In this document: positions 1 to 64,000 of the stretch, piece after piece | How positions within the stretch are numbered: position 1 is the stretch's first letter | How the letters are laid out: each line of letters starts with the position of its first letter | Assembly: GCA_050183815.1 (NCBI GenBank) | Contig: JBFXAY010000004.1 | Span: forward strand, 67,051-131,050 | DNA: 64,000 nt | Source: Gemmatimonadales bacterium | Lineage (GTDB): Bacteria > Gemmatimonadota > Gemmatimonadetes > Gemmatimonadales > GWC2-71-9 | Direction of reading: 5' to 3' | The notes under the pieces: generated by a model | What the model saw: only the letters and a program-made list of their open reading frames with translations | Told to the model about the DNA's origin: nothing | Database searches by the model: none | Made by a program: the position numbers and the translations under genes

Positions 1-371
1 TGAAGGAATCCTGGCCCCTGCTGGCCGAGCGGTACGAACAGGGCCTCGGTATCAAGCGGAGCGATCAGGAGGCGGCCTTCTGGTACCGCCGCGCCGCGGA
101 CGAGGGCGAACGCTCGGCCCAATTCAATCTCGGCGAGATGTACAACCGGGGCCGCGGCGTCCAGAAGAACGAAAATGAGGCCGCGGTGTGGTTCAGCAAG
201 GCCGCCGAGCAGGGGCACCCCGGGGCCGAATACGAACTCGGCATGCTCTACATTCGCGGACGGGGCGGTCTAACCAAGGACGAGGAGGTCGGGGTTCAAT
301 GGCTGGAGCGGGCCGCCGCCCAGGGCCACGCCGAGGCGAAGAAGGAGGTCGAGAAGCGGAATCGTCCTTGA
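1..371 (+). CDS. Sel1/SLR-repeat protein, C-terminal part (5' end outside window)
   Basis: Frame 3 is open from the window edge to TGA 369-371. Translation shows tandem Sel1 signatures (AFWYRRAADEGERSAQFNLGEMYNRGRGVQKNENEAAVWFSKAAEQGHPGAEYELGMLYIRGRG...GVQWLERAAAQGHAEA). Confidence 0.8.
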   Translation, partial: KESWPLLAERYEQGLGIKRSDQEAAFWYRRAADEGERSAQFNLGEMYNRGRGVQKNENEAAVWFSKAAEQGHPGAEYELGMLYIRGRGGLTKDEEVGVQWLERAAAQGHAEAKKEVEKRNRP

Positions 372-407
372 CCCCCTCCGGACCGCCGTCGAGATTCCCC
401 CGAGCCG

Positions 408-2465
408 TTGTCCTCCACCATCAGAAGTGTGTCCACGCGCGCCTGCCCGAACTGCGGTAACCCGCTGCCCTCCGACGCCGCCTACTGTGACCAGTGCGGT
501 TCGGCCGGTCATACCCAGGTCATCGGCGGCACCGAGCAGACGGAGGCGGCGCTCGCCTCGAGCTACGTCAATCAGCCCGAACGGCTCCAGCGCGCGCTCG
601 GCGACCAGTTTGAGCTTGGCTCCCTGATCGGCCGCGGCGGCTACGCCGAGGTGTATGCGGTCCGGGACCGGAAGCTCAAGCGGGAGCTGGCGGTGAAGGT
701 GCTCCGGCCGGACCTGATCGTGACGCCGGCCCTGCTGGCGCGCTTCCGGCGCGAAGCGTTGTCGGTTGCGGCCCTTCAACACCCGGCCATCGTGCCGGTC
801 TTCGACGTCGGCGAACGGGACGGCATCTGCTACATCGTGATGCCGCTGATCCGGGGCGAGAGCCTCAAGGCGCTGCTCCAGCGGCAGCGCCGGATTCCTC
901 TCGACGAAGTCCAGCGCGTCGTCGGCGAGGCCGCGAGCGCGCTGGCGGTCGCGCACGAGGCCGGCGTCGTTCACCGCGACATCAAGCCGGAGAACATCCT
1001 CCTCGAGGGGCGCGAAGGCCATGTCCGGATCATGGACTTCGGCATCGCCAAGGCCGTCGACTCGAGCGAAAAAGAGCTCACCGGCACCGGAGTGGTCGTC
1101 GGCACACCCCAGTACATGAGCCCGGAACAGGCGAGCGGCGAGCCCAACATCGACCCGCGGAGCGACCAGTACTCGCTCGCGGTCGTCGCTTACCAGATGG
1201 TGGCCGGCCGGGCACCCTTCGACGGCGAAACGGCGCGGGCGATCATCGCGAAGCAGCTGCTCGACCTGCCGCCGGTCCTCGACCCCGTGGCGGACCGGGT
1301 GCCGCCTAACGTCGTCGCGGCGCTGCACCGGGCGATGCAGAAGCAGCCGGCCAACCGGTTCGCGAACATCCAGGAGTTCGCCGCAGCGCTCCGCGACCCG
1401 GATTACCGCAATCCGCCCGGACTGGGGGCGGACTCCACCAAGGCGGCCGCCGGCCGGCGCTGGACCCCGTGGCTGCTCGCCGGTGCCGCAGCCGGCGTGG
1501 TGGGCGTCATCGGATACACCCAGTTCGTCCGCCCGGACCTCGACCCGGCCCCGCCCCCGGCAACGATCGGCGCGCCCGGCAACGGTGGGGGCAACCTCGG
1601 CGCGCCCACCAGCCCGGCGGCCCCCACGACGCCGGCCGGTACGACGGCATCGACGCCCTCCGGTTCCAATCCCACGGCAGTCGTGCCACCACCGGCGCCG
1701 CCACGCCCCGACACCGGCAGCCGGCCGGCGGCCAATCCGACGTCGACCGCGCCGACGACACCGGACACCGGAACCGGGCTACTCCCCGAACCGCCCGCGC
1801 CGACGCCGAGTTGCGCGGTACTGGTCGACCAGCAGGACTGGACCCGGGCCCGGCAGCAATGCCAGGCCGAGGGTCAGGCAGGGAATCCGGCGGCGCTCCG
1901 GATCGCCGCGGAGATCCTGCTCGCCGGCCGCGGGCCGGTGCCCCGGGACGAGGCGCAGGCAGCGCAGTTGTACGAACAGGCCGCCGCCGCCGGCGACGCC
2001 GAGGCCCAGTTCTGGATGGGCAACCGGCTCGGCAACCGGGCTCCCACCGATGCAACGAACTGGTTCCTCGCGGCGGCGAGGCAAGGCCTCGCGAAGGCGT
2101 TCCCGCGCGTGGCCGAACGGCTCGACCGCGGCGTCGGCACCGCGGTCGATCGTCCGGCGGCGTTCCGGTGGTACGAGCGGGCGGCCAACGGGGGTGACGT
2201 GGCGAGCCAGCGCCGGGTGGCCGAGATGTACGGGGCCGGCGTCGGGGTCGGGAAGGACGAGGGGGCGGCGCGCCGCTGGTATGCCCGGGCGGCGGATCCG
2301 GCCGGGGGCAACGATCCCGAATCCCAGTATCAGCTCGCCCAGATGTTCTTCCGGGGGCGCGGCGGACCGAAGTCGGAAGCGGAGGGTCTCGCCTGGCTCC
2401 GGCGGGCCGCGGCGGGGGGACATGCCGAAGCGGCCCGGGAACTCGCCCGCCGCACGGATGCCTGA
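408..2465 (+). CDS. Ser/Thr protein kinase with N-terminal zinc ribbon, single TM helix, Pro/Thr-rich linker and extracytoplasmic Sel1 repeats
   Basis: Zinc ribbon CPNCG-x13-CDQCG. Hanks kinase motifs AVKVL, HRDIKPENILL, DFGIAK, GTPQYMSPE. TM segment WTPWLLAGAAAGVVGVIGYTQF. Low-complexity P/T/A region. C-terminal Sel1 repeats (AEAQFWMGNRL, VASQRRVAEMYGAGVGVGKDEGAARRWY, ESQYQLAQMFFRGRGGPKSEAEGLAWLRRAA). Confidence 0.9.
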   Translation: MSSTIRSVSTRACPNCGNPLPSDAAYCDQCGSAGHTQVIGGTEQTEAALASSYVNQPERLQRALGDQFELGSLIGRGGYAEVYAVRDRKLKRELAVKVLRPDLIVTPALLARFRREALSVAALQHPAIVPVFDVGERDGICYIVMPLIRGESLKALLQRQRRIPLDEVQRVVGEAASALAVAHEAGVVHRDIKPENILLEGREGHVRIMDFGIAKAVDSSEKELTGTGVVVGTPQYMSPEQASGEPNIDPRSDQYSLAVVAYQMVAGRAPFDGETARAIIAKQLLDLPPVLDPVADRVPPNVVAALHRAMQKQPANRFANIQEFAAALRDPDYRNPPGLGADSTKAAAGRRWTPWLLAGAAAGVVGVIGYTQFVRPDLDPAPPPATIGAPGNGGGNLGAPTSPAAPTTPAGTTASTPSGSNPTAVVPPPAPPRPDTGSRPAANPTSTAPTTPDTGTGLLPEPPAPTPSCAVLVDQQDWTRARQQCQAEGQAGNPAALRIAAEILLAGRGPVPRDEAQAAQLYEQAAAAGDAEAQFWMGNRLGNRAPTDATNWFLAAARQGLAKAFPRVAERLDRGVGTAVDRPAAFRWYERAANGGDVASQRRVAEMYGAGVGVGKDEGAARRWYARAADPAGGNDPESQYQLAQMFFRGRGGPKSEAEGLAWLRRAAAGGHAEAARELARRTDA

Positions 2466-2476
2466 GGACCAGTTGC

Positions 2477-2495
2477 CGGCCGCGGACCGCGGCCG
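2477..2495. terminator. GC-rich inverted repeat between convergent genes (possible bidirectional terminator)
   Basis: CGGCCGCGG-a-CCGCGGCCG arms lie between the kinase stop (2465) and the receptor stop (2508). There is no clear U-tract. Confidence 0.3.
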
Positions 2496-2507
2496 CCGGC
2501 CGGCTGC

Positions 2508-4712
2508 CTAACGCCGGCTCCAGTCGACCTGGGCGCCGAGGCTGACGACCCGGCCTCGCAGCGGAGCCCAGGGGAGATTGGTCCGGCCGGTGAGGGCGGA
2601 TGGCGTCGGCAACACCACGAGCTCGAAGTTGCGGAGCTTCACGTCCAGGAAATTTTCCACGCTGAAATAGAGGCGGGCCCGTCCCGATCGCTGGGTGATC
2701 GTCCCATCGACCAGGGCGAAGCCGCCGCTCCGCGCCCGGAACGTGTTGTCGGCGAGATCCGCGGCGCCCTGGTACCGGACCCCGAAATCCACCGAGGTCC
2801 CGGTCCGGGCCGGCGCGGTCCAGGTGAGGGCGGCGCCGAGCTGATGCCTGGGCACCGTGGTGAGGTCGCGGCGACCGGTGCCCTCCGGTTCGCCCTCGGT
2901 GCCGACCCGGAGGCCATACCAGCCCTGCAGGGACCAGCCCGGCCAGCGGCGCTCCGCCACGAGGTCCAGGGCAACGGCCCGGGTCGGCTCGTCGAGGTTC
3001 TTGAGCCGGAGCCGGCCGAGGGAGTCGCCCGCCACGGGAAGCAGGGCGACCGGTTCGGCGATCCGCACCGCCGTGAGGGTGCCCCCGAGTTCCCAGGGAC
3101 CCGGTCGCCATCGGAGATCGACCCCCGAGGTCGCGGTCCGCTCCGCCCGCACCGCAATCGGAAACAGGGCGTGGTAGCCGAGAATCTCGGCCGGCCCGGT
3201 GAGGGGCGTCGGCGCACTGTATCCGACCGCGGCAAAGAGCCGGAGGTCGACCGCGTCCCGCGGCCGAAGCCAGAGATCGAACCGCGGGACGCACTGCGAG
3301 CCGTGGACGTTGTGATCGTCGCACCGGCCCGCGAGTTCCGCGGTGAGGCGCGAGGAGGCGGCCAAGCTCACGGAGCCGAACACGCTCGGAAACCGGTGGG
3401 TGTAGTCGAACGCCGGATACTCTCGCTGCCGGAGCGCATCGCGGGTATACGAGACGCCGGCGAGATAGCCGGCGCGTCCGCGGCGGCCCGTGTACGTCGC
3501 CTCGGCCACCACCGTGGCCCGGCGATCCCGTTCGCGGATGTCCTCGAAGGTGTGGCTGATGGACTGGAACACCGTGCTGGCCCGCAGCCGGAATTCGCCC
3601 CACCCGGTCAGGCGATGCGCCTGAAGCGCCGCATCGAACCGCCGGGTCTGGCGCTCCTCCCGGGGCGGATCCTCGGTGGCGTTGCCGAGGAGGAATCCGC
3701 CTGCCCGCTCTTCGGTGAGGTAGCCCGTGGTCAGGCTCAGGCCGTCGCCGGTGGGGAGGTCGAGATAGAGCCGGGGCCGGATGGAGAAGCGAATCGCCCG
3801 CGGGAACTCGCCCCAGCCGTCATCGTCGGCGTCCACCTGGCGCTGCTGGTGGATGTCGGTGAAGACGGTCCCCGTGAGGGTCGGCGCGAGCCGATGGGCG
3901 CCCCAGAGACCGAGATCGCCGCCCTTCTCGGACGACTGGTTGATCGCCACCACGAGTTCCTCGCCGGCCGGCCGGCGGGGCACCAGGTTGAGGACGTCTC
4001 CCGGCGCCAGCGGGCCGTAGAGTGCCGTCCCCGGTCCTCGCAGCCACTCGACCTGCTCGAACTCCATCGGCGCGAGCTGGCGGAGGTCGAAGCCGCTCGG
4101 GGAACCGCCTAACGCCGGCAGCCCGTCCACCAGGAAGGTGACATACCGGCCGGGCACCGCGCCACTCCAGAGCCGGGTGGCGTCGAGCGGCCCTCCCGTC
4201 CCGCTCGGGAACAATCCCGGAACCCGGCCGAGAAACCGGACCAGGTCGGTCGGCGAGCCGATCGCCGCGTCGGCGAGCCGGTCGGGCCCGAGCACCGTGA
4301 CGGGCATCGGGCCGCCGGCGGCGTCGCGGGGACCGCGGGTGACCTCGGCCGGCCGCGCCGCGCCGTCCGCCGGGTCGAGGACGACCTGGTACCGCTGACT
4401 GACGCCGGCGACGATCGTGATCTCGAAGCGCCGGTCGACGAACCCGGGATGGGACACGAGCACCGACACGAGCCGGGCCGGCAGCTCCATCGTGGCCACT
4501 CCGGCGGGGTCGGCGACCTCGGCCCGGCGCGCCGAACGCACGAAGGCGCCGGCGAGCGGGGTCGAGTCGGGACGGAGTACCGTGACCAGGAGGGTCCCGG
4601 TGTCCTCCTGTGCCGCCGCCGCCGCGGGGATCGCCAGGGCGAGCAGCGCCAGCGCCAGCCAGCGGACGAGACGGAGTCGCCGCGGCCACATGAAGGATTC
4701 TGCAGACGCCAT
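2508..4712 (-). CDS. TonB-dependent receptor-like outer-membrane protein with CarboxypepD_reg-like N-domain
   Basis: Signal peptide (LALALLALAIPAAAAAQ). N-terminal Ig-like domain GTLLVTVLRPDSTPLAGAFVRS. Plug-like segment (PMPVTVLGPDRL, DLVRFLGRVPGL). Roughly 500 aa with an alternating beta-strand pattern. Alternative start at 4691. Confidence 0.75.
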   Translation of the reverse strand: MASAESFMWPRRLRLVRWLALALLALAIPAAAAAQEDTGTLLVTVLRPDSTPLAGAFVRSARRAEVADPAGVATMELPARLVSVLVSHPGFVDRRFEITIVAGVSQRYQVVLDPADGAARPAEVTRGPRDAAGGPMPVTVLGPDRLADAAIGSPTDLVRFLGRVPGLFPSGTGGPLDATRLWSGAVPGRYVTFLVDGLPALGGSPSGFDLRQLAPMEFEQVEWLRGPGTALYGPLAPGDVLNLVPRRPAGEELVVAINQSSEKGGDLGLWGAHRLAPTLTGTVFTDIHQQRQVDADDDGWGEFPRAIRFSIRPRLYLDLPTGDGLSLTTGYLTEERAGGFLLGNATEDPPREERQTRRFDAALQAHRLTGWGEFRLRASTVFQSISHTFEDIRERDRRATVVAEATYTGRRGRAGYLAGVSYTRDALRQREYPAFDYTHRFPSVFGSVSLAASSRLTAELAGRCDDHNVHGSQCVPRFDLWLRPRDAVDLRLFAAVGYSAPTPLTGPAEILGYHALFPIAVRAERTATSGVDLRWRPGPWELGGTLTAVRIAEPVALLPVAGDSLGRLRLKNLDEPTRAVALDLVAERRWPGWSLQGWYGLRVGTEGEPEGTGRRDLTTVPRHQLGAALTWTAPARTGTSVDFGVRYQGAADLADNTFRARSGGFALVDGTITQRSGRARLYFSVENFLDVKLRNFELVVLPTPSALTGRTNLPWAPLRGRVVSLGAQVDWSRR

Positions 4713-4771
4713 CGCGCTAAAGGTAATCCCGGAGTGATATACTTCGTCACGGCGGAGATGGAGGTCCGCGG

Positions 4772-7415
<2,644 letters not shown>

Positions 7416-7435
<20 letters not shown>

Positions 7436-8705
7436 CGGCGCCCGAGTCCGCCGCCTCCCGCTGGCGGAACAGCGCGAAGAAGAACACGGCCGTGGCCAGA
7501 CCGATCAGGGCCACCACCCGCCAGAGGGGTGCGTAGTCCACCGTCCCCGCCGCCGTGAGGTAGTTGTCGGCGAGCACGCCGGAGAGAATCCCGCCGAGGA
7601 CCGGCCCGCCACCCAGAATGATGATCCCGAACACGGTTTGGACGGAGTGACGGATGTCGGCCGGTGCGATCCGGTCGGCGTAAATGAAGGCCCCCGCGAA
7701 GAAGCACGCGTAGCAGATGCCGTGGAGCGCCTGGCTCGCCACCTGGACCTCGACCGGAATGGCCGGGAGGCTCCAGATGAAATAGCGGACGAAGTAGGCC
7801 ACGGCGCCCACGGTGATCACCGTCCGGAAACCCCAGCGGGTGAGCAGCCAGCCAAGCGCCGCCATCACGGCGATCTCGCTGAACTGGCCGATCGTCATCG
7901 CCGGCCCGATCTGGCTGTCGAGCAGGCCGAGGTGGGACAGGAACGGCGGCGTCTGGATGAAGTACACCTGATGGATGATGCTGATCGGGAGGCTCGCGGC
8001 AACCAGGACGGCAAAGGACGGCTCGCGGAGGAGCCGGAAGGCCTTGGCGAACGCGAGCTTCTCGACCGCATCCCGCTTCGGCGGGGTGGCCGGAAGGAAG
8101 AGGCAGAACAGCGCGTATCCCCAGGAAATGATCCCGGAGAACCGGAGCGAGTCGGCCAGCCGGGCCGTGACCCCGGCCTTCTCCGGCCCGACCAGGAAGG
8201 GCGGCATCCACTGGAAATGGAGGTCGCTCTGGAGGTAGAGCATCGGGAAGATCCAGCTGACCGCGATCCAGCCGATCGTGCCCCAGACCCTGACCTTCGG
8301 GAACTCCCGGTCCCGGTCCTCGAGGTGGGCGAACGCCATCGAGTTGGACAGGGCCAGCGTCGGCATGTAGACGACGCTGTAGACGATCGAGAGCCAGAGC
8401 CAGGCGGGGTAGGCGGTCTGGCTCGCCGTGATCCATTTGACCACGCCGCCGACCGCCAGCAGGAAGGCCAGGAAGCGTTCCGTCCGGAAGTACCGGTCGG
8501 CCAGCTGTCCGGCGATGAAGGGGGAGGCCATTGCCCCGATCGAGCCCGCCAAACCGAGGATCAGACCGATCTGTGCCCCGGTGAACCCGAGGCCGCCCTC
8601 AGCGACGGGTGCGGAGAGGTACCGACCGGCCAGGGGCAGCCAGGCGCCCCAGACGGCGTACTGCAGGAACATCATGACCGAGAGGCGACCGATCTTCCCG
8701 TTCAT
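7416..8705 (-). CDS. MFS transporter, nucleoside:H+ symporter-like family
   Basis: 429 aa with about 12 hydrophobic segments. The N-terminus MNGKIGRLSVMMFLQYAVWGAWLPLAGRYL is typical of NupG/YegT-type MFS transporters. Its 3' end overlaps the convergent HK gene by 20 nt. Confidence 0.75.
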
Positions 8706-8716
8706 CGCGATCCTGT

Positions 8717-8740
8717 AAGTAAGGGAATATTTCTTTACTT
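8717..8740. promoter_or_regulatory. AT-rich imperfect palindrome in the promoter region of the MFS transporter gene
   Basis: AAGTAAGGGAAT|ATTTCTTTACTT (10/12 arm matches) lies within a strikingly AT-rich stretch (8706-8778) directly upstream of the start codon at 8705. Confidence 0.4.
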
Positions 8741-8778
8741 ATAATAAGCTGCTACAATGCGACTTAGCGCCCAGAGCC

Positions 8779-10044
8779 CTATTTTCTCTTCCTGGTGGCC
8801 CGGGGAAGCTTCCGGCCGCCGCGCGCCACGTCGGGCACGAACCGATCGATCCCGCGGGGCGGGTACTCGACCGTCTTGCCCTGCTCGGCGGACTGATAGG
8901 CCGACATCAGCATCCGGACGACCTCGACACCATGGTCGAACGTCAGCTGCGGCCGCTCCTTCCCGAGGAAGGCCCGGACGAAGTGCCGGTTCTCGGCCTC
9001 GTAGCCGTAGGCCACCCCCTCCTGGGCCACCACCGGCATCTGACCCATTTCCGCGTTCTGCTTCTCGACCAGATCCTCCCCGGCCCGACCCTTCACTTCC
9101 CGGCTGAAGAACAGCTTGAGGCCGCTGTCCAGGGTGTTCCAGCTCATCGAGTACTCAGGCCCGAGGAGTTCGGCCGAGAGCCGGAGGCCGGCACCGACGA
9201 AGCTCCAGGACGTCGATGCCTCGCCGAAGACCCGGTAGCCGTCGGCGGTCTCGAACTCGATCACGACGCTGGCGAAGTCCTCGGCCGGGTGGCGGCGATA
9301 ATCCACCGTCTTCCCCATCGCCTTGGTGAGCCGCCGCGCGTATTCGGGCCGGGTCCACTTGAGGCTCGCGATGTGCCCGGTGACCCGGACCGGTTTGACG
9401 GTGCTGATGTCCTCCCCCGGCCGGGTGAGCAGATGCCGAACCACCAGCGCCGAGTGGCACATCATGTCGTTCAACACGCCGCCGCCCTGGAGCTTGCCCT
9501 GCCAGAACCACGGCATGTGCGGCCCCGCGTGCTCTTCCGCCGCGCGCGCCAGGTACGGCCGGCCCGTGAGCGAGGCCCCGCGCGCCCAGAGGAGTTCGCG
9601 GCCCCGCTCGACCTGCGGCGAGAAACACTGGTTCTCGAGATAGCCGTGAAGGATCCCGGCTCGCTTCACCAGCTCGGTCACTTGGCGGGCCTCGGCGACG
9701 TTGCGCGCCAGCGGCTTCTCGCAGGCCACCCCGACGAGCTCCGCCCGGCCCCGGATCACCGGGTCGACCATCTCCTCGACGTTCTCGATCCGGGCCTGAT
9801 TCGGGCCCGAAAGCCAGATGGCGTCGATCCGGGGATCGGCCACCATCTCGGCGATCGAGCGGTACGCCCGGCATTCGCCGATGTCGAGCGACCGGGCGTA
9901 GCGTGCCGCGCTCTCGGCGTTCCGCCGGTTCGGGCTCCAGACACCGAGAACATCGGCGTCCCGGACGCCGGTCCAGGAGAGCATGTGGAACCGGGCATTG
10001 AAGCCACTGCCGATGAAGCCGACGCCGAGCCGTTTCTTGGACAT
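8779..10044 (-). CDS. Gfo/Idh/MocA family oxidoreductase (cytoplasmic)
   Basis: Rossmann N-terminus MSKKRLGVGFIGSGFNARFH. EKP motif (ACEKPLARN). Long C-terminal alpha/beta domain. ATG at 10044 is preferred over the longer ORF start at 10098. Confidence 0.85.
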   Translation of the reverse strand: MSKKRLGVGFIGSGFNARFHMLSWTGVRDADVLGVWSPNRRNAESAARYARSLDIGECRAYRSIAEMVADPRIDAIWLSGPNQARIENVEEMVDPVIRGRAELVGVACEKPLARNVAEARQVTELVKRAGILHGYLENQCFSPQVERGRELLWARGASLTGRPYLARAAEEHAGPHMPWFWQGKLQGGGVLNDMMCHSALVVRHLLTRPGEDISTVKPVRVTGHIASLKWTRPEYARRLTKAMGKTVDYRRHPAEDFASVVIEFETADGYRVFGEASTSWSFVGAGLRLSAELLGPEYSMSWNTLDSGLKLFFSREVKGRAGEDLVEKQNAEMGQMPVVAQEGVAYGYEAENRHFVRAFLGKERPQLTFDHGVEVVRMLMSAYQSAEQGKTVEYPPRGIDRFVPDVARGGRKLPRATRKRK

Positions 10045-10206
10045 GGACCTGAGGGGTGGGAGACGGCGGGAAGGTAGCGTCGCCGGACGGCCCCGCAACC
10101 GGCCCTGCGATCGCCGGGAACTTCCGCCCCGGGGAAGCTATCGTGCGCATCGCGGACGAGCCATCCGGAGGTAGATTGGTTTCGACCCTCCTTGTCGAGT
10201 CATTCC

Positions 10207-11733
10207 ATGCGATTCGTGCTGCCGACCGCGCTTGGCGCGATCTTTCTCGCGGCGCAGGCCGCGGCTCAGAAGCCGGATGCCCGGATCCAGGCATTCGACC
10301 GGTACGCGGCCCAGGCCGCCGCGGACTGGCAGGCCGTCGGGCTGGCCGTGGCGGTGGTCAAGGACGGGCGAACGATCTTCGCGAAGGGCTACGGGGTTCG
10401 GGAACTCGGGAAACCCGACCCGGTGGACGATCAGACCCTGTTCGCCATCGGGTCGACCACCAAGGCCATGACGGCCGCCGCGCTGGGCATGCTGGTGGAC
10501 GAGGGCAAGGTCCGGTGGGACGACCCGGTGACGAGACACCTGCCCGGCTTCCAGCTTCGCGATCCCTTCGTGACGCGGGAACTCACCATCCGCGACCTGC
10601 TGACCCACCGGGCCGGCCTCGCCAACGCCGACGTCCTCTGGTACCGGACCGATCTCTCGCCCGAGGAAGTGCTCCGGCGGGCCCGGTTCATCCCGAACGG
10701 CTACTCATTCCGTTCCGGGTTCATCTATCAGAACATCATGTACGCCGCGGCAGGCGCGGTGGTGGCCGCCGCGAGCGGGATGCCCTGGGAACGATTCATC
10801 GAGACCCGGATCCTGGGCCCACTCGGGATGACCCGCACCGTCACGACCCTCGCCAAGACCCGCGGGGTCCCCAACGTGGCGGTTCCGCACGACCGGGTCG
10901 ACGGCACCGTCCGGCCGATCGACAACGCCGCGGTGGACGCCGTAGCGAGCGCCGGCTCGATCTGGTCGAGCGTCTCCGACATGGCCAAGTGGGCGGCTTT
11001 CATGATTGACACCGGCCGGGTCAACGGCAAGGCACTGCTTCGGCCGGACACCTGGCAGGAGATCTTCACGCCGCAGAACATGGTACCGCCGGACGGGTTC
11101 TATCCGACGGCCGCCCTCACCCGCCCGCACTGGACCACCTACGGCTTCGGCTGGTTCCAGCACGACTATCAGGGTCGGATGGTCCAGTTCCACACCGGAA
11201 GCATCGACGGCATGGTGGCGATCATCGGCCTGATTCCCGAGGAACGCCTCGGCGTCTACGTCCTCGGCAACCTCGACCACGTCGAGGTCCGGCACGCGCT
11301 CATGTATCGCGCCTTCGACACCTGGCTCGGCACCGGCACCCGCGACTGGAGCAGCGAGTTCCGGACGCTCTACGCGGGCCTCTTTGCCCAGGGCGACAGC
11401 GCCCGGGCGCGCGCCGAGCGGAGCCGGGTGGCCGGGACCAGTCCGTCCCTTCCGCTCGATGCCTACGTCGGCGGGTACGCGGACTCGCTGGCCGGTGAGG
11501 TGGCCGTCGTCCGGGAGGGCGATGGTCTCGCCGTCCGGCAGAGCAGCCAGCTGCACGCGGTCCTCGAGCACTGGCATTACGACACCTTCCGGGCCCGGTG
11601 GGACAACCCCTGGCAGGGCACCGACCTGATCACTTTCTCGCTCGGAACGGACGGCAAGGTGGCCGGCCTGACGGTCGGTGGCGTCCGGCTCGGCCGGCGA
11701 CCGCCGGTCGCGGGCGCCCCGTCCCGGCCTTAG
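10207..11733 (+). CDS. Serine hydrolase, beta-lactamase/transpeptidase-like family (secreted)
   Basis: Signal peptide [21 protein letters not shown]. SxxK motif GSTTKAM. YxN-like YQNIMY. C-terminal beta-rich domain (DUF3471-like). Confidence 0.85.
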
Positions 11734-11765
11734 AATTGACGCTGCCTTTTCCGCGTTGGGGCTCG

Positions 11766-12686
11766 ATGAATCGTCGCGATTTTCTCCGCGGTTCCGCGAT
11801 GGCGGCCGGGCTGGTCCGGCTCGACGGCCGCTCGCTCGTGGCCGCCTGGCCCGGCGGGGCCGGATCCCCCGCTCCGCGGGATCCGCCCTTCAAGATCTCG
11901 CTCGCCCAGTGGTCCCTTCACAAGGCACTCCAGTCGAAACAGCTCGACCATCTCGACTTTGCCCGGGTGGCCCGCCGCGACTTCGGCATCGAGGCCATCG
12001 AGTACGTCAACAGTTTCTTCAAGGACAAGGCCCGGGACGCCCGGTACCTCGCCGAGATGAATCGGCGGGCCGCGGACGAGGGCGTCTACCAGCACCTCAT
12101 CATGTGCGACGGCGAGGGCAACCTCGGCGACCCCGACGACGGCAAGCGGACCCAGGCGATCGAGAATCACCGCAAGTGGCTCGACGCCGCCAAGACCCTC
12201 GGCTGTGCCACGATCCGGGTGAACGCGCAGAGCGCCGGAAGCCCCGACGAACAGCAGCGCCTGGCCGCCGACGGGCTCCGCCGGCTCACCGAGATCGCGG
12301 CGCCGATGGAGCTCAACGTCATCGTCGAGAATCACGGCGGCCTCTCGTCGCACGGCGACTGGCTGGCCGGCGTGATGCGGATGGTGAACCATCCCCGCTG
12401 CGGCACACTGCCCGATTTCGGCAACTTCTACGAGTACGACCGCTACCAGGGTGTCGCGGACATGATGCCCTTCGCCAAGGCCGTGAGCGCGAAGACGCAC
12501 GACTTCGACGGACTCGGCAATGAAGCCACCAAGGACTACCGCAAGCTCCTCGGCATCGTCCTCGGCGCCGGCTTCCACTCGTGGATCGGGATCGAATACG
12601 AGGGCGACCGGCTCTCCGAACGGGAGGGCATCGCGGCCACGCTGCAGCTCCTCCACCGCTACCAGCAGGAATTCTCCCGGACCTGA
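11766..12686 (+). CDS. Tat-exported sugar phosphate isomerase/epimerase (xylose isomerase-like TIM barrel)
   Basis: Twin-arginine signal [18 protein letters not shown]-barrel family motifs ([27 protein letters not shown]). Confidence 0.85.
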
Positions 12687-12700
12687 ACCAAGGATCCTTC

Positions 12701-13996
12701 ATGCCCGAGACCTCGCGCCGCGAGTTTCTCGCCACCTCCGGCGCCGCTGCCCTCGGCACCCGGATCGGTGCCGACGCCTGGCGGGCGTCCCGGCCGGTGC
12801 CGGTGTTCGCCGCGCCGACACCGCTCCGGGCCGCCGAGCCGCTCCGGATCGGCGTCATCGGTACCGGTGGCATGGGCACCGGCCATGTCGAGGCATTCCT
12901 GCGACTCGCCACGGCGGGCGCCGACGTGCAGGTGGCGGCACTCGCGGACGTCTGCCGGCCGCGACTCGACGCCGCGAAGGCCAAGGTCGAGGAGGCCCAG
13001 GGCACGGGCTCGGTCACGACCTACTACGCCGATTATCCCGCGCTCCTCGCCCGGAAGGACCTTCACGGCGTGGTGATCGCCTCGCCGGAGCACTGGCACG
13101 CGAAGATGGCCGAGGACGCGATGGCGGCCGGAAAGGCGGTGTACGTCGAGAAGCCGATGACGCTCCGGCTCCCCGAGGCCCTGCGCCTCCTCGAGCTCAC
13201 CCGCGCCAACCCGCAGGCGCTCGTGACCGTCGGCACCCAGTTCGTGATGATCTCGAGCTACCGCAACGCCAAGGATCTGATCGCGGCCGGCGCCATCGGG
13301 AAACCGGTGTGGAGCCAGACGAGCTACTGCCGGAACTCGGCCGAGGGCGAATGGCTCTACTACGAAATCGACCCGGCGTGGGAGCCGGGCGTCAACGTGG
13401 ATTGGAAGCAGTGGTGCGGATCGCTCGGCGAGGTGCCCTGGAATCCGGAGATCTATGCCCGGTGGCGGCGCTACCGGAAGTACTCGACCGGCATCATCGG
13501 CGATCTCCTCGTCCACCGGATCACCCCGCTGGTGATGGCGCTCGACGTCGGCTGGCCGGTCCGGGTCTCCGCCTCCGGCGGCCACTACGTCGACAAAGCG
13601 ATGGAGAACCACGACCAGGTCAACATCACCATCGAGTTCGAGGGTGAGCACACCATGATCGTGGCCGGCTCGACGGCGAACGAAACGGGCCTCGAGACGA
13701 TGATCCGGGGCCACAAGGGGAATCTCTACGTCGGCGGCCGGACGGCGCTGCTTCGCCCGGAACGGCTCTACGTCGACGAAGTCGAAGAGCGCACCATCGA
13801 GGGCGAGGACCTCGGCAATGACCAGGATCAACTCCGGCTCCACTGGCTCGGGGCGATCCGGTCGAAGGCGCCGTCCGCCAGTCCGGTCGAACTCGCCGCC
13901 AAAGTCATGGTGATCGTCGATCTCGCGACCCGGTCGCTCTGGGAGGGGTCGGCGTTCGGGTTCGATCCCGCCACGATGAAGGTCCGGAAGCTCTGA
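12701..13996 (+). CDS. Tat-exported Gfo/Idh/MocA family oxidoreductase
   Basis: Twin-arginine signal SRREFLATSGAAALG. Rossmann motif LRIGVIGTGGMGTGH. VYVEKPMT motif. Confidence 0.85.
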   Translation: MPETSRREFLATSGAAALGTRIGADAWRASRPVPVFAAPTPLRAAEPLRIGVIGTGGMGTGHVEAFLRLATAGADVQVAALADVCRPRLDAAKAKVEEAQGTGSVTTYYADYPALLARKDLHGVVIASPEHWHAKMAEDAMAAGKAVYVEKPMTLRLPEALRLLELTRANPQALVTVGTQFVMISSYRNAKDLIAAGAIGKPVWSQTSYCRNSAEGEWLYYEIDPAWEPGVNVDWKQWCGSLGEVPWNPEIYARWRRYRKYSTGIIGDLLVHRITPLVMALDVGWPVRVSASGGHYVDKAMENHDQVNITIEFEGEHTMIVAGSTANETGLETMIRGHKGNLYVGGRTALLRPERLYVDEVEERTIEGEDLGNDQDQLRLHWLGAIRSKAPSASPVELAAKVMVIVDLATRSLWEGSAFGFDPATMKVRKL

Positions 13997-14028
13997 CCCC
14001 GGCGGACGTCCGGGTCGCCGTCCTGGCG

Positions 14029-14814
14029 ATGGGGACCCGGTTCGAGATCGTGCTGCCGGGCGGCGATGGGCCCCGCCTCCGGGCGGCGGCCGAGGCCGCG
14101 GTCGAGGCGATCGAGGAGTGCCATCGCCGGTTCACCCGGTTCGAAGCGTCGAGTCTCCTCAGCCACCTCCGCCGGATCGCCCCCGCCGGTGTGGCGCTCG
14201 ATCCCGAGGACGCCGAGATCTTCGCCGCGGCCGCCGCGATCCGGGAGGCGTCGGCGGGGGCGTTCGACGTGTCCCTCGGCCACGCCGCGGGTGGCTTCCG
14301 CCTCGACCGGGCGGCCGGTGTCGTGGCCCTCGCGGAGGACGCGGCGCTCGACTTCGGCGCGATCGCGAAGGGCTTTGCCGTTGACCGCGCGGTGGCCCGG
14401 CTGCAGGATGCCGGCATCCGGACTGCGCTGGTGCACGGTGGCACGAGCAGCATTCGCACGATCGGGCGCCCGCTCGACCTCGCGTCCTGGCGCGTGGCGC
14501 TCCCGAACGGGCCGGCGATCGAACTGACCGACGCGGCCCTCGCCGTATCGGCGACGAGCGCCGGCTCCCGCATGGGCGCGGTGGATCCCGCGGCGAGCGG
14601 ACCCGCGGGGGAGGGCGATCGGTGGCATGTGGCCGACCCCCGTACCGGGGCGCTCCTCCGATCCGACCGGCGCGTTGCCGTGCGCGGTCCCAACGCCGGG
14701 TGGGCCGATGGCTGGGCAACGGCGGTGCTGGTCACAGGGGCCCGGCCGGCCGCGATGGGCCGCGAGTGGGACATCTGGTTCGAGGAGGCCGGGCAATGGG
14801 CGACGATCGCTTGA
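14029..14814 (+). CDS. apbE: ApbE-family FAD:protein FMN transferase (short form, no visible signal peptide)
   Basis: ApbE hallmarks: MGTRFEIVL, AIAKGFAVDRAV, LVHGGTSSI, AVSATSAG, HVADPRTGA, ADGWATAVLV. No in-frame ATG/GTG upstream before the preceding gene's stop. Confidence 0.8.
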   Translation: MGTRFEIVLPGGDGPRLRAAAEAAVEAIEECHRRFTRFEASSLLSHLRRIAPAGVALDPEDAEIFAAAAAIREASAGAFDVSLGHAAGGFRLDRAAGVVALAEDAALDFGAIAKGFAVDRAVARLQDAGIRTALVHGGTSSIRTIGRPLDLASWRVALPNGPAIELTDAALAVSATSAGSRMGAVDPAASGPAGEGDRWHVADPRTGALLRSDRRVAVRGPNAGWADGWATAVLVTGARPAAMGREWDIWFEEAGQWATIA

Positions 14815-16034
14815 ATCATCCCGACCGGCGGGCGTTCCTGCGAACCACCGCCGGCACGCTGGCCGGGGTTGCGCTGGTTCCGGAGCTCGCGGTGACCGGC
14901 CCGCGGTCGCTCCAGCAGCCGAAGTCGGTGGCGGTCGTCGGTCTCGGGCGGCAAGGCCGGACGATCCTCTCCGAGCTCGCGAAGATCAACGGCGCCAGGG
15001 TGGTGGCGCTGGCGGAGCCGAACGCCAACCGCCTCCGGATCGGCGGAGAACGGGCGGCCGGGGCCGAGCGGTTCACGGACCACCGGGCGATGCTCGAGAA
15101 ACGGCGCGACCTCGACGCCGTCATCGTCGCGACGCCGACGCATCTTCATCGGGCCGTCGTCGAGGACGCGCTCGCGGCCGGGAAACACTGTTACTGCGAG
15201 GCGCCGCTGGCCCACACCGCCGAAGACGCCCGCGCGATCGCGGCAGCGGCGACGGCGGCGAACCGCATCTTCATGGCCGGCTTTCAGGGACGATCGAATC
15301 CGGTCTACCAGCTCGCCCGCACGTTCTACCAGACTGATGCCTTCCGGGATTTCATCGGTGGCTCGGCCGCCTGGCACCGGAAGACCTCATGGCGATTTCC
15401 GGGAGCCGATCGCGAGGCGGAGCGGGACGCCAACTGGCGCCTCGATCCGGAGCTCTCCACCGGCCTCGTCGGGGAGATCGGCGCCCAGCAGCTCGACGTG
15501 TTCCACTGGTTCCGGCGCAAACTCCCGGTGAGTGTCACCGGTTTCGGCTCGGTCCGGCTCCACCGGGACGGCCGCCGGGTTCCCGACACCGTCACCGCGC
15601 TGCTGCGCTACGACGATCAGACGACGGTGACCTTCGAAGCGTCGCTGGCCAATTCCTACGGCAACCAGCACGAGGTGCTCCGGGGGACCAACGGCGCGTT
15701 CAATCTCGCCTGGACCCATGGCTGGATGTTCAAGGAAGTCGACGCCACGACCCTCGGCTGGGAGGTCTACGCCCTCCGGCAGCAGTTCCACTCGGACGAG
15801 GGAATCATCCTGATCGCGGACGCGACGAAGCTCGCCGCCCAGGGGATGCTCAAGGCCGGCATCGGACTGCCATACTCGCCGCTCTATTATGCGTTGGGGG
15901 ATTTCCTGCGGAGTGTGACGTTCCCGAACGTGCCGGTGTCCTGCACCGCCGCCGACGGGCTCGCGGCGACCCTCGTCGGGATCGCCGCGAATCAGGCGGT
16001 GATGTCCGGCGGTACCGTGGACGTCACCGCCTGA
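14796..16034 (+). CDS. Tat-exported Gfo/Idh/MocA family oxidoreductase
   Basis: Twin-arginine signal DRRAFLRTTAGTLAGVALV. Rossmann motif VAVVGLGRQGR. CYCEAPLA (EKP-like position). Start ATG 14796 overlaps the apbE 3' end by 19 nt. Confidence 0.85.
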   Translation: MGDDRLNHPDRRAFLRTTAGTLAGVALVPELAVTGPRSLQQPKSVAVVGLGRQGRTILSELAKINGARVVALAEPNANRLRIGGERAAGAERFTDHRAMLEKRRDLDAVIVATPTHLHRAVVEDALAAGKHCYCEAPLAHTAEDARAIAAAATAANRIFMAGFQGRSNPVYQLARTFYQTDAFRDFIGGSAAWHRKTSWRFPGADREAERDANWRLDPELSTGLVGEIGAQQLDVFHWFRRKLPVSVTGFGSVRLHRDGRRVPDTVTALLRYDDQTTVTFEASLANSYGNQHEVLRGTNGAFNLAWTHGWMFKEVDATTLGWEVYALRQQFHSDEGIILIADATKLAAQGMLKAGIGLPYSPLYYALGDFLRSVTFPNVPVSCTAADGLAATLVGIAANQAVMSGGTVDVTA

Positions 16035-16045
16035 AAGCCGGACGA

Positions 16046-16531
16046 CTACCGCTTGCCGAAGTAGAGACCGCCGCCCAGCACGAGCTGCGATCCGTCACCG
16101 ATCTGGAACCGGGCCTCGGCGAACGGCTGGATGCTGCCGGACGGCCGGAACTTGATCGCGCCGATCAGATTCAGGAACACGTCGGTGCTCGAGGCGCTGA
16201 CGCCGAGGACCGAGACCGAACTCCGACCGACGCCGAGACCGGCGCCGAGCTGGGGCACGACCGAACCGGTCGGCTTGAGCGAATAGAGGCCGTTCGCCGC
16301 GATGGTCCAGTAGTCGTACCCATCCGGGAAGTAGATGTCGAACGTAGCCTGCCCTTCGATCGCCTTGTTCTCGGTCACGTTGCCGACGCCGAAGTTGAGC
16401 TTGGCCCCGAGACCGAAATCGGTGTCGGTCGCGAAGTTCGCGTTCGCTCCGAACCGGACCTGCGCCGCTGCCGGCTGTACCGCAAAAGCTGCCAGGGCCA
16501 GAGCCCCCGTCGCCACGATCAAACGCCGCAT
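16046..16531 (-). CDS. Small outer-membrane beta-barrel protein (OmpW/OmpX-size)
   Basis: Signal peptide ending AAAQ. Alternating amphipathic strands. C-terminal ...GGGLYFGKR. Confidence 0.7.
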   Translation of the reverse strand: MRRLIVATGALALAAFAVQPAAAQVRFGANANFATDTDFGLGAKLNFGVGNVTENKAIEGQATFDIYFPDGYDYWTIAANGLYSLKPTGSVVPQLGAGLGVGRSSVSVLGVSASSTDVFLNLIGAIKFRPSGSIQPFAEARFQIGDGSQLVLGGGLYFGKR

Positions 16532-16576
16532 CCCGCCTCCCGAGAAGAGTGTAGGTACCGCCTGACTGCGTGAAGA

Positions 16577-17884
16577 CTATTGGGCCCGGGTCGATTGCCA
16601 AGCCACCAACTGCCAGCGGCCGTCGCGGTTTGCGAGGACCGTGGTGAACAGCAGGTCAACCGCCAGCGCCTGCCCGCCCATCGTGACCGCGACCCGCACC
16701 TTGCCGCTGCCGACCGCCATCGGCCCGTAGAGCCGGTGGGTCATATCGACAACGGCAATATCATCATACCGGATTCGCCCCGACGCCACCGTCTCGATGA
16801 AATGCGCCTTGGACTCGATCAATGCATTGGAATGCACGTATCTCAACTCATCCCCAAGAAGATTGCGCAGAGCGGTCGTGTCCCCCGTCATTTGGGCCTT
16901 GAACCGGTCCAGTTCCGCCGCCTCGACGGCGGCCAGCACGCCCTCGGCCGGGTGGTCGAGAGCCGGTTCGATCCGGATGTTCCGGTAGCTGACGCCGGTA
17001 TGGTCGCCCTGGAGCATGAGGGGTCCCGGAGCGCCCTCGTCGCTGTCGAGAGCCCCGCCGGTGATCCCCGGAATCTCGGCCCGGTCGATGATGGTCTCGC
17101 CGTTGAGTTGGACGGTGACGCGGCGGCCGACGAAGGTGATGTCGAAGGTCTGCCATTCACCGGCCGGCCGGGCCGGGAGAGCCGTGGGTGTGACCTGGCC
17201 GTAGACGCCGCCCATGAGGCGGCTCCCCGGCGCCTTGCCGAAGTCGTCCTGCACCTGGATTTCGTGCCGGCCCCGAAGGTAGATGCCGCTGTTGCCGCCC
17301 GCGGGCACCTTCGCCTCGAGGTGGAGGCGGAAGTCGGTGAAGGTCTGCCGGGTGACCAGATCCACGCTCGGGGGTGCGGTGGTCAGTACGCCGTCCACCA
17401 GTTTCCAGCCGCTCTTGACCCCGGGGTCGCGGGGGCGCCAGGCGGCGAGTCCGCCGGCCAGGAGGTCGATGGCCGGAGCCCACTGGTGCGGGGCGCGGCG
17501 GGCCAGGACCGGCGCCCGGGTACCTGTGAACGAGAAGCGATCCCCCCGCGATCCCACCAATTCGCCCCGAAGGCCCGACCCGGCGACCGATCCCTCGATC
17601 CGGCTCGGGCGAGCCGCCGGGTTGCCTTCGACGGGCCAGAGAAACTCGAAGCGGTCTCCCTCGAGTCGGATCCCGGCCAGGGGGGTCGCGTGACCGAACT
17701 CGCCTTGAAACCGGCCGGCGAGGGTGTCACCGGAACGGACGACCTCGAACCAGGAAGGAAAGGAACCCTTGGGTCCAGACATCGTCAGGTCCCAGCGGCC
17801 CAGGATGGCGGGGCCCTGGGCCCGGGTCGGGAGCGCGGCCAGGCCCAGCAAGCCGACCGCCGACAGGAAGGAACGCAACGTCAT
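16577..17884 (-). CDS. Secreted DUF1080 (3-keto-disaccharide hydrolase-like) protein fused to a C-terminal SnoaL/DUF4440-like domain
   Basis: Signal peptide. DUF1080 motifs WKLVDGVL, FRLHLEAKV..GGNSGIYLRGRHEIQVQDD, WQTFDITFVG, PLMLQGDHTGVSYRNIRIEP. NTF2-like tail ...RDGRWQLVAWQSTR. Confidence 0.8.
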   Translation of the reverse strand: MTLRSFLSAVGLLGLAALPTRAQGPAILGRWDLTMSGPKGSFPSWFEVVRSGDTLAGRFQGEFGHATPLAGIRLEGDRFEFLWPVEGNPAARPSRIEGSVAGSGLRGELVGSRGDRFSFTGTRAPVLARRAPHQWAPAIDLLAGGLAAWRPRDPGVKSGWKLVDGVLTTAPPSVDLVTRQTFTDFRLHLEAKVPAGGNSGIYLRGRHEIQVQDDFGKAPGSRLMGGVYGQVTPTALPARPAGEWQTFDITFVGRRVTVQLNGETIIDRAEIPGITGGALDSDEGAPGPLMLQGDHTGVSYRNIRIEPALDHPAEGVLAAVEAAELDRFKAQMTGDTTALRNLLGDELRYVHSNALIESKAHFIETVASGRIRYDDIAVVDMTHRLYGPMAVGSGKVRVAVTMGGQALAVDLLFTTVLANRDGRWQLVAWQSTRAQ

Positions 17885-17999
17885 GACTCAATATGCGCAG
17901 CGACCCGCGGCCACGCATCATCGGGCCGGCAGCGGCCAGTGGCGTGCGCCGAGGCGCCGGACCGGGGGAGACCACCCGGCCCGGCAGCGGAGATCAGAC

Positions 18000-18806
18000 T
18001 CAATAGGAAACCGTGATGCCGGCTGTGAGGAACCGGTCGGTCTTCTTGAGTCGGTCGGCGTTCGGGTTGGGCGGCGGCAGCAGGCCGGGCAGGTTGTCGA
18101 ACTGGATCACATAGCCGAGCTTGAGGCCGATGTTGCTCGAGATCGGGGCCACGAAGGCGCTTTCGCTGTTGAGGCGGAAGTCTTCGCTCTGGTCGAAGTT
18201 CGGTATCAGCTCGAGGGCCTGGCTGAAGAATGCCGCCTTGGTGAATGTGTGCTTGTATGCGGCAGCCGCACGGCCGGCTTTGTAGTTGTCGTCGAGGTTG
18301 CCGGTGGCATCCGCCTGGAGATTCCGCTGCTGAAAGACCGAGAGACCGGCTTCGATCGACAGCTCGTCCTGCGGCAGGGCGAGCACCTTGTAGGCCAGGC
18401 CGATCGTCTCCTCGAACCGCCGCGACACCCCGGCCGGCACGTTGCGATCCCACCCCGTGAGGCCGAACAGATACAGGCCGTCGACCAGGGAGAGGTCGAG
18501 CCGGAGCTGGGCTTTGTAGTTCTCGGCGTTCTTGACGCCGTCCGCCTCGCTGCGCACGGCGCCGAAGAGCTGGGTGAAGATCACCTTCTTGTCGGGCGTG
18601 TTGACGACGAGCTTGTCGCCAAGGTTGAAGGTGGTCACGCTGGTGTTGCCCGCCGCGCTTACGAAGCCGAAGTCGGCGGTGAAGGACCGGGTCTTCGGCG
18701 GCGGGTCCTGGGCGACCGCCAGCGCCGGGATCGCCAGCAGCAGGCCGAGGAACACCGGGGTGCGACGACTGAACATGCTCGCTCCAGAGCTGAAGTTTGG
18801 GGCCAC
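18000..18806 (-). CDS. DUF481-like outer-membrane beta-barrel protein
   Basis: Signal peptide FLGLLLAIPALAVAQ. Repeated beta-hairpin pattern; IGLKLGYVIQFDN...AGITVSY C-terminus typical of the YdiY/DUF481 family. Confidence 0.7.
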   Translation of the reverse strand: MAPNFSSGASMFSRRTPVFLGLLLAIPALAVAQDPPPKTRSFTADFGFVSAAGNTSVTTFNLGDKLVVNTPDKKVIFTQLFGAVRSEADGVKNAENYKAQLRLDLSLVDGLYLFGLTGWDRNVPAGVSRRFEETIGLAYKVLALPQDELSIEAGLSVFQQRNLQADATGNLDDNYKAGRAAAAYKHTFTKAAFFSQALELIPNFDQSEDFRLNSESAFVAPISSNIGLKLGYVIQFDNLPGLLPPPNPNADRLKKTDRFLTAGITVSY

Positions 18807-18937
18807 GCTTTCGCGCGCTCCAAGATAAGCCTCGGCGAAGGCGCGGCAACGGAGGCCGCCGCCGAATTCGGCGCAAGGAACGGATATCGGTCACCGGCCG
18901 TTGGTCCTATCCTGGACAGCGTCCAAACCAATCGCCT

Positions 18938-20020
18938 ATGATCACGACCATGAGTCCGAGCGCCCGTCCCGCCATTGATCCTGAGACCGCCTGGGCCGCG
19001 GTGGGGGAACGGGATTCGAGTCACGACGGCCGGTTCGTTTTCGCCGTCCGGACGACCGGGGTGTACTGCCGGCCGTCCTGCCCGGCACGGCGGCCCAACC
19101 GCGCCAATGTCGAGTTCTTCCGTGACGGGGGCGGCGCCCGCGCTGCCGGCTACCGGGCCTGCCGCCGATGCCGGCCCGACGAACCGGTGCGCGACCCGCT
19201 GGCGGCCGCCCGGGCGGCCCTCGAGGCAGCCGGCCCGGACCGGGTGACGCTCACGGACCTCGCCCGACGAGTGGGTCTCAGCCCGAGCCACCTCCAGCGG
19301 CGGTTCACGGCGCGGTTCGGTCTGTCGCCGAGGCAATTCCAGAGCGCCGTGCGCTCCCGGCGGCTCCGGCGGTCCCTCCAGGAAGGGAACTCGGTGTCGC
19401 GGGCCGGGTACGACGCCGGCTTCGGTTCGAGCCGAGGCGTGTACGAGCAGGCCGACGGCCACCTCGGCATGACGCCGGCCCGATTTGCCAGCGGCGGCGC
19501 AGGCCTCACGATTCGCTATGCGATCACCGACTGGGCGTTCGGCCGGGTGCTCGTGGCCGCCACCGACCGCGGTGTTTGCGCGGTGCTGTTCGGCACCTCG
19601 GACCCGGACCTGGTTCACTCCCTCGAGGCGGAATTCCCCGAAGCGGCCCTGACCAGCGCCGGCGCGGGCGGGAAGGAACTGAGCCGGCTCGTGGCGTCGG
19701 TCGCCCGGCGGCTCCGGGGCGGCCCGGCCGAGGACATTCCGCTCGACCTGCTCGGGACGGCCTTTCAGGAACAGGTCTGGCGCGCCCTGCGCGAGATCCC
19801 GGCCGGCGCCACGGAATCCTACCGGGAGGTGGCCCGGCGCATCGGCCGGCCCGGCGCGGTGCGCGCGGTGGCCACGGCGATCGCGCGGAACCGGCTCGCG
19901 GTGTTGATCCCCTGCCATCGGGTGGTTCGGGCGGACGGCAGCCCGGGGGACTATCGCTGGGGCGCCCCGCTCAAGCGGCGGCTGATCGACGCCGAACGGA
20001 CCGGGCGCGCCCGCGGGTGA
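18938..20020 (+). CDS. ada: Bifunctional Ada: methylphosphotriester-DNA methyltransferase / AraC-type activator / O6-methylguanine-DNA methyltransferase
   Basis: N-Ada Zn cluster FVFAVRTTGVYCRPSCPARRP. AraC HTH (LTDLARRVGLSPSHLQRRF). C-terminal MGMT active site IPCHRVV. Confidence 0.9.
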   Translation: MITTMSPSARPAIDPETAWAAVGERDSSHDGRFVFAVRTTGVYCRPSCPARRPNRANVEFFRDGGGARAAGYRACRRCRPDEPVRDPLAAARAALEAAGPDRVTLTDLARRVGLSPSHLQRRFTARFGLSPRQFQSAVRSRRLRRSLQEGNSVSRAGYDAGFGSSRGVYEQADGHLGMTPARFASGGAGLTIRYAITDWAFGRVLVAATDRGVCAVLFGTSDPDLVHSLEAEFPEAALTSAGAGGKELSRLVASVARRLRGGPAEDIPLDLLGTAFQEQVWRALREIPAGATESYREVARRIGRPGAVRAVATAIARNRLAVLIPCHRVVRADGSPGDYRWGAPLKRRLIDAERTGRARG

Positions 20021-20880
20021 AGCTCGAGCTTCCCACCGATTTCGTCTGGAGTTCGCCCGCGCGGTTTCTCGCCGCCCGGGCGGTGGCCGGCCTCGAGCGG
20101 GTCGATGCGACGGGCCGGTACTCGCGCCTTCACCGGCTCGAAGACCGGCTCGTCTCTGTGTCCGTCGGACCGATCGATCGTGAGCCCGGCCATCTGACGA
20201 TCGCCGCGTCACCCCGCCTGTCGGTCCCGGCGCTTCGCAACCTCGTAGGGCAGCAGTTCGATCTCGCCACCGATCTCGGCCCGTTCCGGCGTCTGACCCG
20301 GCGGGATTCGATCCTGGGCCCGCTCGTCCGTCGGCACCCCGGCCTCCGGATCCCCCGGCTCCTCGACCCCTTCGAAGGCGTGGTGCGCGCGGTCATCGGA
20401 CAACTCGTCAGCGTGGCGGCGGCGCGGACGTTCCTGGGCCGTCTGGTGGACCGTTTCGGCGAGGCCGGGCCTTCCGGCTGGCGGGCGTTTCCAACGGCGG
20501 AGGCTCTCGCCCAGGCAGGCGCGGCCGGCCTGCGCGGCATTGGCCTCACCAACGCCAAGGCCCGGGCAATTCACGCGGCGGCGCGGGCGGACGTTCAGGG
20601 AGACCTCGATTGGCCGGCTCTCCGTGCAGACCTGAACGCCGCCGACCGGGTCCTGCGGGCCCTGCCCGGTATCGGCCCGTGGACCGCCGCCTATGTCCGG
20701 CTTCGGGCCCTCGGCGATCCGGACGCCTTCCTCCCGACCGACCTCGGCGTCGTGAAAGCGTTCGCCGCGGCGGGCGGCGACCCCGGCGCGATGGCCCGGT
20801 GGTCGGACCGCTGGCGCCCCTGGCGGAGCTACGTCGTCATGCACCTCTGGGAAGGGCTGTCGGGGCTTCCCGATCGGTAG
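20017..20880 (+). CDS. alkA: DNA-3-methyladenine glycosylase II (AlkA-like, HhH-GPD)
   Basis: GTG at 20017 overlaps the ada stop (GTGA). AlkA N-domain, then HhH-GPD motif LPGIGPWTAAYVRLRALGDPDAFLPTD. Confidence 0.8.
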   Translation: MKLELPTDFVWSSPARFLAARAVAGLERVDATGRYSRLHRLEDRLVSVSVGPIDREPGHLTIAASPRLSVPALRNLVGQQFDLATDLGPFRRLTRRDSILGPLVRRHPGLRIPRLLDPFEGVVRAVIGQLVSVAAARTFLGRLVDRFGEAGPSGWRAFPTAEALAQAGAAGLRGIGLTNAKARAIHAAARADVQGDLDWPALRADLNAADRVLRALPGIGPWTAAYVRLRALGDPDAFLPTDLGVVKAFAAAGGDPGAMARWSDRWRPWRSYVVMHLWEGLSGLPDR

Positions 20881-20938
20881 CCGGGCGAACGCCCGCGGCG
20901 TCTTGTCGCCGCGGAAGCGAGGCGGTATTTCTGGGCCT

Positions 20939-21931
20939 ATGGAATACGTCCACCTTGGCCAGTCGGGGCTCGTGGTGTCGCGGCTCTGTCTCGGCTGCAT
21001 GAGCTACGGCGATCCGGCGTGGCGTTCGTGGGTGCTCGACGAAGCGGCGGCCCGGCCCTTCTTCCGCCGGGCCATCGAACTCGGCATCAACTTCTTCGAC
21101 ACGGCCGACATGTATTCGCTCGGCCGGAGCGAGGAAGTGACCGGCAAGCTCCTCCGCGAATACGGCCGGCTCGACGAGCTGGTCATCGCCACCAAGGTCT
21201 ATTTCGACATGCGGGACGGGGCACCGAACATGTTCGGTCTCTCCCGGAAGCACATCGTCCAGGCCTGCGAGGCCAGTCTCCGGCGCCTCGGTGTCGAGAC
21301 CATCGATCTCTACCAGCTCCATCGGTTCGACCCGGAAACGCCGATCGACGAAACGCTGGAAGCGCTCGACCTGCTCGTCCGGCAAGGAAAGGTGCGCTAT
21401 CTCGGAGCGAGTACCACGTATTCGTGGAAGCTGATGAAGGCCCTCGCCGAGGCCGACCGGCGCGGCCTGGCCCGGTTCATTTCGATGCAGAACCACTACA
21501 ACCTGCTCTACCGGGAGGAGGAGCGGGAAATGATTCCGCTCTGCCTCGATCAGGGCATCGGCCTGATTCCGTGGTCGCCGCTGGCGCGCGGGATGTTGGC
21601 CCGGCCGACGATTCAGGCCGCCGGGACCGCCCGAGCCGGATCGGACACCCTCACACCGCAGTTGTACGATCATCCGGGTGACGGCGACATCGTGGCCGCC
21701 AACGCCCGGGTCGCGGCGGCCCGCGGCGTTTCTCCGGCCGAAACGGCACTGGCCTGGCTCCTCGGCCGGCCGGGCGTCACCGCTCCGATCATCGGTGTCA
21801 CCAAGCTGCCGCAGCTCGAGTCGGCGGTCCGGGCGGTCGGGTTCGCCCTCACGGCCGAGGAAACGGCCGCGCTCGAGGCCCCCTACACGCCGCGGCCGCT
21901 CCGCGGGTGGTACGAGGGCCGGCGGCTCTAG
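20939..21931 (+). CDS. Aldo/keto reductase
   Basis: MEYVHLGQSGLVVSRLCLGCMSYG; INFFDTADMYS; IDLYQLHRFD; RYLGAST. These are classical AKR motifs. Confidence 0.9.
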   Translation: MEYVHLGQSGLVVSRLCLGCMSYGDPAWRSWVLDEAAARPFFRRAIELGINFFDTADMYSLGRSEEVTGKLLREYGRLDELVIATKVYFDMRDGAPNMFGLSRKHIVQACEASLRRLGVETIDLYQLHRFDPETPIDETLEALDLLVRQGKVRYLGASTTYSWKLMKALAEADRRGLARFISMQNHYNLLYREEEREMIPLCLDQGIGLIPWSPLARGMLARPTIQAAGTARAGSDTLTPQLYDHPGDGDIVAANARVAAARGVSPAETALAWLLGRPGVTAPIIGVTKLPQLESAVRAVGFALTAEETAALEAPYTPRPLRGWYEGRRL

Positions 21932-21933
21932 CC

Positions 21934-22395
21934 ATGGCCGGCCGCCGCCGCGTCGGGCTGTTGACCATTCGACGCCTCCTTTGCATTGTATCGCGAGCGG
22001 CGCTCGGGCTCGCGGCCGCCGGATGCGGTCCCGGCGCCCCGGCCGAAGCACCGCCGGCGCCGGCCGCCGTGGTCGAGCTGCCGGCCGGTCCGGTGGTCCG
22101 TCGGGAGATCGGTTTCCGGACCCCGCGCCATCTGAGCGACCACTTTCAGAAGCACGGCGGCGAGTTCCCCGGCTTCACGAAGGCGGAGTACCTCGCGGCG
22201 GCCCAGAATCTTCGGGACGCAGCGCTGAGCGAGTCGGTTCTGGAACTCAACCGCCCGGACGGGACCGGGAGCCGGTTCGACCGGCGGACCGGGGCGTTCG
22301 TGGCCTTCGATCCGGACGGCACCATCCGGACCTTTTTCAAACCGTTCGACGGCGAGGCGTACTTCCGACGTCAAGCGCGACGGAGACAGGAATGA
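21934..22395 (+). CDS. Hypothetical lipoprotein with H-x2-K-H-G-x-E-F motif (candidate secreted nuclease/toxin-like protein)
   Basis: ATG 21934 lies 2 nt after the AKR stop. Signal peptide with lipobox (RRRVGLL...LGLAAAGC). C-terminal domain RHLSDHFQKHGGEFPGFTKAEYLAAAQNL...GAFVAFDPDGTIRTFFKP. High GC3. Confidence 0.6.
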   Translation: MAGRRRVGLLTIRRLLCIVSRAALGLAAAGCGPGAPAEAPPAPAAVVELPAGPVVRREIGFRTPRHLSDHFQKHGGEFPGFTKAEYLAAAQNLRDAALSESVLELNRPDGTGSRFDRRTGAFVAFDPDGTIRTFFKPFDGEAYFRRQARRRQE

Positions 22396-22808
22396 CGACC
22401 CAACAACCCGACCGAGTCCGGCAGTACCTGCGGCGCAGAGGCTGTACTCCCAGCGTGGTCAAAGGCGGCCTTGACGGCCTGCTGAGCCACTGGGAGAGCC
22501 TCGTCGCCGCGGTCGAGGACGGCTACGACCTCACCTTCGACGACTACCTCAACGACATGGACTTGCGGGACATCCTGGCGGGGGCCCTCGAGGTCGCCGC
22601 GGCGGACGACCGCGCCGCGGCGGAAAGGAGAATCGAGAAGCTCGACCGCCGGTTCCACTCGCTTACGGTCGAGTGCGGCCCGATCTGGGGCGAGACCGCC
22701 GCCCGGGAGAACGGCCACGATTCGAACGACCAGTGGTGGTACTTCCGCCGGCCGAAGCGGCCCGCGCCGGATTTCGAAGAGGAGCTCCGCGAAGCGGGAC
22801 TTGTCTGA
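22392..22808 (+). CDS. Hypothetical acidic cytoplasmic protein, translationally coupled to the upstream lipoprotein gene
   Basis: ATGA start/stop overlap at 22392-22395. 138 aa with no signal peptide and acidic stretches (EDGYDLTFDDYLNDMDLRD). Confidence 0.6.
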   Translation: MTTQQPDRVRQYLRRRGCTPSVVKGGLDGLLSHWESLVAAVEDGYDLTFDDYLNDMDLRDILAGALEVAAADDRAAAERRIEKLDRRFHSLTVECGPIWGETAARENGHDSNDQWWYFRRPKRPAPDFEEELREAGLV

Positions 22809-23202
22809 TCCGGCACCGGTTCTTCTCTACGACGGCGTCTGTGCGCTCTGCAACGGCACCGTACGCACGATCCTCCGGAGCGATCCCGGCGGATCGATGC
22901 GGTTCGCGGCGCTCGACAGCCGGACCGGCCGCGAACTCCTGGCCGCGCACCCGGAACTCGCCGGCATCGACTCGGTCGTCCTGATCGAGGGAAGCCGGGC
23001 GTCGGTGCGGTCCACGGCCATTCTCCGGGTCGCGCGATACCTCGGCGGGTTCTGGCGACTGCTCCTCGTGGGCTACCTGCTTCCCCGGGAAATCCGGGAC
23101 TCCCTGTACGACGTGGTCGCCTACTGGCGCTACCGGGCCTTCGGCAAGTACGACACCTGCCCGATCCCTCCGGCCGGCCAGCGCGAGCGGTTTCTTCCCT
23201 GA
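22801..23202 (+). CDS. DCC-family thiol-disulfide oxidoreductase (DUF393)
   Basis: N-terminal LLYDGVCALCNG motif characteristic of the DCC1-like family. TTG start overlaps the upstream stop by 8 nt. Confidence 0.8.
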   Translation: MSDPAPVLLYDGVCALCNGTVRTILRSDPGGSMRFAALDSRTGRELLAAHPELAGIDSVVLIEGSRASVRSTAILRVARYLGGFWRLLLVGYLLPREIRDSLYDVVAYWRYRAFGKYDTCPIPPAGQRERFLP

Positions 23203-24251
23203 TGCCGCCGGTCGGCGCCTCGGTCTTCGCGACCCCGCGGCTCCGGATCCGCCGTTGGCGCCGCGACGACCTGCCGCTGGCCCGGCAGCTTTGGGGTGAC
23301 CCCGAGGTCACCCGGTTTATCGACGCCCGCAGCACGCTTCCGCCCGAAGCGATCCTCGAACGCCTCGACACCGAGATCGCCACCGAGGCCGGCTCCGGCG
23401 TGCAGTACTGGCCCCTATTCCTGCGGGAAACCGGCGAGTTCGTCGGCTGCGCCGGACTCCGGCCCCGACCGCCGGCCGGCTCGCCCAACCGACCGGCCCT
23501 CGTCTACGAACTCGGCTTCCATCTCCGGCCGACCTTCCGTGGCCGGGGACTGGCCCTCGAAGCGGCGCACGCCGCGGCCCGGCAGGCATTCGACATCCTC
23601 GGCGCCACGGCCCTGTTCGCCGGCCATCACCCGGACAACGAGCGGTCCCGATTGCTCCTCGAGCGCCTCGGCTTCCGTTTCACGCACCGGGAACGCTATC
23701 CCCCGACCGGCCTCGACCATCCGTCATATCGGTGCGAACCGACCGACCTCGTGAACGCAGGGCCCGTCCTCCGCGCGATGCGGGCCGCGGACTGGCCTGC
23801 GGTGAAATCCATCTATGAAGCCGGGCTCGCCGAGCAGGCGCCGACCTACCGGAACGTCCATCCGGACCGGGACGCCTGGGTGCACGCTCACCCGGGGCCG
23901 CAACTCGTCGCCACCCTGGCCGGAGCGGTCGTCGGCTGGGCTGCGCTGGGACGATTGCCGGCCGCCACGGACGCCGACCCGGCCGCGGCCGTCTACGTGG
24001 CCGAGGCGTACCGGGGCCGGGGGCTCGGCGCCCTGCTGCTCGACGAGTTGCTCGCCGCGGCGCGGGATGCCGGTCTCGTCCCCGTGTTCGCGAGCGTCTT
24101 CACCAACAACGCCGCCAGCCTTCGGCTCCTCGACCGGGCCGGGTTCCGCCGGTTTCGGACTGAACCCCGCCCGCCGGACTTCAACGGCAACTGGTTGGAG
24201 ACGGAGCTTCGGGTCTGGAGGGCGGAAACCCCCGCAACGCCCGCCCCGTAG
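23202..24251 (+). CDS. Tandem GNAT N-acetyltransferase (RimJ/RimL-like N-domain + phosphinothricin-acetyltransferase-like C-domain)
   Basis: Two acetyl-CoA motifs: FRGRGLALEAAHAA and YRGRGLGALLLDELLAAA. The start shares 1 nt with the upstream stop (TGATG). Confidence 0.8.
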   Translation: MPPVGASVFATPRLRIRRWRRDDLPLARQLWGDPEVTRFIDARSTLPPEAILERLDTEIATEAGSGVQYWPLFLRETGEFVGCAGLRPRPPAGSPNRPALVYELGFHLRPTFRGRGLALEAAHAAARQAFDILGATALFAGHHPDNERSRLLLERLGFRFTHRERYPPTGLDHPSYRCEPTDLVNAGPVLRAMRAADWPAVKSIYEAGLAEQAPTYRNVHPDRDAWVHAHPGPQLVATLAGAVVGWAALGRLPAATDADPAAAVYVAEAYRGRGLGALLLDELLAAARDAGLVPVFASVFTNNAASLRLLDRAGFRRFRTEPRPPDFNGNWLETELRVWRAETPATPAP

Positions 24252-24281
24252 TCGGACTGCAGTCCCGACCGGAGCGGCCCG

Positions 24282-24596
24282 ATGAACGAAGAAATCCTGA
24301 TCCTCGGCCTTCTCGTGATCACGGCGGTGTCCTCGTCGGTGGCGATGATCGCCGCCGTAGCGTGGTGGCGCGCCGCCCGGCGGGCCCAGCAGTTCCAGGA
24401 TCACTTCCTCCAGGGCGGCCGTCCGCCGGTCGCCGCCGACGTCGAGTCCCTCCTGGCCCGGGTGGACAACCTGACCTCGCGGGTCGAACAGCTGGCCGAC
24501 GGTCACCACTTCCTCTGCCGGCTGCTGAGCCGGCAGCGCAGCCTCGCTCCGATCACTCCGGCGAACGGGTCGCTCCCCGCGCGCACCCCGCACTGA
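24282..24596 (+). CDS. Small single-pass membrane protein, unknown function
   Basis: N-terminal TM ILILGLLVITAVSSSVAMIAAVAWW followed by a helical tail (LLARVDNLTSRVEQLADGHHFLCRLL). High GC3. Confidence 0.5.
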   Translation: MNEEILILGLLVITAVSSSVAMIAAVAWWRAARRAQQFQDHFLQGGRPPVAADVESLLARVDNLTSRVEQLADGHHFLCRLLSRQRSLAPITPANGSLPARTPH

Positions 24597-24707
24597 CCGG
24601 CCGCGGCACCGTATCGCTGCTCCGCAGCCGCCGGATCCCATTGGCGGTTCCGGAGGAGACTGGTACGTTGTTCCCGTGGGAAATCCCCCGAGCAACCAGA
24701 GGATGGA

Positions 24708-25535
24708 GTGACGATGACCAGACAGATGCTGCTGGCCGCGGCCGGCGCGATCGCGCTGGCCGGCTGTGGCAAGGCCGAGTCCGGCCGGTCCGAAGCGGCC
24801 GCCCCGAAGGTCGAGACGCGTGAGGTCGAGTACCAGCTCAACGGCGAGACCCTGAAGGGCTTCATGGCCTGGGACGCGAACGCCACGGACAAGCGTCCGG
24901 GCGTCGTCGTGGTGCACGAATGGTGGGGCCACAACGAGCACGCCCGGAACCAGGCCCGGCGGCTCGCCGAGGCCGGCTATCCGGCGTTCGCGCTCGACAT
25001 GTACGGGAACGGCCAGTCCACCCAGCACCCCGACACGGCCCAGGCGCTGATGATGGCGGCGATGTCGGACCCGGCCAAGCTGGTGGCTCGCTTCACCGCG
25101 GCGCTCGAGCAGCTCCGGCAGGATCCCCACGTGGATCCCGAGCGGATCGCGGCCATCGGCTACTGTTTCGGCGGCGCCGTCGTACTCAGCATGGCCCGCG
25201 CCGGAACGGACCTCGATGCGGTGGCGAGTTTCCACGGCGCGCTCGCCGGTCTCACGCCGGCCGATTCCGGCAACGTGAAGGCCCGGATCCTGGTGATGAC
25301 CGGGGCAGCCGATCCGTTCGTGCCGGCCGAGCAGGTCGAGGCCTTCCGGCAGGAGATGACCTCGGCCGGCGCCGGGGACCGGACCACGATCATCAGCTAC
25401 CCCGGCGCCAAGCACGGGTTCACCAACCCGGACGCGGCCAGCTTCGGCATGGACGCCCTGGCCTACGACGCCACTGCCGACCAGCAGTCATGGGCCGAGA
25501 TGCTCAAGATGTTCGGGGAGGTTTTCGGCCGCTGA
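24708..25535 (+). CDS. Dienelactone hydrolase family lipoprotein
   Basis: Lipobox AIALAGCGK. VVVVHEWWG. Nucleophile motif IGYCFGG. C-terminal YPGAKHGF. Confidence 0.85.
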   Translation: MTMTRQMLLAAAGAIALAGCGKAESGRSEAAAPKVETREVEYQLNGETLKGFMAWDANATDKRPGVVVVHEWWGHNEHARNQARRLAEAGYPAFALDMYGNGQSTQHPDTAQALMMAAMSDPAKLVARFTAALEQLRQDPHVDPERIAAIGYCFGGAVVLSMARAGTDLDAVASFHGALAGLTPADSGNVKARILVMTGAADPFVPAEQVEAFRQEMTSAGAGDRTTIISYPGAKHGFTNPDAASFGMDALAYDATADQQSWAEMLKMFGEVFGR

Positions 25536-25552
25536 GCGGCCGCCCCACAGCC

Positions 25553-25586
25553 AGGGAGTAATACAACGATCGTTGTATTACTCCCT
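25553..25586. promoter_or_regulatory. Perfect 34-bp palindrome upstream of fadA-fadB (candidate operator and/or terminator)
   Basis: AGGGAGTAATACAACGA|TCGTTGTATTACTCCCT has 17+17 nt with no mismatch and an AT-rich core in a GC-rich genome. It lies 17 nt after the hydrolase stop and 56 nt before the thiolase ATG. Confidence 0.55.
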
Positions 25587-25642
25587 GCCGCCCCGCTCCT
25601 TCGCCGAGTAGATTCGGGTCCATCCCTGCTCGGTCGTTCCCA

Positions 25643-26854
25643 ATGACAGACGCTTTCATTCTGGACGCCGCCCGGACCCCGCGAGGCCGGGGCAAACCGG
25701 ACGGCGCCCTCCACGAAGTGGCCCCCGTCGAGATCGCCGCGACCCCGCTGCGGGCCCTCCAGGCCCGCCACCGCTTCGACACGGCACAGGTCGAAGACGT
25801 GATCATGGGCTGTGTCGACGCGGTCAAGGACGAAGCCGGCGTCGGCCGCTGGTCGGTCCTGGCCGCCGGCTACGACGAGCGGGTCCCGGCCACGGTGATC
25901 AACCGCTATTGCGGCTCCGGACTCGAGGCGGTGAATCTGATCGCGGCCAAGATCATCTCCGGCCAGATCGACCTCGGGATCGGGGGCGGCGTCGAGCAGA
26001 TGTCGCGGATTCCGATGCTCTCGTCCGGTTTCGCCCCCGCCGCCGACCCGCTGCTCGCGACGGACTTTCTCTTCGTCCCTCAAGGCGTTTCGGCAGACCT
26101 GATCGCCACGCGGGCCGGGTTCAGCCGCGCGGACCTCGACGGCGTTGCCGTCGAATCGCAGCGGCGCGCCAAGCGAGCCTGGGACGAAGGCCGCTTCAGC
26201 CGCTCGATCGTCCCGGTGACCGACCGGAACGGCCTCACCATTCTCGACCGGGACGAGCACCTCCGGCCCGAGTCCACCCTCGAGAGCCTCGGCACACTCG
26301 AACCGTCGTTCGCCAAGCTCAGCCGGATGGCGGGCTTCGAGCGGGTCGTGCTCCACCGGTACCCCGAGATTGAGCGGCTCGAGTACTTCCACCACGCGGG
26401 CAATTCGAGCGGCATCGTGGACGGCGCTGGCATGGTGCTCCTCGGCAGCCGCGAGGGCGCCGGGCGCGCCGGCGTCGTGCCGCGAGCCCGGATCCGGTCC
26501 TTTGCCGCCTGTGCCGGCGACCCGACGATCATGCTCACGATGCCGGCGGAGTGCTGCCGCATCGCCCTCCGGAAGGCGGGGATGTCGGTCGCGGACATCG
26601 ACCTCTGGGAGATCAACGAGGCCTTCGCCTCGGTGGTGCTCTTCTTCCGACGGGAACTGGGGCTGTCGCCCGAGATCGTCAACGTCAACGGCGGCGCGAT
26701 CGCCATGGGGCATCCCCTCGGCGCCACCGGGGCGATGATTCTCGGCACCCTGGTGGACGAGCTCGAACGCCAGAACAAGACGACCGGCGTCGCCACGCTC
26801 TGCGTGGCCGGCGGCATGGCGGTCGCGACCGTGATCGAGAGGGTCGGCCGATGA
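25643..26854 (+). CDS. fadA: Acetyl-CoA C-acyltransferase (3-ketoacyl-CoA thiolase)
   Basis: Active-site Cys context NRYCGSGLEAV. C-terminal NVNGGAIAMGHPLGATG and CVAGGMA. Confidence 0.9.
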   Translation: MTDAFILDAARTPRGRGKPDGALHEVAPVEIAATPLRALQARHRFDTAQVEDVIMGCVDAVKDEAGVGRWSVLAAGYDERVPATVINRYCGSGLEAVNLIAAKIISGQIDLGIGGGVEQMSRIPMLSSGFAPAADPLLATDFLFVPQGVSADLIATRAGFSRADLDGVAVESQRRAKRAWDEGRFSRSIVPVTDRNGLTILDRDEHLRPESTLESLGTLEPSFAKLSRMAGFERVVLHRYPEIERLEYFHHAGNSSGIVDGAGMVLLGSREGAGRAGVVPRARIRSFAACAGDPTIMLTMPAECCRIALRKAGMSVADIDLWEINEAFASVVLFFRRELGLSPEIVNVNGGAIAMGHPLGATGAMILGTLVDELERQNKTTGVATLCVAGGMAVATVIERVGR

Positions 26855-28983
26855 CCACCCACGTGACCACCGAAATCGCGCCCGACGGCATCGCGACGCT
26901 CACCTGGAACTCGCCCGGGGCCGCGCCGAACACGTTCAACGCCGAGTCGATCGCCGAGCTCACCACGGCCATCGACGCGGTGATGGCCGACGCGGCGGTG
27001 CGCGGCATCGTGATCACCTCCGCCAAGGCGGACTTCATCGTCGGCGCGGATCTGACGATGCTGCAGCGGGCCGCGGCGCTTCCGCGCGAGGAGTTCTTCG
27101 GGCAGGTCCGCCGGATGCAGACGCTCTTCCGGACGATCGAGACCTGCGGCAAACCGGTGATCGCCGCGCTCAATGGTACGGCGGTCGGCGGCGGTTTCGA
27201 ACTGGCCCTCGCGTGCCACGCGCGGATTGCAGCGGACCATCCCGCGGTGCGGGTCGGACTGCCGGAGGTCAGCCTCGGTCTGCTGCCCGGTGCCGGTGGA
27301 ACCCAACGACTTCCCCGGCTCATCGGCCTCCGGGAAGCGCTCGGACTGATCACCCAGGGCAAGACGATCCCCGTCCGGAAGGCGCTCGAACTCGGCATGC
27401 TCACCGAGGTTGCCAACCCGCAGGTCCTGCTCGAGCGGGCCCGGGAGCTCGCCCGCACGACCGATCCGGTGCAACCATGGGATCGGAAGGGCTACCGGAT
27501 TCCCGGCGGCGAGGTGCAGTCGCCGGGCGGGCTCGAGACCTTCGTCGGCGGCAATGCGATGATCACCCGGGAGACCTGGGGCAACTACCCGGCGCCGCGA
27601 CTCGCGGCATACGCGATCTACCACGGGGCCCAGCTGCCGATCGACCAGGGGCTCAAGATCGAGGCCCGCGGGTTCGTCGAACTGGTCATGAATCCGCTCA
27701 CCCAGAACATGGTTCGGACGCTCTTCTTCAGCCTGGGCGAAGCGCGGCGGCTCAAGGCCCGCCCGAAGAGCCCGCCGACGATGATCTTCGGCCGGATCGG
27801 CGTGCTTGGCGCGGGCCTGATGGGCCACGGCATCGCCCACGCGGCGGCCACCAGCGGCATCGAGGTGGTCCTGCTCGACGCCGAGCTCGCCGCCGCGGAG
27901 CGAGGCAAGGCCCGAGTCGGGGAGATCCTCGCCGCCGCCGTGGCCAAGGGCCGGCTGAAGGAGAGCGCGGCGGCCGCGGTGCTCGAACGGATCCGGCCGG
28001 CCGCCGACTATCGGGCCCTGACCGGCTGCCAACTGGTCGTGGAGGCCGTGTTCGAGAAGCGGGAAATCAAGGCGGAGGTCACCTCGCGGGCGGAGTCGGT
28101 GCTCGCGCCGGACGCGCTGTTCGCCACCAACACGTCGACCCTGCCGATCTCAGGCCTGGCCGAGGCAAGCATCCGACCGGAGCAGTTCATCGGGCTGCAC
28201 TTCTTCTCGCCGGTGGAGAAGATGCAACTGGTGGAGGTGATCCTCGGCGACCGGACCTCGGAAACGACGCTGGCCCAATCACTCGACTTCGTGAAGGCGA
28301 TCGGCAAGGTGCCGGTCGTCGTCCGCGACGGCCGCGGCTTCTTCACGAGCCGGGTGTTCGGCACCTACGTCACCGAGGGCATGGCGATGCTGGCGGACGG
28401 CGTCGATCCGCGACTGATCGACAACGGCGGCCGCCTCGCCGGCATGCCGATGGGACCGCTCACCGTGGCCGACATGGTGAACATCGACCTCTCGGCGAAG
28501 ATCAAGGCGCAGGCCCGGGCCGACCTGGGCGATCGCTACGTCGAATCGCCGGCGGATCGGGTGATCGACTTCATGGTGGCAGCCGGACGGTTTGGACAGA
28601 AAACCAAGGCGGGGTTTTTCGACTATCCGGACGGCGGCGAGAAGCGGCTCTGGCCGGACCTGACCAGCCACTTTCCTCCGGCCGCCGAGCAGCCGGGCCT
28701 CGCCCTGGTAAAGCGGCGCCTGCTCCACATCCAGGCGATCGAGACGCTTCGCTGTCTCGAAGAAGGCATCGTGACCCGGCCGCAGGACGCCGATGTCGGA
28801 TCGATTCTCGGCTGGGGCTTCTGCCCGTTCTACGGCGGCGTGGCCTCCTACGTCGACACCGTCGGGGCCGCGACCCTCGCCGCCGAGTGCGATGATCTCG
28901 CTGACCGGCATGGCGAACGGTTCCGGCCGCCCGCCCTGCTGCGCTCGCTCGCAGCCGAGGGCCGGACGCTGTACGGGACATGA
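26851..28983 (+). CDS. fadB: Multifunctional enoyl-CoA hydratase / 3-hydroxyacyl-CoA dehydrogenase
   Basis: ATGA overlap with fadA. Crotonase motif ALNGTAVGGGFELALAC. NAD-binding VLGAGLMGHGIA. HFFSPVEKMQLVEV. Confidence 0.9.
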   Translation: MTTHVTTEIAPDGIATLTWNSPGAAPNTFNAESIAELTTAIDAVMADAAVRGIVITSAKADFIVGADLTMLQRAAALPREEFFGQVRRMQTLFRTIETCGKPVIAALNGTAVGGGFELALACHARIAADHPAVRVGLPEVSLGLLPGAGGTQRLPRLIGLREALGLITQGKTIPVRKALELGMLTEVANPQVLLERARELARTTDPVQPWDRKGYRIPGGEVQSPGGLETFVGGNAMITRETWGNYPAPRLAAYAIYHGAQLPIDQGLKIEARGFVELVMNPLTQNMVRTLFFSLGEARRLKARPKSPPTMIFGRIGVLGAGLMGHGIAHAAATSGIEVVLLDAELAAAERGKARVGEILAAAVAKGRLKESAAAAVLERIRPAADYRALTGCQLVVEAVFEKREIKAEVTSRAESVLAPDALFATNTSTLPISGLAEASIRPEQFIGLHFFSPVEKMQLVEVILGDRTSETTLAQSLDFVKAIGKVPVVVRDGRGFFTSRVFGTYVTEGMAMLADGVDPRLIDNGGRLAGMPMGPLTVADMVNIDLSAKIKAQARADLGDRYVESPADRVIDFMVAAGRFGQKTKAGFFDYPDGGEKRLWPDLTSHFPPAAEQPGLALVKRRLLHIQAIETLRCLEEGIVTRPQDADVGSILGWGFCPFYGGVASYVDTVGAATLAAECDDLADRHGERFRPPALLRSLAAEGRTLYGT

Positions 28984-30263
28984 ACCGCTCGGCGCTGCTC
29001 GCGATTGCCGTTCTCCTGGCCGGTTGCGGGAGTCGCGGTGAGGGGCCCTCGATCCGCACCGTGGCGTTGCCCTCGCCGCCCGGCCAGGCGGTCGTCGTCG
29101 AGCCGCACGTTGCCGTCGATCCGGCGCGGCCGAACCGGATCGTGGTCGGCGCGCAGTACGGCGCCGGCTACAACCGGGGCGGCCGGGGCGTGTTCAGCTG
29201 GGGGTCGGACGACGGCGGTCGCACCTGGACCGGACGCGATCTTCCCCTCCCCCGCGCCGATGCGACGCTCGCGGCGGACGCGGTCACCGGTTTCGATGGC
29301 GACGGCCGGCCGCTGATCACCTACCTCTACGCCGACACCGCCTTCACGGGCGGCGCCGTCGTCACCCGCGGACGGGGGAACACGCTCGAGTTCGGACCTG
29401 CCGTACCGATCGCCCGAGGGTCCCTGAGCGGCGAGGGCGCCATCGACAAGGGTTGGCTTGCGGTCGACCACAGCCGGGTCAGTCCGTTCGCCGGCACGAT
29501 CTACCTGACCTATCATCACATCAAGTTTCATCCCGACGGATCCCCCGACCCGTCGTTCTGGCTCCGGGCCGCCCGGGACCTTCGGAGCCAGCCGTCCGAA
29601 CCGATCCGGATCGCTTCGCGGTTCGGCGGGCAGATCGCAGTGCGGGCCGACGGCGGCCTGGACGCGGCGTATCTGGAGACCGCGTCCGACGGGATTCTGA
29701 TCCGCTCGAGCGGGGACGGCGGCCGAACGTTCGGTGCCGAGGAAGCGGTCGTTCGCACGCCGGGCCGGGAGATCGATCTCGTCTCGATCGCCGCGACGAA
29801 CGACACCACGATCGTGTGCTGGGCCGAGCGGGCCACCGGCACCGATGAGGACCGCGCGGCCCGATGCACGCTCCGCGCGGGCGAGCGCGCCTGGAGCGCC
29901 CCCTCCGCGATCGACTCGGCTCGACCGGGACTGGCCTTCCCCGCCGTGGCGGCGGGAGCGTCGGGGATCTGGGTGCTCGGCTACTGGGCCGGGAGCGACT
30001 CGACCGAGGTGCGGCTCTATCGCTCCACCGACGGCGGTCGTTCGTTCGGATCCTACGCCGTGCTCGCGGCCCGCGGATTCGGCCTGACGAGCTTCTGCCC
30101 GGCGGCGCTCGCGCCCTGTCGCCAGGACCCGGCCCGGTTCTTCCCGGGCGACTACGCCGGCCTCACCGTCGCAACCGGTGTGGTCGTCGCGGTGTTCGCG
30201 CTGCCGGAGACCGACGACCCCGCCGGACCGTCGGTCATCTTCGCGAGCGTGGTCCGCCCCTGA
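28980..30263 (+). CDS. BNR/Asp-box (sialidase-fold) lipoprotein
   Basis: Lipobox VLLAGCGS. Asp-boxes SDDGGRTW, SGDGGRTF, STDGGRSF. ATGA overlap with the fadB stop. Confidence 0.75.
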   Translation: MNRSALLAIAVLLAGCGSRGEGPSIRTVALPSPPGQAVVVEPHVAVDPARPNRIVVGAQYGAGYNRGGRGVFSWGSDDGGRTWTGRDLPLPRADATLAADAVTGFDGDGRPLITYLYADTAFTGGAVVTRGRGNTLEFGPAVPIARGSLSGEGAIDKGWLAVDHSRVSPFAGTIYLTYHHIKFHPDGSPDPSFWLRAARDLRSQPSEPIRIASRFGGQIAVRADGGLDAAYLETASDGILIRSSGDGGRTFGAEEAVVRTPGREIDLVSIAATNDTTIVCWAERATGTDEDRAARCTLRAGERAWSAPSAIDSARPGLAFPAVAAGASGIWVLGYWAGSDSTEVRLYRSTDGGRSFGSYAVLAARGFGLTSFCPAALAPCRQDPARFFPGDYAGLTVATGVVVAVFALPETDDPAGPSVIFASVVRP

Positions 30264-32588
30264 TCAGGGCAGATTGAGGAACTGGATGAGGTGATCCTGG
30301 AAGGCGGCGCCCGTCGCCGAGGTGAGGCCGATCCACGCCCGGCCCTGCGGGTCGAGCAGATTCACGCCGCCGACGTTGGTCAGATCGATCGTCATGGTGA
30401 TCGCGGTGAAGCTCTCGATCCGCACTTCGAGGAAACCCGAGAAATAGGTGATCGTCACGTCCTGGCTCAGGCCGAGGGACATGTCCTGCGGCACGGCGGC
30501 GGAGGCCAGCGAAAAGGTGTGGCTCGCGCTGTTCCCCTGCAGGCCCCGGGTGTGGACGCTGATGTGGTTGCCGTTCGGGTCACCGGTTCCGGGGCTCGCG
30601 AACATGTCGAACTCGATCGCGAGACTCCGGGTGATGTTCGCGTAGCCCATCCCGGATCCGCCGTCGCCAAGAGCCACGCTGTCCTGATTCTGGATCACGA
30701 AGGCCAGGCCTTCGCCGCCGGACTGCCCGAACGAGTCGAGGGCCCCGCCCCGGTTGGTGATCCGAAACCCGAACTGGGCAACGAAACCACCCGCGAGGTA
30801 TCGCTTGCCGTAGGTCCATGCCGCGCCCGTCTGACCGGGGGTGGCCGCCGCCAGCAGCACGCCGCCGGCGGTGGCGCTTCCGACCGTCCGGAGCGGGGCC
30901 GTCCAGGTCGAGGTGACGTTGACCACGACGCTGTCGCGCCGGGTCGGATCGGCCGTCGCGATGGCCCGGACGACGGTCCGGCCGTTGCCGATCGCCGTCA
31001 CCTGGCCTGACCCGTTGACGGTCGCGACCGCCGGGTTGCTCGACACGAAGGTCGCGGTGGCGGGCACGTCGACGGCCACGACCACCGCCGTCGGCGTTTC
31101 AACCGATGGGATGTCGAGCCAGAGGGAGTCCTGGACGTAGGTCACCCCCACCACGCCGGCCACGCGAACGAACGCCCCGTCGCTCTTCGTCGGATCGACC
31201 GCCGACCGGGCGGTAACGAAAGCGATCCCCGGCGCGATCCCGGTCACCAGACCGGTCACCGGATTGACCGTGGCAACCGCCGGATTGCTGATCTCCCACG
31301 TCACGCCGGGACTGGTCCCGCCCACGGTCGTGACCGTCACGCCGGGCGTGAACGTCTGGCCGGGCGTGAGGCGCAGGGTGTCCGGCGTCACGGCGACGTC
31401 GATGACGCCGCGCACACTCACCATGGCGCTGTCGGCCTTGGTGGGATCGGCCGTCGCCGTCGCGACGATGGGCACGATACCGGGCGACACGCCGGTGACG
31501 ACCCCCGTCGCGCTCACCGTGGCCACCTCGACATCGCGGCTCGCCCAGGACACCGTCGTCGGCACGGTACCGGTCGCGACCACCGTCGCGGTGGCCGTGA
31601 CGGTGGCCCCGGGATCGATCGTGGCGGTCGGCGGGGTGACCGTGATGGACAACACCCCCCGCACGGTCACGACGACGGAATCGCGCCGGGATGGATCGGC
31701 CAGCGCCTCGGCAACGACCACGGTCCGCCCGGCCGCCGCTGCGGTGATCCGCCCGGTGCCGTCCACCGAGGCGATCACGGGGTTGCGGCTCAGCCAGCGG
31801 ACGCCATTGGCCACGCCGATCACGGTGACCGTGGCCCCGGGCGTGGCGTTGGCGCCCGGATCGAGCGTCAGCGAATCGGGGGCGATCGCGACCGAGACGA
31901 CGCCGCGAACCACGATCGGCCGCGAGGCGGCGATGGACGAATCCGCCACGACGGCGGCGGACAGCGCGGCGGTCCCGGCAAGCAGCGCCGTCGCCGTGCC
32001 GGTGGCCGAAACCGAAACCGTGGCCGGCGCACTGCTCTGCCAGCGGATCGCGAGGCCGCCGATCACGGCACCCTGGCGATCCCTCACCTCGGCCGACCCG
32101 GCGGCGCTCTGGCCGACGTTCAGCGTGTCGGGCAGGCCTGACAGGACCAGCGAGCCCGGCGCCCGGAGGACTACCGGCGGCGTCGTGACCACGCTGCCCG
32201 GCCGCACCACGAACGGACCGATCTCGTGGCGGTCGACGACATCGCCCTGCGCGCTCAGGAGCGAAAGTCGGATCCGGACGGGACAGCCGTCGCCCGCCTC
32301 CCGCGCCGGATCCGCAATGCAGTCGGCGACATCGAGACCGAGGTCGACCTGATCCGTCGGACCGGCGCCGAGGACCTTGGTAACCTCGGGAAACGGAACC
32401 TCGCTGTTGCTGCGGAGGTAGTACGGTGCCGCAACGATCGTCTCGCCGGCGGCGCCGCCGGTGACCGCCAGCGCCAGCTGGATCGGCACCGGGCCGGTCC
32501 CATCGGGTTCGGTACACGCCGCGAGCAGGAGAGCGGCCGTCGTCGCGGCCGCGCCGACCGCGCGAGCCCGGAGCGGGTGGCGGATCAT
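30264..32588 (-). CDS. Surface lipoprotein: 5 tandem Big_2 Ig-like domains + C-terminal L-type (legume-like) lectin domain
   Basis: Lipobox LLLAAC. Five repeats of about 83 aa (…V.V.P..L.L.PG…V.W.S.NP.VATV…G.VT….G….). Lectin motifs GGEGLAFVIQN, GNHISVHT, AWIGLTSATGAAFQDHLIQF. Confidence 0.75.
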   Translation of the reverse strand: MIRHPLRARAVGAAATTAALLLAACTEPDGTGPVPIQLALAVTGGAAGETIVAAPYYLRSNSEVPFPEVTKVLGAGPTDQVDLGLDVADCIADPAREAGDGCPVRIRLSLLSAQGDVVDRHEIGPFVVRPGSVVTTPPVVLRAPGSLVLSGLPDTLNVGQSAAGSAEVRDRQGAVIGGLAIRWQSSAPATVSVSATGTATALLAGTAALSAAVVADSSIAASRPIVVRGVVSVAIAPDSLTLDPGANATPGATVTVIGVANGVRWLSRNPVIASVDGTGRITAAAAGRTVVVAEALADPSRRDSVVVTVRGVLSITVTPPTATIDPGATVTATATVVATGTVPTTVSWASRDVEVATVSATGVVTGVSPGIVPIVATATADPTKADSAMVSVRGVIDVAVTPDTLRLTPGQTFTPGVTVTTVGGTSPGVTWEISNPAVATVNPVTGLVTGIAPGIAFVTARSAVDPTKSDGAFVRVAGVVGVTYVQDSLWLDIPSVETPTAVVVAVDVPATATFVSSNPAVATVNGSGQVTAIGNGRTVVRAIATADPTRRDSVVVNVTSTWTAPLRTVGSATAGGVLLAAATPGQTGAAWTYGKRYLAGGFVAQFGFRITNRGGALDSFGQSGGEGLAFVIQNQDSVALGDGGSGMGYANITRSLAIEFDMFASPGTGDPNGNHISVHTRGLQGNSASHTFSLASAAVPQDMSLGLSQDVTITYFSGFLEVRIESFTAITMTIDLTNVGGVNLLDPQGRAWIGLTSATGAAFQDHLIQFLNLP
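30909..32156 (-). repeat. Tandem Big_2 domain-encoding repeats (5 units, ~250 nt each)
   Basis: Protein-level periodicity across aa ~145-560 of the 774-aa ORF. Units end ...DSVVVTVRG / DSAMVSVRG / DGAFVRVAG / DSVVVNVTS. Confidence 0.7.
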
Positions 32589-33757
32589 CGAATGGTTACC
32601 GTCAGACCCGCGCCGAATCCGGAGACCGACGACTCGGCCGGCCCGGCGTCGAGCCGCCCTCCGCCGATGCTGGCAAAGGGCTCGACGGTGGCCCGCCCCG
32701 AGCGGAGCGTGAGGCCCAGGGTCAGGGTGGCGAGGTTGGCCGCGGCAGTCGTGATGGTCTGGTCCACCTCGAGACCGCCGTCGAGACGGCCCTCCAGCCG
32801 GGCGAACACGCTGGCCGCCCGGCCGACCGCAACCGCGCCGTCAGCGGCAGCCATCAGATAGTTGCCCGAGGAACCGGCCACCTTCCGGCCGTCGATGCCC
32901 GCGAAGCGGCTCCGGTAGCGATCAGCCACCGTGAAACCGAGCCGTTCCATGCCACGCGGGGCGAGGTCCAGGTACGCCGTGGCGGAGAATTGCGGGCCCA
33001 GCTGATAGGTACCCTCGACCGCGCCGCCCGGCTGGTCGAGCGACAACCGGTCCTTGCCGTAGATGTCCGCCGCGACCAGCAGCGAAAATTTGCCCGCGCC
33101 GACCAGCCGGTCCGCGCCGAACGAGAAGCGAACGGCTGGTCCGGGGCGCAGGTCGGTCGGCGCCGCGGCGCCGGCCAGCCGGGCCTCCACCGGGGAGTAA
33201 CTACCGCGAATCTCGACCGACGACCCGAAGGCGACACCCCACTCGCCGGCCGACATCGCGTACACGAGCCCGGCGGTCCCGCCCATCCCCAAGCCCAGGC
33301 TGGGCACCGGCATCCCAAGGGCCGGCGTGGCGAGCACCCGGAGGACGTCGAGCTGGCGGCGCGAGAGCGCGGTCTTGCCGGTTGGCACATTGAGACCGGC
33401 GGTGACGAGCAGCTGATCCCCGACGATCCGGCCGACCGCCCGGACCCGGATGTCGGTCAACCCGGCGAGATCGAGGTCGCGGCCGTCGGCGGTGCGGACC
33501 CAGCCGCGCGCGACGGCGCCACCGACATCGACGGTCCAGCGGGCGCTCTCGAACGAGACCGAGACCGGAAACGCGATCTGGCTCACGCGGCCGACGTCGA
33601 TCGAATCCTGGGTCAGGGCGTCGGCGAACTTCCACGACACGAAGGACGGCGTGAGGACCGTGCGGGCATCGCTGATGAATCGCTCCTGCGCCGGGAGCGC
33701 CCGGGCGCCGCCGGCCAGCAGCGCGAGGAACAGCAGGCCACGGCGCGAGCGGATCAT
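32585..33757 (-). CDS. Putative outer-membrane beta-barrel protein
   Basis: Signal peptide LLFLALLAGGARALPAQ. About 370 aa of alternating strands rich in G/A/S/T with aromatic girdle residues. 4-nt overlaps with both neighbours. Confidence 0.6.
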   Translation of the reverse strand: MIRSRRGLLFLALLAGGARALPAQERFISDARTVLTPSFVSWKFADALTQDSIDVGRVSQIAFPVSVSFESARWTVDVGGAVARGWVRTADGRDLDLAGLTDIRVRAVGRIVGDQLLVTAGLNVPTGKTALSRRQLDVLRVLATPALGMPVPSLGLGMGGTAGLVYAMSAGEWGVAFGSSVEIRGSYSPVEARLAGAAAPTDLRPGPAVRFSFGADRLVGAGKFSLLVAADIYGKDRLSLDQPGGAVEGTYQLGPQFSATAYLDLAPRGMERLGFTVADRYRSRFAGIDGRKVAGSSGNYLMAAADGAVAVGRAASVFARLEGRLDGGLEVDQTITTAAANLATLTLGLTLRSGRATVEPFASIGGGRLDAGPAESSVSGFGAGLTVTIR

Positions 33758-34677
33758 GGCAGCTGCAGCACGATGATGATCACCGCGTCCAGGCGGAGCC
33801 GGAATGCGGGGTCGGCGGCGTCGACGCGGGTCGGCAAGGTCCGCCGGTTGATCCCCTCGGCCGCGAGCAGGCCGGCGCGCAGCACGGAGGGCGACTCGGG
33901 TCCGGCCGCGGCGGCCGAGCCGAGAGCGTCGAGCCGGGCGGCCGGGGCGGCAAAGTTCGGGTCGAGCCGCCGGGCCGTGCGATACTCGGCGCGGGCCTGG
34001 CCGAAGTCGCCGGTTGCCTCGGCGCGCAATCCGCGGCTGTAGGCGATGAGCGCGCCGAGGTCGCCGGTCGGCCGTTCCTCGATCGCGGCCCGTTCCGCCG
34101 GGGAAAGGCTGATGCCGAGGCGCGAGAAGATGTTGAACGCGAGTGCCTTCTCGGCGTCGAGCACGTCGCGCAACGCGGCGGCGGTGCCCTGAACCGGACT
34201 CACGGTACCCGTCACCACATCGCCCACCCGGCCGGCCAACTGAAGACGGGTCTGGTTGGTGGCCAGCAGGGCACCGGAGACGATGCGCCGCGCGCCGACG
34301 AGCCGGCCCATCCGGGGTGCGGTGGCGGAGTCGACGAAGCCCCGGGAGGCGAGCCCGGTTTCCCGGAGAAACGCCGCGACCCGAAGGCGATCGACGACGC
34401 GGAGCCGGCTGCTCCGGGCCAGGTCGGTCGCGAGGAAATCCGCGAGACCGTATCCGAGCGCGTTGAGTGAGGTGTCGGCCGCCGCTACCCGGAACGGAGC
34501 GACGCCGATCGTCTGGGCCGGGATCGACGCGGGGTTGAAGGTGCGCTCGGCCGCGATGGCCGCCCGGACCGCGGAATCGGCGGCGGCGACGGGACCGGGA
34601 ACCGACGCGACCCGACCGGGGGCACAGGCCGCCAGGCTGAACAGGCCGACGCCAACAACCGCAGAACTGATGCGCAT
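33754..34677 (-). CDS. Lipoprotein with LpoB/TolB_N-like alpha/beta domain and C-terminal TPR
   Basis: ATG 34677 gives MRISSAVVGVGLFSLAAC (lipobox). IGVAPFRV...LGYGLADFLATDLARSSRLRVVDR pattern. TPR-like tail (LIAYSRGLRAEATGDFGQARAEYRTARRLDPNF). Confidence 0.6.
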   Translation of the reverse strand: MRISSAVVGVGLFSLAACAPGRVASVPGPVAAADSAVRAAIAAERTFNPASIPAQTIGVAPFRVAAADTSLNALGYGLADFLATDLARSSRLRVVDRLRVAAFLRETGLASRGFVDSATAPRMGRLVGARRIVSGALLATNQTRLQLAGRVGDVVTGTVSPVQGTAAALRDVLDAEKALAFNIFSRLGISLSPAERAAIEERPTGDLGALIAYSRGLRAEATGDFGQARAEYRTARRLDPNFAAPAARLDALGSAAAAGPESPSVLRAGLLAAEGINRRTLPTRVDAADPAFRLRLDAVIIIVLQLP

Positions 34678-34780
34678 GCCGCTCCGAATGATGCGGGAAC
34701 CGACGCCGCCCGGATGCCGCCAGGCGACCCAGAGATAATACCGGGCGCTCCGATCCGGCCCAAGGGTGGCCGGATTCCGA

Positions 34781-35383
34781 TCAATGCTTGCCGCGCCGAC
34801 CGGGCTCGAGCAGGCGGAGTGCGGCGTCGAGATCGCGGTCGAGCCAGTCGGCGGCGCGGCCTTTTCGAAAGGCCGCCCAGGCCAGGAGCGAGCCGACGGC
34901 AGTCGAATGGAGCACCCGGGCAACGGCGTCGGGGTCGGGACAACGAATGGCACCGGCGCGTTCGGCCTCGGCGAGCAGCGCCGCCATGAGGGCGAGGTTT
35001 CGGGTGGTGCTCTCCACCACGTAGCGGCGCAGCGTGGCGTGGGCCAGGTCGATCTCGAGGTAGGCGGCGAAGCTGTTGGTCAGCGCCTGGGGCGAGGGCG
35101 CCATCATCGCGAAGCAGCGGAGCATTTCCCGGACGATGTCGAGCGGGGTGCGGCCCGCGGCGCGGAGGCTCGCGACCAGGCTGCCGAGATCCCCCGCGCC
35201 CTTCGAGAGTTCGACCAGCAGCCGGTCCTTCGAGCCGTAGCGCTGGATCAGCGTGGCGGGCGACAGGCCCGCCTCGCGGGCGATGGCGGCGAGGGTGAGG
35301 CGCGAGGGGCCGAGCCGGGCGATGACGCGGGTGAACGCCATGGCGACGGCGGCATCGTCGACGGTCCGGGGACGGGGCGACAT
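34781..35383 (-). CDS. TetR/AcrR family transcriptional regulator
   Basis: N-terminal HTH AFTRVIARLGPSRLTLAAIAREAGLSPATLIQRYGSK. About 200 aa, helical. ATG 35383 is preferred over 35506. Confidence 0.85.
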   Translation of the reverse strand: MSPRPRTVDDAAVAMAFTRVIARLGPSRLTLAAIAREAGLSPATLIQRYGSKDRLLVELSKGAGDLGSLVASLRAAGRTPLDIVREMLRCFAMMAPSPQALTNSFAAYLEIDLAHATLRRYVVESTTRNLALMAALLAEAERAGAIRCPDPDAVARVLHSTAVGSLLAWAAFRKGRAADWLDRDLDAALRLLEPGRRGKH

Positions 35384-35384
35384 C

Positions 35385-35437
35385 TTGACTCCGAGCGGGA
35401 ACGATTCAATAATAAACAAACGATCATTTATAAACAA
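35385..35437. promoter_or_regulatory. Overlapping divergent sigma70-like promoters plus tandem 18-19 bp direct repeat (candidate TetR operator)
   Basis: Plus strand: TTGACT(35385-90)-17 nt-AATAAT(35408-13). Minus strand: TTGTTT(35437-32)-17 nt-TATTAT(35414-09). Direct repeat ACGATTCAATAATAAACAA / ACGATCATTTATAAACAA (35401-35437). Confidence 0.5.
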
Positions 35438-35453
35438 CTCAGCGGAGGCCCCC

Positions 35454-36044
35454 ATGCCCGCCACTCCGGACGCCCCGACCCGCCTGGTTCGCCATGCCGT
35501 GGCCATGAGTCTCGACGGCTACATCGCCGGGCCGGGCGGCGAGTACGACTGGATCGTGATGGACCCGACCATCGACTTCGCCGCCATCATGGCGCGCTAC
35601 GACACCTATCTGATCGGGCGGAAGACGTTCGCGGCGGGCGGGGCCGCGATGTTGGGCGGCTCGTCGGTGGCCGTGTTTTCGCGAACGCTCCGGGCCGAGG
35701 ACCATCCGGGCCTCCGGATCGTGGCGGACGACGTGGCGGGTGCCGTGGCCGACCTCCGCGCCCGCCCCGGCAAGGACCTCTGGCTCTTCGGCGGCGGCGA
35801 GCTGTTCCGGAGTTTCCTCGAACTCGGCCTGGTGGACGAGGTAGAGGTGGCGGTGGTGCCGGTCCTGCTGGGCGGCGGGATCCCGCTGTTGCCGGCCCCG
35901 GCGCGGAGAACCACTCTTGAACTCAAGGCCTCCAGGACGTATCCCTCTGGCATCGTGAGTCTCGAGTACCGGGTGGTCCGGCCCGCGGAGGGACCGCCTT
36001 CCGGGCGGAAGCACGCGCGGACCGGGAGTTTGAAGCGGCGCTGA
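35454..36044 (+). CDS. Dihydrofolate reductase family protein (RibD C-terminal domain)
   Basis: LVRHAVAMSLDGYIAGPGGEYDW, YDTYLIGRKTF and DLWLFGGGELFRSFL are typical of the RibD_C/DHFR-like family. GGAGG lies 8 nt upstream of the ATG. Confidence 0.8.
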   Translation: MPATPDAPTRLVRHAVAMSLDGYIAGPGGEYDWIVMDPTIDFAAIMARYDTYLIGRKTFAAGGAAMLGGSSVAVFSRTLRAEDHPGLRIVADDVAGAVADLRARPGKDLWLFGGGELFRSFLELGLVDEVEVAVVPVLLGGGIPLLPAPARRTTLELKASRTYPSGIVSLEYRVVRPAEGPPSGRKHARTGSLKRR

Positions 36045-36058
36045 CGCGAGGAGCACAC

Positions 36059-37270
36059 GTGGGGCGAATCGTCAAAGTCGGGCTGATCCTGCTGGTGCTG
36101 GTCCTCGCCGGGGCCGGCTGGTACGTGTGGCGGCTGATGCCGAAGTTCCCCGCCCGGCCGTTCACGGATCTCGGGCCGTGGCCGGTCGCCACCCGGGAGT
36201 TCGACTGGACGGACTCGGCCCGGGCCGAACCGTTCACCCGGAACCCGGCGGACCGGCGGCGGCTGACGGTCCAGGTGTGGTACCCGACGATCGCCGGCGC
36301 CACCGGGGACACCGCTCCCTACCTGCTCCGGCCTGACGAATTTGCCGATCGTTTCGGGGCCAAGGCCGCCCGGAAGCCCCGCACCAATTCGATCTACGAA
36401 GGTCCCATCGCCGCCGGCGACTCGGCGTTTCCGGTGCTGGTCTACCATCACGGCGGGCTCTGGACCCGGTGGAGCGCCACCTTCGTGACGGAGTGGCTGG
36501 CGAGCCACGGATATGTCGTGTTCTCCGTCGAGCACTTCGGCTTCAACCAGACGGCCGCGTACGCCGATGGGGCGCCGTATCAGGCGGACACCCTGCTCTT
36601 CCCCGGCGAAACCGGGAACGGGCGGGCCGATGCGTTGGCCTCATGGGCCTACCTCGACAATGTCGTCTTCGGCGTCTGGGAAGCGGACGGCCGGTTCGTG
36701 CTCGACCGGATCGCCGCGCTCGATGCAGCGGGGCCGTTCGCGGGCCGGCTCGATCTCGACCGCATCGGCATGCTCGGATGGTCCTTCGGCGGCGCGGTGT
36801 CGATCCAGCTTTCGGCGACCGACTCACGGGTCAAGGCCGCGGTGGACCATGACGGCCAGTTGTTCGGCTCGGTGCGGGAGACCGGGACGACGCGTCCGGT
36901 GCTCCAGTTCCATCACGGGTACGACGACGCACTCGACTACCCCGAAAAGGACCGCGCCACGGTCAGGGAACTCATCGCGATGACCGAGGCGGCCGACAGC
37001 CAGACCCGGGCGCGGTCGGCCGGACCCTGGTACGAGATCGTGGTGGCCGGGACGGAGCACCTCGATTTCTCCGACCTGGCCCTGTTCTATCCGCGAAAGC
37101 CCGAACGGATCGAGCCGCATCGGGGCCACGAGCTGATCAGGAACTACACCCTGCAGTTCTTCGACCATTACCTGCGCGGCCGTCCGGCGCCGTTGCTCGC
37201 GCCGGGTGCTCCTCCCCCCGCCGAGTTGACCATCCGGACCGCGCGGGTCCCCGCTGACTCCACTGCCTGA
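36059..37270 (+). CDS. Membrane-anchored alpha/beta hydrolase (PAF-acetylhydrolase/lipase-like)
   Basis: GTG start. N-terminal TM VGLILLVLVLAGAGWYVW. Nucleophile elbow GWSFGG. Asp/His-containing C-terminal region (DHDG, GTEHLDFSD). Confidence 0.75.
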   Translation: MGRIVKVGLILLVLVLAGAGWYVWRLMPKFPARPFTDLGPWPVATREFDWTDSARAEPFTRNPADRRRLTVQVWYPTIAGATGDTAPYLLRPDEFADRFGAKAARKPRTNSIYEGPIAAGDSAFPVLVYHHGGLWTRWSATFVTEWLASHGYVVFSVEHFGFNQTAAYADGAPYQADTLLFPGETGNGRADALASWAYLDNVVFGVWEADGRFVLDRIAALDAAGPFAGRLDLDRIGMLGWSFGGAVSIQLSATDSRVKAAVDHDGQLFGSVRETGTTRPVLQFHHGYDDALDYPEKDRATVRELIAMTEAADSQTRARSAGPWYEIVVAGTEHLDFSDLALFYPRKPERIEPHRGHELIRNYTLQFFDHYLRGRPAPLLAPGAPPPAELTIRTARVPADSTA

Positions 37271-37283
37271 ACGATCCGGCACC

Positions 37284-38318
<1,035 letters not shown>

Positions 38319-38381
38319 GCAGACCCGGGTCGTTCGGCAGACATCACCCGTCGCCGGTGGCGGCGGCCCGGCCCCGGCGGG

Positions 38382-38837
38382 TCAGCCGAGGGCCCGCCGC
38401 AGGCAGACCGCGGAAGCCGGGCAGAGCGCCGCGAACTCCGCCGACCGGCGGACGGCCTCCGGCGCCAGGTCGCGGCCAATGACTTCATAGCGGCGGCGGG
38501 CGAAGTAGTCCGCGGCGGTGGTGGTGAGCAGATACAGCGTTCCGATTCCGGTCGCGGCGGCATGGGCTTCCAGCGCGGTGACCAGGCGGCCGCCGATCCC
38601 GTGGGAGCGGCGATCCGGATCGACCGCGAGCGAGCGGAGCAGGCCGGCCGCTCCGTATCGTTCGAGCCCGATGGTGCCGATGACCCGGCCGCCCTCACGG
38701 GCAAGGAGGAAATCGGCAAGGGGCGGATGCAGGTCCGCCACCGGCAGCGCGTTGGCGGTCAGCAGGGCGGTTACGGCGCCGAAATCCTCGGCCCCGGCCG
38801 GGCCGATCGAAACCGGCGTTGTCGTCGAGTCGGTCAC
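38382..38837 (-). CDS. GNAT family N-acetyltransferase (ArsN2-like size/pattern)
   Basis: GTG 38837. RVIGTIGLERYG..GLLRSLAVDPDRRSHGIGGRLVTALE acetyl-CoA motif. 151 aa. Confidence 0.75.
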   Translation of the reverse strand: MTDSTTTPVSIGPAGAEDFGAVTALLTANALPVADLHPPLADFLLAREGGRVIGTIGLERYGAAGLLRSLAVDPDRRSHGIGGRLVTALEAHAAATGIGTLYLLTTTAADYFARRRYEVIGRDLAPEAVRRSAEFAALCPASAVCLRRALG

Positions 38838-38881
38838 GCGAGTCTCCCGAGGTCCGGGCGGAAGATAGCCCTTCGAACCGT

Positions 38882-39799
38882 TCAGCCCGCGTACAGGCTG
38901 CTCAGATACTTCATCCCGGAGTCGCAGGCGAGCGTCACCACCGTTCCCTCCGGACCGAGTCGCTCCGCCAGCCGGAGGGCAGCGGTCACGTTGGATCCCG
39001 TCGACGTGCCGGCGAAGATACCTTCCTCCCGGGCCAGCCGCCGGGCCATGGCGGCCGCGTCGTCCGAGGACACCAGCTGGATCTCGTCGGCAAGATCGTT
39101 CGACCAGAGGGGCATGACGAATCCGGGACCGGTGCCCTCGATCCGGTGCGAACCGGCGGCACCGCCAGACAGGACCGGCGACTCCGCCGGCTCGACGGCC
39201 ACGATCCGGATGCCGGCATGGTGGTGCCGCAGGCGGGTGGCGGTCCCCCGGATCGATCCGGCCGTTCCCACGGTCTGGACAAAGGCATTCGCCCGGCCGC
39301 CGGTCTGCTCCCAGATCTCGTCCGCCAGTGCCGCGTAACTCCCGGCCTGATCGGGATTGTGGAATTGGTTGGTCCAATACGAGCCCGGCGTTTCGGCCAG
39401 CCGGCGCGCCGTCTCGATCATCTCGAGGGTCAGTTCCCTCGTGGTGCCGCCCGTGGGACTCGGCACCAGGGTCAGCCGGGCGCCCAAGGCTTCCATGTGA
39501 GCGCGCTTTTCCCGGCTGAAGGCGTCGGAGGTGACGATCCGGAGCGGAATCCGCTTGACCGAGCAGACGAAGGCCAACGACACGCCGGTACTGCCGCCGG
39601 TGTACTCGACGACCGAACCTCCCGGGGCCAGCCGCCCGTCGGCTTCCGCAGCCGCCACCATGGCCAACGCCATCCGGTCCTTCATGCTGCCGGTCGGGTT
39701 CTCGCACTCGAGTTTGAGGAACACGCGGGCGGATCCGGCGGGAGCGACGTGACGCAGCGGCACCAGCCGGGTCCGGCCGATGGCGTCGAGCATGGACAT
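38882..39799 (-). CDS. cysK: Cysteine synthase / PLP-dependent beta-replacement enzyme (CysK/CysM family)
   Basis: PLP-lysine motif ENPTGSMKDR. GTGGS-type loop TVGTAGSIRG. 305 aa. Confidence 0.9.
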   Translation of the reverse strand: MSMLDAIGRTRLVPLRHVAPAGSARVFLKLECENPTGSMKDRMALAMVAAAEADGRLAPGGSVVEYTGGSTGVSLAFVCSVKRIPLRIVTSDAFSREKRAHMEALGARLTLVPSPTGGTTRELTLEMIETARRLAETPGSYWTNQFHNPDQAGSYAALADEIWEQTGGRANAFVQTVGTAGSIRGTATRLRHHHAGIRIVAVEPAESPVLSGGAAGSHRIEGTGPGFVMPLWSNDLADEIQLVSSDDAAAMARRLAREEGIFAGTSTGSNVTAALRLAERLGPEGTVVTLACDSGMKYLSSLYAG

Positions 39800-39824
39800 G
39801 GAAGCTCCCTATAACTGGAAACGA

Positions 39825-39855
39825 CGTCGGGCCCGCGCGATTCGCGGGCCCGACG
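39825..39855 (-). terminator. Strong GC hairpin (15-bp stem, 3-nt loop; or 13-bp stem, 5-nt loop) downstream of the small-ORF pair
   Basis: CGTCGGGCCCGCGCG-att-CGCGCGGGCCCGACG-type perfect inverted repeat. On the minus strand it is followed by UCGUUUCC. It sits between ORF 39924-40130 and the cysK start. Confidence 0.5.
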
Positions 39856-39923
39856 GCGTCCCGACCGGTGATCAACGGAATCCGCTGACCTCCACTAGTC
39901 AACGGGCCCCGGGTTGGTTCCGG

Positions 39924-40130
39924 TCAGAGGTTCCGGGGCGACGGCTCGAACGGGAACCCCCAGCGACGAAAGACGTCGCCAAGTTCTTCCACGCTGCCGA
40001 AGCGCCACTTCGTGCCGGTCGCCACATCCTCGACGACCCCGGTGAGGCGCATGCCCGGTCCGGCCCGCAAGGCCGTCGCCTGGAGCACGAAGTAACCGTG
40101 GCGGGCGGGGGGCGGCGATTCGGCGGTCAT
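39924..40130 (-). CDS. Small hypothetical protein (68 aa)
   Basis: ATG 40130. High GC3. Pattern GYFVLQ...G.RLTGVVEDVATGTKWRFGSVEELGDVFRRW resembles a recurring but unnamed small-protein motif (…[VL][ED][DN][VL].[ST]G....F.S..EL..[FL]). Confidence 0.4.
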   Translation of the reverse strand: MTAESPPPARHGYFVLQATALRAGPGMRLTGVVEDVATGTKWRFGSVEELGDVFRRWGFPFEPSPRNL

Positions 40131-40167
40131 GGCGTAGCGCCGGAACCGGGTCGGCTCCGCGCCGGCA

Positions 40168-40296
40168 TCAGCAGTTCCCACTTTCTTCGCAGTAGTTCGA
40201 CTCGGTCGGGTTCTTCTTGCAGGCCGTGGCCGTGGCCAGGAGCAGGCCGGCGAAGGCGAGCAGGAACAGGGACCGGGCGGCGAGACGCTTCAGCAT
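40168..40296 (-). CDS. Untracked 42-aa ORF: small Cys-rich lipoprotein/secreted peptide precursor
   Basis: Reverse strand reads GAGGAGG-ttccc-ATG CTG AAG CGT ... TGC TGA, giving MLKRLAARSLFLLAFAGLLLATATACKKNPTESNYCEESGNC. It has a strong SD, a signal peptide with lipobox-like ATAC and high GC3. It falls below the 60-aa cutoff of the ORF track. Confidence 0.45.
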   Translation of the reverse strand: MLKRLAARSLFLLAFAGLLLATATACKKNPTESNYCEESGNC

Positions 40297-40369
40297 GGGA
40301 ACCTCCTCGAGGGGATCTTTGCGTGGGGGCGGAACTCTCTAGCGTGCCCCGGTGGACGGTGACATCTTA

Positions 40370-40407
40370 GGAACGGACCATCGAACCTTCCGTTAGCCAG
40401 CCGTTAA
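40370..40407. promoter_or_regulatory. CCGTTA direct repeats at 11-bp phasing plus inverted AACGGA arm in the divergent intergenic region
   Basis: CCGTTA at 40390-40395 and 40401-40406 (exactly 11 bp apart). AACGGA (40372-40377) is the inverted copy of TCCGTT (40389-40394). The site lies between the small ORF start (40296) and the SARP gene GTG (40431). Confidence 0.3.
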
Positions 40408-40430
40408 CTCGCTGCTGTGCTTGGAGTTCA

Positions 40431-43400
40431 GTGCCAGCTCCCCACTCCCTTTTCTCGCTCGGCCGGACCGAGCTCACGACCCCGGACGGCGGCGGAGTTC
40501 GCCGGCGGAAAGAGCTGGCGCTGCTCGCCTACCTGGCCCGCCGGGCGCCGCGACCGATCGAGCGCGACCGGGCCATGACCCTCCTCTGGGGCGACCGGCC
40601 CGATGCCAAGGCACGGACGTCGTTCCGGCAGGCGGTCTTCGAAATCCGAACGGCGATCGGCGACGCGCTCGTGGCCTCCGCCACCGAGGTGTCGGTCGAC
40701 CCGGCGCTGCTGGCGCTCGACGCGAATGACTTCGAAGCCGACTGCGCCGCCGGCCGGTTCCGAGACGCCGTGGCCCGGTGGCAGGGGTCCTTCCTTGCCG
40801 GGCTCGACGATCTCGGGTCCGAAGACTGGCGGCTCTGGCTCGAAGGCGAAAGAGCGGCCCTCGCCGTCGCGATGATCCGGGCGCTCGAACACCTCGGCGC
40901 GGCCGCCGAAGCGGGAGGAGACTGGTCCGCCGTCGCAGCGCTGGCCGAACGTCAGTACGAACTGGACCGGAGCGACGACACCGGGCGGCGAATGGTCTCG
41001 GCGCTGCGCCGTGCCGGACAGGACTCCCGCGCTGCCGCCGCGGAGGCTCGCCTGCAACTCGGCGGCGCCGGCCCGGCGGCCGCCGGACCCCGGGCGGCGA
41101 CCCGCGGACTCATCACCCCGGACCTGATGGGACGAACCGGCGCTCTCGGCGTCCTGCGCCGGGCCCGCGCCGAGGTAGCGAGTCACACCGGCGCAGCCGC
41201 AGGCCGGGTGATCGTGATCGATGGACCGGCGGGCATGGGCAAGAGCCGGCTCATTGCCGAGTTCGCGCGCGAACTGGCGGCCGCCTCCCCCGGCCCGACG
41301 GTGCTCACCGCGCGGGCGTTCGGCTCGCAGCGGGAGCGGCGGTGGTCCGCGCTGCAACCGTTGCTGGGCACGGCGGCACTCACGGCCAAGGGCATCGCGG
41401 CGGTGCCGCCGGAGCAACTCGCGCAGTTGAGCGACGTCGTTCCCGAATTGCGCGAACGCTTCCCGCGGTTGCCGCCGGCCGCGCCGGGCGCCGACCTGCG
41501 GTCAACGGCCGCCCGGCTGCTGGCGGAATCCGCGGCCGAGCATCCGCTGGTCCTGCTGGTGGACGACGCGCCGGACGCCGACGCCGAATCCGAGGCGGTG
41601 CTCGGAACCCTGGCCCGGCAGGCGCCGCCGGGGTTCCTGCTCGTGCTGGCCGGCCGCTCCGACGGGTGGGCGCGGTCGGCGCTGACGCCCGACCTCCGCC
41701 GGGGCGGCACCGAGGTGCAGTGGCTGACGCTCCCGCCGCTCACCGAAACCGAGACGGCGGGACTGATTGCCTCCACCGCGACGTTCGCGCCCGCCGCGAC
41801 CGCCGCGCTGGCCGCGCGGCTCCACGGGCTCGCGGCCGGCGTTCCCGGCCTCGTCCACTCGCTCCTCGGGCAATTGGCCGAGGCCCGCCTGATCGGGCCC
41901 GATGCCGACGGCGCCTGGACCATTCGCGGCGATCTCGACACCATCGTCCTCGGCGGCGACGCCGACGAGCGGCTGCTGGGCGGTCTGGCCGACCTGACCC
42001 CGGCCGCCCGCCGGCTGCTCGACCTGAGCGCGATCCTCGGCCCCCGGATCGATACCGCCATCCTCGAGCGAGCCGCCCGGCTCGACACCGACACCTTCGG
42101 GCCGGCGTTAGGCATGCTCCTCGCCGGCCGGCATCTCCGCCAGCCGCCCCTGGCGCCCGATCAGGTCGAGTTCTCGAGCGAGATCGCCCGGCGGGCGGTG
42201 GCCGGCGCGCTCCCCCCGAGCGCCCGGAGGGCACTCCATCGGGAGGCGGCGAGAGCCTACGGGCGCTCGGCCGATCCGCGGCGGCGGGCCGAATCGGAGC
42301 GGCACCGGGCGGCGGCCGGGGCGAGCCGCTTCCGGATCCGGGTCGCGGTTGCCGTGGTAACGATCGCGCTCGCCGCGGCGGCGTGGTGGCAATTCGGGCC
42401 GCGGCCGTCGCGACCCGTCGCCCCGGGGACGCCGGTCCTCCTCGCGGACGTGGCCAACCAGACCGACGAGCCGCTCTTCGAAGGCTCTCTGACCGTCGCG
42501 GCCCAGGTGGCCCTGCAGGAGGCCCGGCGTTTCTGGGTGGTGCCGCGGTGGCAGGTTCTGGAAGCGCTTGCCCGGATGAACCGGACCGACACGACCGCGA
42601 CCCTTCGCGGGGAGCTGGCCCGCGAGGTGGCGCTGCGGGAGAACGTCCCGCTGATCATCGAGATGGACGTAGCCCGGCGGGCCGACGGCTATCTGGTGAC
42701 CGCGCGCTTGATCGACGCCAAGCTCGGCAGCGACGCGGCGAGCTTCGTGGCGCGGCCGGCGCGGCGCGACGAGGTGATCGACGCCGTCGGTGAGGTCGTC
42801 TCGCGCATCCGCGACCGGCTGGGCGAGGCCCGGATCCGGCCCGATTCCATGAGCCGTCTGGCCCGGGTGACGACCGGTTCGCTCGAAGCGCTGCAGCAGT
42901 ACTCCCTCGGCGCCATTGCGTGGGACCGGCGGGAATTCGACAAGGCCGCCGGCTACTGGCGCCGGGCGACCGAGATCGACTCCGCGTTCGCGATGGCGTA
43001 TGCGCGCCTCGCGACGTTTTCGCTCTGGCTCGAGAACAACCGCCCCCGGGCCGTGACGTGGCTCGCGGCCGCCGAACGCCACGCTGCGGCGATGACGGAA
43101 CCGGAGCGGCTGATTCTCGCAGGCGTCCGGGCCACCGTGGCCGGTGACCAGTTCGCCGCGGTCACCGCCGACCAGATGCTGGCCGAGCGATACCCGACGC
43201 CGGACAATCTCTTCAACCTGGCCACGACGATGTTCCGGGCGGGGCGGTGCGCGGACGCGGTGCCGGTCTTCCACCGCGCGGCCGCCCTGCGACCGAGCGC
43301 CTCCGTCTGGATCAACCTGGCCACCTGCTACCAGGTCCTCGACAGTCTCGAGCCGGCTCTCGAGGCCTACCGGCGCGCCGGCACGGCGGACTCGGTCATT

Positions 43401-44261
43401 CTGTTCAGCGCCAACATCAATCAGGAATACGGCCTGCTCTTCCTGCGGGCCGGCCGTCCGGAAGCGGCCGAATCGGTCTTTCGCCGGATGGCGGCGCGGC
43501 CGGATCCGTCAAGCCAGGGCCGCGGCTACCGGTCGCTGGCGTTCCTGGCGAGCTACCAGGGCCGGTACCGCGACGCCCTGGCAGCGCTGGAGCAATCGCT
43601 CAGCCGGTACCGCAGCCGGGGCGCGCCGCTGTCGGTGTTCCGCACGTTGCTGCTGGCCGCGCAGAGTGCGGCCTCGCTGGGCGACGCCACCGCATCGGCC
43701 GAATTCCTTGCTCAGGCCCGCACCGTCATCGGCACGCAACCCCTGGAGCCCGTATACCTCGACCGGATCGCCGCCGCCCACCTGCGGCTCGGCGACCGCC
43801 GCGGCGCCGGGTACTGGGAGCGCCGGCTTCGCCGCGAGGTGCTCGCGGGCAACCGGGCCGACAGCGTCCAGATCAGACTCACCGCCGCCCGGTTCGCGGT
43901 CGCCGGCGGTCAGGCGCGCGAGGCGCTCCGGTTGCTCGCGGTCGGGCCGGATCTCGCGCCGGCGCTCCTGGGCCCGTATGCGATCGTCAGCGGGAAGGCC
44001 TACGCCGCGCTCGGCCGGGCCGATTCCGCCCTGATGGCGTGGGAGCGAGCGCGGGTCTGGTGGGGCGGCGGATCGGAAACCCAGGACGAGTGGGAGCGAC
44101 TTCCCCTTTCGATGGCCAGCGCGGCTCTGGTCGCCGGGGACACGGCCCGGGCCCGGGACCTCCTCGCGGTGCTGGTGCGGCGCTGGGAGCGGGCGGATTC
44201 GGCCGCTCCCGACGTGGCCCGGGCGCGGCTGCTCTTCGGGCGGCTGGAGCCCGGGCACTGA
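40431..44261 (+). CDS. SARP-type regulator (wHTH + BTAD) fused to P-loop NTPase, TM helix, periplasmic alpha/beta module and long TPR array
   Basis: wHTH RRKELALLAYLA..LLWGDRPDAKARTSFRQAVFEIR. BTAD helices. Walker A GPAGMGKSRL and Walker B-like LVLLVDDAPDAD. TM IRVAVAVVTIALAAAAWWQF. PVLLADVANQTDEPLFEGSL...YLVTARLID module. At least 8 TPR-like repeats to the C-terminus. Confidence 0.85.
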   Translation: MPAPHSLFSLGRTELTTPDGGGVRRRKELALLAYLARRAPRPIERDRAMTLLWGDRPDAKARTSFRQAVFEIRTAIGDALVASATEVSVDPALLALDANDFEADCAAGRFRDAVARWQGSFLAGLDDLGSEDWRLWLEGERAALAVAMIRALEHLGAAAEAGGDWSAVAALAERQYELDRSDDTGRRMVSALRRAGQDSRAAAAEARLQLGGAGPAAAGPRAATRGLITPDLMGRTGALGVLRRARAEVASHTGAAAGRVIVIDGPAGMGKSRLIAEFARELAAASPGPTVLTARAFGSQRERRWSALQPLLGTAALTAKGIAAVPPEQLAQLSDVVPELRERFPRLPPAAPGADLRSTAARLLAESAAEHPLVLLVDDAPDADAESEAVLGTLARQAPPGFLLVLAGRSDGWARSALTPDLRRGGTEVQWLTLPPLTETETAGLIASTATFAPAATAALAARLHGLAAGVPGLVHSLLGQLAEARLIGPDADGAWTIRGDLDTIVLGGDADERLLGGLADLTPAARRLLDLSAILGPRIDTAILERAARLDTDTFGPALGMLLAGRHLRQPPLAPDQVEFSSEIARRAVAGALPPSARRALHREAARAYGRSADPRRRAESERHRAAAGASRFRIRVAVAVVTIALAAAAWWQFGPRPSRPVAPGTPVLLADVANQTDEPLFEGSLTVAAQVALQEARRFWVVPRWQVLEALARMNRTDTTATLRGELAREVALRENVPLIIEMDVARRADGYLVTARLIDAKLGSDAASFVARPARRDEVIDAVGEVVSRIRDRLGEARIRPDSMSRLARVTTGSLEALQQYSLGAIAWDRREFDKAAGYWRRATEIDSAFAMAYARLATFSLWLENNRPRAVTWLAAAERHAAAMTEPERLILAGVRATVAGDQFAAVTADQMLAERYPTPDNLFNLATTMFRAGRCADAVPVFHRAAALRPSASVWINLATCYQVLDSLEPALEAYRRAGTADSVILFSANINQEYGLLFLRAGRPEAAESVFRRMAARPDPSSQGRGYRSLAFLASYQGRYRDALAALEQSLSRYRSRGAPLSVFRTLLLAAQSAASLGDATASAEFLAQARTVIGTQPLEPVYLDRIAAAHLRLGDRRGAGYWERRLRREVLAGNRADSVQIRLTAARFAVAGGQAREALRLLAVGPDLAPALLGPYAIVSGKAYAALGRADSALMAWERARVWWGGGSETQDEWERLPLSMASAALVAGDTARARDLLAVLVRRWERADSAAPDVARARLLFGRLEPGH

Positions 44262-44374
44262 ACTCTGAAGATGTCGTCATGACCGCTTGAGCGTCATTTC
44301 ACCGCCCGACGCCGATCCCTTGAGGGTGGGTTCGAACCAACCCCGAGGGGTGGAATCCCCCAGGCGGAGGAAAC

Positions 44375-45040
44375 ATGACTACGGGACGGAGGGACTTTCT
44401 GGGCACGCTGGCCGCCGGCGCCGTCGGCGCAGCGGCCTTCGGCGCGATCGAGGCGAATCGCGCCGAAGCGCAAACCGCGGCGACTGGGTGGGATCTCGGC
44501 TGGGTGAAGAAGCTCACCGGCAAGTATCGCGCGGTGTTCGACGTGCCGCAGGTGGAGGACGGGTATGGGGTGTGGCGGGCGGTACTGTGGCGGAAGCAGT
44601 ATGCGACGATCTTCCGGGTGCCGGAGCAGTCGATTTCCACCGTCGTCGTGCTGCGCCATGATGCGATCGCCCTGGCGCTCAACAACACCTTCTGGGAGAA
44701 GTACGGCATCGCGAAGAAGTGGAACGTGCACGACCCCGCGTCGCGGAAGCCGTTCCCCCGCAATCCGGTCATCGAGCGCACCGGGGCCGCGGCCCTGCCG
44801 GGCGAGTTCGCCGGTTTCACGCTCGAGGATCTTCAGGCGAAGGGCACTATCGTCCTCGCGTGCGCCCTCGCCCTTCGCGACTGCGCCCAGCTCGTCATCG
44901 ACCAGGACAAGGTCCGCTACGAGGACGCGATGAACCAGGTCCGGTCAATGCTCGTTCCCGGCGCGATCCTCCAGCCGTCGGGCATCTTCGGCGTCGTGCT
45001 CGCCCAGGACAACGGCGCCAGATACGTCCTCGGCTCCTGA
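44375..45040 (+). CDS. Tat-signal protein of unknown function (possible DsrE-like fold)
   Basis: Twin-arginine signal TGRRDFLGTLAAGAVGAAAFG. GGAGG RBS 6 nt upstream. alpha/beta pattern with TVVVLRHDAIAL / GTIVLACALALRD. Confidence 0.65.
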   Translation: MTTGRRDFLGTLAAGAVGAAAFGAIEANRAEAQTAATGWDLGWVKKLTGKYRAVFDVPQVEDGYGVWRAVLWRKQYATIFRVPEQSISTVVVLRHDAIALALNNTFWEKYGIAKKWNVHDPASRKPFPRNPVIERTGAAALPGEFAGFTLEDLQAKGTIVLACALALRDCAQLVIDQDKVRYEDAMNQVRSMLVPGAILQPSGIFGVVLAQDNGARYVLGS

Positions 45041-45152
45041 GTCCGGTCGCGGACTCGTCGGCACGGTGGGCCCCGGAATGCCTGAGGCGTTCCGGGGTCC
45101 TTCGCTTCCGGCATGGCGTTACTTTCGGGGACCGCACCCTCCCGGAGCGTCG

Positions 45153-46394
45153 ATGCGTCTCGCCATCCTGTTCGCCACCGTCACCGTGGCGGCCGGCCCC
45201 GTCGCCGCCCAACAGCGGCGCGGCACCCCGTACGTGCCGACGACCACGTGGGAACAACGGGAGCCGACCCGCGCCGGCTTCGATCCGGCGCAACTCCAGG
45301 CGGCGATCGCGTTCGCCATCGAGAAGGACGCCCGGGCCCCGCGGGACATGGAAGAGTCGCACTACCGGAGCTTCGGCCGGGAGCCGTATGGCCAGGGAAT
45401 CGGCCCCTTCAAACCGCGAGGCGAACCCTCGGGCGTGATCCTCCGGGGCGGCTACCTCATCGCCAGCTGGGGCGAGCCCGATCGGGTCGACATGACGCAC
45501 AGCGTGACCAAGAGCTTCCTGTCGGCGACGGTGGGCATGGCGTACGACCGTGGCCTGATCCGTTCGGTCCGGGACACCGTCTGGAAATCCCAGGCGCCGG
45601 TCTATCCGCTGCATCTGACCGCCCCCGCCGAGCCGGGCTCGCGAATCGGCGAGCCGATGTTCCTCGATCCCTGGGACACGCCCAACAACCGGACGATCAC
45701 CTGGGACGACCTGCTTCGGCAGACGAGCGACTGGGAGGGCACGCTCTGGGGCAAACCGGACTGGGCCGACCGGCCGGCGCAGAATCCCGCCGAGTGGAAG
45801 GCGCGGCCCCGGAACCGGCCCGGCACGACCTACGAATACAACGATGTCCGGGTCAATCTCCTGGCGCTCGCCGCGCTCAACATCTGGCGACGCCCGCTGC
45901 CCGAGGTACTCCGCGAGCATCTGATGGACCCGATCGGAGCCTCCGCCACGTGGCGCTGGCATGGGTACGACAATTCGTGGATCACCCTCGACGGCCGGCC
46001 GGTCCAGAGTGTCTCCGGCGGCGGGCACTGGGGCGGCGGCATGTTCATCAACGCCTGGGACATGGCGCGCTTCGGGCTGCTCACCCTCCGCCGCGGCGTC
46101 TGGGGCGAGCGGCGGATTCTGTCGGAGGAGTGGGTCCGGATGTCGCTCACGCCCACGGCACCGCAGCCGACCTACGGCTTCATGAACTGGTTCCTCAACA
46201 CCGACCGGAAGTGGATGCCCGCGGCGCCGGCGTCGGCATTCGGGCACGTGGGCAATGGAACCAACCTCGTTTTCGTGAGTCCCGAACACGACCTGGTGGC
46301 GGTGATCCGCTGGATCGACAACGGCTCGATCAACGCCTTGCTCGAGAAGCTGCTCGGCTCGATCGTACGGCCGGCGGAATCGGACGGGCGGTAG
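45153..46394 (+). CDS. Serine hydrolase, beta-lactamase-like family (secreted)
   Basis: Signal peptide MRLAILFATVTVAAGPVAAQQ. SxxK motif HSVTKSF. YxN-like YEYNDV. HVGNGTN near the C-terminus. Confidence 0.85.
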   Translation: MRLAILFATVTVAAGPVAAQQRRGTPYVPTTTWEQREPTRAGFDPAQLQAAIAFAIEKDARAPRDMEESHYRSFGREPYGQGIGPFKPRGEPSGVILRGGYLIASWGEPDRVDMTHSVTKSFLSATVGMAYDRGLIRSVRDTVWKSQAPVYPLHLTAPAEPGSRIGEPMFLDPWDTPNNRTITWDDLLRQTSDWEGTLWGKPDWADRPAQNPAEWKARPRNRPGTTYEYNDVRVNLLALAALNIWRRPLPEVLREHLMDPIGASATWRWHGYDNSWITLDGRPVQSVSGGGHWGGGMFINAWDMARFGLLTLRRGVWGERRILSEEWVRMSLTPTAPQPTYGFMNWFLNTDRKWMPAAPASAFGHVGNGTNLVFVSPEHDLVAVIRWIDNGSINALLEKLLGSIVRPAESDGR

Positions 46395-46397
46395 CGG

Positions 46398-48911
46398 TCA
46401 GGTTCCTCTTCGCTTGGCCCGGCGGGTCGGCGGCGCGGTGAGCGGGTCGTCGGGCCAGGAGTGCTTGGGATAGCGACCCTTCAAGTCCTTCCGCACGTCG
46501 AAGTAGCTGTTCCGCCAGAAGCCGGCCAGATCGCGGGTGACCTGAACGGGGCGGCCCGCGGGCGACAGGAGGTGGAGCGTGAGCGGGAGGCGGCCGTCCA
46601 TGATGGCCGGCGTCCGCGGCTCGCCGAACATTTCCTGCAACCGCACGGCCAGCACCGGCGCCGCCGGATCCGCATAGTCGATGGCCAGGCGCGACCCGGT
46701 CGGCACCTCCCATCGCTCCGGTGCCAGGCGGTCGAGCGCCCCGCGTTGCCCGGGCCGGAGTGACGCCCGGAGTACCGCTGCGAGATCGAGGTCGCCGAGG
46801 GACCCGGTCAGCCAGGGACCGAGCCAGTCCTCCAGCCGGTCGAGCAGCGCGTCGTCGCCGACGTCCGGCCATCCTTCCGGATCCGCCTGGTGAAGAAACG
46901 CGAGCCGGCGCCGCAGCTCGGACGCCGCTTCGCTCCAGGGCAGCCGGGCAATTCCGCCCCGGCGGATTTCCTCGAGCAGGATCCGGTAGGCCGTTTCGGC
47001 GTCCGGTGGGCCGGCGGGCTTTTCCGCCACCAGGATGGCACCCAGCTCGGTTCGCTCGACCGCGCGTACCGACGCGCGGGCCGCATCCCACTCGGTGACT
47101 ACGCGACTGCGGCCCTGCTCCCGCACGAGCACCGCGACGGCGTCCTGATCGAGCGGCGCCGCCAACGCGATCCGGCTCTCCGCGCCCGCATCGTCCAACT
47201 CCGCCGCGACGATCCACTGCTCCCGGGCCAGCACGTGCGCCGCCGGCATCTGGGCACCGCGGCCGTTCCGCAGGAGGAAGCGACCCGGTTGCCCCGGACG
47301 CAGGCGGCCGATCCGGTCCGGGTAGGCCTGGGCGAGCAACTCGCCCGACAGTTCCGGGTCGAGTTCCGCGCGGTCCGCGCCATCGAGGCGCCGCCGCCAC
47401 TGGCGGGCGTCGTCGAGCAGCCGGGTCCGGCCGCCGCGGTCGACCTCGAAGCCGGGCGGCGTGCCGCCGGACCGAAGCGCCTCGAGCCGCAGCCGGATGT
47501 CGGTATCGGGTACCTCGTGCGGACTCGGCCGGCGGGCGATGTCGCGATCACTCAGCAGGGCGGCCAGCGCGGCCGCGGTGGCGATCCTGAGGCTGCGCGC
47601 CGCAGCATCATCCGCCGCCGAGGCCTGCGCGAAGCGGACGAGGTGCGCCAGACGCGGATGCAGGGCGAGCGCCGCCATGCTCCGGCCCGCCGGCGTGATC
47701 CGGCCCTGGTCGTCGACCGCGCCGAGCAGGGCGAGGAGATCGCGGGCCTGGTCGATCCCGGCTCCAGGTGGGGGGTCGAGCCAGGCGAGTTCGCCGGGAC
47801 GGTCCACGCCGGCCGCCGCGAGGTCGAGTGCCAGCGGAGCCAGGTCGCTCGCGAGGATTTCCGGGGTCCGGTAGGCAAGGAACCCGTGCTCTTCCGCGGC
47901 GTCCCAGAGGCGGAAGCAGACACCCGGCTCGGTACGGCCGGCCCGGCCGCGGCGCTGATCCGCGGACGCGCGGGTGACCCGCACCGTCTCGAGGCGATTC
48001 AAGCCGGTGCGCGGCGAGAACCGGGGAACCCGCATCCGGCCGGCGTCGATCACGATGCGGACCCCCGGAACGGTGAGGCTCGTTTCCGCGATGGCCGTGG
48101 CGAGAATCACCCGCCGGCCGCGCCCCGGCGCCAGCGCGCTGTCCTGCCGCTCGGCCGGCAAGGTCCCGTGCAGCGGGACGACCTCGGCGCCGAGCGGGTT
48201 GCCGGCGGCGAGCCGGTCGGCCACGCGATTGATTTCGCCCACGCCGGGGAGGAACACCAGCACGTCGCCGGATTCGGTGGCGACGGCTTCGCGAATCACG
48301 AGCGCCACGTGAGTGTCGAGCCGCTGGTCGGGCCGGGGCGGGCGGTACCTGGTTTCCACCGGAAAGACGCGGCCCGGAGCGCTGATCACCGGCGCGCCAC
48401 CGAGGAGCGCAGCCACCCGGTCCGCGTCGATCGTGGCCGACATGACGAGGAGGCGGAGTTCCGGCCGGAAGACCTCGCGGGCCCGCAGGGTCAGCGCCAG
48501 GCCGAGATCGGCATGGATGCTTCGCTCGTGGAATTCGTCGAAAATGACGAGGCCGTACTCCTCGAGTGACGGATCCGCGTCAAGCAGCCGGGTGAGCACG
48601 CCTTCGGTGACGACCTCGAGCCGGGTGCGGGCGGAGACCCGGGTGTCGAACCGGACTCGGTGACCGACCCGCTCGCCGACCCGCTCGCCGAGGTGCCAGG
48701 CAATCCGGGCCGCGGCCGCACGGGCCGCCACCCGGCGCGGCTCGAGCATCACGATCTTCCGCTCGCCCAGCCACGAAGCGCCAAGGAGCCGCCACGGAAC
48801 CACCGTAGTCTTGCCCGCGCCCGGCTCCGCCACCACCACGGCCGACTGCCGTTCGGCGAGCGCGGTGCCGATCGCCGGAACGAGGGCTTCGATCGGAAGG
48901 GACGCGGTCAT
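46398..48911 (-). CDS. hrpB: ATP-dependent RNA helicase HrpB (DEAH-box)
   Basis: Walker A AEPGAGKTT. DEFHERS box. SATID, TAIAETSLT(V), QRRGRAGR. HrpB C-terminal domain. ATG 48911 was chosen; the 1004-aa ORF is an N-terminal over-extension. Confidence 0.9.
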   Translation of the reverse strand: MTASLPIEALVPAIGTALAERQSAVVVAEPGAGKTTVVPWRLLGASWLGERKIVMLEPRRVAARAAAARIAWHLGERVGERVGHRVRFDTRVSARTRLEVVTEGVLTRLLDADPSLEEYGLVIFDEFHERSIHADLGLALTLRAREVFRPELRLLVMSATIDADRVAALLGGAPVISAPGRVFPVETRYRPPRPDQRLDTHVALVIREAVATESGDVLVFLPGVGEINRVADRLAAGNPLGAEVVPLHGTLPAERQDSALAPGRGRRVILATAIAETSLTVPGVRIVIDAGRMRVPRFSPRTGLNRLETVRVTRASADQRRGRAGRTEPGVCFRLWDAAEEHGFLAYRTPEILASDLAPLALDLAAAGVDRPGELAWLDPPPGAGIDQARDLLALLGAVDDQGRITPAGRSMAALALHPRLAHLVRFAQASAADDAAARSLRIATAAALAALLSDRDIARRPSPHEVPDTDIRLRLEALRSGGTPPGFEVDRGGRTRLLDDARQWRRRLDGADRAELDPELSGELLAQAYPDRIGRLRPGQPGRFLLRNGRGAQMPAAHVLAREQWIVAAELDDAGAESRIALAAPLDQDAVAVLVREQGRSRVVTEWDAARASVRAVERTELGAILVAEKPAGPPDAETAYRILLEEIRRGGIARLPWSEAASELRRRLAFLHQADPEGWPDVGDDALLDRLEDWLGPWLTGSLGDLDLAAVLRASLRPGQRGALDRLAPERWEVPTGSRLAIDYADPAAPVLAVRLQEMFGEPRTPAIMDGRLPLTLHLLSPAGRPVQVTRDLAGFWRNSYFDVRKDLKGRYPKHSWPDDPLTAPPTRRAKRRGT

Positions 48912-50122
48912 CGACTCGGGCGGCGGCTCCGGCCGCCGCGACGATGGCCGCCGGGGCGGGCGAGGCGCTCCGGGAGAGCCGCGACCCGCCCCGCCAGAAA
49001 CCGGATCCGCAGGCCGCCACTTTCGGTGGCACAACGCTCCTCGAACCCGACGCCGATCTGGCCCTCGAGCATCCGGTCGGACCCGACGATCGCAAGGCGC
49101 CAACCGACACCGCGACGCCGAAGCACGTTGCCCAATTGGGCGTAGAGGTTGCGAAGGGCCGCACGTTCCCCGACCCGATGGCCCCACGGCGGATTGGTGG
49201 CGACGAGGCCGGGATCCCCCTCGAGGTCCATCGCCGACACCGGCGCCTGCCGCCATTCGACCTCGACGCCCGCTCGTGCGCCGTTCTGCTCCGCCGCCGC
49301 CACGGCGCCGGCATCGCGATCGCTGCCGCGAATCGGAAATCCGGGCGAGCGTTCCCGGTGCCGGAGTTCGTCCCGAACACCGGCGGTCACCGCGGACTCG
49401 GTCCCGGGCCACCGCTCGAAGGCGAATCGCCGGAGGAGGCCCGGCGCCTGGCGCCGGGCAAGGAGCGCCGCTTCAATCGGAATCGTGCCGGACCCGCACA
49501 TGGGGTCGATCAACGGCTCGCGGCCGTCGTAGCCCGCCGAGAGCAGGAACCCCGCGGCAAGCGTCTCGCGCAGCGGCGCCCGCGCCACCGCCTGCCGGTA
49601 TCCGCGGCGGTGGAGCAGCGGCCCCGACGTATCGGCACTGATCACGCATTCGTCGTGCTGGAACCGGACGATGAAGCGTTGCACGACCGGGAGGTCGACC
49701 ACCGACTCGTCTTCGTCCTCGGCCTCGTCCCGGCGGGCAATCACCGACGCGCCGGACACCCCGGCCGACACCGCGCTACCGAGCCGTTCGACGATGGCGC
49801 GCTCGTGGTAGAGCTTCGACTTGCGGGTGGTGACCCGAAAATGAGCCGCCGCACCCGGGCCGAGGAACCGGGGCCAGTCGATCTTGCGGGCGTGCCGCTC
49901 GAGTTCGTGAAAGGCGGAGGCATGGAAGGTCGCGACCCGAACAATCACTCGCCCCGCGGTGCGGAGCCCGAGGTTGGCCCGGGCAATCCCCGCGAGATCC
50001 GTTTCGAAGCCGACGCCGCCCGGCTCGACCACCGGCGACCGGAAGCCCAGGCCTGCCAGTTCCTCGGCCAGCACCGGTTCCAACCCGGGGTGTGCGGTGG
50101 CGAACGCGGAGTAGGGCTTCAT
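48908..50122 (-). CDS. THUMP-domain class I SAM-dependent RNA methyltransferase (RlmL/RlmK-like)
   Basis: THUMP N-domain. SAM motif DPMCGSGTIPIEA. Catalytic NPPWG. ATGA overlap with the hrpB start. Confidence 0.85.
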   Translation of the reverse strand: MKPYSAFATAHPGLEPVLAEELAGLGFRSPVVEPGGVGFETDLAGIARANLGLRTAGRVIVRVATFHASAFHELERHARKIDWPRFLGPGAAAHFRVTTRKSKLYHERAIVERLGSAVSAGVSGASVIARRDEAEDEDESVVDLPVVQRFIVRFQHDECVISADTSGPLLHRRGYRQAVARAPLRETLAAGFLLSAGYDGREPLIDPMCGSGTIPIEAALLARRQAPGLLRRFAFERWPGTESAVTAGVRDELRHRERSPGFPIRGSDRDAGAVAAAEQNGARAGVEVEWRQAPVSAMDLEGDPGLVATNPPWGHRVGERAALRNLYAQLGNVLRRRGVGWRLAIVGSDRMLEGQIGVGFEERCATESGGLRIRFLAGRVAALPERLARPGGHRRGGRSRRPSR

Positions 50123-50201
50123 GGACTCGATCCGGTGCTGGGGCCGGAATGACACGGGGCGGCCTCATCGGCCGCCCCGTTGTCTGCTACCGGCCGAACC
50201 G

Positions 50202-51218
50202 TCAGGCCGAACGGTTCTTCAGGGCCCGCCGGAGCTCGCGCCACCCGATCAGCCGCTGCCGGTCTTCATCGTAGAGCTTGAGACCGAGCGACTTGATGCC
50301 CTGCCAGATGCCGATGGTCGGCACATTCTGGAATTCCGGGTGGTTGTCGTGCACCTGCTGGAGCCGATAGTTCGGGATCCGGGGGCTGAGATGGTGGACG
50401 TGGTGCAGCCCGATGTTGCCGGTGAACCACTGAAGCACCTTCGGCAGTTTGAGATAGGTGCTGCCCTTCAGCGCCGACGTGGCGTAGTCCCACTCCGCCG
50501 CGGGCCGCCAGTAGGCTTCCTCGAACTGGTGCTGGACGTAGAAAAGGAACACGCCGGTGGAGCCGGCCACCAGGAAGGCGGGCAGGTAGATGGCCGCCGC
50601 CTCGTCGAGTGCGCCGAGGAGACCGAGGAGCACCGCCACCGCGACCAGAGTGATGTTGGTCGCGTGGACGCTGAGCCGTTCCTTGGCCGTGGTCAACTGG
50701 CCCGGCGTGGGCAGCCGATGCTTGATCGCCAGGAAGGCCGGACCGATGACCAGCAGCATGAGCGGGTTCCGATAGATCCGGTACTTGAACTTGGCCATCG
50801 GACTCAGGCCCAGATACTCGGTGACCGTGAGCGTGGTCACGTCGCCGTAGCCCCGCTTCTCGAGGTTGCCGGACGTCGCGTGGTGGATCGCATGATCGCG
50901 ACGCCACTGGACGTAGGGCGTGAACGTCATGACGCCGGTGATGAATCCGACGATGTCGTTCAGGCGGCGAGACCGGAAGAACGAGCCGTGGCCGCAGTCA
51001 TGCATGAAGATGAAGACGCGGACCAGGAGCAGCCCGGTCGGGACGGCCAGCAGGAGGACGAGGCCGTAGTGAATGCGCATCGCCCAGACCATCAGGAGGA
51101 TGCCCGCGATCAGGGGGACGAAGGTCGTCACCATCTGGGTTACCGCGGCCCGGGTATCGGGCTGCTGGTACCTGGCGACGAGTTCGCGCCACTTGCCGGT
51201 AATTTCTGCAGTACTCAT
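50202..51218 (-). CDS. Membrane fatty acid desaturase
   Basis: Three histidine boxes HDCGHGS, HAIHHATSGN, HHVHHL. Multiple TM segments. Confidence 0.9.
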   Translation of the reverse strand: MSTAEITGKWRELVARYQQPDTRAAVTQMVTTFVPLIAGILLMVWAMRIHYGLVLLLAVPTGLLLVRVFIFMHDCGHGSFFRSRRLNDIVGFITGVMTFTPYVQWRRDHAIHHATSGNLEKRGYGDVTTLTVTEYLGLSPMAKFKYRIYRNPLMLLVIGPAFLAIKHRLPTPGQLTTAKERLSVHATNITLVAVAVLLGLLGALDEAAAIYLPAFLVAGSTGVFLFYVQHQFEEAYWRPAAEWDYATSALKGSTYLKLPKVLQWFTGNIGLHHVHHLSPRIPNYRLQQVHDNHPEFQNVPTIGIWQGIKSLGLKLYDEDRQRLIGWRELRRALKNRSA

Positions 51219-51303
51219 GGAATCCGTGGTTGCCGGGTCTCAGGAAATCTAGCGGCCCACCGCCCGCCAGGGGAGGGTGCATAACGTCTTTTGTAACAAA
51301 GCC

Positions 51304-51942
51304 TTACGTTCCGGGAATCCGGAGGGCGCGGCGTTCCCGCCCCGCCGGCTCCCGACAATGGCATCCATCGAGGTGGTCGTTGACCAGCCCCATGGCCTGC
51401 ATGAAGGCGTACATCGTGGTCGGTCCGACGAAGGTCCAGCCCCGCCGCTTCAGGTCCTTCGACAGCGCCACCGAGGCCGGCGTCGAGGCGATCCCCGACA
51501 GGATTCGGCGGGTAAATCGCTTCGGCCGGGTCGCCGGATCGGGCTCGAAACTCCAGAAATAGGACGCCAGCGACCCCCGCTCCGCCACGAGGTCGGCCGC
51601 GCGGCGGGCATTGTTGATGGTCGATTCGATCTTGCCGCGATGCCGGACGATGCCGGCGTCCCCCAGGAGCCGGGTCACATCCCGGGCACCGAAGCGGCTC
51701 ACCTTCTCGAACGCGAATCCGGCAAAGGCCTGGCGGAAGTTGTCCCGTTTACGGAGGATGGTGAGCCAGCTGAGCCCGGCCTGGAACCCTTCCAGGCAGA
51801 TCTTTTCAAAGAGCCGCCGGTCGTCGGTAACCGGACGGCCCCATTCCTCGTCGTGATACGCGGCGTAGTCGGGCGCGGAGGCGCCCCACCAGCAGCGCTC
51901 GCGCCCGTCCTCACCGCGGACCAGACCATCGGCAGGCGCCAT
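51304..51942 (-). CDS. tag: DNA-3-methyladenine glycosylase I
   Basis: YHDEEWGRP, EGFQAGLSWLTIL, TFVGPTTMYAFMQAMGLVNDH and a Zn-ligand region at the C-terminus. Confidence 0.9.
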   Translation of the reverse strand: MAPADGLVRGEDGRERCWWGASAPDYAAYHDEEWGRPVTDDRRLFEKICLEGFQAGLSWLTILRKRDNFRQAFAGFAFEKVSRFGARDVTRLLGDAGIVRHRGKIESTINNARRAADLVAERGSLASYFWSFEPDPATRPKRFTRRILSGIASTPASVALSKDLKRRGWTFVGPTTMYAFMQAMGLVNDHLDGCHCREPAGRERRALRIPGT

Positions 51943-52077
51943 CGACTCTCCGACTCCGGGGGGATGGCTATGCTACCGACTGCGGGCCGGCTTGGGAAGA
52001 CGCCGAGCGGGCCGATTGGCCGGGGACCGGAGGCGGCGCTAAGCTTGCCCTTCATCACCACCCGTACAGGCATCCTC

Positions 52078-53712
52078 ATGCGGCTCGGATCGATCGTTCT
52101 CCTCGGGTTTCTCGCGGCCTGCCAGGGGGCCCCCACCCGGGCCGCCATTTCGGCGCCGGATCTGGAACAGCGGCTCTTCGCGATCGCGCACGATTCGATG
52201 GGCGGCCGCGCGACCGGGTCACGGGGCGGGTACCTCACGGCCGATTACATCGCCAGCGAGTTCGCGCGACTGGGACTCGAGCCGGCGGGCGAGGACGGCA
52301 CCTTCTTCCAGACGATTCCCTTCTTCCGCTTTCGGGGCGATACGATGGGCGGACTGACGGCGGGCGGCAACCGGTTGGCCGTGGGCCGGGATCTCGTGCC
52401 GATCGCCGCGCCGGTTCCGAACCGGCCCGTGGACGGCCGGGAAGTCATCCTCGGCGGCCCACTGGCGGACTCCACGAACTGGCCGGCGGCTGCCGCGCTC
52501 AAAGACCGGATCGTCATTCTCGTCCCGCCGCAGGAACTCGATCGCCGGATCGGCGGACTTCTCGGCGTACCCCGTCGCTCAGCCCGGATGAACGAGGCCG
52601 CGATCATCGTGATCCCCATCCTCGAGAAGCTCGGCGGCGAAACCGTGGCCTCGTTGATCGACGGACGGGTGGTGACGGATACGAGCCGCGACGGGTCCGG
52701 GCCGCTGATCGTGCTGGCCACCGGCCCCGCCGCCGATGCCCTCCTCGGCGCCGCGGTGGCCTCCGCGGCACCGGGGACCGTCGGGCCGGCCGTCGGCGGC
52801 GAGGTCGGCGTCGGATTCTTCCCGCTCGATTTCCCGGCCCGCAACGTGATCGGCGTCCTGCGCGGGCGCGACGCCGACCTGGCCCAGACCTACGTCTCCG
52901 TCACGGCCCACAGCGATCATGTCGGCTTCGATCGGTCGCCGGTCGATCACGATTCGATCCGGGCCTTCAACCGGGTGATCCGGCCGATGGGCGCGGACAA
53001 CCCGAGCCGGGAGCCGAACGGGGCCGAGGCGAAGGAGATCCAGCGGATTCTCGACAGCCTGCGGGCGGTCCGTCCCGCGCGGCCCGACTCGATCCGCAAC
53101 GGTGCTGACGATGACGGGAGCGGTACCGTGGCGCTGCTCGAGGTCGCCGAGGCGTTCGCGAAGGGCGAGCGCCCGCGCCGTTCGCTGCTGTTCGTCTCGC
53201 ACGCGGCCGAGGAGATGGGGCTCCTCGGCTCCGCCTGGTTCACGGACCATCCCACCGTTCCGATCGATTCGATCGTCTCGGAGATGGACATGGACATGAT
53301 CGGCCGCGGTGCCAAGACCGATCTGCCCGACGCGGGGCCCGGCTATCTGGAGATGATCGGCACCCGCCGGCTCTCCAGCGAGTACGGCGACATCTTCGAC
53401 CGGGTCAACGCCCGCCAGCCGGAGCCGTTCCAGTTCAACCTGACGTTCGACGAGCCCGGCCACCCGCTGCAGTACTATTGCCGGGCGGATCACTACAGCT
53501 ACGCGCGCTATGGGATCCCGTCGATGGCGATGTCGCGGGGCGAGCATCTCGACTACCACCAGGTGACCGACGAGCCGCAGTACATCGACTACCAGGCTCT
53601 CCGTCGAGTGGCACGGTTCGCGTTCGACGTGGCGAGCGAGGTGGCCAACCTCGACCACCGCCCCGCGCTCGATCACCCCAAGGGGGATCCCAAGGCGCCC
53701 TGCGTCCAGTAG
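52078..53712 (+). CDS. M28 family metallopeptidase (lipoprotein, PA-domain-containing)
   Basis: ATG 52078 gives MRLGSIVLLGFLAAC (lipobox). Zn ligand motifs SVTAHSDHVG, GADDDGSGT, HAAEEMGLLGS, HYHQVTD. Confidence 0.85.
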   Translation: MRLGSIVLLGFLAACQGAPTRAAISAPDLEQRLFAIAHDSMGGRATGSRGGYLTADYIASEFARLGLEPAGEDGTFFQTIPFFRFRGDTMGGLTAGGNRLAVGRDLVPIAAPVPNRPVDGREVILGGPLADSTNWPAAAALKDRIVILVPPQELDRRIGGLLGVPRRSARMNEAAIIVIPILEKLGGETVASLIDGRVVTDTSRDGSGPLIVLATGPAADALLGAAVASAAPGTVGPAVGGEVGVGFFPLDFPARNVIGVLRGRDADLAQTYVSVTAHSDHVGFDRSPVDHDSIRAFNRVIRPMGADNPSREPNGAEAKEIQRILDSLRAVRPARPDSIRNGADDDGSGTVALLEVAEAFAKGERPRRSLLFVSHAAEEMGLLGSAWFTDHPTVPIDSIVSEMDMDMIGRGAKTDLPDAGPGYLEMIGTRRLSSEYGDIFDRVNARQPEPFQFNLTFDEPGHPLQYYCRADHYSYARYGIPSMAMSRGEHLDYHQVTDEPQYIDYQALRRVARFAFDVASEVANLDHRPALDHPKGDPKAPCVQ

Positions 53713-53716
53713 CCGG

Positions 53717-54202
53717 TTAGCGGCCGCGGCCGGCCAGCGAGGCTTCGACCTCCTGGTCGGTGAACCGCCGCGGTTCGAGCGCCAGTTCCCGATAGCTGCT
53801 CGGCTTCGTGGCCGCCTCGATTCCGATCACCTTGGTGCCGGACACCTTCACCATCACCTCGGCGGCACCGCCGTGATCCTGGTCGTGGGTCAGGATCAGG
53901 CTCCACTCGCCCTGGTCACCCCACTGCGGCTTGAGCGCGTAGACACCCGGCCGGCTCGTCCGGTCGAACCGGAGCGTCACCGACCGCCGCTCGCCCTTCA
54001 CCACGCCGACGGCGCGGCCGGTCACCTGGTCGTTCGACTCGCCGTTGTGATGCTGAACCCGGACCAGCAGGAATGCACCGCGGCTGGCCTGATCGAACGG
54101 ATTGGGCGGCAACTCCACGGCAATCCACGGCGGCCCGGCCAGGAGCGGGGCGGCGGCCAGCGCGAGCAGGGCGAGCGGGGCGGCGAAACGGGCGAGACGC
54201 AT
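53717..54202 (-). CDS. Secreted hypothetical protein (161 aa)
   Basis: Signal peptide MRLARFAAPLALLALAAAPLLA. Beta-rich. Last gene of the ECF operon on the minus strand. Confidence 0.55.
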   Translation of the reverse strand: MRLARFAAPLALLALAAAPLLAGPPWIAVELPPNPFDQASRGAFLLVRVQHHNGESNDQVTGRAVGVVKGERRSVTLRFDRTSRPGVYALKPQWGDQGEWSLILTHDQDHGGAAEVMVKVSGTKVIGIEAATKPSSYRELALEPRRFTDQEVEASLAGRGR

Positions 54203-54238
54203 GGCGACTCCAGCGAAGGGGACGCCTGCTTTGACGCC

Positions 54239-55165
54239 TCAGCGGGCGGTGCGGTTTGAACGGGTGGTGATGACGATGGGGCCCGAGAACGTCCGGACGG
54301 CGATCGAGGCGCCGCGGCCGGCCCCCGACTTCTTGCCCACCGTGAACCGGGCGAAGCGCTCGTGCCGGCGCTTGCTGTCGCCGGTGAAATGGGTGACGAT
54401 CGGCTCGCCCTTGATGGTGGAGAGATCGAAGCGGGCGTCGATCGCGTCGGGCAGCGTGACGGTGACGGGGCCGTCGTGGGTTTCCACTTCCAATTGGCCG
54501 TCGAGCGGGACCGCGGTCCGGATGTCGACCGCCCCCGAGACCGTTTCGATTCGTCCCGAGAGCAGCTCGTCGGATTCGAGATCGACGAGGCCCTGAACCG
54601 TGGTGACTGCCACGTCGCCCCGGGCGCCCGAGATCCGGACCGCGCCCGCCCCGGTCCGAGCCCGCACCACTGTGGCGGTGCCGGTGATGGCAACGTCGCC
54701 GTCAATGGTCTCGATCGTGGCCACCCGCGGACTACCGTTCAACGTCACCGACCCGGTGACCGAGGAGACCTCGAGCTCGCCGCGGACCTCGGTGACGATC
54801 ACATCCGCCGTACCGCTCTTGACCCAGATCCGGGCCCCGCGGGGTACCTGGACCTCCAGAGTGGACGGCGGCCCGGTGAGCGACGGGCTCTGCCCGTCAA
54901 TGCCTAGCTTGGCCATCCGGCCGGCACCCCCGCCGAAGAGGGTCCCGCCGTGCGGAGGTACGGTCGCGCGGACATGGATCGAATCACGGTCCCACCCCGT
55001 GATCCGCGTCGTACCGACAAGGTTGTAGACGCGCACGGCCACGTCGGCCGCCGCCGGGAATCCCAACTGGCGCTCCTGGCCGGCAGCGCCGGTGGTCGGC
55101 AGCGCCATGAGCGCCGCGACGGCCAGCAGCCGGAGGAGTTCCGGAACCTGAACGGGTCGCGGCAT
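54239..55165 (-). CDS. DUF4097-like putative adhesin / beta-helix protein
   Basis: Signal peptide. Repeated G-[DAP]-V-x-[IV] turns (GDVAITG, GAVRISGARGDVAVTT, GLVDLES, GAVDIRT, GPVTVTLP). The start shares 1 nt with the anti-sigma stop. Confidence 0.7.
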   Translation of the reverse strand: MPRPVQVPELLRLLAVAALMALPTTGAAGQERQLGFPAAADVAVRVYNLVGTTRITGWDRDSIHVRATVPPHGGTLFGGGAGRMAKLGIDGQSPSLTGPPSTLEVQVPRGARIWVKSGTADVIVTEVRGELEVSSVTGSVTLNGSPRVATIETIDGDVAITGTATVVRARTGAGAVRISGARGDVAVTTVQGLVDLESDELLSGRIETVSGAVDIRTAVPLDGQLEVETHDGPVTVTLPDAIDARFDLSTIKGEPIVTHFTGDSKRRHERFARFTVGKKSGAGRGASIAVRTFSGPIVITTRSNRTAR

Positions 55166-55767
55166 CACGAGGCGCCCAGGGTCGAGGCTCGTTCGAGGAA
55201 CTCGATCTTCCGCTTGTAGGCGGCCACGACCACCGCTTCGAGCGCGCGATTGGCCGGATCGGCATCCAGCGCCGCCCGCGCTTCCGCGAGGGCCCGTTCG
55301 ATGACGTCGAGATTGCGCTCGAGCACCGCCCGGGTCTCGGGCGCGAGCGAGTCGCGCGACCGGCGGTACACGCCCGAGAGTTCCAGCGCCGCGTTCTGGT
55401 AGCCCACCTCGAGTTCGGCGAAGCCCGCCGGGTCCGGCGAGGCGGTGCGCCGGACGAGGGCCACGGTGGCGGCGGACGAGACCGCGATCAGCACGAGTGC
55501 CGCGGCTGCGAGGCTCCAGACCGACACCGCGAAGCGCCGGGGCCGGCGCTCGAGGCGGGGAGCGATCTCGGTCCAGAGGTCGCGGGCCGGGGCGATCGAC
55601 CGCGGCAGCCGCCCGGCCCGTTCGCCAATCCACGTCGCGGTGTCGACGTCTTCCCGGCACTCCGCACAGCCCGCCAGGTGGGCGTCGACGCGCGTCCTGG
55701 CCTCAGGCGTCAGTCGGCCCGAGAGGAGGTCGGGAATCCGGTCACGAATCTCGGTGCAGTCACTCAT
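55165..55767 (-). CDS. Anti-sigma factor (zf-HC2, single TM)
   Basis: N-terminal H-x3-C-x2-C (DAHLAGCAEC). TM VWSLAAAALVLIAVSSAATVALV. ATGA overlap with the sigma gene. Confidence 0.8.
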   Translation of the reverse strand: MSDCTEIRDRIPDLLSGRLTPEARTRVDAHLAGCAECREDVDTATWIGERAGRLPRSIAPARDLWTEIAPRLERRPRRFAVSVWSLAAAALVLIAVSSAATVALVRRTASPDPAGFAELEVGYQNAALELSGVYRRSRDSLAPETRAVLERNLDVIERALAEARAALDADPANRALEAVVVAAYKRKIEFLERASTLGAS

Positions 55768-56342
55768 CGATCCAGCGCCTCTCTCAACAACCGTCGGGCC
55801 CGGAACAGCTGGGCCTTCGACGTCCCGACCGCGATCCCGGTCAGTTCGGCGATCTCCCGGTGCTCGTAGCCCTCGACGTCGTGAAGCACGAAGACGGTGC
55901 GGGCCCCGGCGGGCAGCAGCCCGATGGCCGCGTCGAGGTCGAGCCGAGTGCCGACGTGGGCCGGCCGGGCCAGCGCGGTCGTCTCCAGGTCGTCGGTCCC
56001 GAGGAGGCGCCGGTCCCGCCGCCAGGCGCTGCGCCGGTCGGAGAGAATCAGGTTGATCGCGAGCCGGTGCAGCCAGGTGCCGAACGCGCTGTCGCCCCGG
56101 AAGCTGCCCAGCCGCTCCCAGGCCCGCACGAACACGTCCTGGGTCAGCTGCTCGGCGTGGAGGGCATCCCCGGCCAGCCGGGCCGCCAGGGCGTGAATCC
56201 GACCCACATGGAGACGATAGAGCCGTTCGAAGGCGCGGTCATCGCCGGAGGCGGCCGCGGACACATCGGGTTCGGCCACCTTCCCGGCGGCGGGTTGATC
56301 CGCCGCCAGGTGGCGGTGCAGGACGAGCGTTGCCGGGGTCAC
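55764..56342 (-). CDS. ECF (sigma-70 family) RNA polymerase sigma factor
   Basis: Region 2 FERLYRLHVGRIHALAARL...DVFVRAWERL. Region 4 VFVLHDVEGYEHREIAELTGIAVGTSKAQLFRARRLLRE. The start is uncertain (GTG 56342 or GTG 56279). ATG 56564 would overlap the upstream gene by 180 nt. Confidence 0.8.
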   Translation of the reverse strand: MTPATLVLHRHLAADQPAAGKVAEPDVSAAASGDDRAFERLYRLHVGRIHALAARLAGDALHAEQLTQDVFVRAWERLGSFRGDSAFGTWLHRLAINLILSDRRSAWRRDRRLLGTDDLETTALARPAHVGTRLDLDAAIGLLPAGARTVFVLHDVEGYEHREIAELTGIAVGTSKAQLFRARRLLREALDR

Positions 56343-56382
56343 GACCGGTTTGACGCCGCCCGGCCGGGCCGGGTTTGAACCC

Positions 56383-57144
56383 TCAGGGCCGAGAGGCCCG
56401 GTCGATCTGATTCTGGATGAACTGCTTGGCGTTGTCCGGCGCGAGGTCGAGCGCCTTCTTGAGGGTCGCGAGCCCTTTGTCCTTGTCGCCGGCGCGCACC
56501 TGGATCCCGCCCAGGGATGCGAGCGTCCGGAAATCCTCTCCGTTCGCGGAGAGTTCGAGCTCAACCATCTTGACCGCCTCGGCGTTCTTGCCCGCCTGGC
56601 TCAGGCGCTCGCCGAGATTGGTCAGCACGCCGCGGCTGAAGTCATAGGCGGCGCTGCCGTAATACCGCCCCCGCAGCTGCTGATACTGATTGACGGCCGC
56701 ATCGGCGCCCTCGGCCTCGATCGTTTCCGCCAGGACGGCGTCGAGCGTCATCGGCTTGGCAATGCCCCGATGGCAGGTCGTGCAGGTCACCGATACCCGC
56801 CGGTCGGCCGCGACACCGAGGTCGGCGAGTCCCGCCAGGTGGGTCCCGTTGATCGCCTGCACCATCTTGATCATCAGCCGGGCCTTCTCCTTGGCCGGCT
56901 TCTCGTCCGACACGAAATCGAACTGGGAGAGATCGCCGCCCTGCCCCTTGTGGCAGTACTCGCAGCGGACCCCCAGCGCGCCGGTGAAGCCCCGCATGAT
57001 TTGACTGAGGCGCTGGCCGCCGGTTTCCGGCGGCAGTGCCTTCAGGTTTTGCGCCTTGTCGGGCCACCGGAACCCACCCTGGGCCATCAGGACACCGGGA
57101 GCAGCCGTAACCAGCGCGAGGGGCAGCAACAATTGTTTGAACAT
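56383..57144 (-). CDS. Secreted c-type cytochrome (reaction-centre cytochrome-c-like fold) with C-terminal TPR
   Basis: Signal peptide. Two CxxCH motifs (CEYCH, CTTCH). TPR-like tail (AGKNAEAVKMVELEL..., DKDKGLATLKKALDLAPDN). Confidence 0.75.
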   Translation of the reverse strand: MFKQLLLPLALVTAAPGVLMAQGGFRWPDKAQNLKALPPETGGQRLSQIMRGFTGALGVRCEYCHKGQGGDLSQFDFVSDEKPAKEKARLMIKMVQAINGTHLAGLADLGVAADRRVSVTCTTCHRGIAKPMTLDAVLAETIEAEGADAAVNQYQQLRGRYYGSAAYDFSRGVLTNLGERLSQAGKNAEAVKMVELELSANGEDFRTLASLGGIQVRAGDKDKGLATLKKALDLAPDNAKQFIQNQIDRASRP

Positions 57145-57228
57145 CGAATGACTCCGGGTGGGGCGACGGGGGACTGGGGAACGCCGGCATGCCGAATAAG
57201 GAATCCTACGAACTGCTCGCCCTCAACG

Positions 57229-59766
57229 TTACGGCGGCGGGGCCGTTCCCGCGAGTCGGTCGAGCGCGGCCTGATCGCCCTGCCCGCGATAGATCTCGCC
57301 CAGGTCGCCCCGAATGGCGGTGACCCAGGACGAGGCCGGGCCCGCCTGCGCCAGCGCGATGGCCAGGGCCCGTTCCGATTCCACCCGGGCCTCGGTGTAA
57401 CGCCGCTGCCGCAGCAAGGCGCGCCCGATCTTCAAGCGGGCGATTCCGACGTTGAGATGGTCGGCCGGCAGGGTGGCTTCGAAGGTCGCCACCGCCCGGC
57501 GCGCCTGGCGTTCGGCCTCGGCCGGCTGCCCTTTGGCGAGATAGACGCTGGCCAGTCCCGATTCCGCCGTCCCGGCGTACTGATGGGGGCCGGGATAGGC
57601 CCGGCCGTAGACCTCGATAGCGGCCGTGAACAACGACTCGGCGGCGGCGAGCCGTTGCCGGCCGAAGGCGATGTTGGCGAGTTCGCTCAACATCAACCCC
57701 ACGCGGGGATGATCGGGCCCGAGAATCCGGCGGCGAATGGCCAGCGCCCGCCGGATCAGCGAGTCCGCTTCGTCGGACCGGCGCTGCAGCAGCGCCACCC
57801 GGCCCAGCATCGACACCGTCCCCGCCGTGCGCAGGTGATCCGGGCCGTACCAGCGTTCCATCACGTCGGAGCCCCGGCGGTAGAGCGACTCCGCCGCGGC
57901 CAGGTTGCCCCGGTCCTGTTCGATCGCGCCGAGGTTGATGATCACGTCCGCAACCCGCGGATGGCCGTCGCCATAGGTGCGGTTCCAGATCGCGAGGACT
58001 CGTCGATTGAGCGTCTCGGCGCTGTCGAGTTCGCCGGCGTAGTAGAAGTTGTTGGCCAGCGAGTACCACCGGGGCGCCAGTTCGGCCGTCGTATCAGCAC
58101 CCGGGCCGCCGATCGCGATGGCTCGCTGCAGCGCGGCGATCGCCTCGGGGTACCGGCCCGCCAGCTCGAGCACCTCCGCCAGTGCTTCATAGCCTTCCGC
58201 CACTCGGGGCGACGCGGGACCGGCGGTGCGGGTCAGCATCGCGATGCCTTCCCGGACGAGAGAGTCCGCTTCCGGGAACCGTGCCTGCTCCGCCCGAAGC
58301 AGGCCCAGCGCCGTGAGCCCGCCGGCCAGGGCGCGATCATCGTCGGCCGGATCCGCCCGGCGGCGCGCGAGCGAGAGTTGCAGCAACGAGTCCGCCCGGT
58401 CGAGACGGCCGAGCTGGCGCGACACGGTTCCAAGGGTCTCGTAGAGATCCGCCTGGAGTGCCGGCTCACTGCCCAGGGTGGCGGCCTCCTCCACCCCGCG
58501 GTCGACCAGCGTCACGACGCGGAGGCTGTCGGTGGGACCGGCGGACTCGTCACCGCCCTGGAAGAGGTCGACCAGCATGCGCTGAAGCCGGGTGGCGCGG
58601 CTCGCCTCCGCCACCGCGGCGGTGCGGGCCCGCGCCAGTCCGATCGTGTAGCTCGCCGCCGCGGCACCGGCCGCGACCAGGCCCACGGCGGCGATCGCGA
58701 TCCGCCGGGACCGCCGGCGCCAGAGCTTGCGAAGGCGGTCGGCCACGCCGACCGAGCGCTCGAGCGGCAGCTCGCGAAGCAGGCGGTCGAGATCGCGCTC
58801 GAGCGCTTCGACGGACGGGTACCGGGCGGCCGGATCGGCGGCCAGGGCCGTCCGGCAGATCGACTCGAGGTCGCGCTGGTCGAGCGACCCGTCCCCCGGC
58901 GCCGGTGGCCACGGCGGCGTGCCGGCGTTGGCGGGTCGGCGGCCGGTCACCAGTTCGTGGAGCAGTACGCCGAGGGAATAGACATCGCTCGAGACACTGG
59001 CCGGTTCGCCTCGGAGCTGCTCGGGTGCGGAGTACGCCGGGGTGAGGGCCCGGGCGCCGTCCGCGCCGGGGTCCGCGTCGGCTTCCGCAACGCCGAAATC
59101 GATGAGTTTGACCGCGCCGGCGGAGGTCACCAGCACGTTCGAGGGCTTGAGGTCGCGGTGGATGACCAGCTGCCGGTGAGCGTAGCCGACGGCATCGCAC
59201 ACGAGGCGGAAGAGGCGGACGCGTTCGCGCAGCGACGCGCCGGTCTCGGCGCAGTGGGCCGGCAACGGCTTTCCGTCCACCAGTTCCAGGGCGAACCACG
59301 GAGCGCCGTCCGGGTCGGTGCCGGCGTCGAACAATTGGGCGATCCCCGGATGCCGGAGCCGGGCAAGCACTCGCCGCTCCTGGAGAAACCGGCGGGTGGC
59401 GTCTGCCGAGAGGGGATCGCGCAGCACCTTGAGCGCGACCTGGGCCCCGACGTCCTCGCGATGCGCCAGGTAGACGACGCCCATGCCGCCCGCCCCGAGG
59501 ACGCCGGTGATCCGGTAGGGCCCGAGCTGGCTGCCGATGCGGTCCGCCGGTTCGCCCAGCAGGGCGCCTGCCGCGGCCGCCACGCCGCCGGTCGTCGGGC
59601 CGGTGGCGGCGTCCTCGTCGGCGGCGAGGAGCCGTTCCACGGCGGCCACCAGCTCGCTATCGCCGGCCGCTCGCTCGATCAGGAAGGCGCGGCGGCGTCC
59701 AGGCGGGAGTTCGAGCGCGGCATGAAAGAGCGTCTCGATCGCGGCGGCACGGTCCGGCCGCGTCAT
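57229..59766 (-). CDS. Ser/Thr protein kinase with TM helix and extracytoplasmic TPR array
   Basis: ALKVL, HRDLKPSNVLV, DFGVAE, YSAPEQ. TM IAIAAVGLVAAGAAAASYTIGL. About 450 aa of TPR_12-type repeats. N-terminal leader AAIETLFHAALELPPGRRRAFL...LVAAVERLLAADE. Confidence 0.9.
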   Translation of the reverse strand: MTRPDRAAAIETLFHAALELPPGRRRAFLIERAAGDSELVAAVERLLAADEDAATGPTTGGVAAAAGALLGEPADRIGSQLGPYRITGVLGAGGMGVVYLAHREDVGAQVALKVLRDPLSADATRRFLQERRVLARLRHPGIAQLFDAGTDPDGAPWFALELVDGKPLPAHCAETGASLRERVRLFRLVCDAVGYAHRQLVIHRDLKPSNVLVTSAGAVKLIDFGVAEADADPGADGARALTPAYSAPEQLRGEPASVSSDVYSLGVLLHELVTGRRPANAGTPPWPPAPGDGSLDQRDLESICRTALAADPAARYPSVEALERDLDRLLRELPLERSVGVADRLRKLWRRRSRRIAIAAVGLVAAGAAAASYTIGLARARTAAVAEASRATRLQRMLVDLFQGGDESAGPTDSLRVVTLVDRGVEEAATLGSEPALQADLYETLGTVSRQLGRLDRADSLLQLSLARRRADPADDDRALAGGLTALGLLRAEQARFPEADSLVREGIAMLTRTAGPASPRVAEGYEALAEVLELAGRYPEAIAALQRAIAIGGPGADTTAELAPRWYSLANNFYYAGELDSAETLNRRVLAIWNRTYGDGHPRVADVIINLGAIEQDRGNLAAAESLYRRGSDVMERWYGPDHLRTAGTVSMLGRVALLQRRSDEADSLIRRALAIRRRILGPDHPRVGLMLSELANIAFGRQRLAAAESLFTAAIEVYGRAYPGPHQYAGTAESGLASVYLAKGQPAEAERQARRAVATFEATLPADHLNVGIARLKIGRALLRQRRYTEARVESERALAIALAQAGPASSWVTAIRGDLGEIYRGQGDQAALDRLAGTAPPP

Positions 59767-59767
59767 G

Positions 59768-60331
59768 TCAGCAACTCGCCTTCAGTTCGGCGCCGAGCCA
59801 CGCCTTGGCGAACCGGCAGTCCCGCTCGACGGTGGCCCGGGAAATCTCCAGCAGTTCCGCGGTTTCGGCCACGTCGAGGCCGCCGAAGTATCGGACCTCG
59901 ACCGCCCGGGCCTGCCGGGGATACAGCTCGGAAAATCGGCCCAGCGCGGAATCGAGGGCCAGCACGTAGGCGTCCGGTTCGAGCCCTCCGGCCAGGTCGT
60001 CGCGAATCGTCACCACCAGATCGGCACCGCCGCCCCGCTTCGCGGCACCGCGGCGCCGGGCGGCTTCCACCAGCAACTGGCGCATGGCGCGCACCACGAT
60101 CCGCTTGAAGTGGCGTCCGTTCTCCACCGTGAACGAGGGCGACCGGGCGAGCTTGAGCCAGGCGTCGTTCACCAGCGAGGTCGTCGTCAGCGTTTCGGAG
60201 CGTTCACCGGCGCGCACGGCGTGCGCGAGCCGCTTGAGCTCCGCGTAGGCGGCGGAGTAAAGCTGGTCGAGGGTCTCGCGGTCCAGGGTGGTTCCCCCGT
60301 CGAAGGGGGATGAGGGATTTCCGGAATCCAT
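59768..60331 (-). CDS. ECF sigma factor of the Ser/Thr-kinase-associated type (TIGR02999-like)
   Basis: LDQLYSAAYAELKRLAHAVRAGE..ETLTTTSLVNDAWLKL, plus region 4 RQARAVEVRYFGGLDVAETAELLEISRATVERDCRFAKAWL. The stop lies 1 nt from the kinase ATG. No anti-sigma gene is adjacent. Confidence 0.85.
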   Translation of the reverse strand: MDSGNPSSPFDGGTTLDRETLDQLYSAAYAELKRLAHAVRAGERSETLTTTSLVNDAWLKLARSPSFTVENGRHFKRIVVRAMRQLLVEAARRRGAAKRGGGADLVVTIRDDLAGGLEPDAYVLALDSALGRFSELYPRQARAVEVRYFGGLDVAETAELLEISRATVERDCRFAKAWLGAELKASC

Positions 60332-60400
60332 GCGCAACAGTGGGAATGGCGGGAGGTCCGGCCGATCGTCGGCTGGGTCGATGCTAGCACCTGGCCGGGA

Positions 60401-62581
60401 ATGAGGCAACCAATGACTCAGGTTCGGAACGACGGGCGGGGCAACCGGCGCACCGTGAGGCAGGTCGATGGCCGGTTTCCGGCCTATGGGTCGGCACTAG
60501 CCGTCGCTACGAGCATCCTGGCGATGGCGTGTGGCGGCGGGCCCGGCGAGCCGACGGTGCCACCACCACCACCGCCGCCACCGCCGCCACCCGCGATCAT
60601 CTCGGTCACGCTGTCGCCGCCGACGCTGACACTCGACATCGGGGCCACCGGCCAACTGGCCGTCGTCGTGGCAACGAGCGCGGGTCCCGTTGCCAACCCC
60701 ACGGTGACGTGGCGCTCCACGGCTCCGGCGGTGGCGACGGTTGCCGCAGCCGGTGCGAACGCGACCGTCACCGGTGTTACGGCGGGCGCCGCCCGGATCG
60801 TGGCCACGTCGGGTACCCTTGCCGATACGACCGACGTGACCGTCAACGCCGGCGGCCCCCCCGCATTTCCGACCTTCGACTGGCGCGTCATTGGCGCGAC
60901 CTCGACGGTCGGTGCCAGGGGCAGCGATCGCTGGGTAGCGATGACCACCGCGAAAGCCTACGGCAGCACCGACGGGGCCGCCTGGCGCCCGCCCCTGACC
61001 CTCGGCGCCTGGGGCCCGAGCGACGCGCTCTGGAACGGAACCCGCTTCGTGGCCATCGGGGCGGGCGGCGTTCGGGCCAGCGACGACGGCAATGCCTGGA
61101 CGGCAGCCATCGGTATCGGCCAGGCGCCAGGAACCGCCACCGGCAAGTTCTCCGTCGCCTGGACCGGCGCCATCCACGTCGCGAGCGACGCCGGCCGCCT
61201 CTATACCAGCTCGGACGGCCTGACCTGGCAGCTGCTCACCACGGCCCCGGCCGGCGCGGTGACCGACCTGATCTGGACCGGGACCCTCCTCGCCGGGAAT
61301 ACCGGCGGCGTGATCACCACCGGCGTCGTCGTCAGCGCGGACACCGGCAGGACCTGGGCCGCGAGCCCCGGCCTCTCGGGCGACCTGCAATCGGCCGGTC
61401 TCTACTGGGACGGCACCCGGTTCCTCAAATGGCGGGGCCGGAATCTCGGGACCAGTCCCAACGGCCTGGCCTGGACCGAGACGCCGACCACCATCAACTG
61501 GCCAGTGTCCGGACCGGCCGGGGTGTCGGCGCCGATCGAGGACCTCACGTTCAACGGCACGAAGTACTATGCCCTGGCGCACCGCACCCTGAGTGGCGTG
61601 GTGATCGACGGCGGCGCGATTCTCGAGAGCGCCGACGGGTTCACCTGGACCGAACTCGACACGAGCATCCACGGCTCCCTGAAAACCTTCGCGTCCGGAC
61701 CGGGCGGATCGCTGATGGCCTTCGGCGGCGCAACGCTGCAGACGGCCGACGGGAGTTCCTGGGCGATGCGGATGGTGGACTTCCGCGGGGGGCAGTGGCC
61801 GGTGACCTGGTCGATCGACCGATGGCTCGCGCTCGAGCCCCGGGCGCTGCTCGTGAGTCTCGACGGCGTCACGTGGCGGCGCTACGCGTTCGACCTCACC
61901 TCGACGCCCTGGGCGGCCACCTGGACCGGGAGCGTCTACGTCGTCGGCGGCGATCAGGGCCGGGTCATCACCAGTCCCGACGGCCTCCTCTGGACCGCGC
62001 GGAGCGTCGGCATGAGCGACAACGTGCGGGATCTGATCTGGGCGGGCGGACGACTCGTGGCGTTGGGCCAGCAGGGCTCGGTCACCAGCAGCACCGACGG
62101 CAGCACCTGGTCGCCGCGCGCGGTGGCAACGCGCCAGTTCTCCGACCTCGAGTGGACCGGCACCCGCTATGTGATCGCCGCGGGCGACCTGACCTACGTG
62201 AGTGCCGACGCGCTCACCTGGCAGGCCTCGGCCGCGACCCCGTCGCCGGTGTCCCGGATCGTCTGGAACGGAAGCGAACTGCGCGGCTTCAATCACTTCC
62301 GCGTGTCGCGCTCGACCGACGGATTGAGCTGGACGCTGGAGGGGGACATCGACGCGATCGGCAACCAGCTCAAGCTGGAATCGGCGGCCTGGCTTGGCGA
62401 CGTCTACGTCAGCTGCCAGACGCTCTCCTCCAACCTGCTCTACAGCGCCGATCTCCGGCACTGGTTCCCGGCCCCGACACCCGAGCCGCTCACCGCACCC
62501 TGCAACGCGCTCGGCTGGAACGGAACCGATCTGCTGACGGAAATCGGGTTCGGGCTGAGCCGGGGAATCCGGACGAACTAG
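60401..62581 (+). CDS. Lipoprotein: poly-Pro stalk + Big_2 domain + ~13-blade Asp-box (BNR/Ycf48-like) beta-propeller region
   Basis: Lipobox ILAMACGG. 11 consecutive Pro (60560-60592). Big_2 (ISVTLSPPTLTLDIGATGQL...). 13 S-x-D-G-x-x-W boxes (STDGAAW, SDDGNAW, SSDGLTW, SADTGRTW, SPNGLAW, SADGFTW, TADGSSW, SLDGVTW, SPDGLLW, STDGSTW, SADALTW, STDGLSW, SADLRHW) alternating with W-x-G motifs. Confidence 0.75.
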   Translation: MRQPMTQVRNDGRGNRRTVRQVDGRFPAYGSALAVATSILAMACGGGPGEPTVPPPPPPPPPPPAIISVTLSPPTLTLDIGATGQLAVVVATSAGPVANPTVTWRSTAPAVATVAAAGANATVTGVTAGAARIVATSGTLADTTDVTVNAGGPPAFPTFDWRVIGATSTVGARGSDRWVAMTTAKAYGSTDGAAWRPPLTLGAWGPSDALWNGTRFVAIGAGGVRASDDGNAWTAAIGIGQAPGTATGKFSVAWTGAIHVASDAGRLYTSSDGLTWQLLTTAPAGAVTDLIWTGTLLAGNTGGVITTGVVVSADTGRTWAASPGLSGDLQSAGLYWDGTRFLKWRGRNLGTSPNGLAWTETPTTINWPVSGPAGVSAPIEDLTFNGTKYYALAHRTLSGVVIDGGAILESADGFTWTELDTSIHGSLKTFASGPGGSLMAFGGATLQTADGSSWAMRMVDFRGGQWPVTWSIDRWLALEPRALLVSLDGVTWRRYAFDLTSTPWAATWTGSVYVVGGDQGRVITSPDGLLWTARSVGMSDNVRDLIWAGGRLVALGQQGSVTSSTDGSTWSPRAVATRQFSDLEWTGTRYVIAAGDLTYVSADALTWQASAATPSPVSRIVWNGSELRGFNHFRVSRSTDGLSWTLEGDIDAIGNQLKLESAAWLGDVYVSCQTLSSNLLYSADLRHWFPAPTPEPLTAPCNALGWNGTDLLTEIGFGLSRGIRTN
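60878..62578 (+). repeat. ~13 tandem Asp-box blade repeats (~45 aa each) within the propeller ORF
   Basis: There is a regular spacing of S-x-D-G-x-x-W and [LV]-x-W-[TDN]-G-[TS] motifs through aa ~160-725. Confidence 0.65.
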
Positions 62582-64000
62582 CCGGCGGCCTCGATGCCGG
62601 TCATCAGCCGCACGATCCGCGCTTCGTCCGCCGCCGCCCGGGCGATCTCGCCGACGATCCGCCCGGCCCGGAGGACCATGATCCGATCGGCCAGGCTCAG
62701 CAGCTCGGGCAATTCACTCGAGATCAGCACCACCGCCACGCCGTCGGCGGCGAGGCGGTCGATCCAGCCGTGCAGTTCAGCCTTGGCGGCAACGTCGACA
62801 CCGCGGGTCGGTTCGTCCAGCAGGAGGATCCGGCTCCCGGCCGCGAGCCACTTGGCCATCACGACCTTCTGCTGATTGCCGCCGGACAACTCCGCAACCG
62901 GGGCCTCCTCGGCGCCGGCCCGCACCCCCAGTCGGTCCAGCAGGCCGTCCGCCGCGGCGCGCTCCGCCCGGCGCCGGACCACGCCCCAGCGCGAGACCGC
63001 GCCGAGGGTGGCGAGCGTCGCGTTGGCCCGCACGGTCATCGAGAGCACGAGTCCCTGCCGTTTTCGGTCCTCCGGCACGAAACCGATGCCCAGGGCCATG
63101 GCGTCCCGGGGTGACCGGATCGCGACGTCGCGGCTCCGGACCCGGATCGTTCCGGTCGCCGCCCGGTCGAGGCCGAACAACGCGTGCGCCACCTCGGACC
63201 GGCCGGCACCAACCAGGCCGGCGAGGCCGACGATCTCGCCGGCCCGCACCGAGAACGAAATGTCCTCGAACCGTCCGGGCGAGGAGAGCCCGGTCACCCG
63301 AAGCGCCTCGTCTCGAATCGCGTGCGGCGAGCGGGTCGACGCGAATGGATCGAGCCGTCGGCCAATCATCCGTTCCACGACCGCGGCTTCGTCGAGGCGG
63401 CCCGCTTCCTCGGTGGCGACGTGGCGGCCGTCCCGCAGCACCGTGATCCGGTCGGCGAGCGCGAAGATCTCTGCCATCCGGTGCGACACGTAGAGCTGGG
63501 TGACCCCGCGAGCCTTGAGCCGCCCGATCAGCGCGAAGAGCGCCGCCGTTTCGGATTCGCCGAGGCTCGAGGTCGGCTCGTCGTAGACGATGACCCGGGC
63601 CCCGCTGCCGACCGCACTCGCGATCTGGATCAGCTGCCGCTCGGCGATGCTGAGCGAGCTCATTTCGCGGTCCGGGTCGAGATCGGCGCCGATTTCCGCG
63701 AGGAGCGCGCCGGCCTGGGCTCGGGTCGCCGCGCGATCCACCAGCAACCCGCGGCGAGGGAGATGGCCGAGACAGAGGTTCTCGCCGACCGTCAGGTTAT
63801 CACACAGCGCGAGTTCCTGGTGGACCATCGCGACGCCCGCCGCGAGCGCCGCGGCCGGGTTGGGCAATCGAACGGAGCGGCCGTCGAGAACGATGCTGCC
63901 TTCGTCCGGCGTGGCGATCCCGGCGAGAAGCCGGCCGAGGGTACTCTTGCCGGCGCCGTTTTCGCCGCAGATCGCGTGGACTTCGGCGGCCGGAACCTCG
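62578..64000 (-). CDS. Sugar ABC transporter ATP-binding protein, two ABC domains (5' end outside window)
   Basis: The reverse frame is open to the window edge. First Walker A GENGAGKST (~63940). LSIAERQLIQIA signature. Second Walker A GLVGAGRSE, signature LSGGNQQKV, Walker B ILLLDEPTRGVD. RbsA/MglA/XylG-like. Confidence 0.9.
   Translation of the reverse strand, partial: EVPAAEVHAICGENGAGKSTLGRLLAGIATPDEGSIVLDGRSVRLPNPAAALAAGVAMVHQELALCDNLTVGENLCLGHLPRRGLLVDRAATRAQAGALLAEIGADLDPDREMSSLSIAERQLIQIASAVGSGARVIVYDEPTSSLGESETAALFALIGRLKARGVTQLYVSHRMAEIFALADRITVLRDGRHVATEEAGRLDEAAVVERMIGRRLDPFASTRSPHAIRDEALRVTGLSSPGRFEDISFSVRAGEIVGLAGLVGAGRSEVAHALFGLDRAATGTIRVRSRDVAIRSPRDAMALGIGFVPEDRKRQGLVLSMTVRANATLATLGAVSRWGVVRRRAERAAADGLLDRLGVRAGAEEAPVAELSGGNQQKVVMAKWLAAGSRILLLDEPTRGVDVAAKAELHGWIDRLAADGVAVVLISSELPELLSLADRIMVLRAGRIVGEIARAAADEARIVRLMTGIEAAG

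What the first reader, a model, noticed from the sequence alone, without database searches (positions are those of the whole stretch)
40168..40296. Unlisted 42-aa ORF encoding a Cys-rich lipoprotein-like peptide, divergent from the SARP-TPR regulator
The ORF lies on the minus strand and falls below the 60-aa cutoff of the ORF track. A canonical GAGGAGG sits 5 nt upstream of an ATG that opens MLKRLAARSLFLLAFAGLLLATATAC|KKNPTESNYCEESGNC*. Codon third positions are G/C-biased like real genes here. The N-terminus is a textbook signal peptide with a lipobox-like A-T-A-C. The predicted mature product is only 17 residues, and two further Cys spaced C-x6-C could form a disulfide loop. A tiny exported peptide encoded next to a membrane regulator with a periplasmic TPR domain is the layout expected for a cognate peptide-signal/receptor pair. 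TPRs are classical peptide binders. Alternatively it could be a small lipopeptide product controlled by the SARP. This is the most attractive lead for a new system, but it rests on inference.
Basis: inference. Interest (0 to 1): 0.65.

Follow-up and report, generated by a model that had tools for sequence, protein, structure and literature searches.

The report
Conserved tiny lipoprotein-like gene under SARP promoter
The 42-codon reading frame is a real, evolutionarily conserved gene for a very small exported (probably lipid-anchored) three-cysteine peptide in a Gemmatimonadales bacterium, and it is most likely switched on by the neighbouring membrane-anchored regulator rather than being that regulator's proven signal.

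Summary
The ORF at 40168..40296 (-) is there as described: GAGGAGG 5 nt before the ATG, GC3 0.88. One correction: the last two Cys are C-x5-C, not C-x6-C. It is a real gene. A scan of 1.8 billion proteins found one true homolog, 43 aa, with the same start, lipobox, three Cys and GNC stop. The mature part is 13/17 identical and dN/dS is 0.18. That homolog also sits next to a regulator of the same family. Ten orthologous loci share a promoter just upstream of the first gene beside the regulator. It has TAACGG repeats 11 bp apart, a degenerate third unit, 7-8 bp, then a TAnnnT -10. This is the published SARP-box layout. The regulator's N-terminus matches EmbR and AfsR, and it has one transmembrane helix followed by a 614-aa outside TPR part. 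The peptide is therefore best read as the first cistron of a short regulator-activated operon: peptide, a conserved 68-aa "HGYFVLQ" protein, then a hairpin. Only 2 of 11 regulator lineages carry the peptide (2 of the 4 closest). The others have large Ig-like lipoproteins in its place. The "cognate signal for the TPR" idea is thus neither supported nor excluded. Lipidation is predicted, not shown.

The parts
40168..40296 (-). 42-codon gene including the stop. Signal peptide codons 1-25 lie at 40222..40296. The lipobox is A-T-A-C. The predicted mature 17-mer CKKNPTESNYCEESGNC lies at 40171..40221.
   Evidence: sequence, GC3 0.88. (phmmer homolog P0042, E 1.8e-7). (dN/dS 0.32 overall, 0.18 in the mature part). 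(unique in the window; shuffles 0-0.17). (tblastn coordinates of the mature part).
40302..40308 (-). Shine-Dalgarno sequence GAGGAGG, 5 nt upstream of the ATG.
   Evidence: The homolog keeps GAGG 8 nt upstream of its ATG.
40364..40369 (-). Predicted -10 hexamer TAAGAT. There is no -35 consensus.
   Evidence: a TAnnnT hexamer is conserved at the same alignment position in 9 of 10 loci; no full sigma-70 consensus, as expected for an activator-dependent promoter.
40378..40406 (-). Candidate SARP box. Units TAACGGC (40400..40406) and TAACGGA (40389..40395) are 11 bp apart. A degenerate third unit TCGATGG (40378..40384) ends 8 bp from the -10.
   Evidence: the exact TAACGG-N5-TAACGG occurs once in the window. 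(conserved in 10 loci; the repeat sequence co-varies, e.g. TTTGGCG x3 in L019). (published SARP promoter rule). (caveat: the within-locus repeat statistic is significant only in L019).
39924..40130 (-). Second cistron: a 68-aa 'HGYFVLQ' small protein with no signal peptide. It starts 37 nt after the peptide stop.
   Evidence: GC3 0.84, and orthologs lie beside the regulator in L009, L010/L011, L012, L013, L018, L019 and L021; no Pfam, PDB or Foldseek match; predicted three strands plus a helix, pLDDT 76.
39818..39862 (-). GC-rich hairpin with a 13-bp perfect inner stem. It is the likely end of the peptide-HGYFVLQ transcription unit.
   Evidence: MFE -77.1 kcal/mol for the 141-nt spacer, z = -5.3, 0 of 200 shuffles as stable. 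The consensus terminator scan did not call it because the U-tract is weak.
40431..44261 (+). Divergent 1276-aa regulator. The SARP domain covers about residues 8-232. AAA_16/STAND covers 233-405 and beyond. The TM helix is residues 636-657 (42336..42401). The extracytoplasmic TolB-like/TPR part is residues 658-1276.
   Evidence: Pfam. (partial TIGR04510 match over residues 638-1178, below cutoff). (hydropathy and charge). (ortholog profile hits EmbR 2fez at 1.3e-16 and AfsR 8k60 at 9.4e-9). (orthologs in Gemmatimonadales MAGs).

Best explanation
The ORF is a genuine, translated small gene. Its product has a Sec-type signal peptide ending in a conserved ATAT(A/G)C site. Most likely it is processed as a lipoprotein. 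That would leave a 17-residue peptide anchored by its N-terminal Cys, with a basic KK start, an acidic middle and a C-terminal C-x5-C pair able to close a 7-residue disulfide loop. It is the first cistron of a compact unit of about 550 nt: promoter, peptide, 68-aa HGYFVLQ protein, hairpin. The promoter has no -35 element but has 11-bp-phased direct repeats ending 8 bp from a -10. It is therefore probably activated by the SARP domain of the adjacent membrane-anchored SARP-STAND-TPR regulator when that regulator's outside domain senses its still unknown cue. This is analogous to AfsR activating the neighbouring small gene afsS. In related loci the same promoter drives large Ig-like lipoproteins, so the peptide is one of several interchangeable envelope 'cargo' genes of this module. 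Shown here: the ORF features, its conservation under purifying selection, the linkage to the regulator family, the conserved promoter architecture and the SARP homology. Inferred: transcription start, activation by this regulator, lipidation, the disulfide, and what the peptide does in the envelope.
For: - **Real gene.** A strong SD and GC3 of 0.88. It is the only short lipobox+SD+GC3 ORF in the window, against 0-0.17 in shuffles.
- **One full-length homolog among 1.84e9 proteins.** P0042 is 43 aa, E 1.8e-7. It has the identical MLK start, ATATxC site, three Cys and GNC stop.
- **Purifying selection.** dS is about 1.1 and dN/dS is 0.32, or 0.18 in the mature part. One Ser codon changes AGT<->TCC. 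The mature part is 13/17 identical, while the adjacent regulator C-termini are 53% identical. Similarity stops at the ORF ends.
- **Linkage.** The homolog lies 156 nt after the 3' end of a regulator of the same family.
- **Promoter.** A conserved block of repeats, 7-8 bp and TAnnnT is present in 10 loci, with a repeat sequence that co-varies. It matches the published SARP rule of 11-bp spacing with the 3' repeat 8 bp from the -10 (PMC10936776, PMC10972967).
- **Regulator.** The ortholog profile hits the SARP domains of EmbR and AfsR.
- **End of the unit.** A hairpin with z = -5.3.
- **Lipoproteins with Ala at -3** are common among the neighbouring orthologous big lipoproteins: ATGC, AAAC, AIAC.
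Against: - There are no expression, translation or lipidation data.
- The family has only two known members, so conservation rests on a single pairwise comparison.
- In the window only two repeats are perfect and the third unit is degenerate. The within-locus repeat statistic is not significant on its own (42 of 500 shuffles reach it).
- The transcription start is unmapped.
- The lipobox lacks the usual L/V/I at -3 and equally fits an A-x-A signal-peptidase-I site, so the peptide could be soluble.
- Most orthologous modules lack the peptide, so it is dispensable for the module.
- The function in the envelope is not identified.
Confidence: 0.6

Rival explanations
1. Cognate ligand or co-sensor. 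The exported peptide binds the extracytoplasmic TolB-like/TPR domain of the adjacent regulator. The regulator in turn activates the peptide's promoter, giving an autoregulatory peptide/receptor loop.
For: - In both known cases the peptide gene is the first gene behind the regulator's putative target promoter, next to a regulator of this family.
- The TPR part is predicted to be outside the cell, where the peptide would be.
- TPR domains are known to bind short, often C-terminal acidic peptides (general knowledge). The conserved ...EESGNC-COOH tail is acidic.
Against: - Only 2 of the 4 closest regulator lineages (52-61% identical C-termini) and 2 of 11 overall have the peptide.
- No analogous short lipobox ORF exists in the other loci.
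- A lipid-anchored peptide is not diffusible.
Confidence: 0.15
2. Detached lipid anchor or disulfide partner. The peptide supplies a membrane anchor and two free Cys that disulfide-link an Ig-like envelope protein. This is comparable to the small Cys-rich lipoprotein OmcA encoded with the large Cys-rich OmcB in Chlamydia.
For: - In L015/L016 the peptide is followed 39 nt later by a Big_1-type protein.
- That protein is the only one of eight orthologous 'big' proteins without a lipobox Cys (…AAVTDCENC…). It instead has a C-x2-C right after its signal peptide. The other seven all carry a lipobox.
- The L009 ortholog carries an anchor Cys plus CDPEANGC in a single chain.
Against: - The correlation rests on one locus.
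- The window has no big partner in the operon, only HGYFVLQ. No ortholog of the L015/L009 protein was found in the window beyond generic Ig-repeat similarity.
- Homology between the peptide loop and the L009 N-terminus cannot be established for such short segments.
Confidence: 0.12
3. Soluble secreted peptide. Signal peptidase I cleaves after A-T-A (or A-T-G in the homolog) and releases a free 17-mer with three Cys, which could act as a signal, a metal binder or an antimicrobial.
For: Ala at -3 and Ala/Gly at -1 fit the A-x-A rule, and the -3 position is not the canonical L/V/I of lipoboxes.
Against: A Cys exactly at +1 is conserved in both members, and the sequence passes the PROSITE-type lipoprotein rule. 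Neighbouring orthologous large lipoproteins use the same A-[TAI]-[GA]-C type of site.
Confidence: 0.1
4. Non-functional leftover or purely regulatory upstream ORF. It would be the 5' stump of a lost large lipoprotein gene, or a leader ORF whose translation, not its product, matters for the downstream HGYFVLQ gene.
For: The slot between the promoter and HGYFVLQ holds large lipoprotein genes in relatives. L010 shows a decayed lipoprotein there: a 61-aa lipobox ORF frameshifted into an 89-aa C-terminal fragment.
Against: - The peptide coexists with an intact big gene in L015.
- Length, start, stop and all three Cys are conserved, with dN/dS 0.18 in the mature part and saturated dS.
- The downstream gene differs between the two loci, HGYFVLQ versus the big protein, so there is no constant gene to attenuate.
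Confidence: 0.05

Closest known systems
AfsR -> afsS of Streptomyces coelicolor (large SARP with NOD and TPR domains activating the adjacent small-protein gene through the afs box)
   Same: The N-terminal SARP domain is homologous (profile E 9.4e-9 to AfsR 8k60 and 1.3e-16 to EmbR 2fez). A STAND/AAA_16 domain and TPRs follow it. The adjacent target encodes very small proteins. The promoter has 11-bp-phased direct repeats close to a -10 and no good -35.
   Different: Here a transmembrane helix splits the protein and puts the TPR part outside the cell. The organism is a Gemmatimonadales MAG, whereas a review calls SARPs exclusive to actinobacteria. The target products, an exported Cys peptide and the HGYFVLQ protein, show no similarity to AfsS. 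No antibiotic gene cluster is nearby.
ToxR/ToxS-, TcpP/TcpH-, PsaE/PsaF-type membrane-bound one-component regulators with a small periplasmic partner
   Same: A winged-helix DNA-binding domain is tethered to the membrane by one helix, with an outside sensing part. A small exported protein is encoded next to it.
   Different: This regulator is about 1276 aa, with BTAD and STAND modules and a 614-aa TPR ectodomain. The small gene has its own activator-type promoter and is absent from most orthologous loci. No homology to ToxS, TcpH or PsaF was found.
Very small bacterial lipoproteins (entericidins EcnA/EcnB, LptM/YifL, Lpp)
   Same: A precursor of about 40-50 aa with a signal peptide, a lipobox Cys and a short mature chain.
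   Different: There is no sequence match to any Pfam or NCBIfam family. The mature chain is only 17 residues, with two extra conserved Cys and a C-terminal Cys. It is linked to a SARP-type regulator.
Chlamydial OmcA/OmcB (small Cys-rich lipoprotein encoded with a large Cys-rich envelope protein)
   Same: In L015 a tiny Cys-containing lipoprotein gene directly precedes a large exported protein that has N-terminal Cys but no lipobox.
   Different: There is no homology. The window itself lacks the large partner. Disulfide cross-linking is untested.
RRNPP-type peptide/TPR-receptor quorum sensing (Rap-Phr, PlcR-PapR, PrgX)
   Same: A small exported peptide is encoded next to a TPR-containing transcription regulator.
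   Different: RRNPP receptors are cytoplasmic and bind re-imported processed peptides. Here the TPRs are extracytoplasmic, the peptide is probably lipid-anchored, and the pairing is not conserved across orthologs.

Membership tests
Bacterial lipoprotein precursor (Sec/SPII; PROSITE PS51257-type rule) | K/R in the first 7 residues, an uncharged hydrophobic stretch, then [LIVMFWSTAG]2-[LIVMFYSTAGCQ]-[AGS]-C with the Cys at position 15-35 | tested here: met
   The regex implementation matches both P0001 (Cys26) and P0042 (Cys26).
Bacterial lipoprotein precursor (Sec/SPII; PROSITE PS51257-type rule) | Strict lipobox with L/V/I at -3 ([LVI][ASTVI][GAS]C) | tested here: not met
   The -3 residue is Ala in both members (A-T-A-C and A-T-G-C). 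The same Ala at -3 occurs in the neighbouring orthologous large lipoproteins of L012, L013 and L019.
Bacterial lipoprotein precursor (Sec/SPII; PROSITE PS51257-type rule) | Diacylglyceryl modification and LspA cleavage, or a SignalP 6/LipoP SPII call | not testable with these tools
   No signal-peptide predictor and no experiment were available.
SARP-activated promoter (SARP box) | Direct repeats spaced by 11 bp (or 22 bp) | tested here: met
   TAACGG-N5-TAACGG lies at 40390..40406. The equivalent repeats are conserved and co-vary in 10 loci. The rule is quoted from PMC10936776.
SARP-activated promoter (SARP box) | The 3' repeat lies 8 bp from the -10 element | tested here: inconclusive
   The third 11-bp-phased unit (TCGATGG) ends 8 bp from TAAGAT in the window and 7 bp in the other loci. 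That unit is degenerate in the TAACGG-type loci and the -10 and TSS are only predicted.
SARP-activated promoter (SARP box) | An adjacent regulator with a SARP domain (OmpR-type DNA-binding domain plus BTAD) | tested here: met
   The ortholog profile hits EmbR 2fez at 1.3e-16 over positions 8-232 and AfsR 8k60 at 9.4e-9. Trans_reg_C gives a weak hit in the window protein. PF03704 BTAD is present in the orthologs.
SARP-activated promoter (SARP box) | Demonstrated binding and activation by the regulator | not testable with these tools
   This needs EMSA, footprinting or reporter assays.
Peptide-signal / TPR-receptor pair (RRNPP-like or other cognate pair) | The peptide gene co-occurs with the receptor across orthologs | tested here: not met
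   The peptide is present in the window and L015/L016 only. It is absent in L009, L010/L011, L012, L013, L018, L019, L020 and L021.
Peptide-signal / TPR-receptor pair (RRNPP-like or other cognate pair) | Physical binding of the peptide to the TPR domain | not testable with these tools
   Only single chains drawn from the window or the search results can be modelled.
Known small-protein families (entericidin PF08085 and any other Pfam/NCBIfam model) | A significant profile match | tested here: not met
   There were no hits at E <= 0.01. The best hit was DUF6658 at E 0.051, over the signal peptide only.
RiPP precursor | A conserved adjacent maturase or modifying enzyme | tested here: not met
   The downstream cysK-like and ArsN2 genes are not found in any related locus. 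In L015 the neighbours are the regulator and an Ig-like protein.

The most novel reading that the evidence does not exclude
The lipid-anchored, disulfide-looped 17-mer is the extracytoplasmic ligand or co-sensor of the TolB-like/TPR ectodomain of a membrane-anchored SARP-STAND regulator that activates the peptide's own promoter. This would be a self-contained lipopeptide/one-component autoregulatory circuit in Gemmatimonadota, a mode of SARP control not described so far.
Probability: 0.12. Interest if true: 0.75.

Novelty: new variant of a known kind. Interest (0 to 1): 0.45.

Why it matters
The finding turns a sub-threshold ORF into a defined small-protein family, although one with only two members. 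It is a probable 17-residue lipopeptide with a conserved Cys pattern. It also places that gene in a recurring, uncharacterised Gemmatimonadales module. The module consists of a large SARP-type activator split by a membrane helix with its TPRs outside, a conserved SARP-box promoter, a universal 68-aa partner protein, and interchangeable envelope lipoproteins. A 2024 review describes SARPs as actinobacterial, cytoplasmic antibiotic regulators. A membrane-tethered version that controls envelope proteins in another phylum would broaden that picture. It also offers a compact promoter/regulator/peptide set that is easy to test in a heterologous host.

Tried and rejected
- **Peptide homolog searches.** The word-index protein search with the peptide, and with the two-member alignment, found only the two known members. 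The metagenome DNA scan with the peptide alignment returned only the already known JGI contig.
- **Genome-collection scan.** The peptide therefore could not be scanned there.
- **Family and RNA scans.** Pfam and NCBIfam gave nothing for the peptide or for HGYFVLQ. Rfam gave nothing over 39500..40800.
- **HGYFVLQ structure.** The single-sequence model (pLDDT 76) had no significant Foldseek or PDB match.
- **ECF-sigma promoter reading (AAC-N16-CGT).** Rejected, because the CGT is not conserved in L015 or L009 while TAnnnT is.
- **'Stump of a lost big lipoprotein'.** Rejected, because the peptide coexists with the intact big gene in L015 and shows purifying selection.
- **RiPP reading.** Rejected for lack of any conserved maturase.
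- **Triple-repeat self-similarity.** As a stand-alone statistic it is significant only in L019. The promoter claim therefore rests on cross-locus conservation.
- **Literature.** Searches found no description of a membrane-anchored SARP or of TIGR04510.

Full report
**1. Observation**

The minus strand of 40168..40296 reads GAGGAGG, TTCCC, then ATG and 42 codons to TGA. The product is MLKRLAARSLFLLAFAGLLLATATACKKNPTESNYCEESGNC.
- The ATG is the first possible start in the frame.
- GC at codon positions 1/2/3 is 0.53/0.51/0.88. The sliding frame plot puts the high-GC phase on this ORF's third position. For the overlapping 196-aa plus-strand ORF that phase would be the second position.
- I scanned the whole window for 25-80 aa ORFs that pass a PROSITE-style lipoprotein rule, have a 5-mer SD and have GC3 >= 0.85. 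This is the only one. Thirty dinucleotide shuffles gave a mean of 0.17 ORFs with lipobox+SD and 0 with all three features.
- One detail of the finding is wrong: the last two Cys are C-x5-C (C36, C42), not C-x6-C.
- Public gene callers already predict the ORF (P0001; the L014 gene list).

**2. Is it a real gene?**

Pfam and NCBIfam give nothing for the peptide. A word-index search found only the query itself.

A full phmmer pass over 1.84 billion representative proteins found one full-length relative, P0042. It is 43 aa, E 1.8e-7: MLKNIVVRALIAVLLVGLIAATATGCKKKMPTESEYCSESGNC. The remaining hits are repeat proteins matching low-complexity stretches.

The two peptides share the MLK start, the ATAT(A/G)C site, all three Cys and the terminal ESGNC stop. 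The hydrophobic core of the signal peptide has diverged.

At the codon level, dS is about 1.1 (saturated). dN/dS is 0.32 overall and 0.18 in the mature part, and one Ser is encoded AGT in one gene and TCC in the other. Similarity stops at the stop codon.

The mature peptide is 13/17 identical. The neighbouring regulators are 53% identical over their last 145 residues.

This is the signature of a protein-coding gene whose mature product is under selection. The weakness is that the family has only two members. An alignment-based protein search and a JGI metagenome DNA scan added none.

**3. Organism and regulator**

Named hits place the window in a Gemmatimonadales MAG. The divergent gene at 40431..44261 encodes 1276 aa.
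- Pfam finds a weak Trans_reg_C hit, AAA_16/STAND and TPRs.
- A profile of 11 orthologs hits the SARP domains of EmbR (2fez, 1.3e-16, positions 8-232) and AfsR (8k60, 9.4e-9).
- Hydropathy shows a single transmembrane segment at residues 636-657, with net +3 on the N-side and -3 on the C-side. The 614-residue TolB-like/TPR part is therefore predicted to be extracytoplasmic.
- That part matches the C-terminal two thirds of NCBIfam TIGR04510, below the curated cutoff.

A 2024 review describes SARPs as exclusive to actinobacteria and lists no membrane-spanning type.

**4. Comparative context**

I fetched contigs for nine orthologous regulators at 56-36% identity, plus the two short contigs carrying P0042.

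Three things recur.

(a) A 64-94-aa protein with the motif (R)HGYFV(L/V)Q…G(V/I)(V/L)ENL(A/T)TG(D/E)K…F…EL…W is encoded in the operon next to the regulator. This holds in the window (39924..40130) and in L009, L010/L011, L012, L013, L018, L019 and L021.
- It has no signal peptide and no Pfam, PDB or Foldseek match.
- The single-sequence model has three strands plus a helix, pLDDT 76.

(b) A large lipoprotein with Ig-like (Big_1/Big_2) repeats usually shares that operon, before or after the small protein.
- In L010 the lipoprotein is decayed: a 61-aa lipobox ORF is frameshifted into an 89-aa C-terminal fragment.

(c) A conserved promoter block lies upstream of the first operon gene.

The peptide occurs only in the window and in L015/L016.
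- In L015/L016 it lies 156 nt downstream of the regulator's stop on the same strand. A Big_1 protein follows 39 nt later.
- tblastn and a lipobox-ORF scan found no equivalent in the other loci.
- By C-terminal identity, the window, L009, L010 and L015/16 regulators form one clade at 52-61%. Two of these four lineages have the peptide.

**5. The promoter**

The window reads GTTAACGGCTGGCTAACGGAAGGTTCGATGGTCCGTTCCTAAGAT on the minus strand. It has TAACGG twice, 11 bp apart (40390..40406). A third 11-bp-phased unit, TCGATGG, follows, then 8 bp, then TAAGAT (40364..40369).
- The same block aligns in all ten loci.
- The repeat sequence changes with the lineage: TAACGG in the close clade, TTTGGCG x3 in L019, TTGAC-type in L020 and TTCAC-type in L021. 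A TAnnnT hexamer at a fixed 7-8 bp distance is kept in nine of the ten loci; L020 aligns CACGAT there.
- There is no -35 consensus.
- The exact double repeat occurs once in 64 kb.
- Published work states that SARP targets carry direct repeats spaced 11 or 22 bp apart, with the 3' repeat 8 bp from the -10. Several have three heptamers with 4-nt spacers.

Caveats apply. The third unit is degenerate in the TAACGG-type loci. A within-locus repeat statistic is significant only in L019. No start site is mapped.

An ECF-type reading (AAC-N16-CGT) is not conserved.

**6. The transcription unit**

The HGYFVLQ gene starts 37 nt after the peptide stop. Beyond its stop lies a hairpin with a 13-bp GC stem at 39818..39862 (z = -5.3; 0 of 200 shuffles fold as well). 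After that comes a cysK-like gene with its own SD.

The cysK-like and ArsN2 genes are not found in any related locus, so they are not part of the module. Rfam finds no RNA family in the region.

**7. Interpretation**

Best supported: the peptide is a genuine small exported protein, probably lipidated at Cys26. It is expressed as the first cistron of a short operon that the adjacent membrane-anchored SARP-type regulator activates. This resembles AfsR activating the adjacent small gene afsS.

In relatives the same promoter drives large envelope lipoproteins. The peptide therefore looks like one variant of the module's envelope output.

What it does there is open. The options are:
- a ligand or co-sensor for the regulator's ectodomain (not excluded, but the peptide is absent from most orthologous modules);
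- a separate lipid anchor or disulfide partner for an Ig-like protein. In L015 the adjacent big protein is the only one of eight that lacks a lipobox Cys and instead starts with C-x2-C. However, the window has no such partner in the operon;
- a soluble peptide, if signal peptidase I cleaves the A-x-A site.

A dead remnant or a mere leader ORF is unlikely given the selection pattern and the different downstream genes in the two loci.

**8. Verdict**

The regulator description is largely right. The 'product controlled by the SARP' reading is favoured over the 'cognate signal' reading.

Novelty is moderate. The peptide belongs to an unannotated two-member small-protein family, inside an uncharacterised module that is a membrane-tethered variant of the SARP paradigm outside actinobacteria. 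No function has been demonstrated.

Noticed in passing
window 39924..40130 (-); L009 2387..2608, L012 4680..4895, L013 3316..3522, L018 2233..2517, L019 121..333, L021 3605..3859: A small cytoplasmic protein family (64-94 aa, motif HGYFV(L/V)Q…GVxENLxTGxK…F…EL…W) is the most constant partner of this regulator family. It has no Pfam, PDB or Foldseek match. The predicted fold is three strands plus one helix. It may be the functional analogue of AfsS, or a co-regulator.
   Followed up: partly
window 40431..44261 (+), TM at 42336..42401: A large SARP (SARP + STAND + TPR) is interrupted by one transmembrane helix, so the TPR part is predicted to be outside the cell. Orthologs are confined to Gemmatimonadales-type MAGs in the searches made. 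A review calls SARPs exclusive to actinobacteria.
   Followed up: partly
L015 608..1585 and L016 778..1533: The Big_1 protein that follows the peptide homolog lacks a lipobox Cys (…GAAVTDCENC…). All seven other orthologous big proteins have one. This may indicate a division of labour between the peptide and the big protein.
   Followed up: partly
L010 285..665 and 464..649 (-): The lipoprotein gene in the operon slot is decayed. A 61-aa ORF with the lipobox LGVITGC is frameshifted into an 89-aa fragment homologous to the C-terminal domain of the L009 and L012 lipoproteins.
   Followed up: partly
L013 678..3149 (-): In one paralogous module, HGYFVLQ is followed by a 65-aa ORF, two ATP-grasp ligase genes (RimK/GSH-S-like and LdmS_N) and an SBP_bac_5 gene. 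This may be a peptide-ligation cassette under the same regulator type.
   Followed up: no
window 57229..59766 (-) and 60401..62581 (+): An 845-aa Ser/Thr kinase with a TM helix and TPRs lies divergent from a 726-aa lipoprotein (lipobox, poly-Pro, Big_2-like repeat). This parallels the pairing of a TPR membrane sensor with an Ig-like lipoprotein seen in the SARP module.
   Followed up: no
window 39818..39862 (-): A very stable GC hairpin (13-bp perfect stem, z = -5.3) lies between the HGYFVLQ stop and the cysK-like start. The consensus terminator scan missed it because the U-tract is weak.
   Followed up: yes
window 42342..43964 (+) (regulator residues 638-1178): The ectodomain matches NCBIfam TIGR04510 'putative peptide modification system cyclase' (E 3.4e-42; 145 bits against a cutoff of 400) over that model's TM/TPR part only. 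No literature on that family was found.
   Followed up: partly
window 38382..39799 (-): A cysteine-synthase-family PLP enzyme (below the equivalog cutoffs) and an ArsN2-type N-acetyltransferase (above the cutoff) lie just downstream of the operon. They are not conserved in related loci.
   Followed up: yes

Follow-up and report, generated by a model that had tools for sequence, protein, structure and literature searches.

Large SARPs of Streptomyces join a DNA-binding head, made of an OmpR-type winged helix and a BTAD, to a STAND NTPase and TPRs (SARP-NOD-TPR, as in AfsR, and the SARP-LAL proteins PimR and SanG), and afsS adjoins afsR. The sensor repeats of known STAND proteins autoinhibit the nucleotide-binding module through direct contact. 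Full-length AfsR is autoinhibited and is activated by ATP binding (PMC10936776). The types set out in a review of these regulators are small, medium, large and SARP-LAL; a membrane form is never mentioned (PMC10972967). ToxR and CadC also keep an OmpR-family winged helix at a cytoplasmic N terminus, followed by one membrane helix and a periplasmic sensor in the same polypeptide, but regulators of the ToxR type have no nucleotide switch. Both are well established to bind DNA while membrane-tethered (PMC6320335, PMC7888679), and CadC has a regulatory disulfide (PMC3096576).

Within the window, the whole stretch of 64,000 nucleotides that was analysed, one gene encodes a regulator sharing features with both groups. 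Its parts run from a SARP head through a STAND-type NTPase, an Arg-rich stretch and one predicted transmembrane helix to a TolB_N/FlgO/LpoB-like alpha/beta module and about 12 TPRs. The domain order claimed in the earlier note holds, each listed element being recovered by domain searches, family profile or models, and the AlphaFold (AF2) models of both halves are confident (pLDDT 92.3 and 91.6). The features of the gene are as follows.

40431 to 44261, plus strand: complete regulator gene, 1276 aa, GTG start
40431 to 41060, plus strand: SARP head, aa 1-210, with OmpR-type winged helix (aa 1-96) and BTAD helices (aa 97-209), from family profile, model and Foldseek
41127 to 42320, plus strand: STAND nucleotide-binding oligomerisation module, aa 233-630, with NBD, helical domain with GxP, winged helix and short helical stalk
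41223 to 41246, plus strand: Walker A GPAGMGKS, aa 265-272
41547 to 41567, plus strand: Walker B LVLLVDD, aa 373-379
42336 to 42395, plus strand: predicted transmembrane helix, aa 636-655, with the Arg-rich stretch just before it, from hydropathy, model, family conservation and K+R bias
42429 to 42818, plus strand: alpha/beta module (predicted periplasmic), aa 667-796, TolB_N/FlgO/LpoB/CsgG-like, with opening motif VLLADxxNxT(G)D
42882 to 44246, plus strand: TPR superhelix (predicted periplasmic), aa 818-1272, about 24 helices
43248 to 43328, plus strand: Cys pair, Cys940 (43248-43250) and Cys966 (43326-43328), on adjacent antiparallel TPR helices in the model

The single uninterrupted ORF described earlier is a real gene. 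Its reading frame runs through 1276 codons from GTG at 40431 to the stop codon at 44259-44261, its GC3 of 0.89 is that of the adjoining genes, and its product is 100% identical to P0001, a called protein of a Gemmatimonadales MAG named only "AAA family ATPase". A frameshift artefact can be dismissed, as about 27 relatives are full-length matches at 30-56% identity. In at least 37 representatives (clusters at 50% identity) NOD, hydrophobic segment and alpha/beta module occur together, so the architecture is kept with its membrane helix. Full-length matches among GTDB species representatives all belong to Gemmatimonadota, with up to three paralogues per MAG, and family members bear only generic source names ("AAA family ATPase" or COG-style domain lists). 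The regulator is not unique; it is one of dozens of related Gemmatimonadota proteins. The earlier note knew of no characterised example of this combination, and our literature search likewise yielded no paper describing this SARP-STAND-TM-TPR architecture. As far as we found, the regulator is a seemingly undescribed variant of AfsR-type SARPs and of ToxR/CadC-type regulators.

Assignment of the head relies on the family profile and the model. Searched as a single sequence, the regulator gives a weak Trans_reg_C match (22.8 bits, under the Pfam cut-off) and, in the same Pfam-type search, no match to BTAD. However, the family profile run against the PDB retrieves AfsR (8K60, E 4.5e-42) and EmbR (2FEZ, E 1.4e-34), and the head model (AF2 pLDDT >90) superposes by Foldseek on both proteins over about 230 residues at 24% identity.

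The P-loop NTPase noticed earlier matches AAA_16 at 56 bits, with weak matches to NACHT and nSTAND5. Of the two families named for it, AAA_16, the MalT/LAL type, stood, whereas NB-ARC, the type found in AfsR, did not. Walker A (GxxGxGK[ST]) is present in 30/30 aligned homologues and Walker B (hhhhDD) in 29/30, the remaining one having LDE; both aspartates, D378 and D379, never vary across the family alignment of 39 sequences. Together with G268, G270, K271, the sensor Arg R409 and the GxP residues G470 and P472, they form an invariant or near-invariant set, and the STAND motifs are intact family-wide. As in MalT and other STAND transcription regulators, an AAA_16-type NBD, a helical domain with GxP and a winged helix follow one another, and activity is presumably set by nucleotide state and oligomerisation. 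In contrast to MalT, which has a C-terminal LuxR HTH, the DNA-binding domain is of SARP type and N-terminal, and the sensor arm is predicted to lie across the membrane. Foldseek places the N-terminal half among STAND and ORC/Cdc6 folds (Avs3, the STAND-TPR protein 6MFV and Apaf-1). Since Avs3 is the best of these matches, an anti-phage receptor of Avs-like type, rather than a regulator of housekeeping signals, has to be weighed. We find this very improbable: PADLOC gives no match, no defence genes lie near the regulator, a periplasmic sensor would miss cytoplasmic phage proteins, and the effector position is held by a SARP head with a conserved candidate operator of its own.

Between the NTPase and the TPRs, the regulator differs from AfsR by a membrane helix and the alpha/beta module. 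Residues 636-655 are its only candidate membrane segment and carry the highest Kyte-Doolittle value in the protein, although at 1.81 this Ala/Val-rich segment is only moderately hydrophobic. In relatives the helix occupies the same position and is usually more hydrophobic (up to 2.77). A hydrophobic 19-mer separates NOD and alpha/beta module in 46/46 family members, and in 44 of these its score is 1.5 or more. The positive charge is biased to its N side, with a mean of 5.6 K+R in the 20-residue N flank versus 2.1 in the C flank (N>C in 44/46 members).

The alpha/beta module is modelled with pLDDT >90, and among 25 family members it gives weak matches to FlgO (9), TolB_N (4) and LpoB (3), in line with the TolB_N/LpoB type first proposed. 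Its likeness to the N-terminal domain of a lipoprotein encoded elsewhere in the window is real.

33754 to 34677, minus strand: lipoprotein with lipobox LAAC, the same type of alpha/beta module, then a short TPR; CsgG E 3e-7

Among the ORFs of the window, an HMM of the module matches this lipoprotein at E 7.9e-10, and hhalign pairs the two modules with 76% probability; from sequence comparison, we conclude that they are homologous. The module is also part of a larger cassette, as the earlier note had suspected. The unit of transmembrane segment, alpha/beta module and TPRs recurs in Ser/Thr kinases of Acidobacteriota and Gemmatimonadota, in guanylate cyclases, in wHTH-only proteins (about 780-850 aa), in BTAD-only proteins (about 930-1050 aa) and in TIGR04510, "putative peptide modification system cyclase". 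In these proteins, whose outputs are cytoplasmic, the cassette is always preceded by one or three hydrophobic segments. Homology covers the C-terminal 640 residues of the regulator, with E values down to 1e-123; for TIGR04510, positions 216-758 align to aa 638-1178 (540 residues, E 3.4e-42), under the TIGR04510 cut-off. A STAND NTPase between output and membrane is found only in the regulator family, and our literature search found no characterised cassette protein.

The TPR array, estimated earlier at about 450 aa, spans aa 818-1272 by TPR_1 and TPR_2 matches and by the model, for which Foldseek retrieves long TPR arrays. Of 39 family members, 34 have a cysteine at position 940 and 35 at position 966 (both are absent in three members and Cys940 alone in a fourth), and in most members they are the sole cysteines of the C-terminal half. 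Among 47 cassette sequences the pair occurs in 11-12, every one a member of the regulator family. Cys940-Cys966 may therefore form a periplasmic disulfide, recalling the disulfide of CadC.

Four independent in silico lines, namely the positive-inside rule, cassette reuse, the lipoprotein module and the Cys pair, support a predicted bitopic topology, N-in/C-out, with SARP head and NTPase in the cytoplasm and the TPRs in the periplasm, as the earlier note had placed them. If the hydrophobic segment did not span the membrane, the whole protein would be a cytoplasmic, AfsR-like large SARP. The modest, Ala/Val-rich segment of the query would fit such a protein, as would P0002, which has no 19-mer above 1.5. 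Yet the higher orthologue scores, the strong charge bias, the hydrophobic segments before every other cassette and the occurrence of the module in a lipoprotein all speak against it, and AF2 draws aa 631-655 as a lone 25-residue helix without a packing partner. A soluble protein is thus highly unlikely. On the predicted topology the regulator, like ToxR and CadC, would bind DNA while tethered, but it differs from them by a BTAD and a complete STAND switch, about 530 additional cytoplasmic residues, between DNA-binding domain and membrane, and its periplasmic domain is unrelated to theirs.

A divergent intergenic region of 134 bp precedes the regulator, and the following features lie in it or beyond it.

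40380 to 40411, no strand: candidate SARP operator, direct repeats at 11-nt spacing, DR0 ATCGAAC (degenerate, 40380-86), DR1 CCGTTAG (40390-96) and DR2 CCGTTAA (40401-07)
40363 to 40368, minus strand: TAAGAT, -10-like hexamer of the divergent promoter; distance to DR1 20-21 nt, to DR0 about 9-11 nt
40168 to 40296, minus strand: 42-aa ORF with lipoprotein-type signal (…LLATATAC) and GGAGG ribosome-binding site, called as a gene and first in the divergent transcript
39924 to 40130, minus strand: divergent partner or target gene, 68 aa (P0293), no signal peptide, with core HGYFVxQ...G(V/M)xExxxTGxKxxFxSxEEL...W

The conserved CGTYAA direct repeats are spaced 11-12 bp apart, 8-9 bp from the -10-like hexamer of the divergent promoter. 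A repeat pair lies upstream of the regulator in 23/23 loci examined; from DR2 to the start codon it is 22-45 nt in 21 loci, and 57 and 72 nt in the remaining two. The strict pattern has 17 matches in 605 kb, 16 of which fall within 110 nt upstream of regulators, and just one in the whole window. In 22/23 loci a TAASAT-like, AT-rich hexamer stands 19-21 nt from the DR1 core, against a background of 70% GC. No sigma-70 -35/-10 pair was found, promoter rules for Gemmatimonadota not being established. The repeats and their spacing to the -10 have the classical SARP promoter geometry: as in the afs box, 11-bp-periodic direct repeats adjoin a -10, with no usable -35. On this sequence evidence, the repeats are the candidate binding site of the regulator, and the promoter they would serve (divergent, own or both) is assigned from geometry alone. 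Loci with CGTTA repeats have QALF in the recognition helix and those with CGTCAA repeats QALS, a covariation confounded by phylogeny, both changes falling in one clade.

Of the divergent small ORFs, one proved to be a conserved partner gene. In about 20 distinct loci, an HMM of the 68-aa family finds a minus-strand match upstream of the regulator, and three others (L016, L019 and L028) keep the repeats while the small gene is absent. The family comprises 78 clusters of 59-94 aa, all "hypothetical", and has no match in Pfam or NCBIfam. A small protein gene thus adjoins the regulator as afsS adjoins afsR, although the 68-aa protein and AfsS are not detectably related and the hosts differ (Gemmatimonadota versus Actinobacteria).

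Given these features, the regulator is probably a one-component activator, tethered in the inner membrane, that switches on the divergent small-protein operon and passes a periplasmic signal on via its nucleotide switch. The TolB_N-like module and the 12-repeat TPR superhelix would be the periplasmic sensor, joined to the switch by the one transmembrane helix. A ligand in the periplasm or envelope, perhaps along with the redox state of Cys940-Cys966, would alter the association of the membrane-spanning helices, and this would favour the ATP-bound, oligomerisation-competent STAND state. Two or three SARP heads would then line up on the CGTYAA repeats with their 11-bp period and, as at AfsR-type promoters, do the work of the absent -35: RNA polymerase would be drawn to the minus-strand promoter (-10 TAAGAT), and the operon whose constant member is the 68-aa cytoplasmic protein would be turned on. 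Autoregulation would also be possible because the repeat box ends about 20 nt before the regulator start codon. That the regulator activates, that a signal crosses the membrane into the nucleotide switch and that the periplasmic part has a ligand are what we infer here. One point counts against this mechanism: since the membrane helix is predicted to put the TPRs in the periplasm, they cannot autoinhibit the NOD, and the direct contact between sensor repeats and NBD seen in known STAND proteins is impossible.

With regulated proteolysis, no conformational signal would need to pass through a single helix. The anchored form would be an inactive store, from which site-1/site-2 cleavage, set off by a periplasmic signal, would free a soluble SARP-STAND protein acting like a medium-sized SARP, and cytoplasmic aa 1-630 do form a complete SARP plus NOD unit. 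Anti-sigma factors offer a precedent for such cleavage, and CadC and TcpP have been suggested to undergo it. One report describes a CadC route that depends on cleavage (PMC11484849). However, the neighbourhoods compared hold no conserved protease gene beside the regulator, its sequence bears no cleavage-site mark, and tethered DNA binding is a well-established mode of CadC and ToxR. We regard proteolysis as possible but unlikely.

The tethered activator could instead receive its input in the cytoplasm, from the ATP/ADP level or from the 68-aa protein as a STAND feedback partner, the periplasmic part being an anchor or scaffold on an envelope structure. STAND regulators are mostly under cytoplasmic ligands or partners (MalY, MalK and Aes act on MalT in this way), envelope docking is common for TolB_N/LpoB/CsgG-like modules and TPRs, and no neighbour is as constant as the small cytoplasmic protein. 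The TPR region is also the most variable part in more distant members, for many of which the alignment stops near query residue 900. Yet coupling of the cassette to kinases, cyclases and plain wHTH heads is the pattern of a sensor input module, and a periplasmic part of about 610 residues, conserved Cys pair included, is a large cost for an anchor, which makes a purely structural role rather improbable. Under the preferred reading, a periplasmic sensor acting on a divergent operon, it may be added that in relatives this operon often also has large secreted Ig-like or lipoprotein genes. In four loci (L001, L002, L006 and L007), the place of the 42-aa ORF is taken by a lipoprotein with a shared C-terminal domain; the 42-aa ORF may be a remnant of this secreted lipoprotein of close relatives.

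Long spurious ORFs are common in the window, which has a G+C content of ~70%. The ORF of the regulator (40431 to 44261, forward strand) comprises 1276 codons with a GTG start, and its GC3 (0.89) matches the values seen for other window genes. A Gemmatimonadales MAG and an independent assembly each have a called protein that is 100% identical to the encoded one; its source name goes no further than “AAA family ATPase.” The ~27 full-length relatives share 30 to 56% identity with the regulator and span 97 to 100% of it. The GC3 value, the identical database proteins, and the full-length relatives rule out both a chance ORF and a frameshift that splits the frame, so that the single uninterrupted ORF described in an earlier note on this DNA stands. 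The regulator is a real, conserved, uncharacterized gene.

The N-terminal region had been read as an OmpR-type winged helix followed by a BTAD domain, the hallmark of SARP regulators. Single-sequence searches give a weak signal for this head. Namely, the match to Trans_reg_C (aa 26 to 78) scores 22.8 bits, below the Pfam cut-off of 26.2; BTAD (PF03704) is not reported by Pfam for the query at E values up to 1; EmbR aligns with an E value of 0.0035 (phmmer); and the N-terminal half by itself finds no sequence match in the PDB. PF03704 is on record for most homologs, and a family profile searched against the PDB retrieves AfsR (E value of 4.5e-42, limited to positions 5 to 340) and EmbR (1.4e-34). 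An AlphaFold2 model of aa 1 to 640, built from a 47-sequence alignment (pLDDT of 91.6), contains in order a winged helix, BTAD helices (aa 97 to 209), a disordered linker (aa 212 to 220), an alpha/beta nucleotide-binding domain (NBD), a helical domain, a second winged helix, and a short helical stalk. Over the first 230 residues, Foldseek retrieves AfsR and EmbR, on which the model superposes through residue 230. Both SARP features, the OmpR-type winged helix and the BTAD directly after it, are present in the regulator.

The P-loop NTPase proposed for the following region is likewise borne out. Pfam places AAA_16 at aa 233 to 405 (56 bits) and finds no NB-ARC match in the query; helical and winged-helix regions follow the NBD in the model (aa 439 to 581). 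The Walker A (GPAGMGKS) and Walker B (LVLLVDD) motifs and the sensor arginine R409 are kept across the family, and residues G470 and P472 of the GxP motif are invariant. The NTPase features of a STAND protein, namely Walker A and B, the sensor-1 arginine, a helical domain with GxP, and a winged helix, are therefore found in what we call the NOD, the nucleotide-binding oligomerization module. The N-terminal model as a whole retrieves STAND and initiator ATPases with Foldseek: Avs3, the STAND-TPR protein 6MFV, Apaf-1, and ORC/Cdc6. It is highly improbable that the regulator is an Avs-like, anti-phage STAND defense system, given that PADLOC matched it to 0 families.

The C-terminal half (aa 625 to 1276) was modeled with similar confidence (pLDDT of 92.3, pTM of 0.89). 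A lone long helix (aa 631 to 655) leads through a linker into a compact alpha/beta module (aa 667 to 796), and a short disordered linker separates the latter from ~24 TPR-type helices (aa 818 to 1272). Pfam reports several TPR families at aa 925 to 1100, in agreement with the TPR array noted earlier. Foldseek with this model retrieves generic TPR arrays only; the alpha/beta fold received no structural assignment, as the TPRs dominate the search. The module had been likened to TolB_N/LpoB. The query's own module has no Pfam match, and the matches found among 25 family modules, all weak, agree with that likeness: 9 match FlgO (best E value of 2.8e-4), 4 TolB_N, and 3 LpoB. A homologous module in a lipoprotein matches CsgG at 3e-7. 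A further alignment comes from NCBIfam TIGR04510, “putative peptide modification system cyclase,” which aligns over 540 residues (aa 638 to 1178; E value of 3.4e-42). The regulator is not a member of that family: the match reaches 144.9 bits, where the cut-off is 400, and covers profile positions 216 to 758 only, and the first 215 positions, which to judge by the family name hold the cyclase domain, have no match in the query.

Between the two halves lies the sole hydropathy peak of the regulator (residues 634 to 656), with a transmembrane (TM) helix predicted at aa 636 to 655. All 46 proteins that have both a NOD and the alpha/beta module carry a hydrophobic 19-mer between the two, scoring at least 1.5 in 44 of them and up to 2.77; its hydrophobic character is kept across the family, its sequence is not. 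The 20-residue flanks of this segment hold on average 5.6 Lys and Arg residues on the N side vs 2.1 on the C side. The bias has the same direction in 44/46 members, which are related sequences, so that the count speaks of consistency and is not an independent statistic. A soluble regulator is very hard to reconcile with a hydrophobic segment kept in 46/46 proteins and a charge bias kept in 44/46, and we give this alternative almost no weight.

The distribution of the C-terminal cassette (TM segment, TolB_N-like module, and TPRs) bears on its orientation. Elsewhere, the cassette follows Ser/Thr kinases (the majority), guanylate cyclases, plain winged helix-turn-helix (wHTH) domains, or BTAD-only heads, and it is always preceded by one or three hydrophobic segments. 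These heads must be cytoplasmic, because they need ATP, GTP, or DNA. The same type of module also stands behind a lipoprotein signal peptide with an LAAC lipobox in the window itself (33754 to 34677), in line with the resemblance to that protein seen previously. In addition, two cysteines of the TPR region are conserved together:

43248-43250, forward strand, Cys940, co-conserved with Cys966, at the start of one TPR helix
43326-43328, forward strand, Cys966, near the end of the next, antiparallel TPR helix

The pair is co-conserved in 34 to 35 of the 39 family members; both residues are missing in 3/39, and Cys940 alone in a fourth. Most members have no other cysteine in the C-terminal half, and the pair is specific to the SARP-STAND family, being absent from kinase-type cassettes. 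Cys940 and Cys966 may form a structural or redox-sensing periplasmic disulfide, which would resemble that of CadC. Hydropathy, charge bias, cassette reuse, the lipoprotein copy, and the Cys pair thus all favor the topology that had been proposed, with the SARP head and NTPase inside and the TPRs outside; as a prediction, this N-in/C-out arrangement is very likely.

To delimit the family, we scanned all 1.84 billion cluster representatives with query residues 100 to 1276. Approximately 37 clusters at 50% identity have the layout of SARP, NOD, hydrophobic segment, and module, and in further, more divergent clusters the alignment runs from the SARP head across the alpha/beta module. In a locus search of one genome per GTDB species with a 10-sequence alignment, every match over residues 1 to ~1270 came from a Gemmatimonadota MAG (Gemmatimonadales or Gemmatimonadaceae), with up to three paralogs per MAG. 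The cassette alone matches Acidobacteriota, and the SARP head alone matches Alphaproteobacteria and others. Another 17 proteins join the SARP head to the TM cassette without an NTPase. Family annotations are generic, e.g., the COG-style “SARP family activator/TPR/TolB-like protein.” Two homologs depart from the common plan: P0040 (1378 aa) has SARP, NOD, and TM segments followed by PD40/TolB beta-propeller repeats that replace the TPRs, and P0016, an 1841-aa variant, has three hydrophobic segments. Different ectodomains thus appear to be joined to the SARP-STAND-TM unit.

The genes around the regulator vary between loci, except for a small gene transcribed divergently from it, which encodes a 68-aa protein in the window. 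The relevant features are as follows:

39924-40130, reverse strand, gene of the 68-aa protein, upstream of the regulator and divergent
40168-40296, reverse strand, 42-aa ORF preceded by a strong GGAGG ribosome-binding site and encoding a lipoprotein-type signal peptide and three Cys
7680-7895 in L001, 3387-3611 in L002, 4316-4522 in L004, and 5698-5907 in L005, copies of the 68-aa family in related loci

The divergent 68-aa gene occurs in the window and in ~20 distinct loci; the earlier note had called for the conservation of the TM segment and of the divergent small ORFs to be checked among orthologs, and the TM segment and this gene proved conserved. The protein has no signal peptide and a core of HGYFVxQ…G(V/M)xExxxTGxKxxFxSxEEL…W; its family comprises 78 clusters, all named “hypothetical,” with no match in Pfam or NCBIfam. 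A regulator paired with a divergent small gene recalls afsR/afsS, although the two small proteins show no sequence similarity. In relatives, the divergent operon often includes genes for secreted proteins as well, either large Ig-like ones or lipoproteins. At this place, L001, L002, L006, and L007, the closest relatives, encode a lipoprotein of 340 to 760 aa with a shared C-terminal “NLLxNPGFE…” domain; the window has only the 42-aa ORF there, which could be either what a deletion has left or a small secreted peptide.

Other neighbors differ from locus to locus. The divergent operon runs on into ATP-grasp (RimK/LdmS-like) genes in L004 (2868 to 4149, reverse strand) and into a giant secreted protein of ~4010 aa in L005 (1 to 5680, reverse strand). 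Both operons hint at a regulon with a role at the cell surface or in peptide modification. In the window, a soluble Ser/Thr protein kinase of 344 aa is encoded 2 kb upstream of the regulator (37284 to 38318, forward strand), an arrangement that recalls AfsK/AfsR. The product of the gene directly downstream of the regulator (44375 to 45040, forward strand) has 221 aa and a Tat signal (MTTGRRDFLG…) and matches no Pfam family. Among five related loci with inspected gene calls, no kinase gene was called, and the Tat-signal protein was not conserved at that position.

We searched the 150 nt upstream of 23 regulators for a candidate operator. A repeat pair, CGTYA(A/G)-N5/6-CGTYAA, with a spacing of 11 to 12 nt, is present in 23/23 loci; in the window it reads CCGTTAGCCAGCCGTTAAC (40390 to 40408), and on the minus strand the repeats read TTRACG. 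A third, degenerate repeat lies one turn beyond the pair, and L005 has four repeats. In 605 kb of loci searched on both strands, the strict pattern has 17 matches, 16 of them within 110 nt upstream of regulators and exactly one in the 64-kb window. An AT-rich, −10-like hexamer, most often TAAGAT or TAACAT, is located 19 to 21 nt from the core of the direct repeat DR1 (40390 to 40396 in the window) in 22/23 loci, and ~8 to 10 nt from the proximal degenerate repeat in most loci. No −35 hexamer was found at workable spacing, and a consensus scan of the intergenic region found no sigma-70 promoter. An ECF-type promoter (GGAAC-N16-CGTT in the window) was rejected, as the other loci do not share a conserved GGAAC.

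The afsS promoter carries two repeats of 11 bp, at −40 to −19, that overlap the −35 element and the −35/−10 spacer (PMC10936776). Repeats followed by a −10-like hexamer without a −35 element represent this classical SARP layout; the CGTYAA repeats are thus a predicted SARP operator of the regulator, resting on a phylogenetic footprint, and the layout suggests that the regulator most likely activates the divergent operon. In most loci, the distance from the end of the repeat box to the start codon of the regulator itself is ~20 to 35 nt, and autoregulation at the same box is possible. Loci with CGTTA repeats have QALF in the recognition helix, and those with CGTCAA repeats have QALS, a correlation that is suggestive of coevolution, confounded by clade structure. 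A further element, CTAGCG, lies at 40339 to 40344 in the window, with CTGGCG or CTAGCG (CGCCAG on the minus strand) at the equivalent position in 22 other loci. It keeps a fixed distance, ~19 to 25 nt downstream of the −10-like hexamer, and falls in the predicted 5′ untranslated region of the divergent transcript, in several loci directly ahead of the ribosome-binding site. A sigma-54 reading of this element was rejected on spacing.

Considering all these features, the regulator is probably a membrane-tethered, nucleotide-gated SARP activator. In MalT and NLRs, the repeat sensor packs against the NOD and keeps it closed. Similarly, the SARP head of AfsR is autoinhibited by the C-terminal NOD and TPR domains (PMC10936776). 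Packing of sensor against NOD cannot occur in the regulator; therefore, control would have to pass through the single TM helix and the short cytoplasmic stalk (aa 584 to 630), possibly by a change in oligomeric state, by cleavage, or through cytoplasmic partners such as the 68-aa protein. Three scenarios may account for this control. The first is a true transmembrane STAND switch, in which the TPR and TolB_N-like ectodomain would sense a periplasmic ligand or redox signal and relay it through the single helix. The signal would then drive nucleotide-dependent oligomerization of the cytoplasmic NOD, which would assemble SARP heads on the tandem-repeat operator while the regulator stays in the membrane. 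We hold this switch tentatively and rank direct transmembrane signaling first, ahead of proteolytic release, which appears unlikely, and then of an ectodomain that serves as an anchor only, with cytoplasmic control, which we doubt a little more.

All parts of the regulator are of known kinds: a SARP head, an AAA_16/MalT-LAL-type STAND NTPase, a topology like that of ToxR, and a periplasmic cassette that recurs widely. Their combination departs from each class. AfsR-type large SARPs are soluble and consist of SARP, NB-ARC, and cytoplasmic TPR domains, whereas the regulator has AAA_16 and a conserved predicted membrane helix. In canonical STAND proteins, the repeat sensor is contiguous with the NOD and autoinhibits it, whereas here a predicted TM helix and an alpha/beta module come between the two. 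The regulator thus fails one defining feature of each class. Its predicted layout of cytoplasmic wHTH, single TM helix, and periplasmic sensor would resemble that of ToxR and CadC, but it has an additional BTAD and NOD, and its periplasmic domain is unrelated to theirs, making it an analog and not a homologous member. A 2024 review of SARPs describes small, medium, large, and SARP-LAL forms and never mentions membranes (PMC10972967). Our literature searches yielded no publication about a transmembrane SARP or STAND regulator or about the TolB-like/TPR cassette, consistent with the earlier note, which knew of no characterized example of the combination. What is new here is the size of the family and its restriction to one phylum, the confident models, the Cys pair, the partner or target gene, and the candidate operator.

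STAND and NLR switches are understood as soluble proteins, in which the sensor repeats hold the nucleotide-binding module shut as long as no ligand is present. With a membrane separating the sensor from the switch, the ATPase would have to be controlled in another way. If the proposed mechanism is true, the regulator would be the first known case of an NLR/STAND-like ATPase that takes its input across a membrane, its switch would come with a dedicated, previously unrecognized 68-aa partner or target family, and ToxR-type signaling within one polypeptide would extend to a nucleotide-gated form. Work on SARPs has centered on antibiotic control in actinobacteria; in Gemmatimonadota, a little-studied phylum that is widespread in soil and water, they occur as predicted membrane receptors. 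Since both an operator and a target gene are predicted, binding, activation, and topology are directly testable by simple assays in a heterologous host. The periplasmic cassette is common to many uncharacterized kinases and cyclases of Acidobacteriota and Gemmatimonadota, and the ligand of the regulator would inform all of them.

The lipoprotein with the same type of module belongs to an apparent three-gene operon (30264 to 34677, reverse strand):

33754-34677, reverse strand, CsgG/TolB_N-like lipoprotein with TPRs
32585-33757, reverse strand, 390-aa protein with no Pfam match
30264-32588, reverse strand, 774-aa protein with Big_2 and legume-lectin domains

This operon may encode an assembly linked to the envelope or to secretion, one that employs the regulator's type of alpha/beta module.
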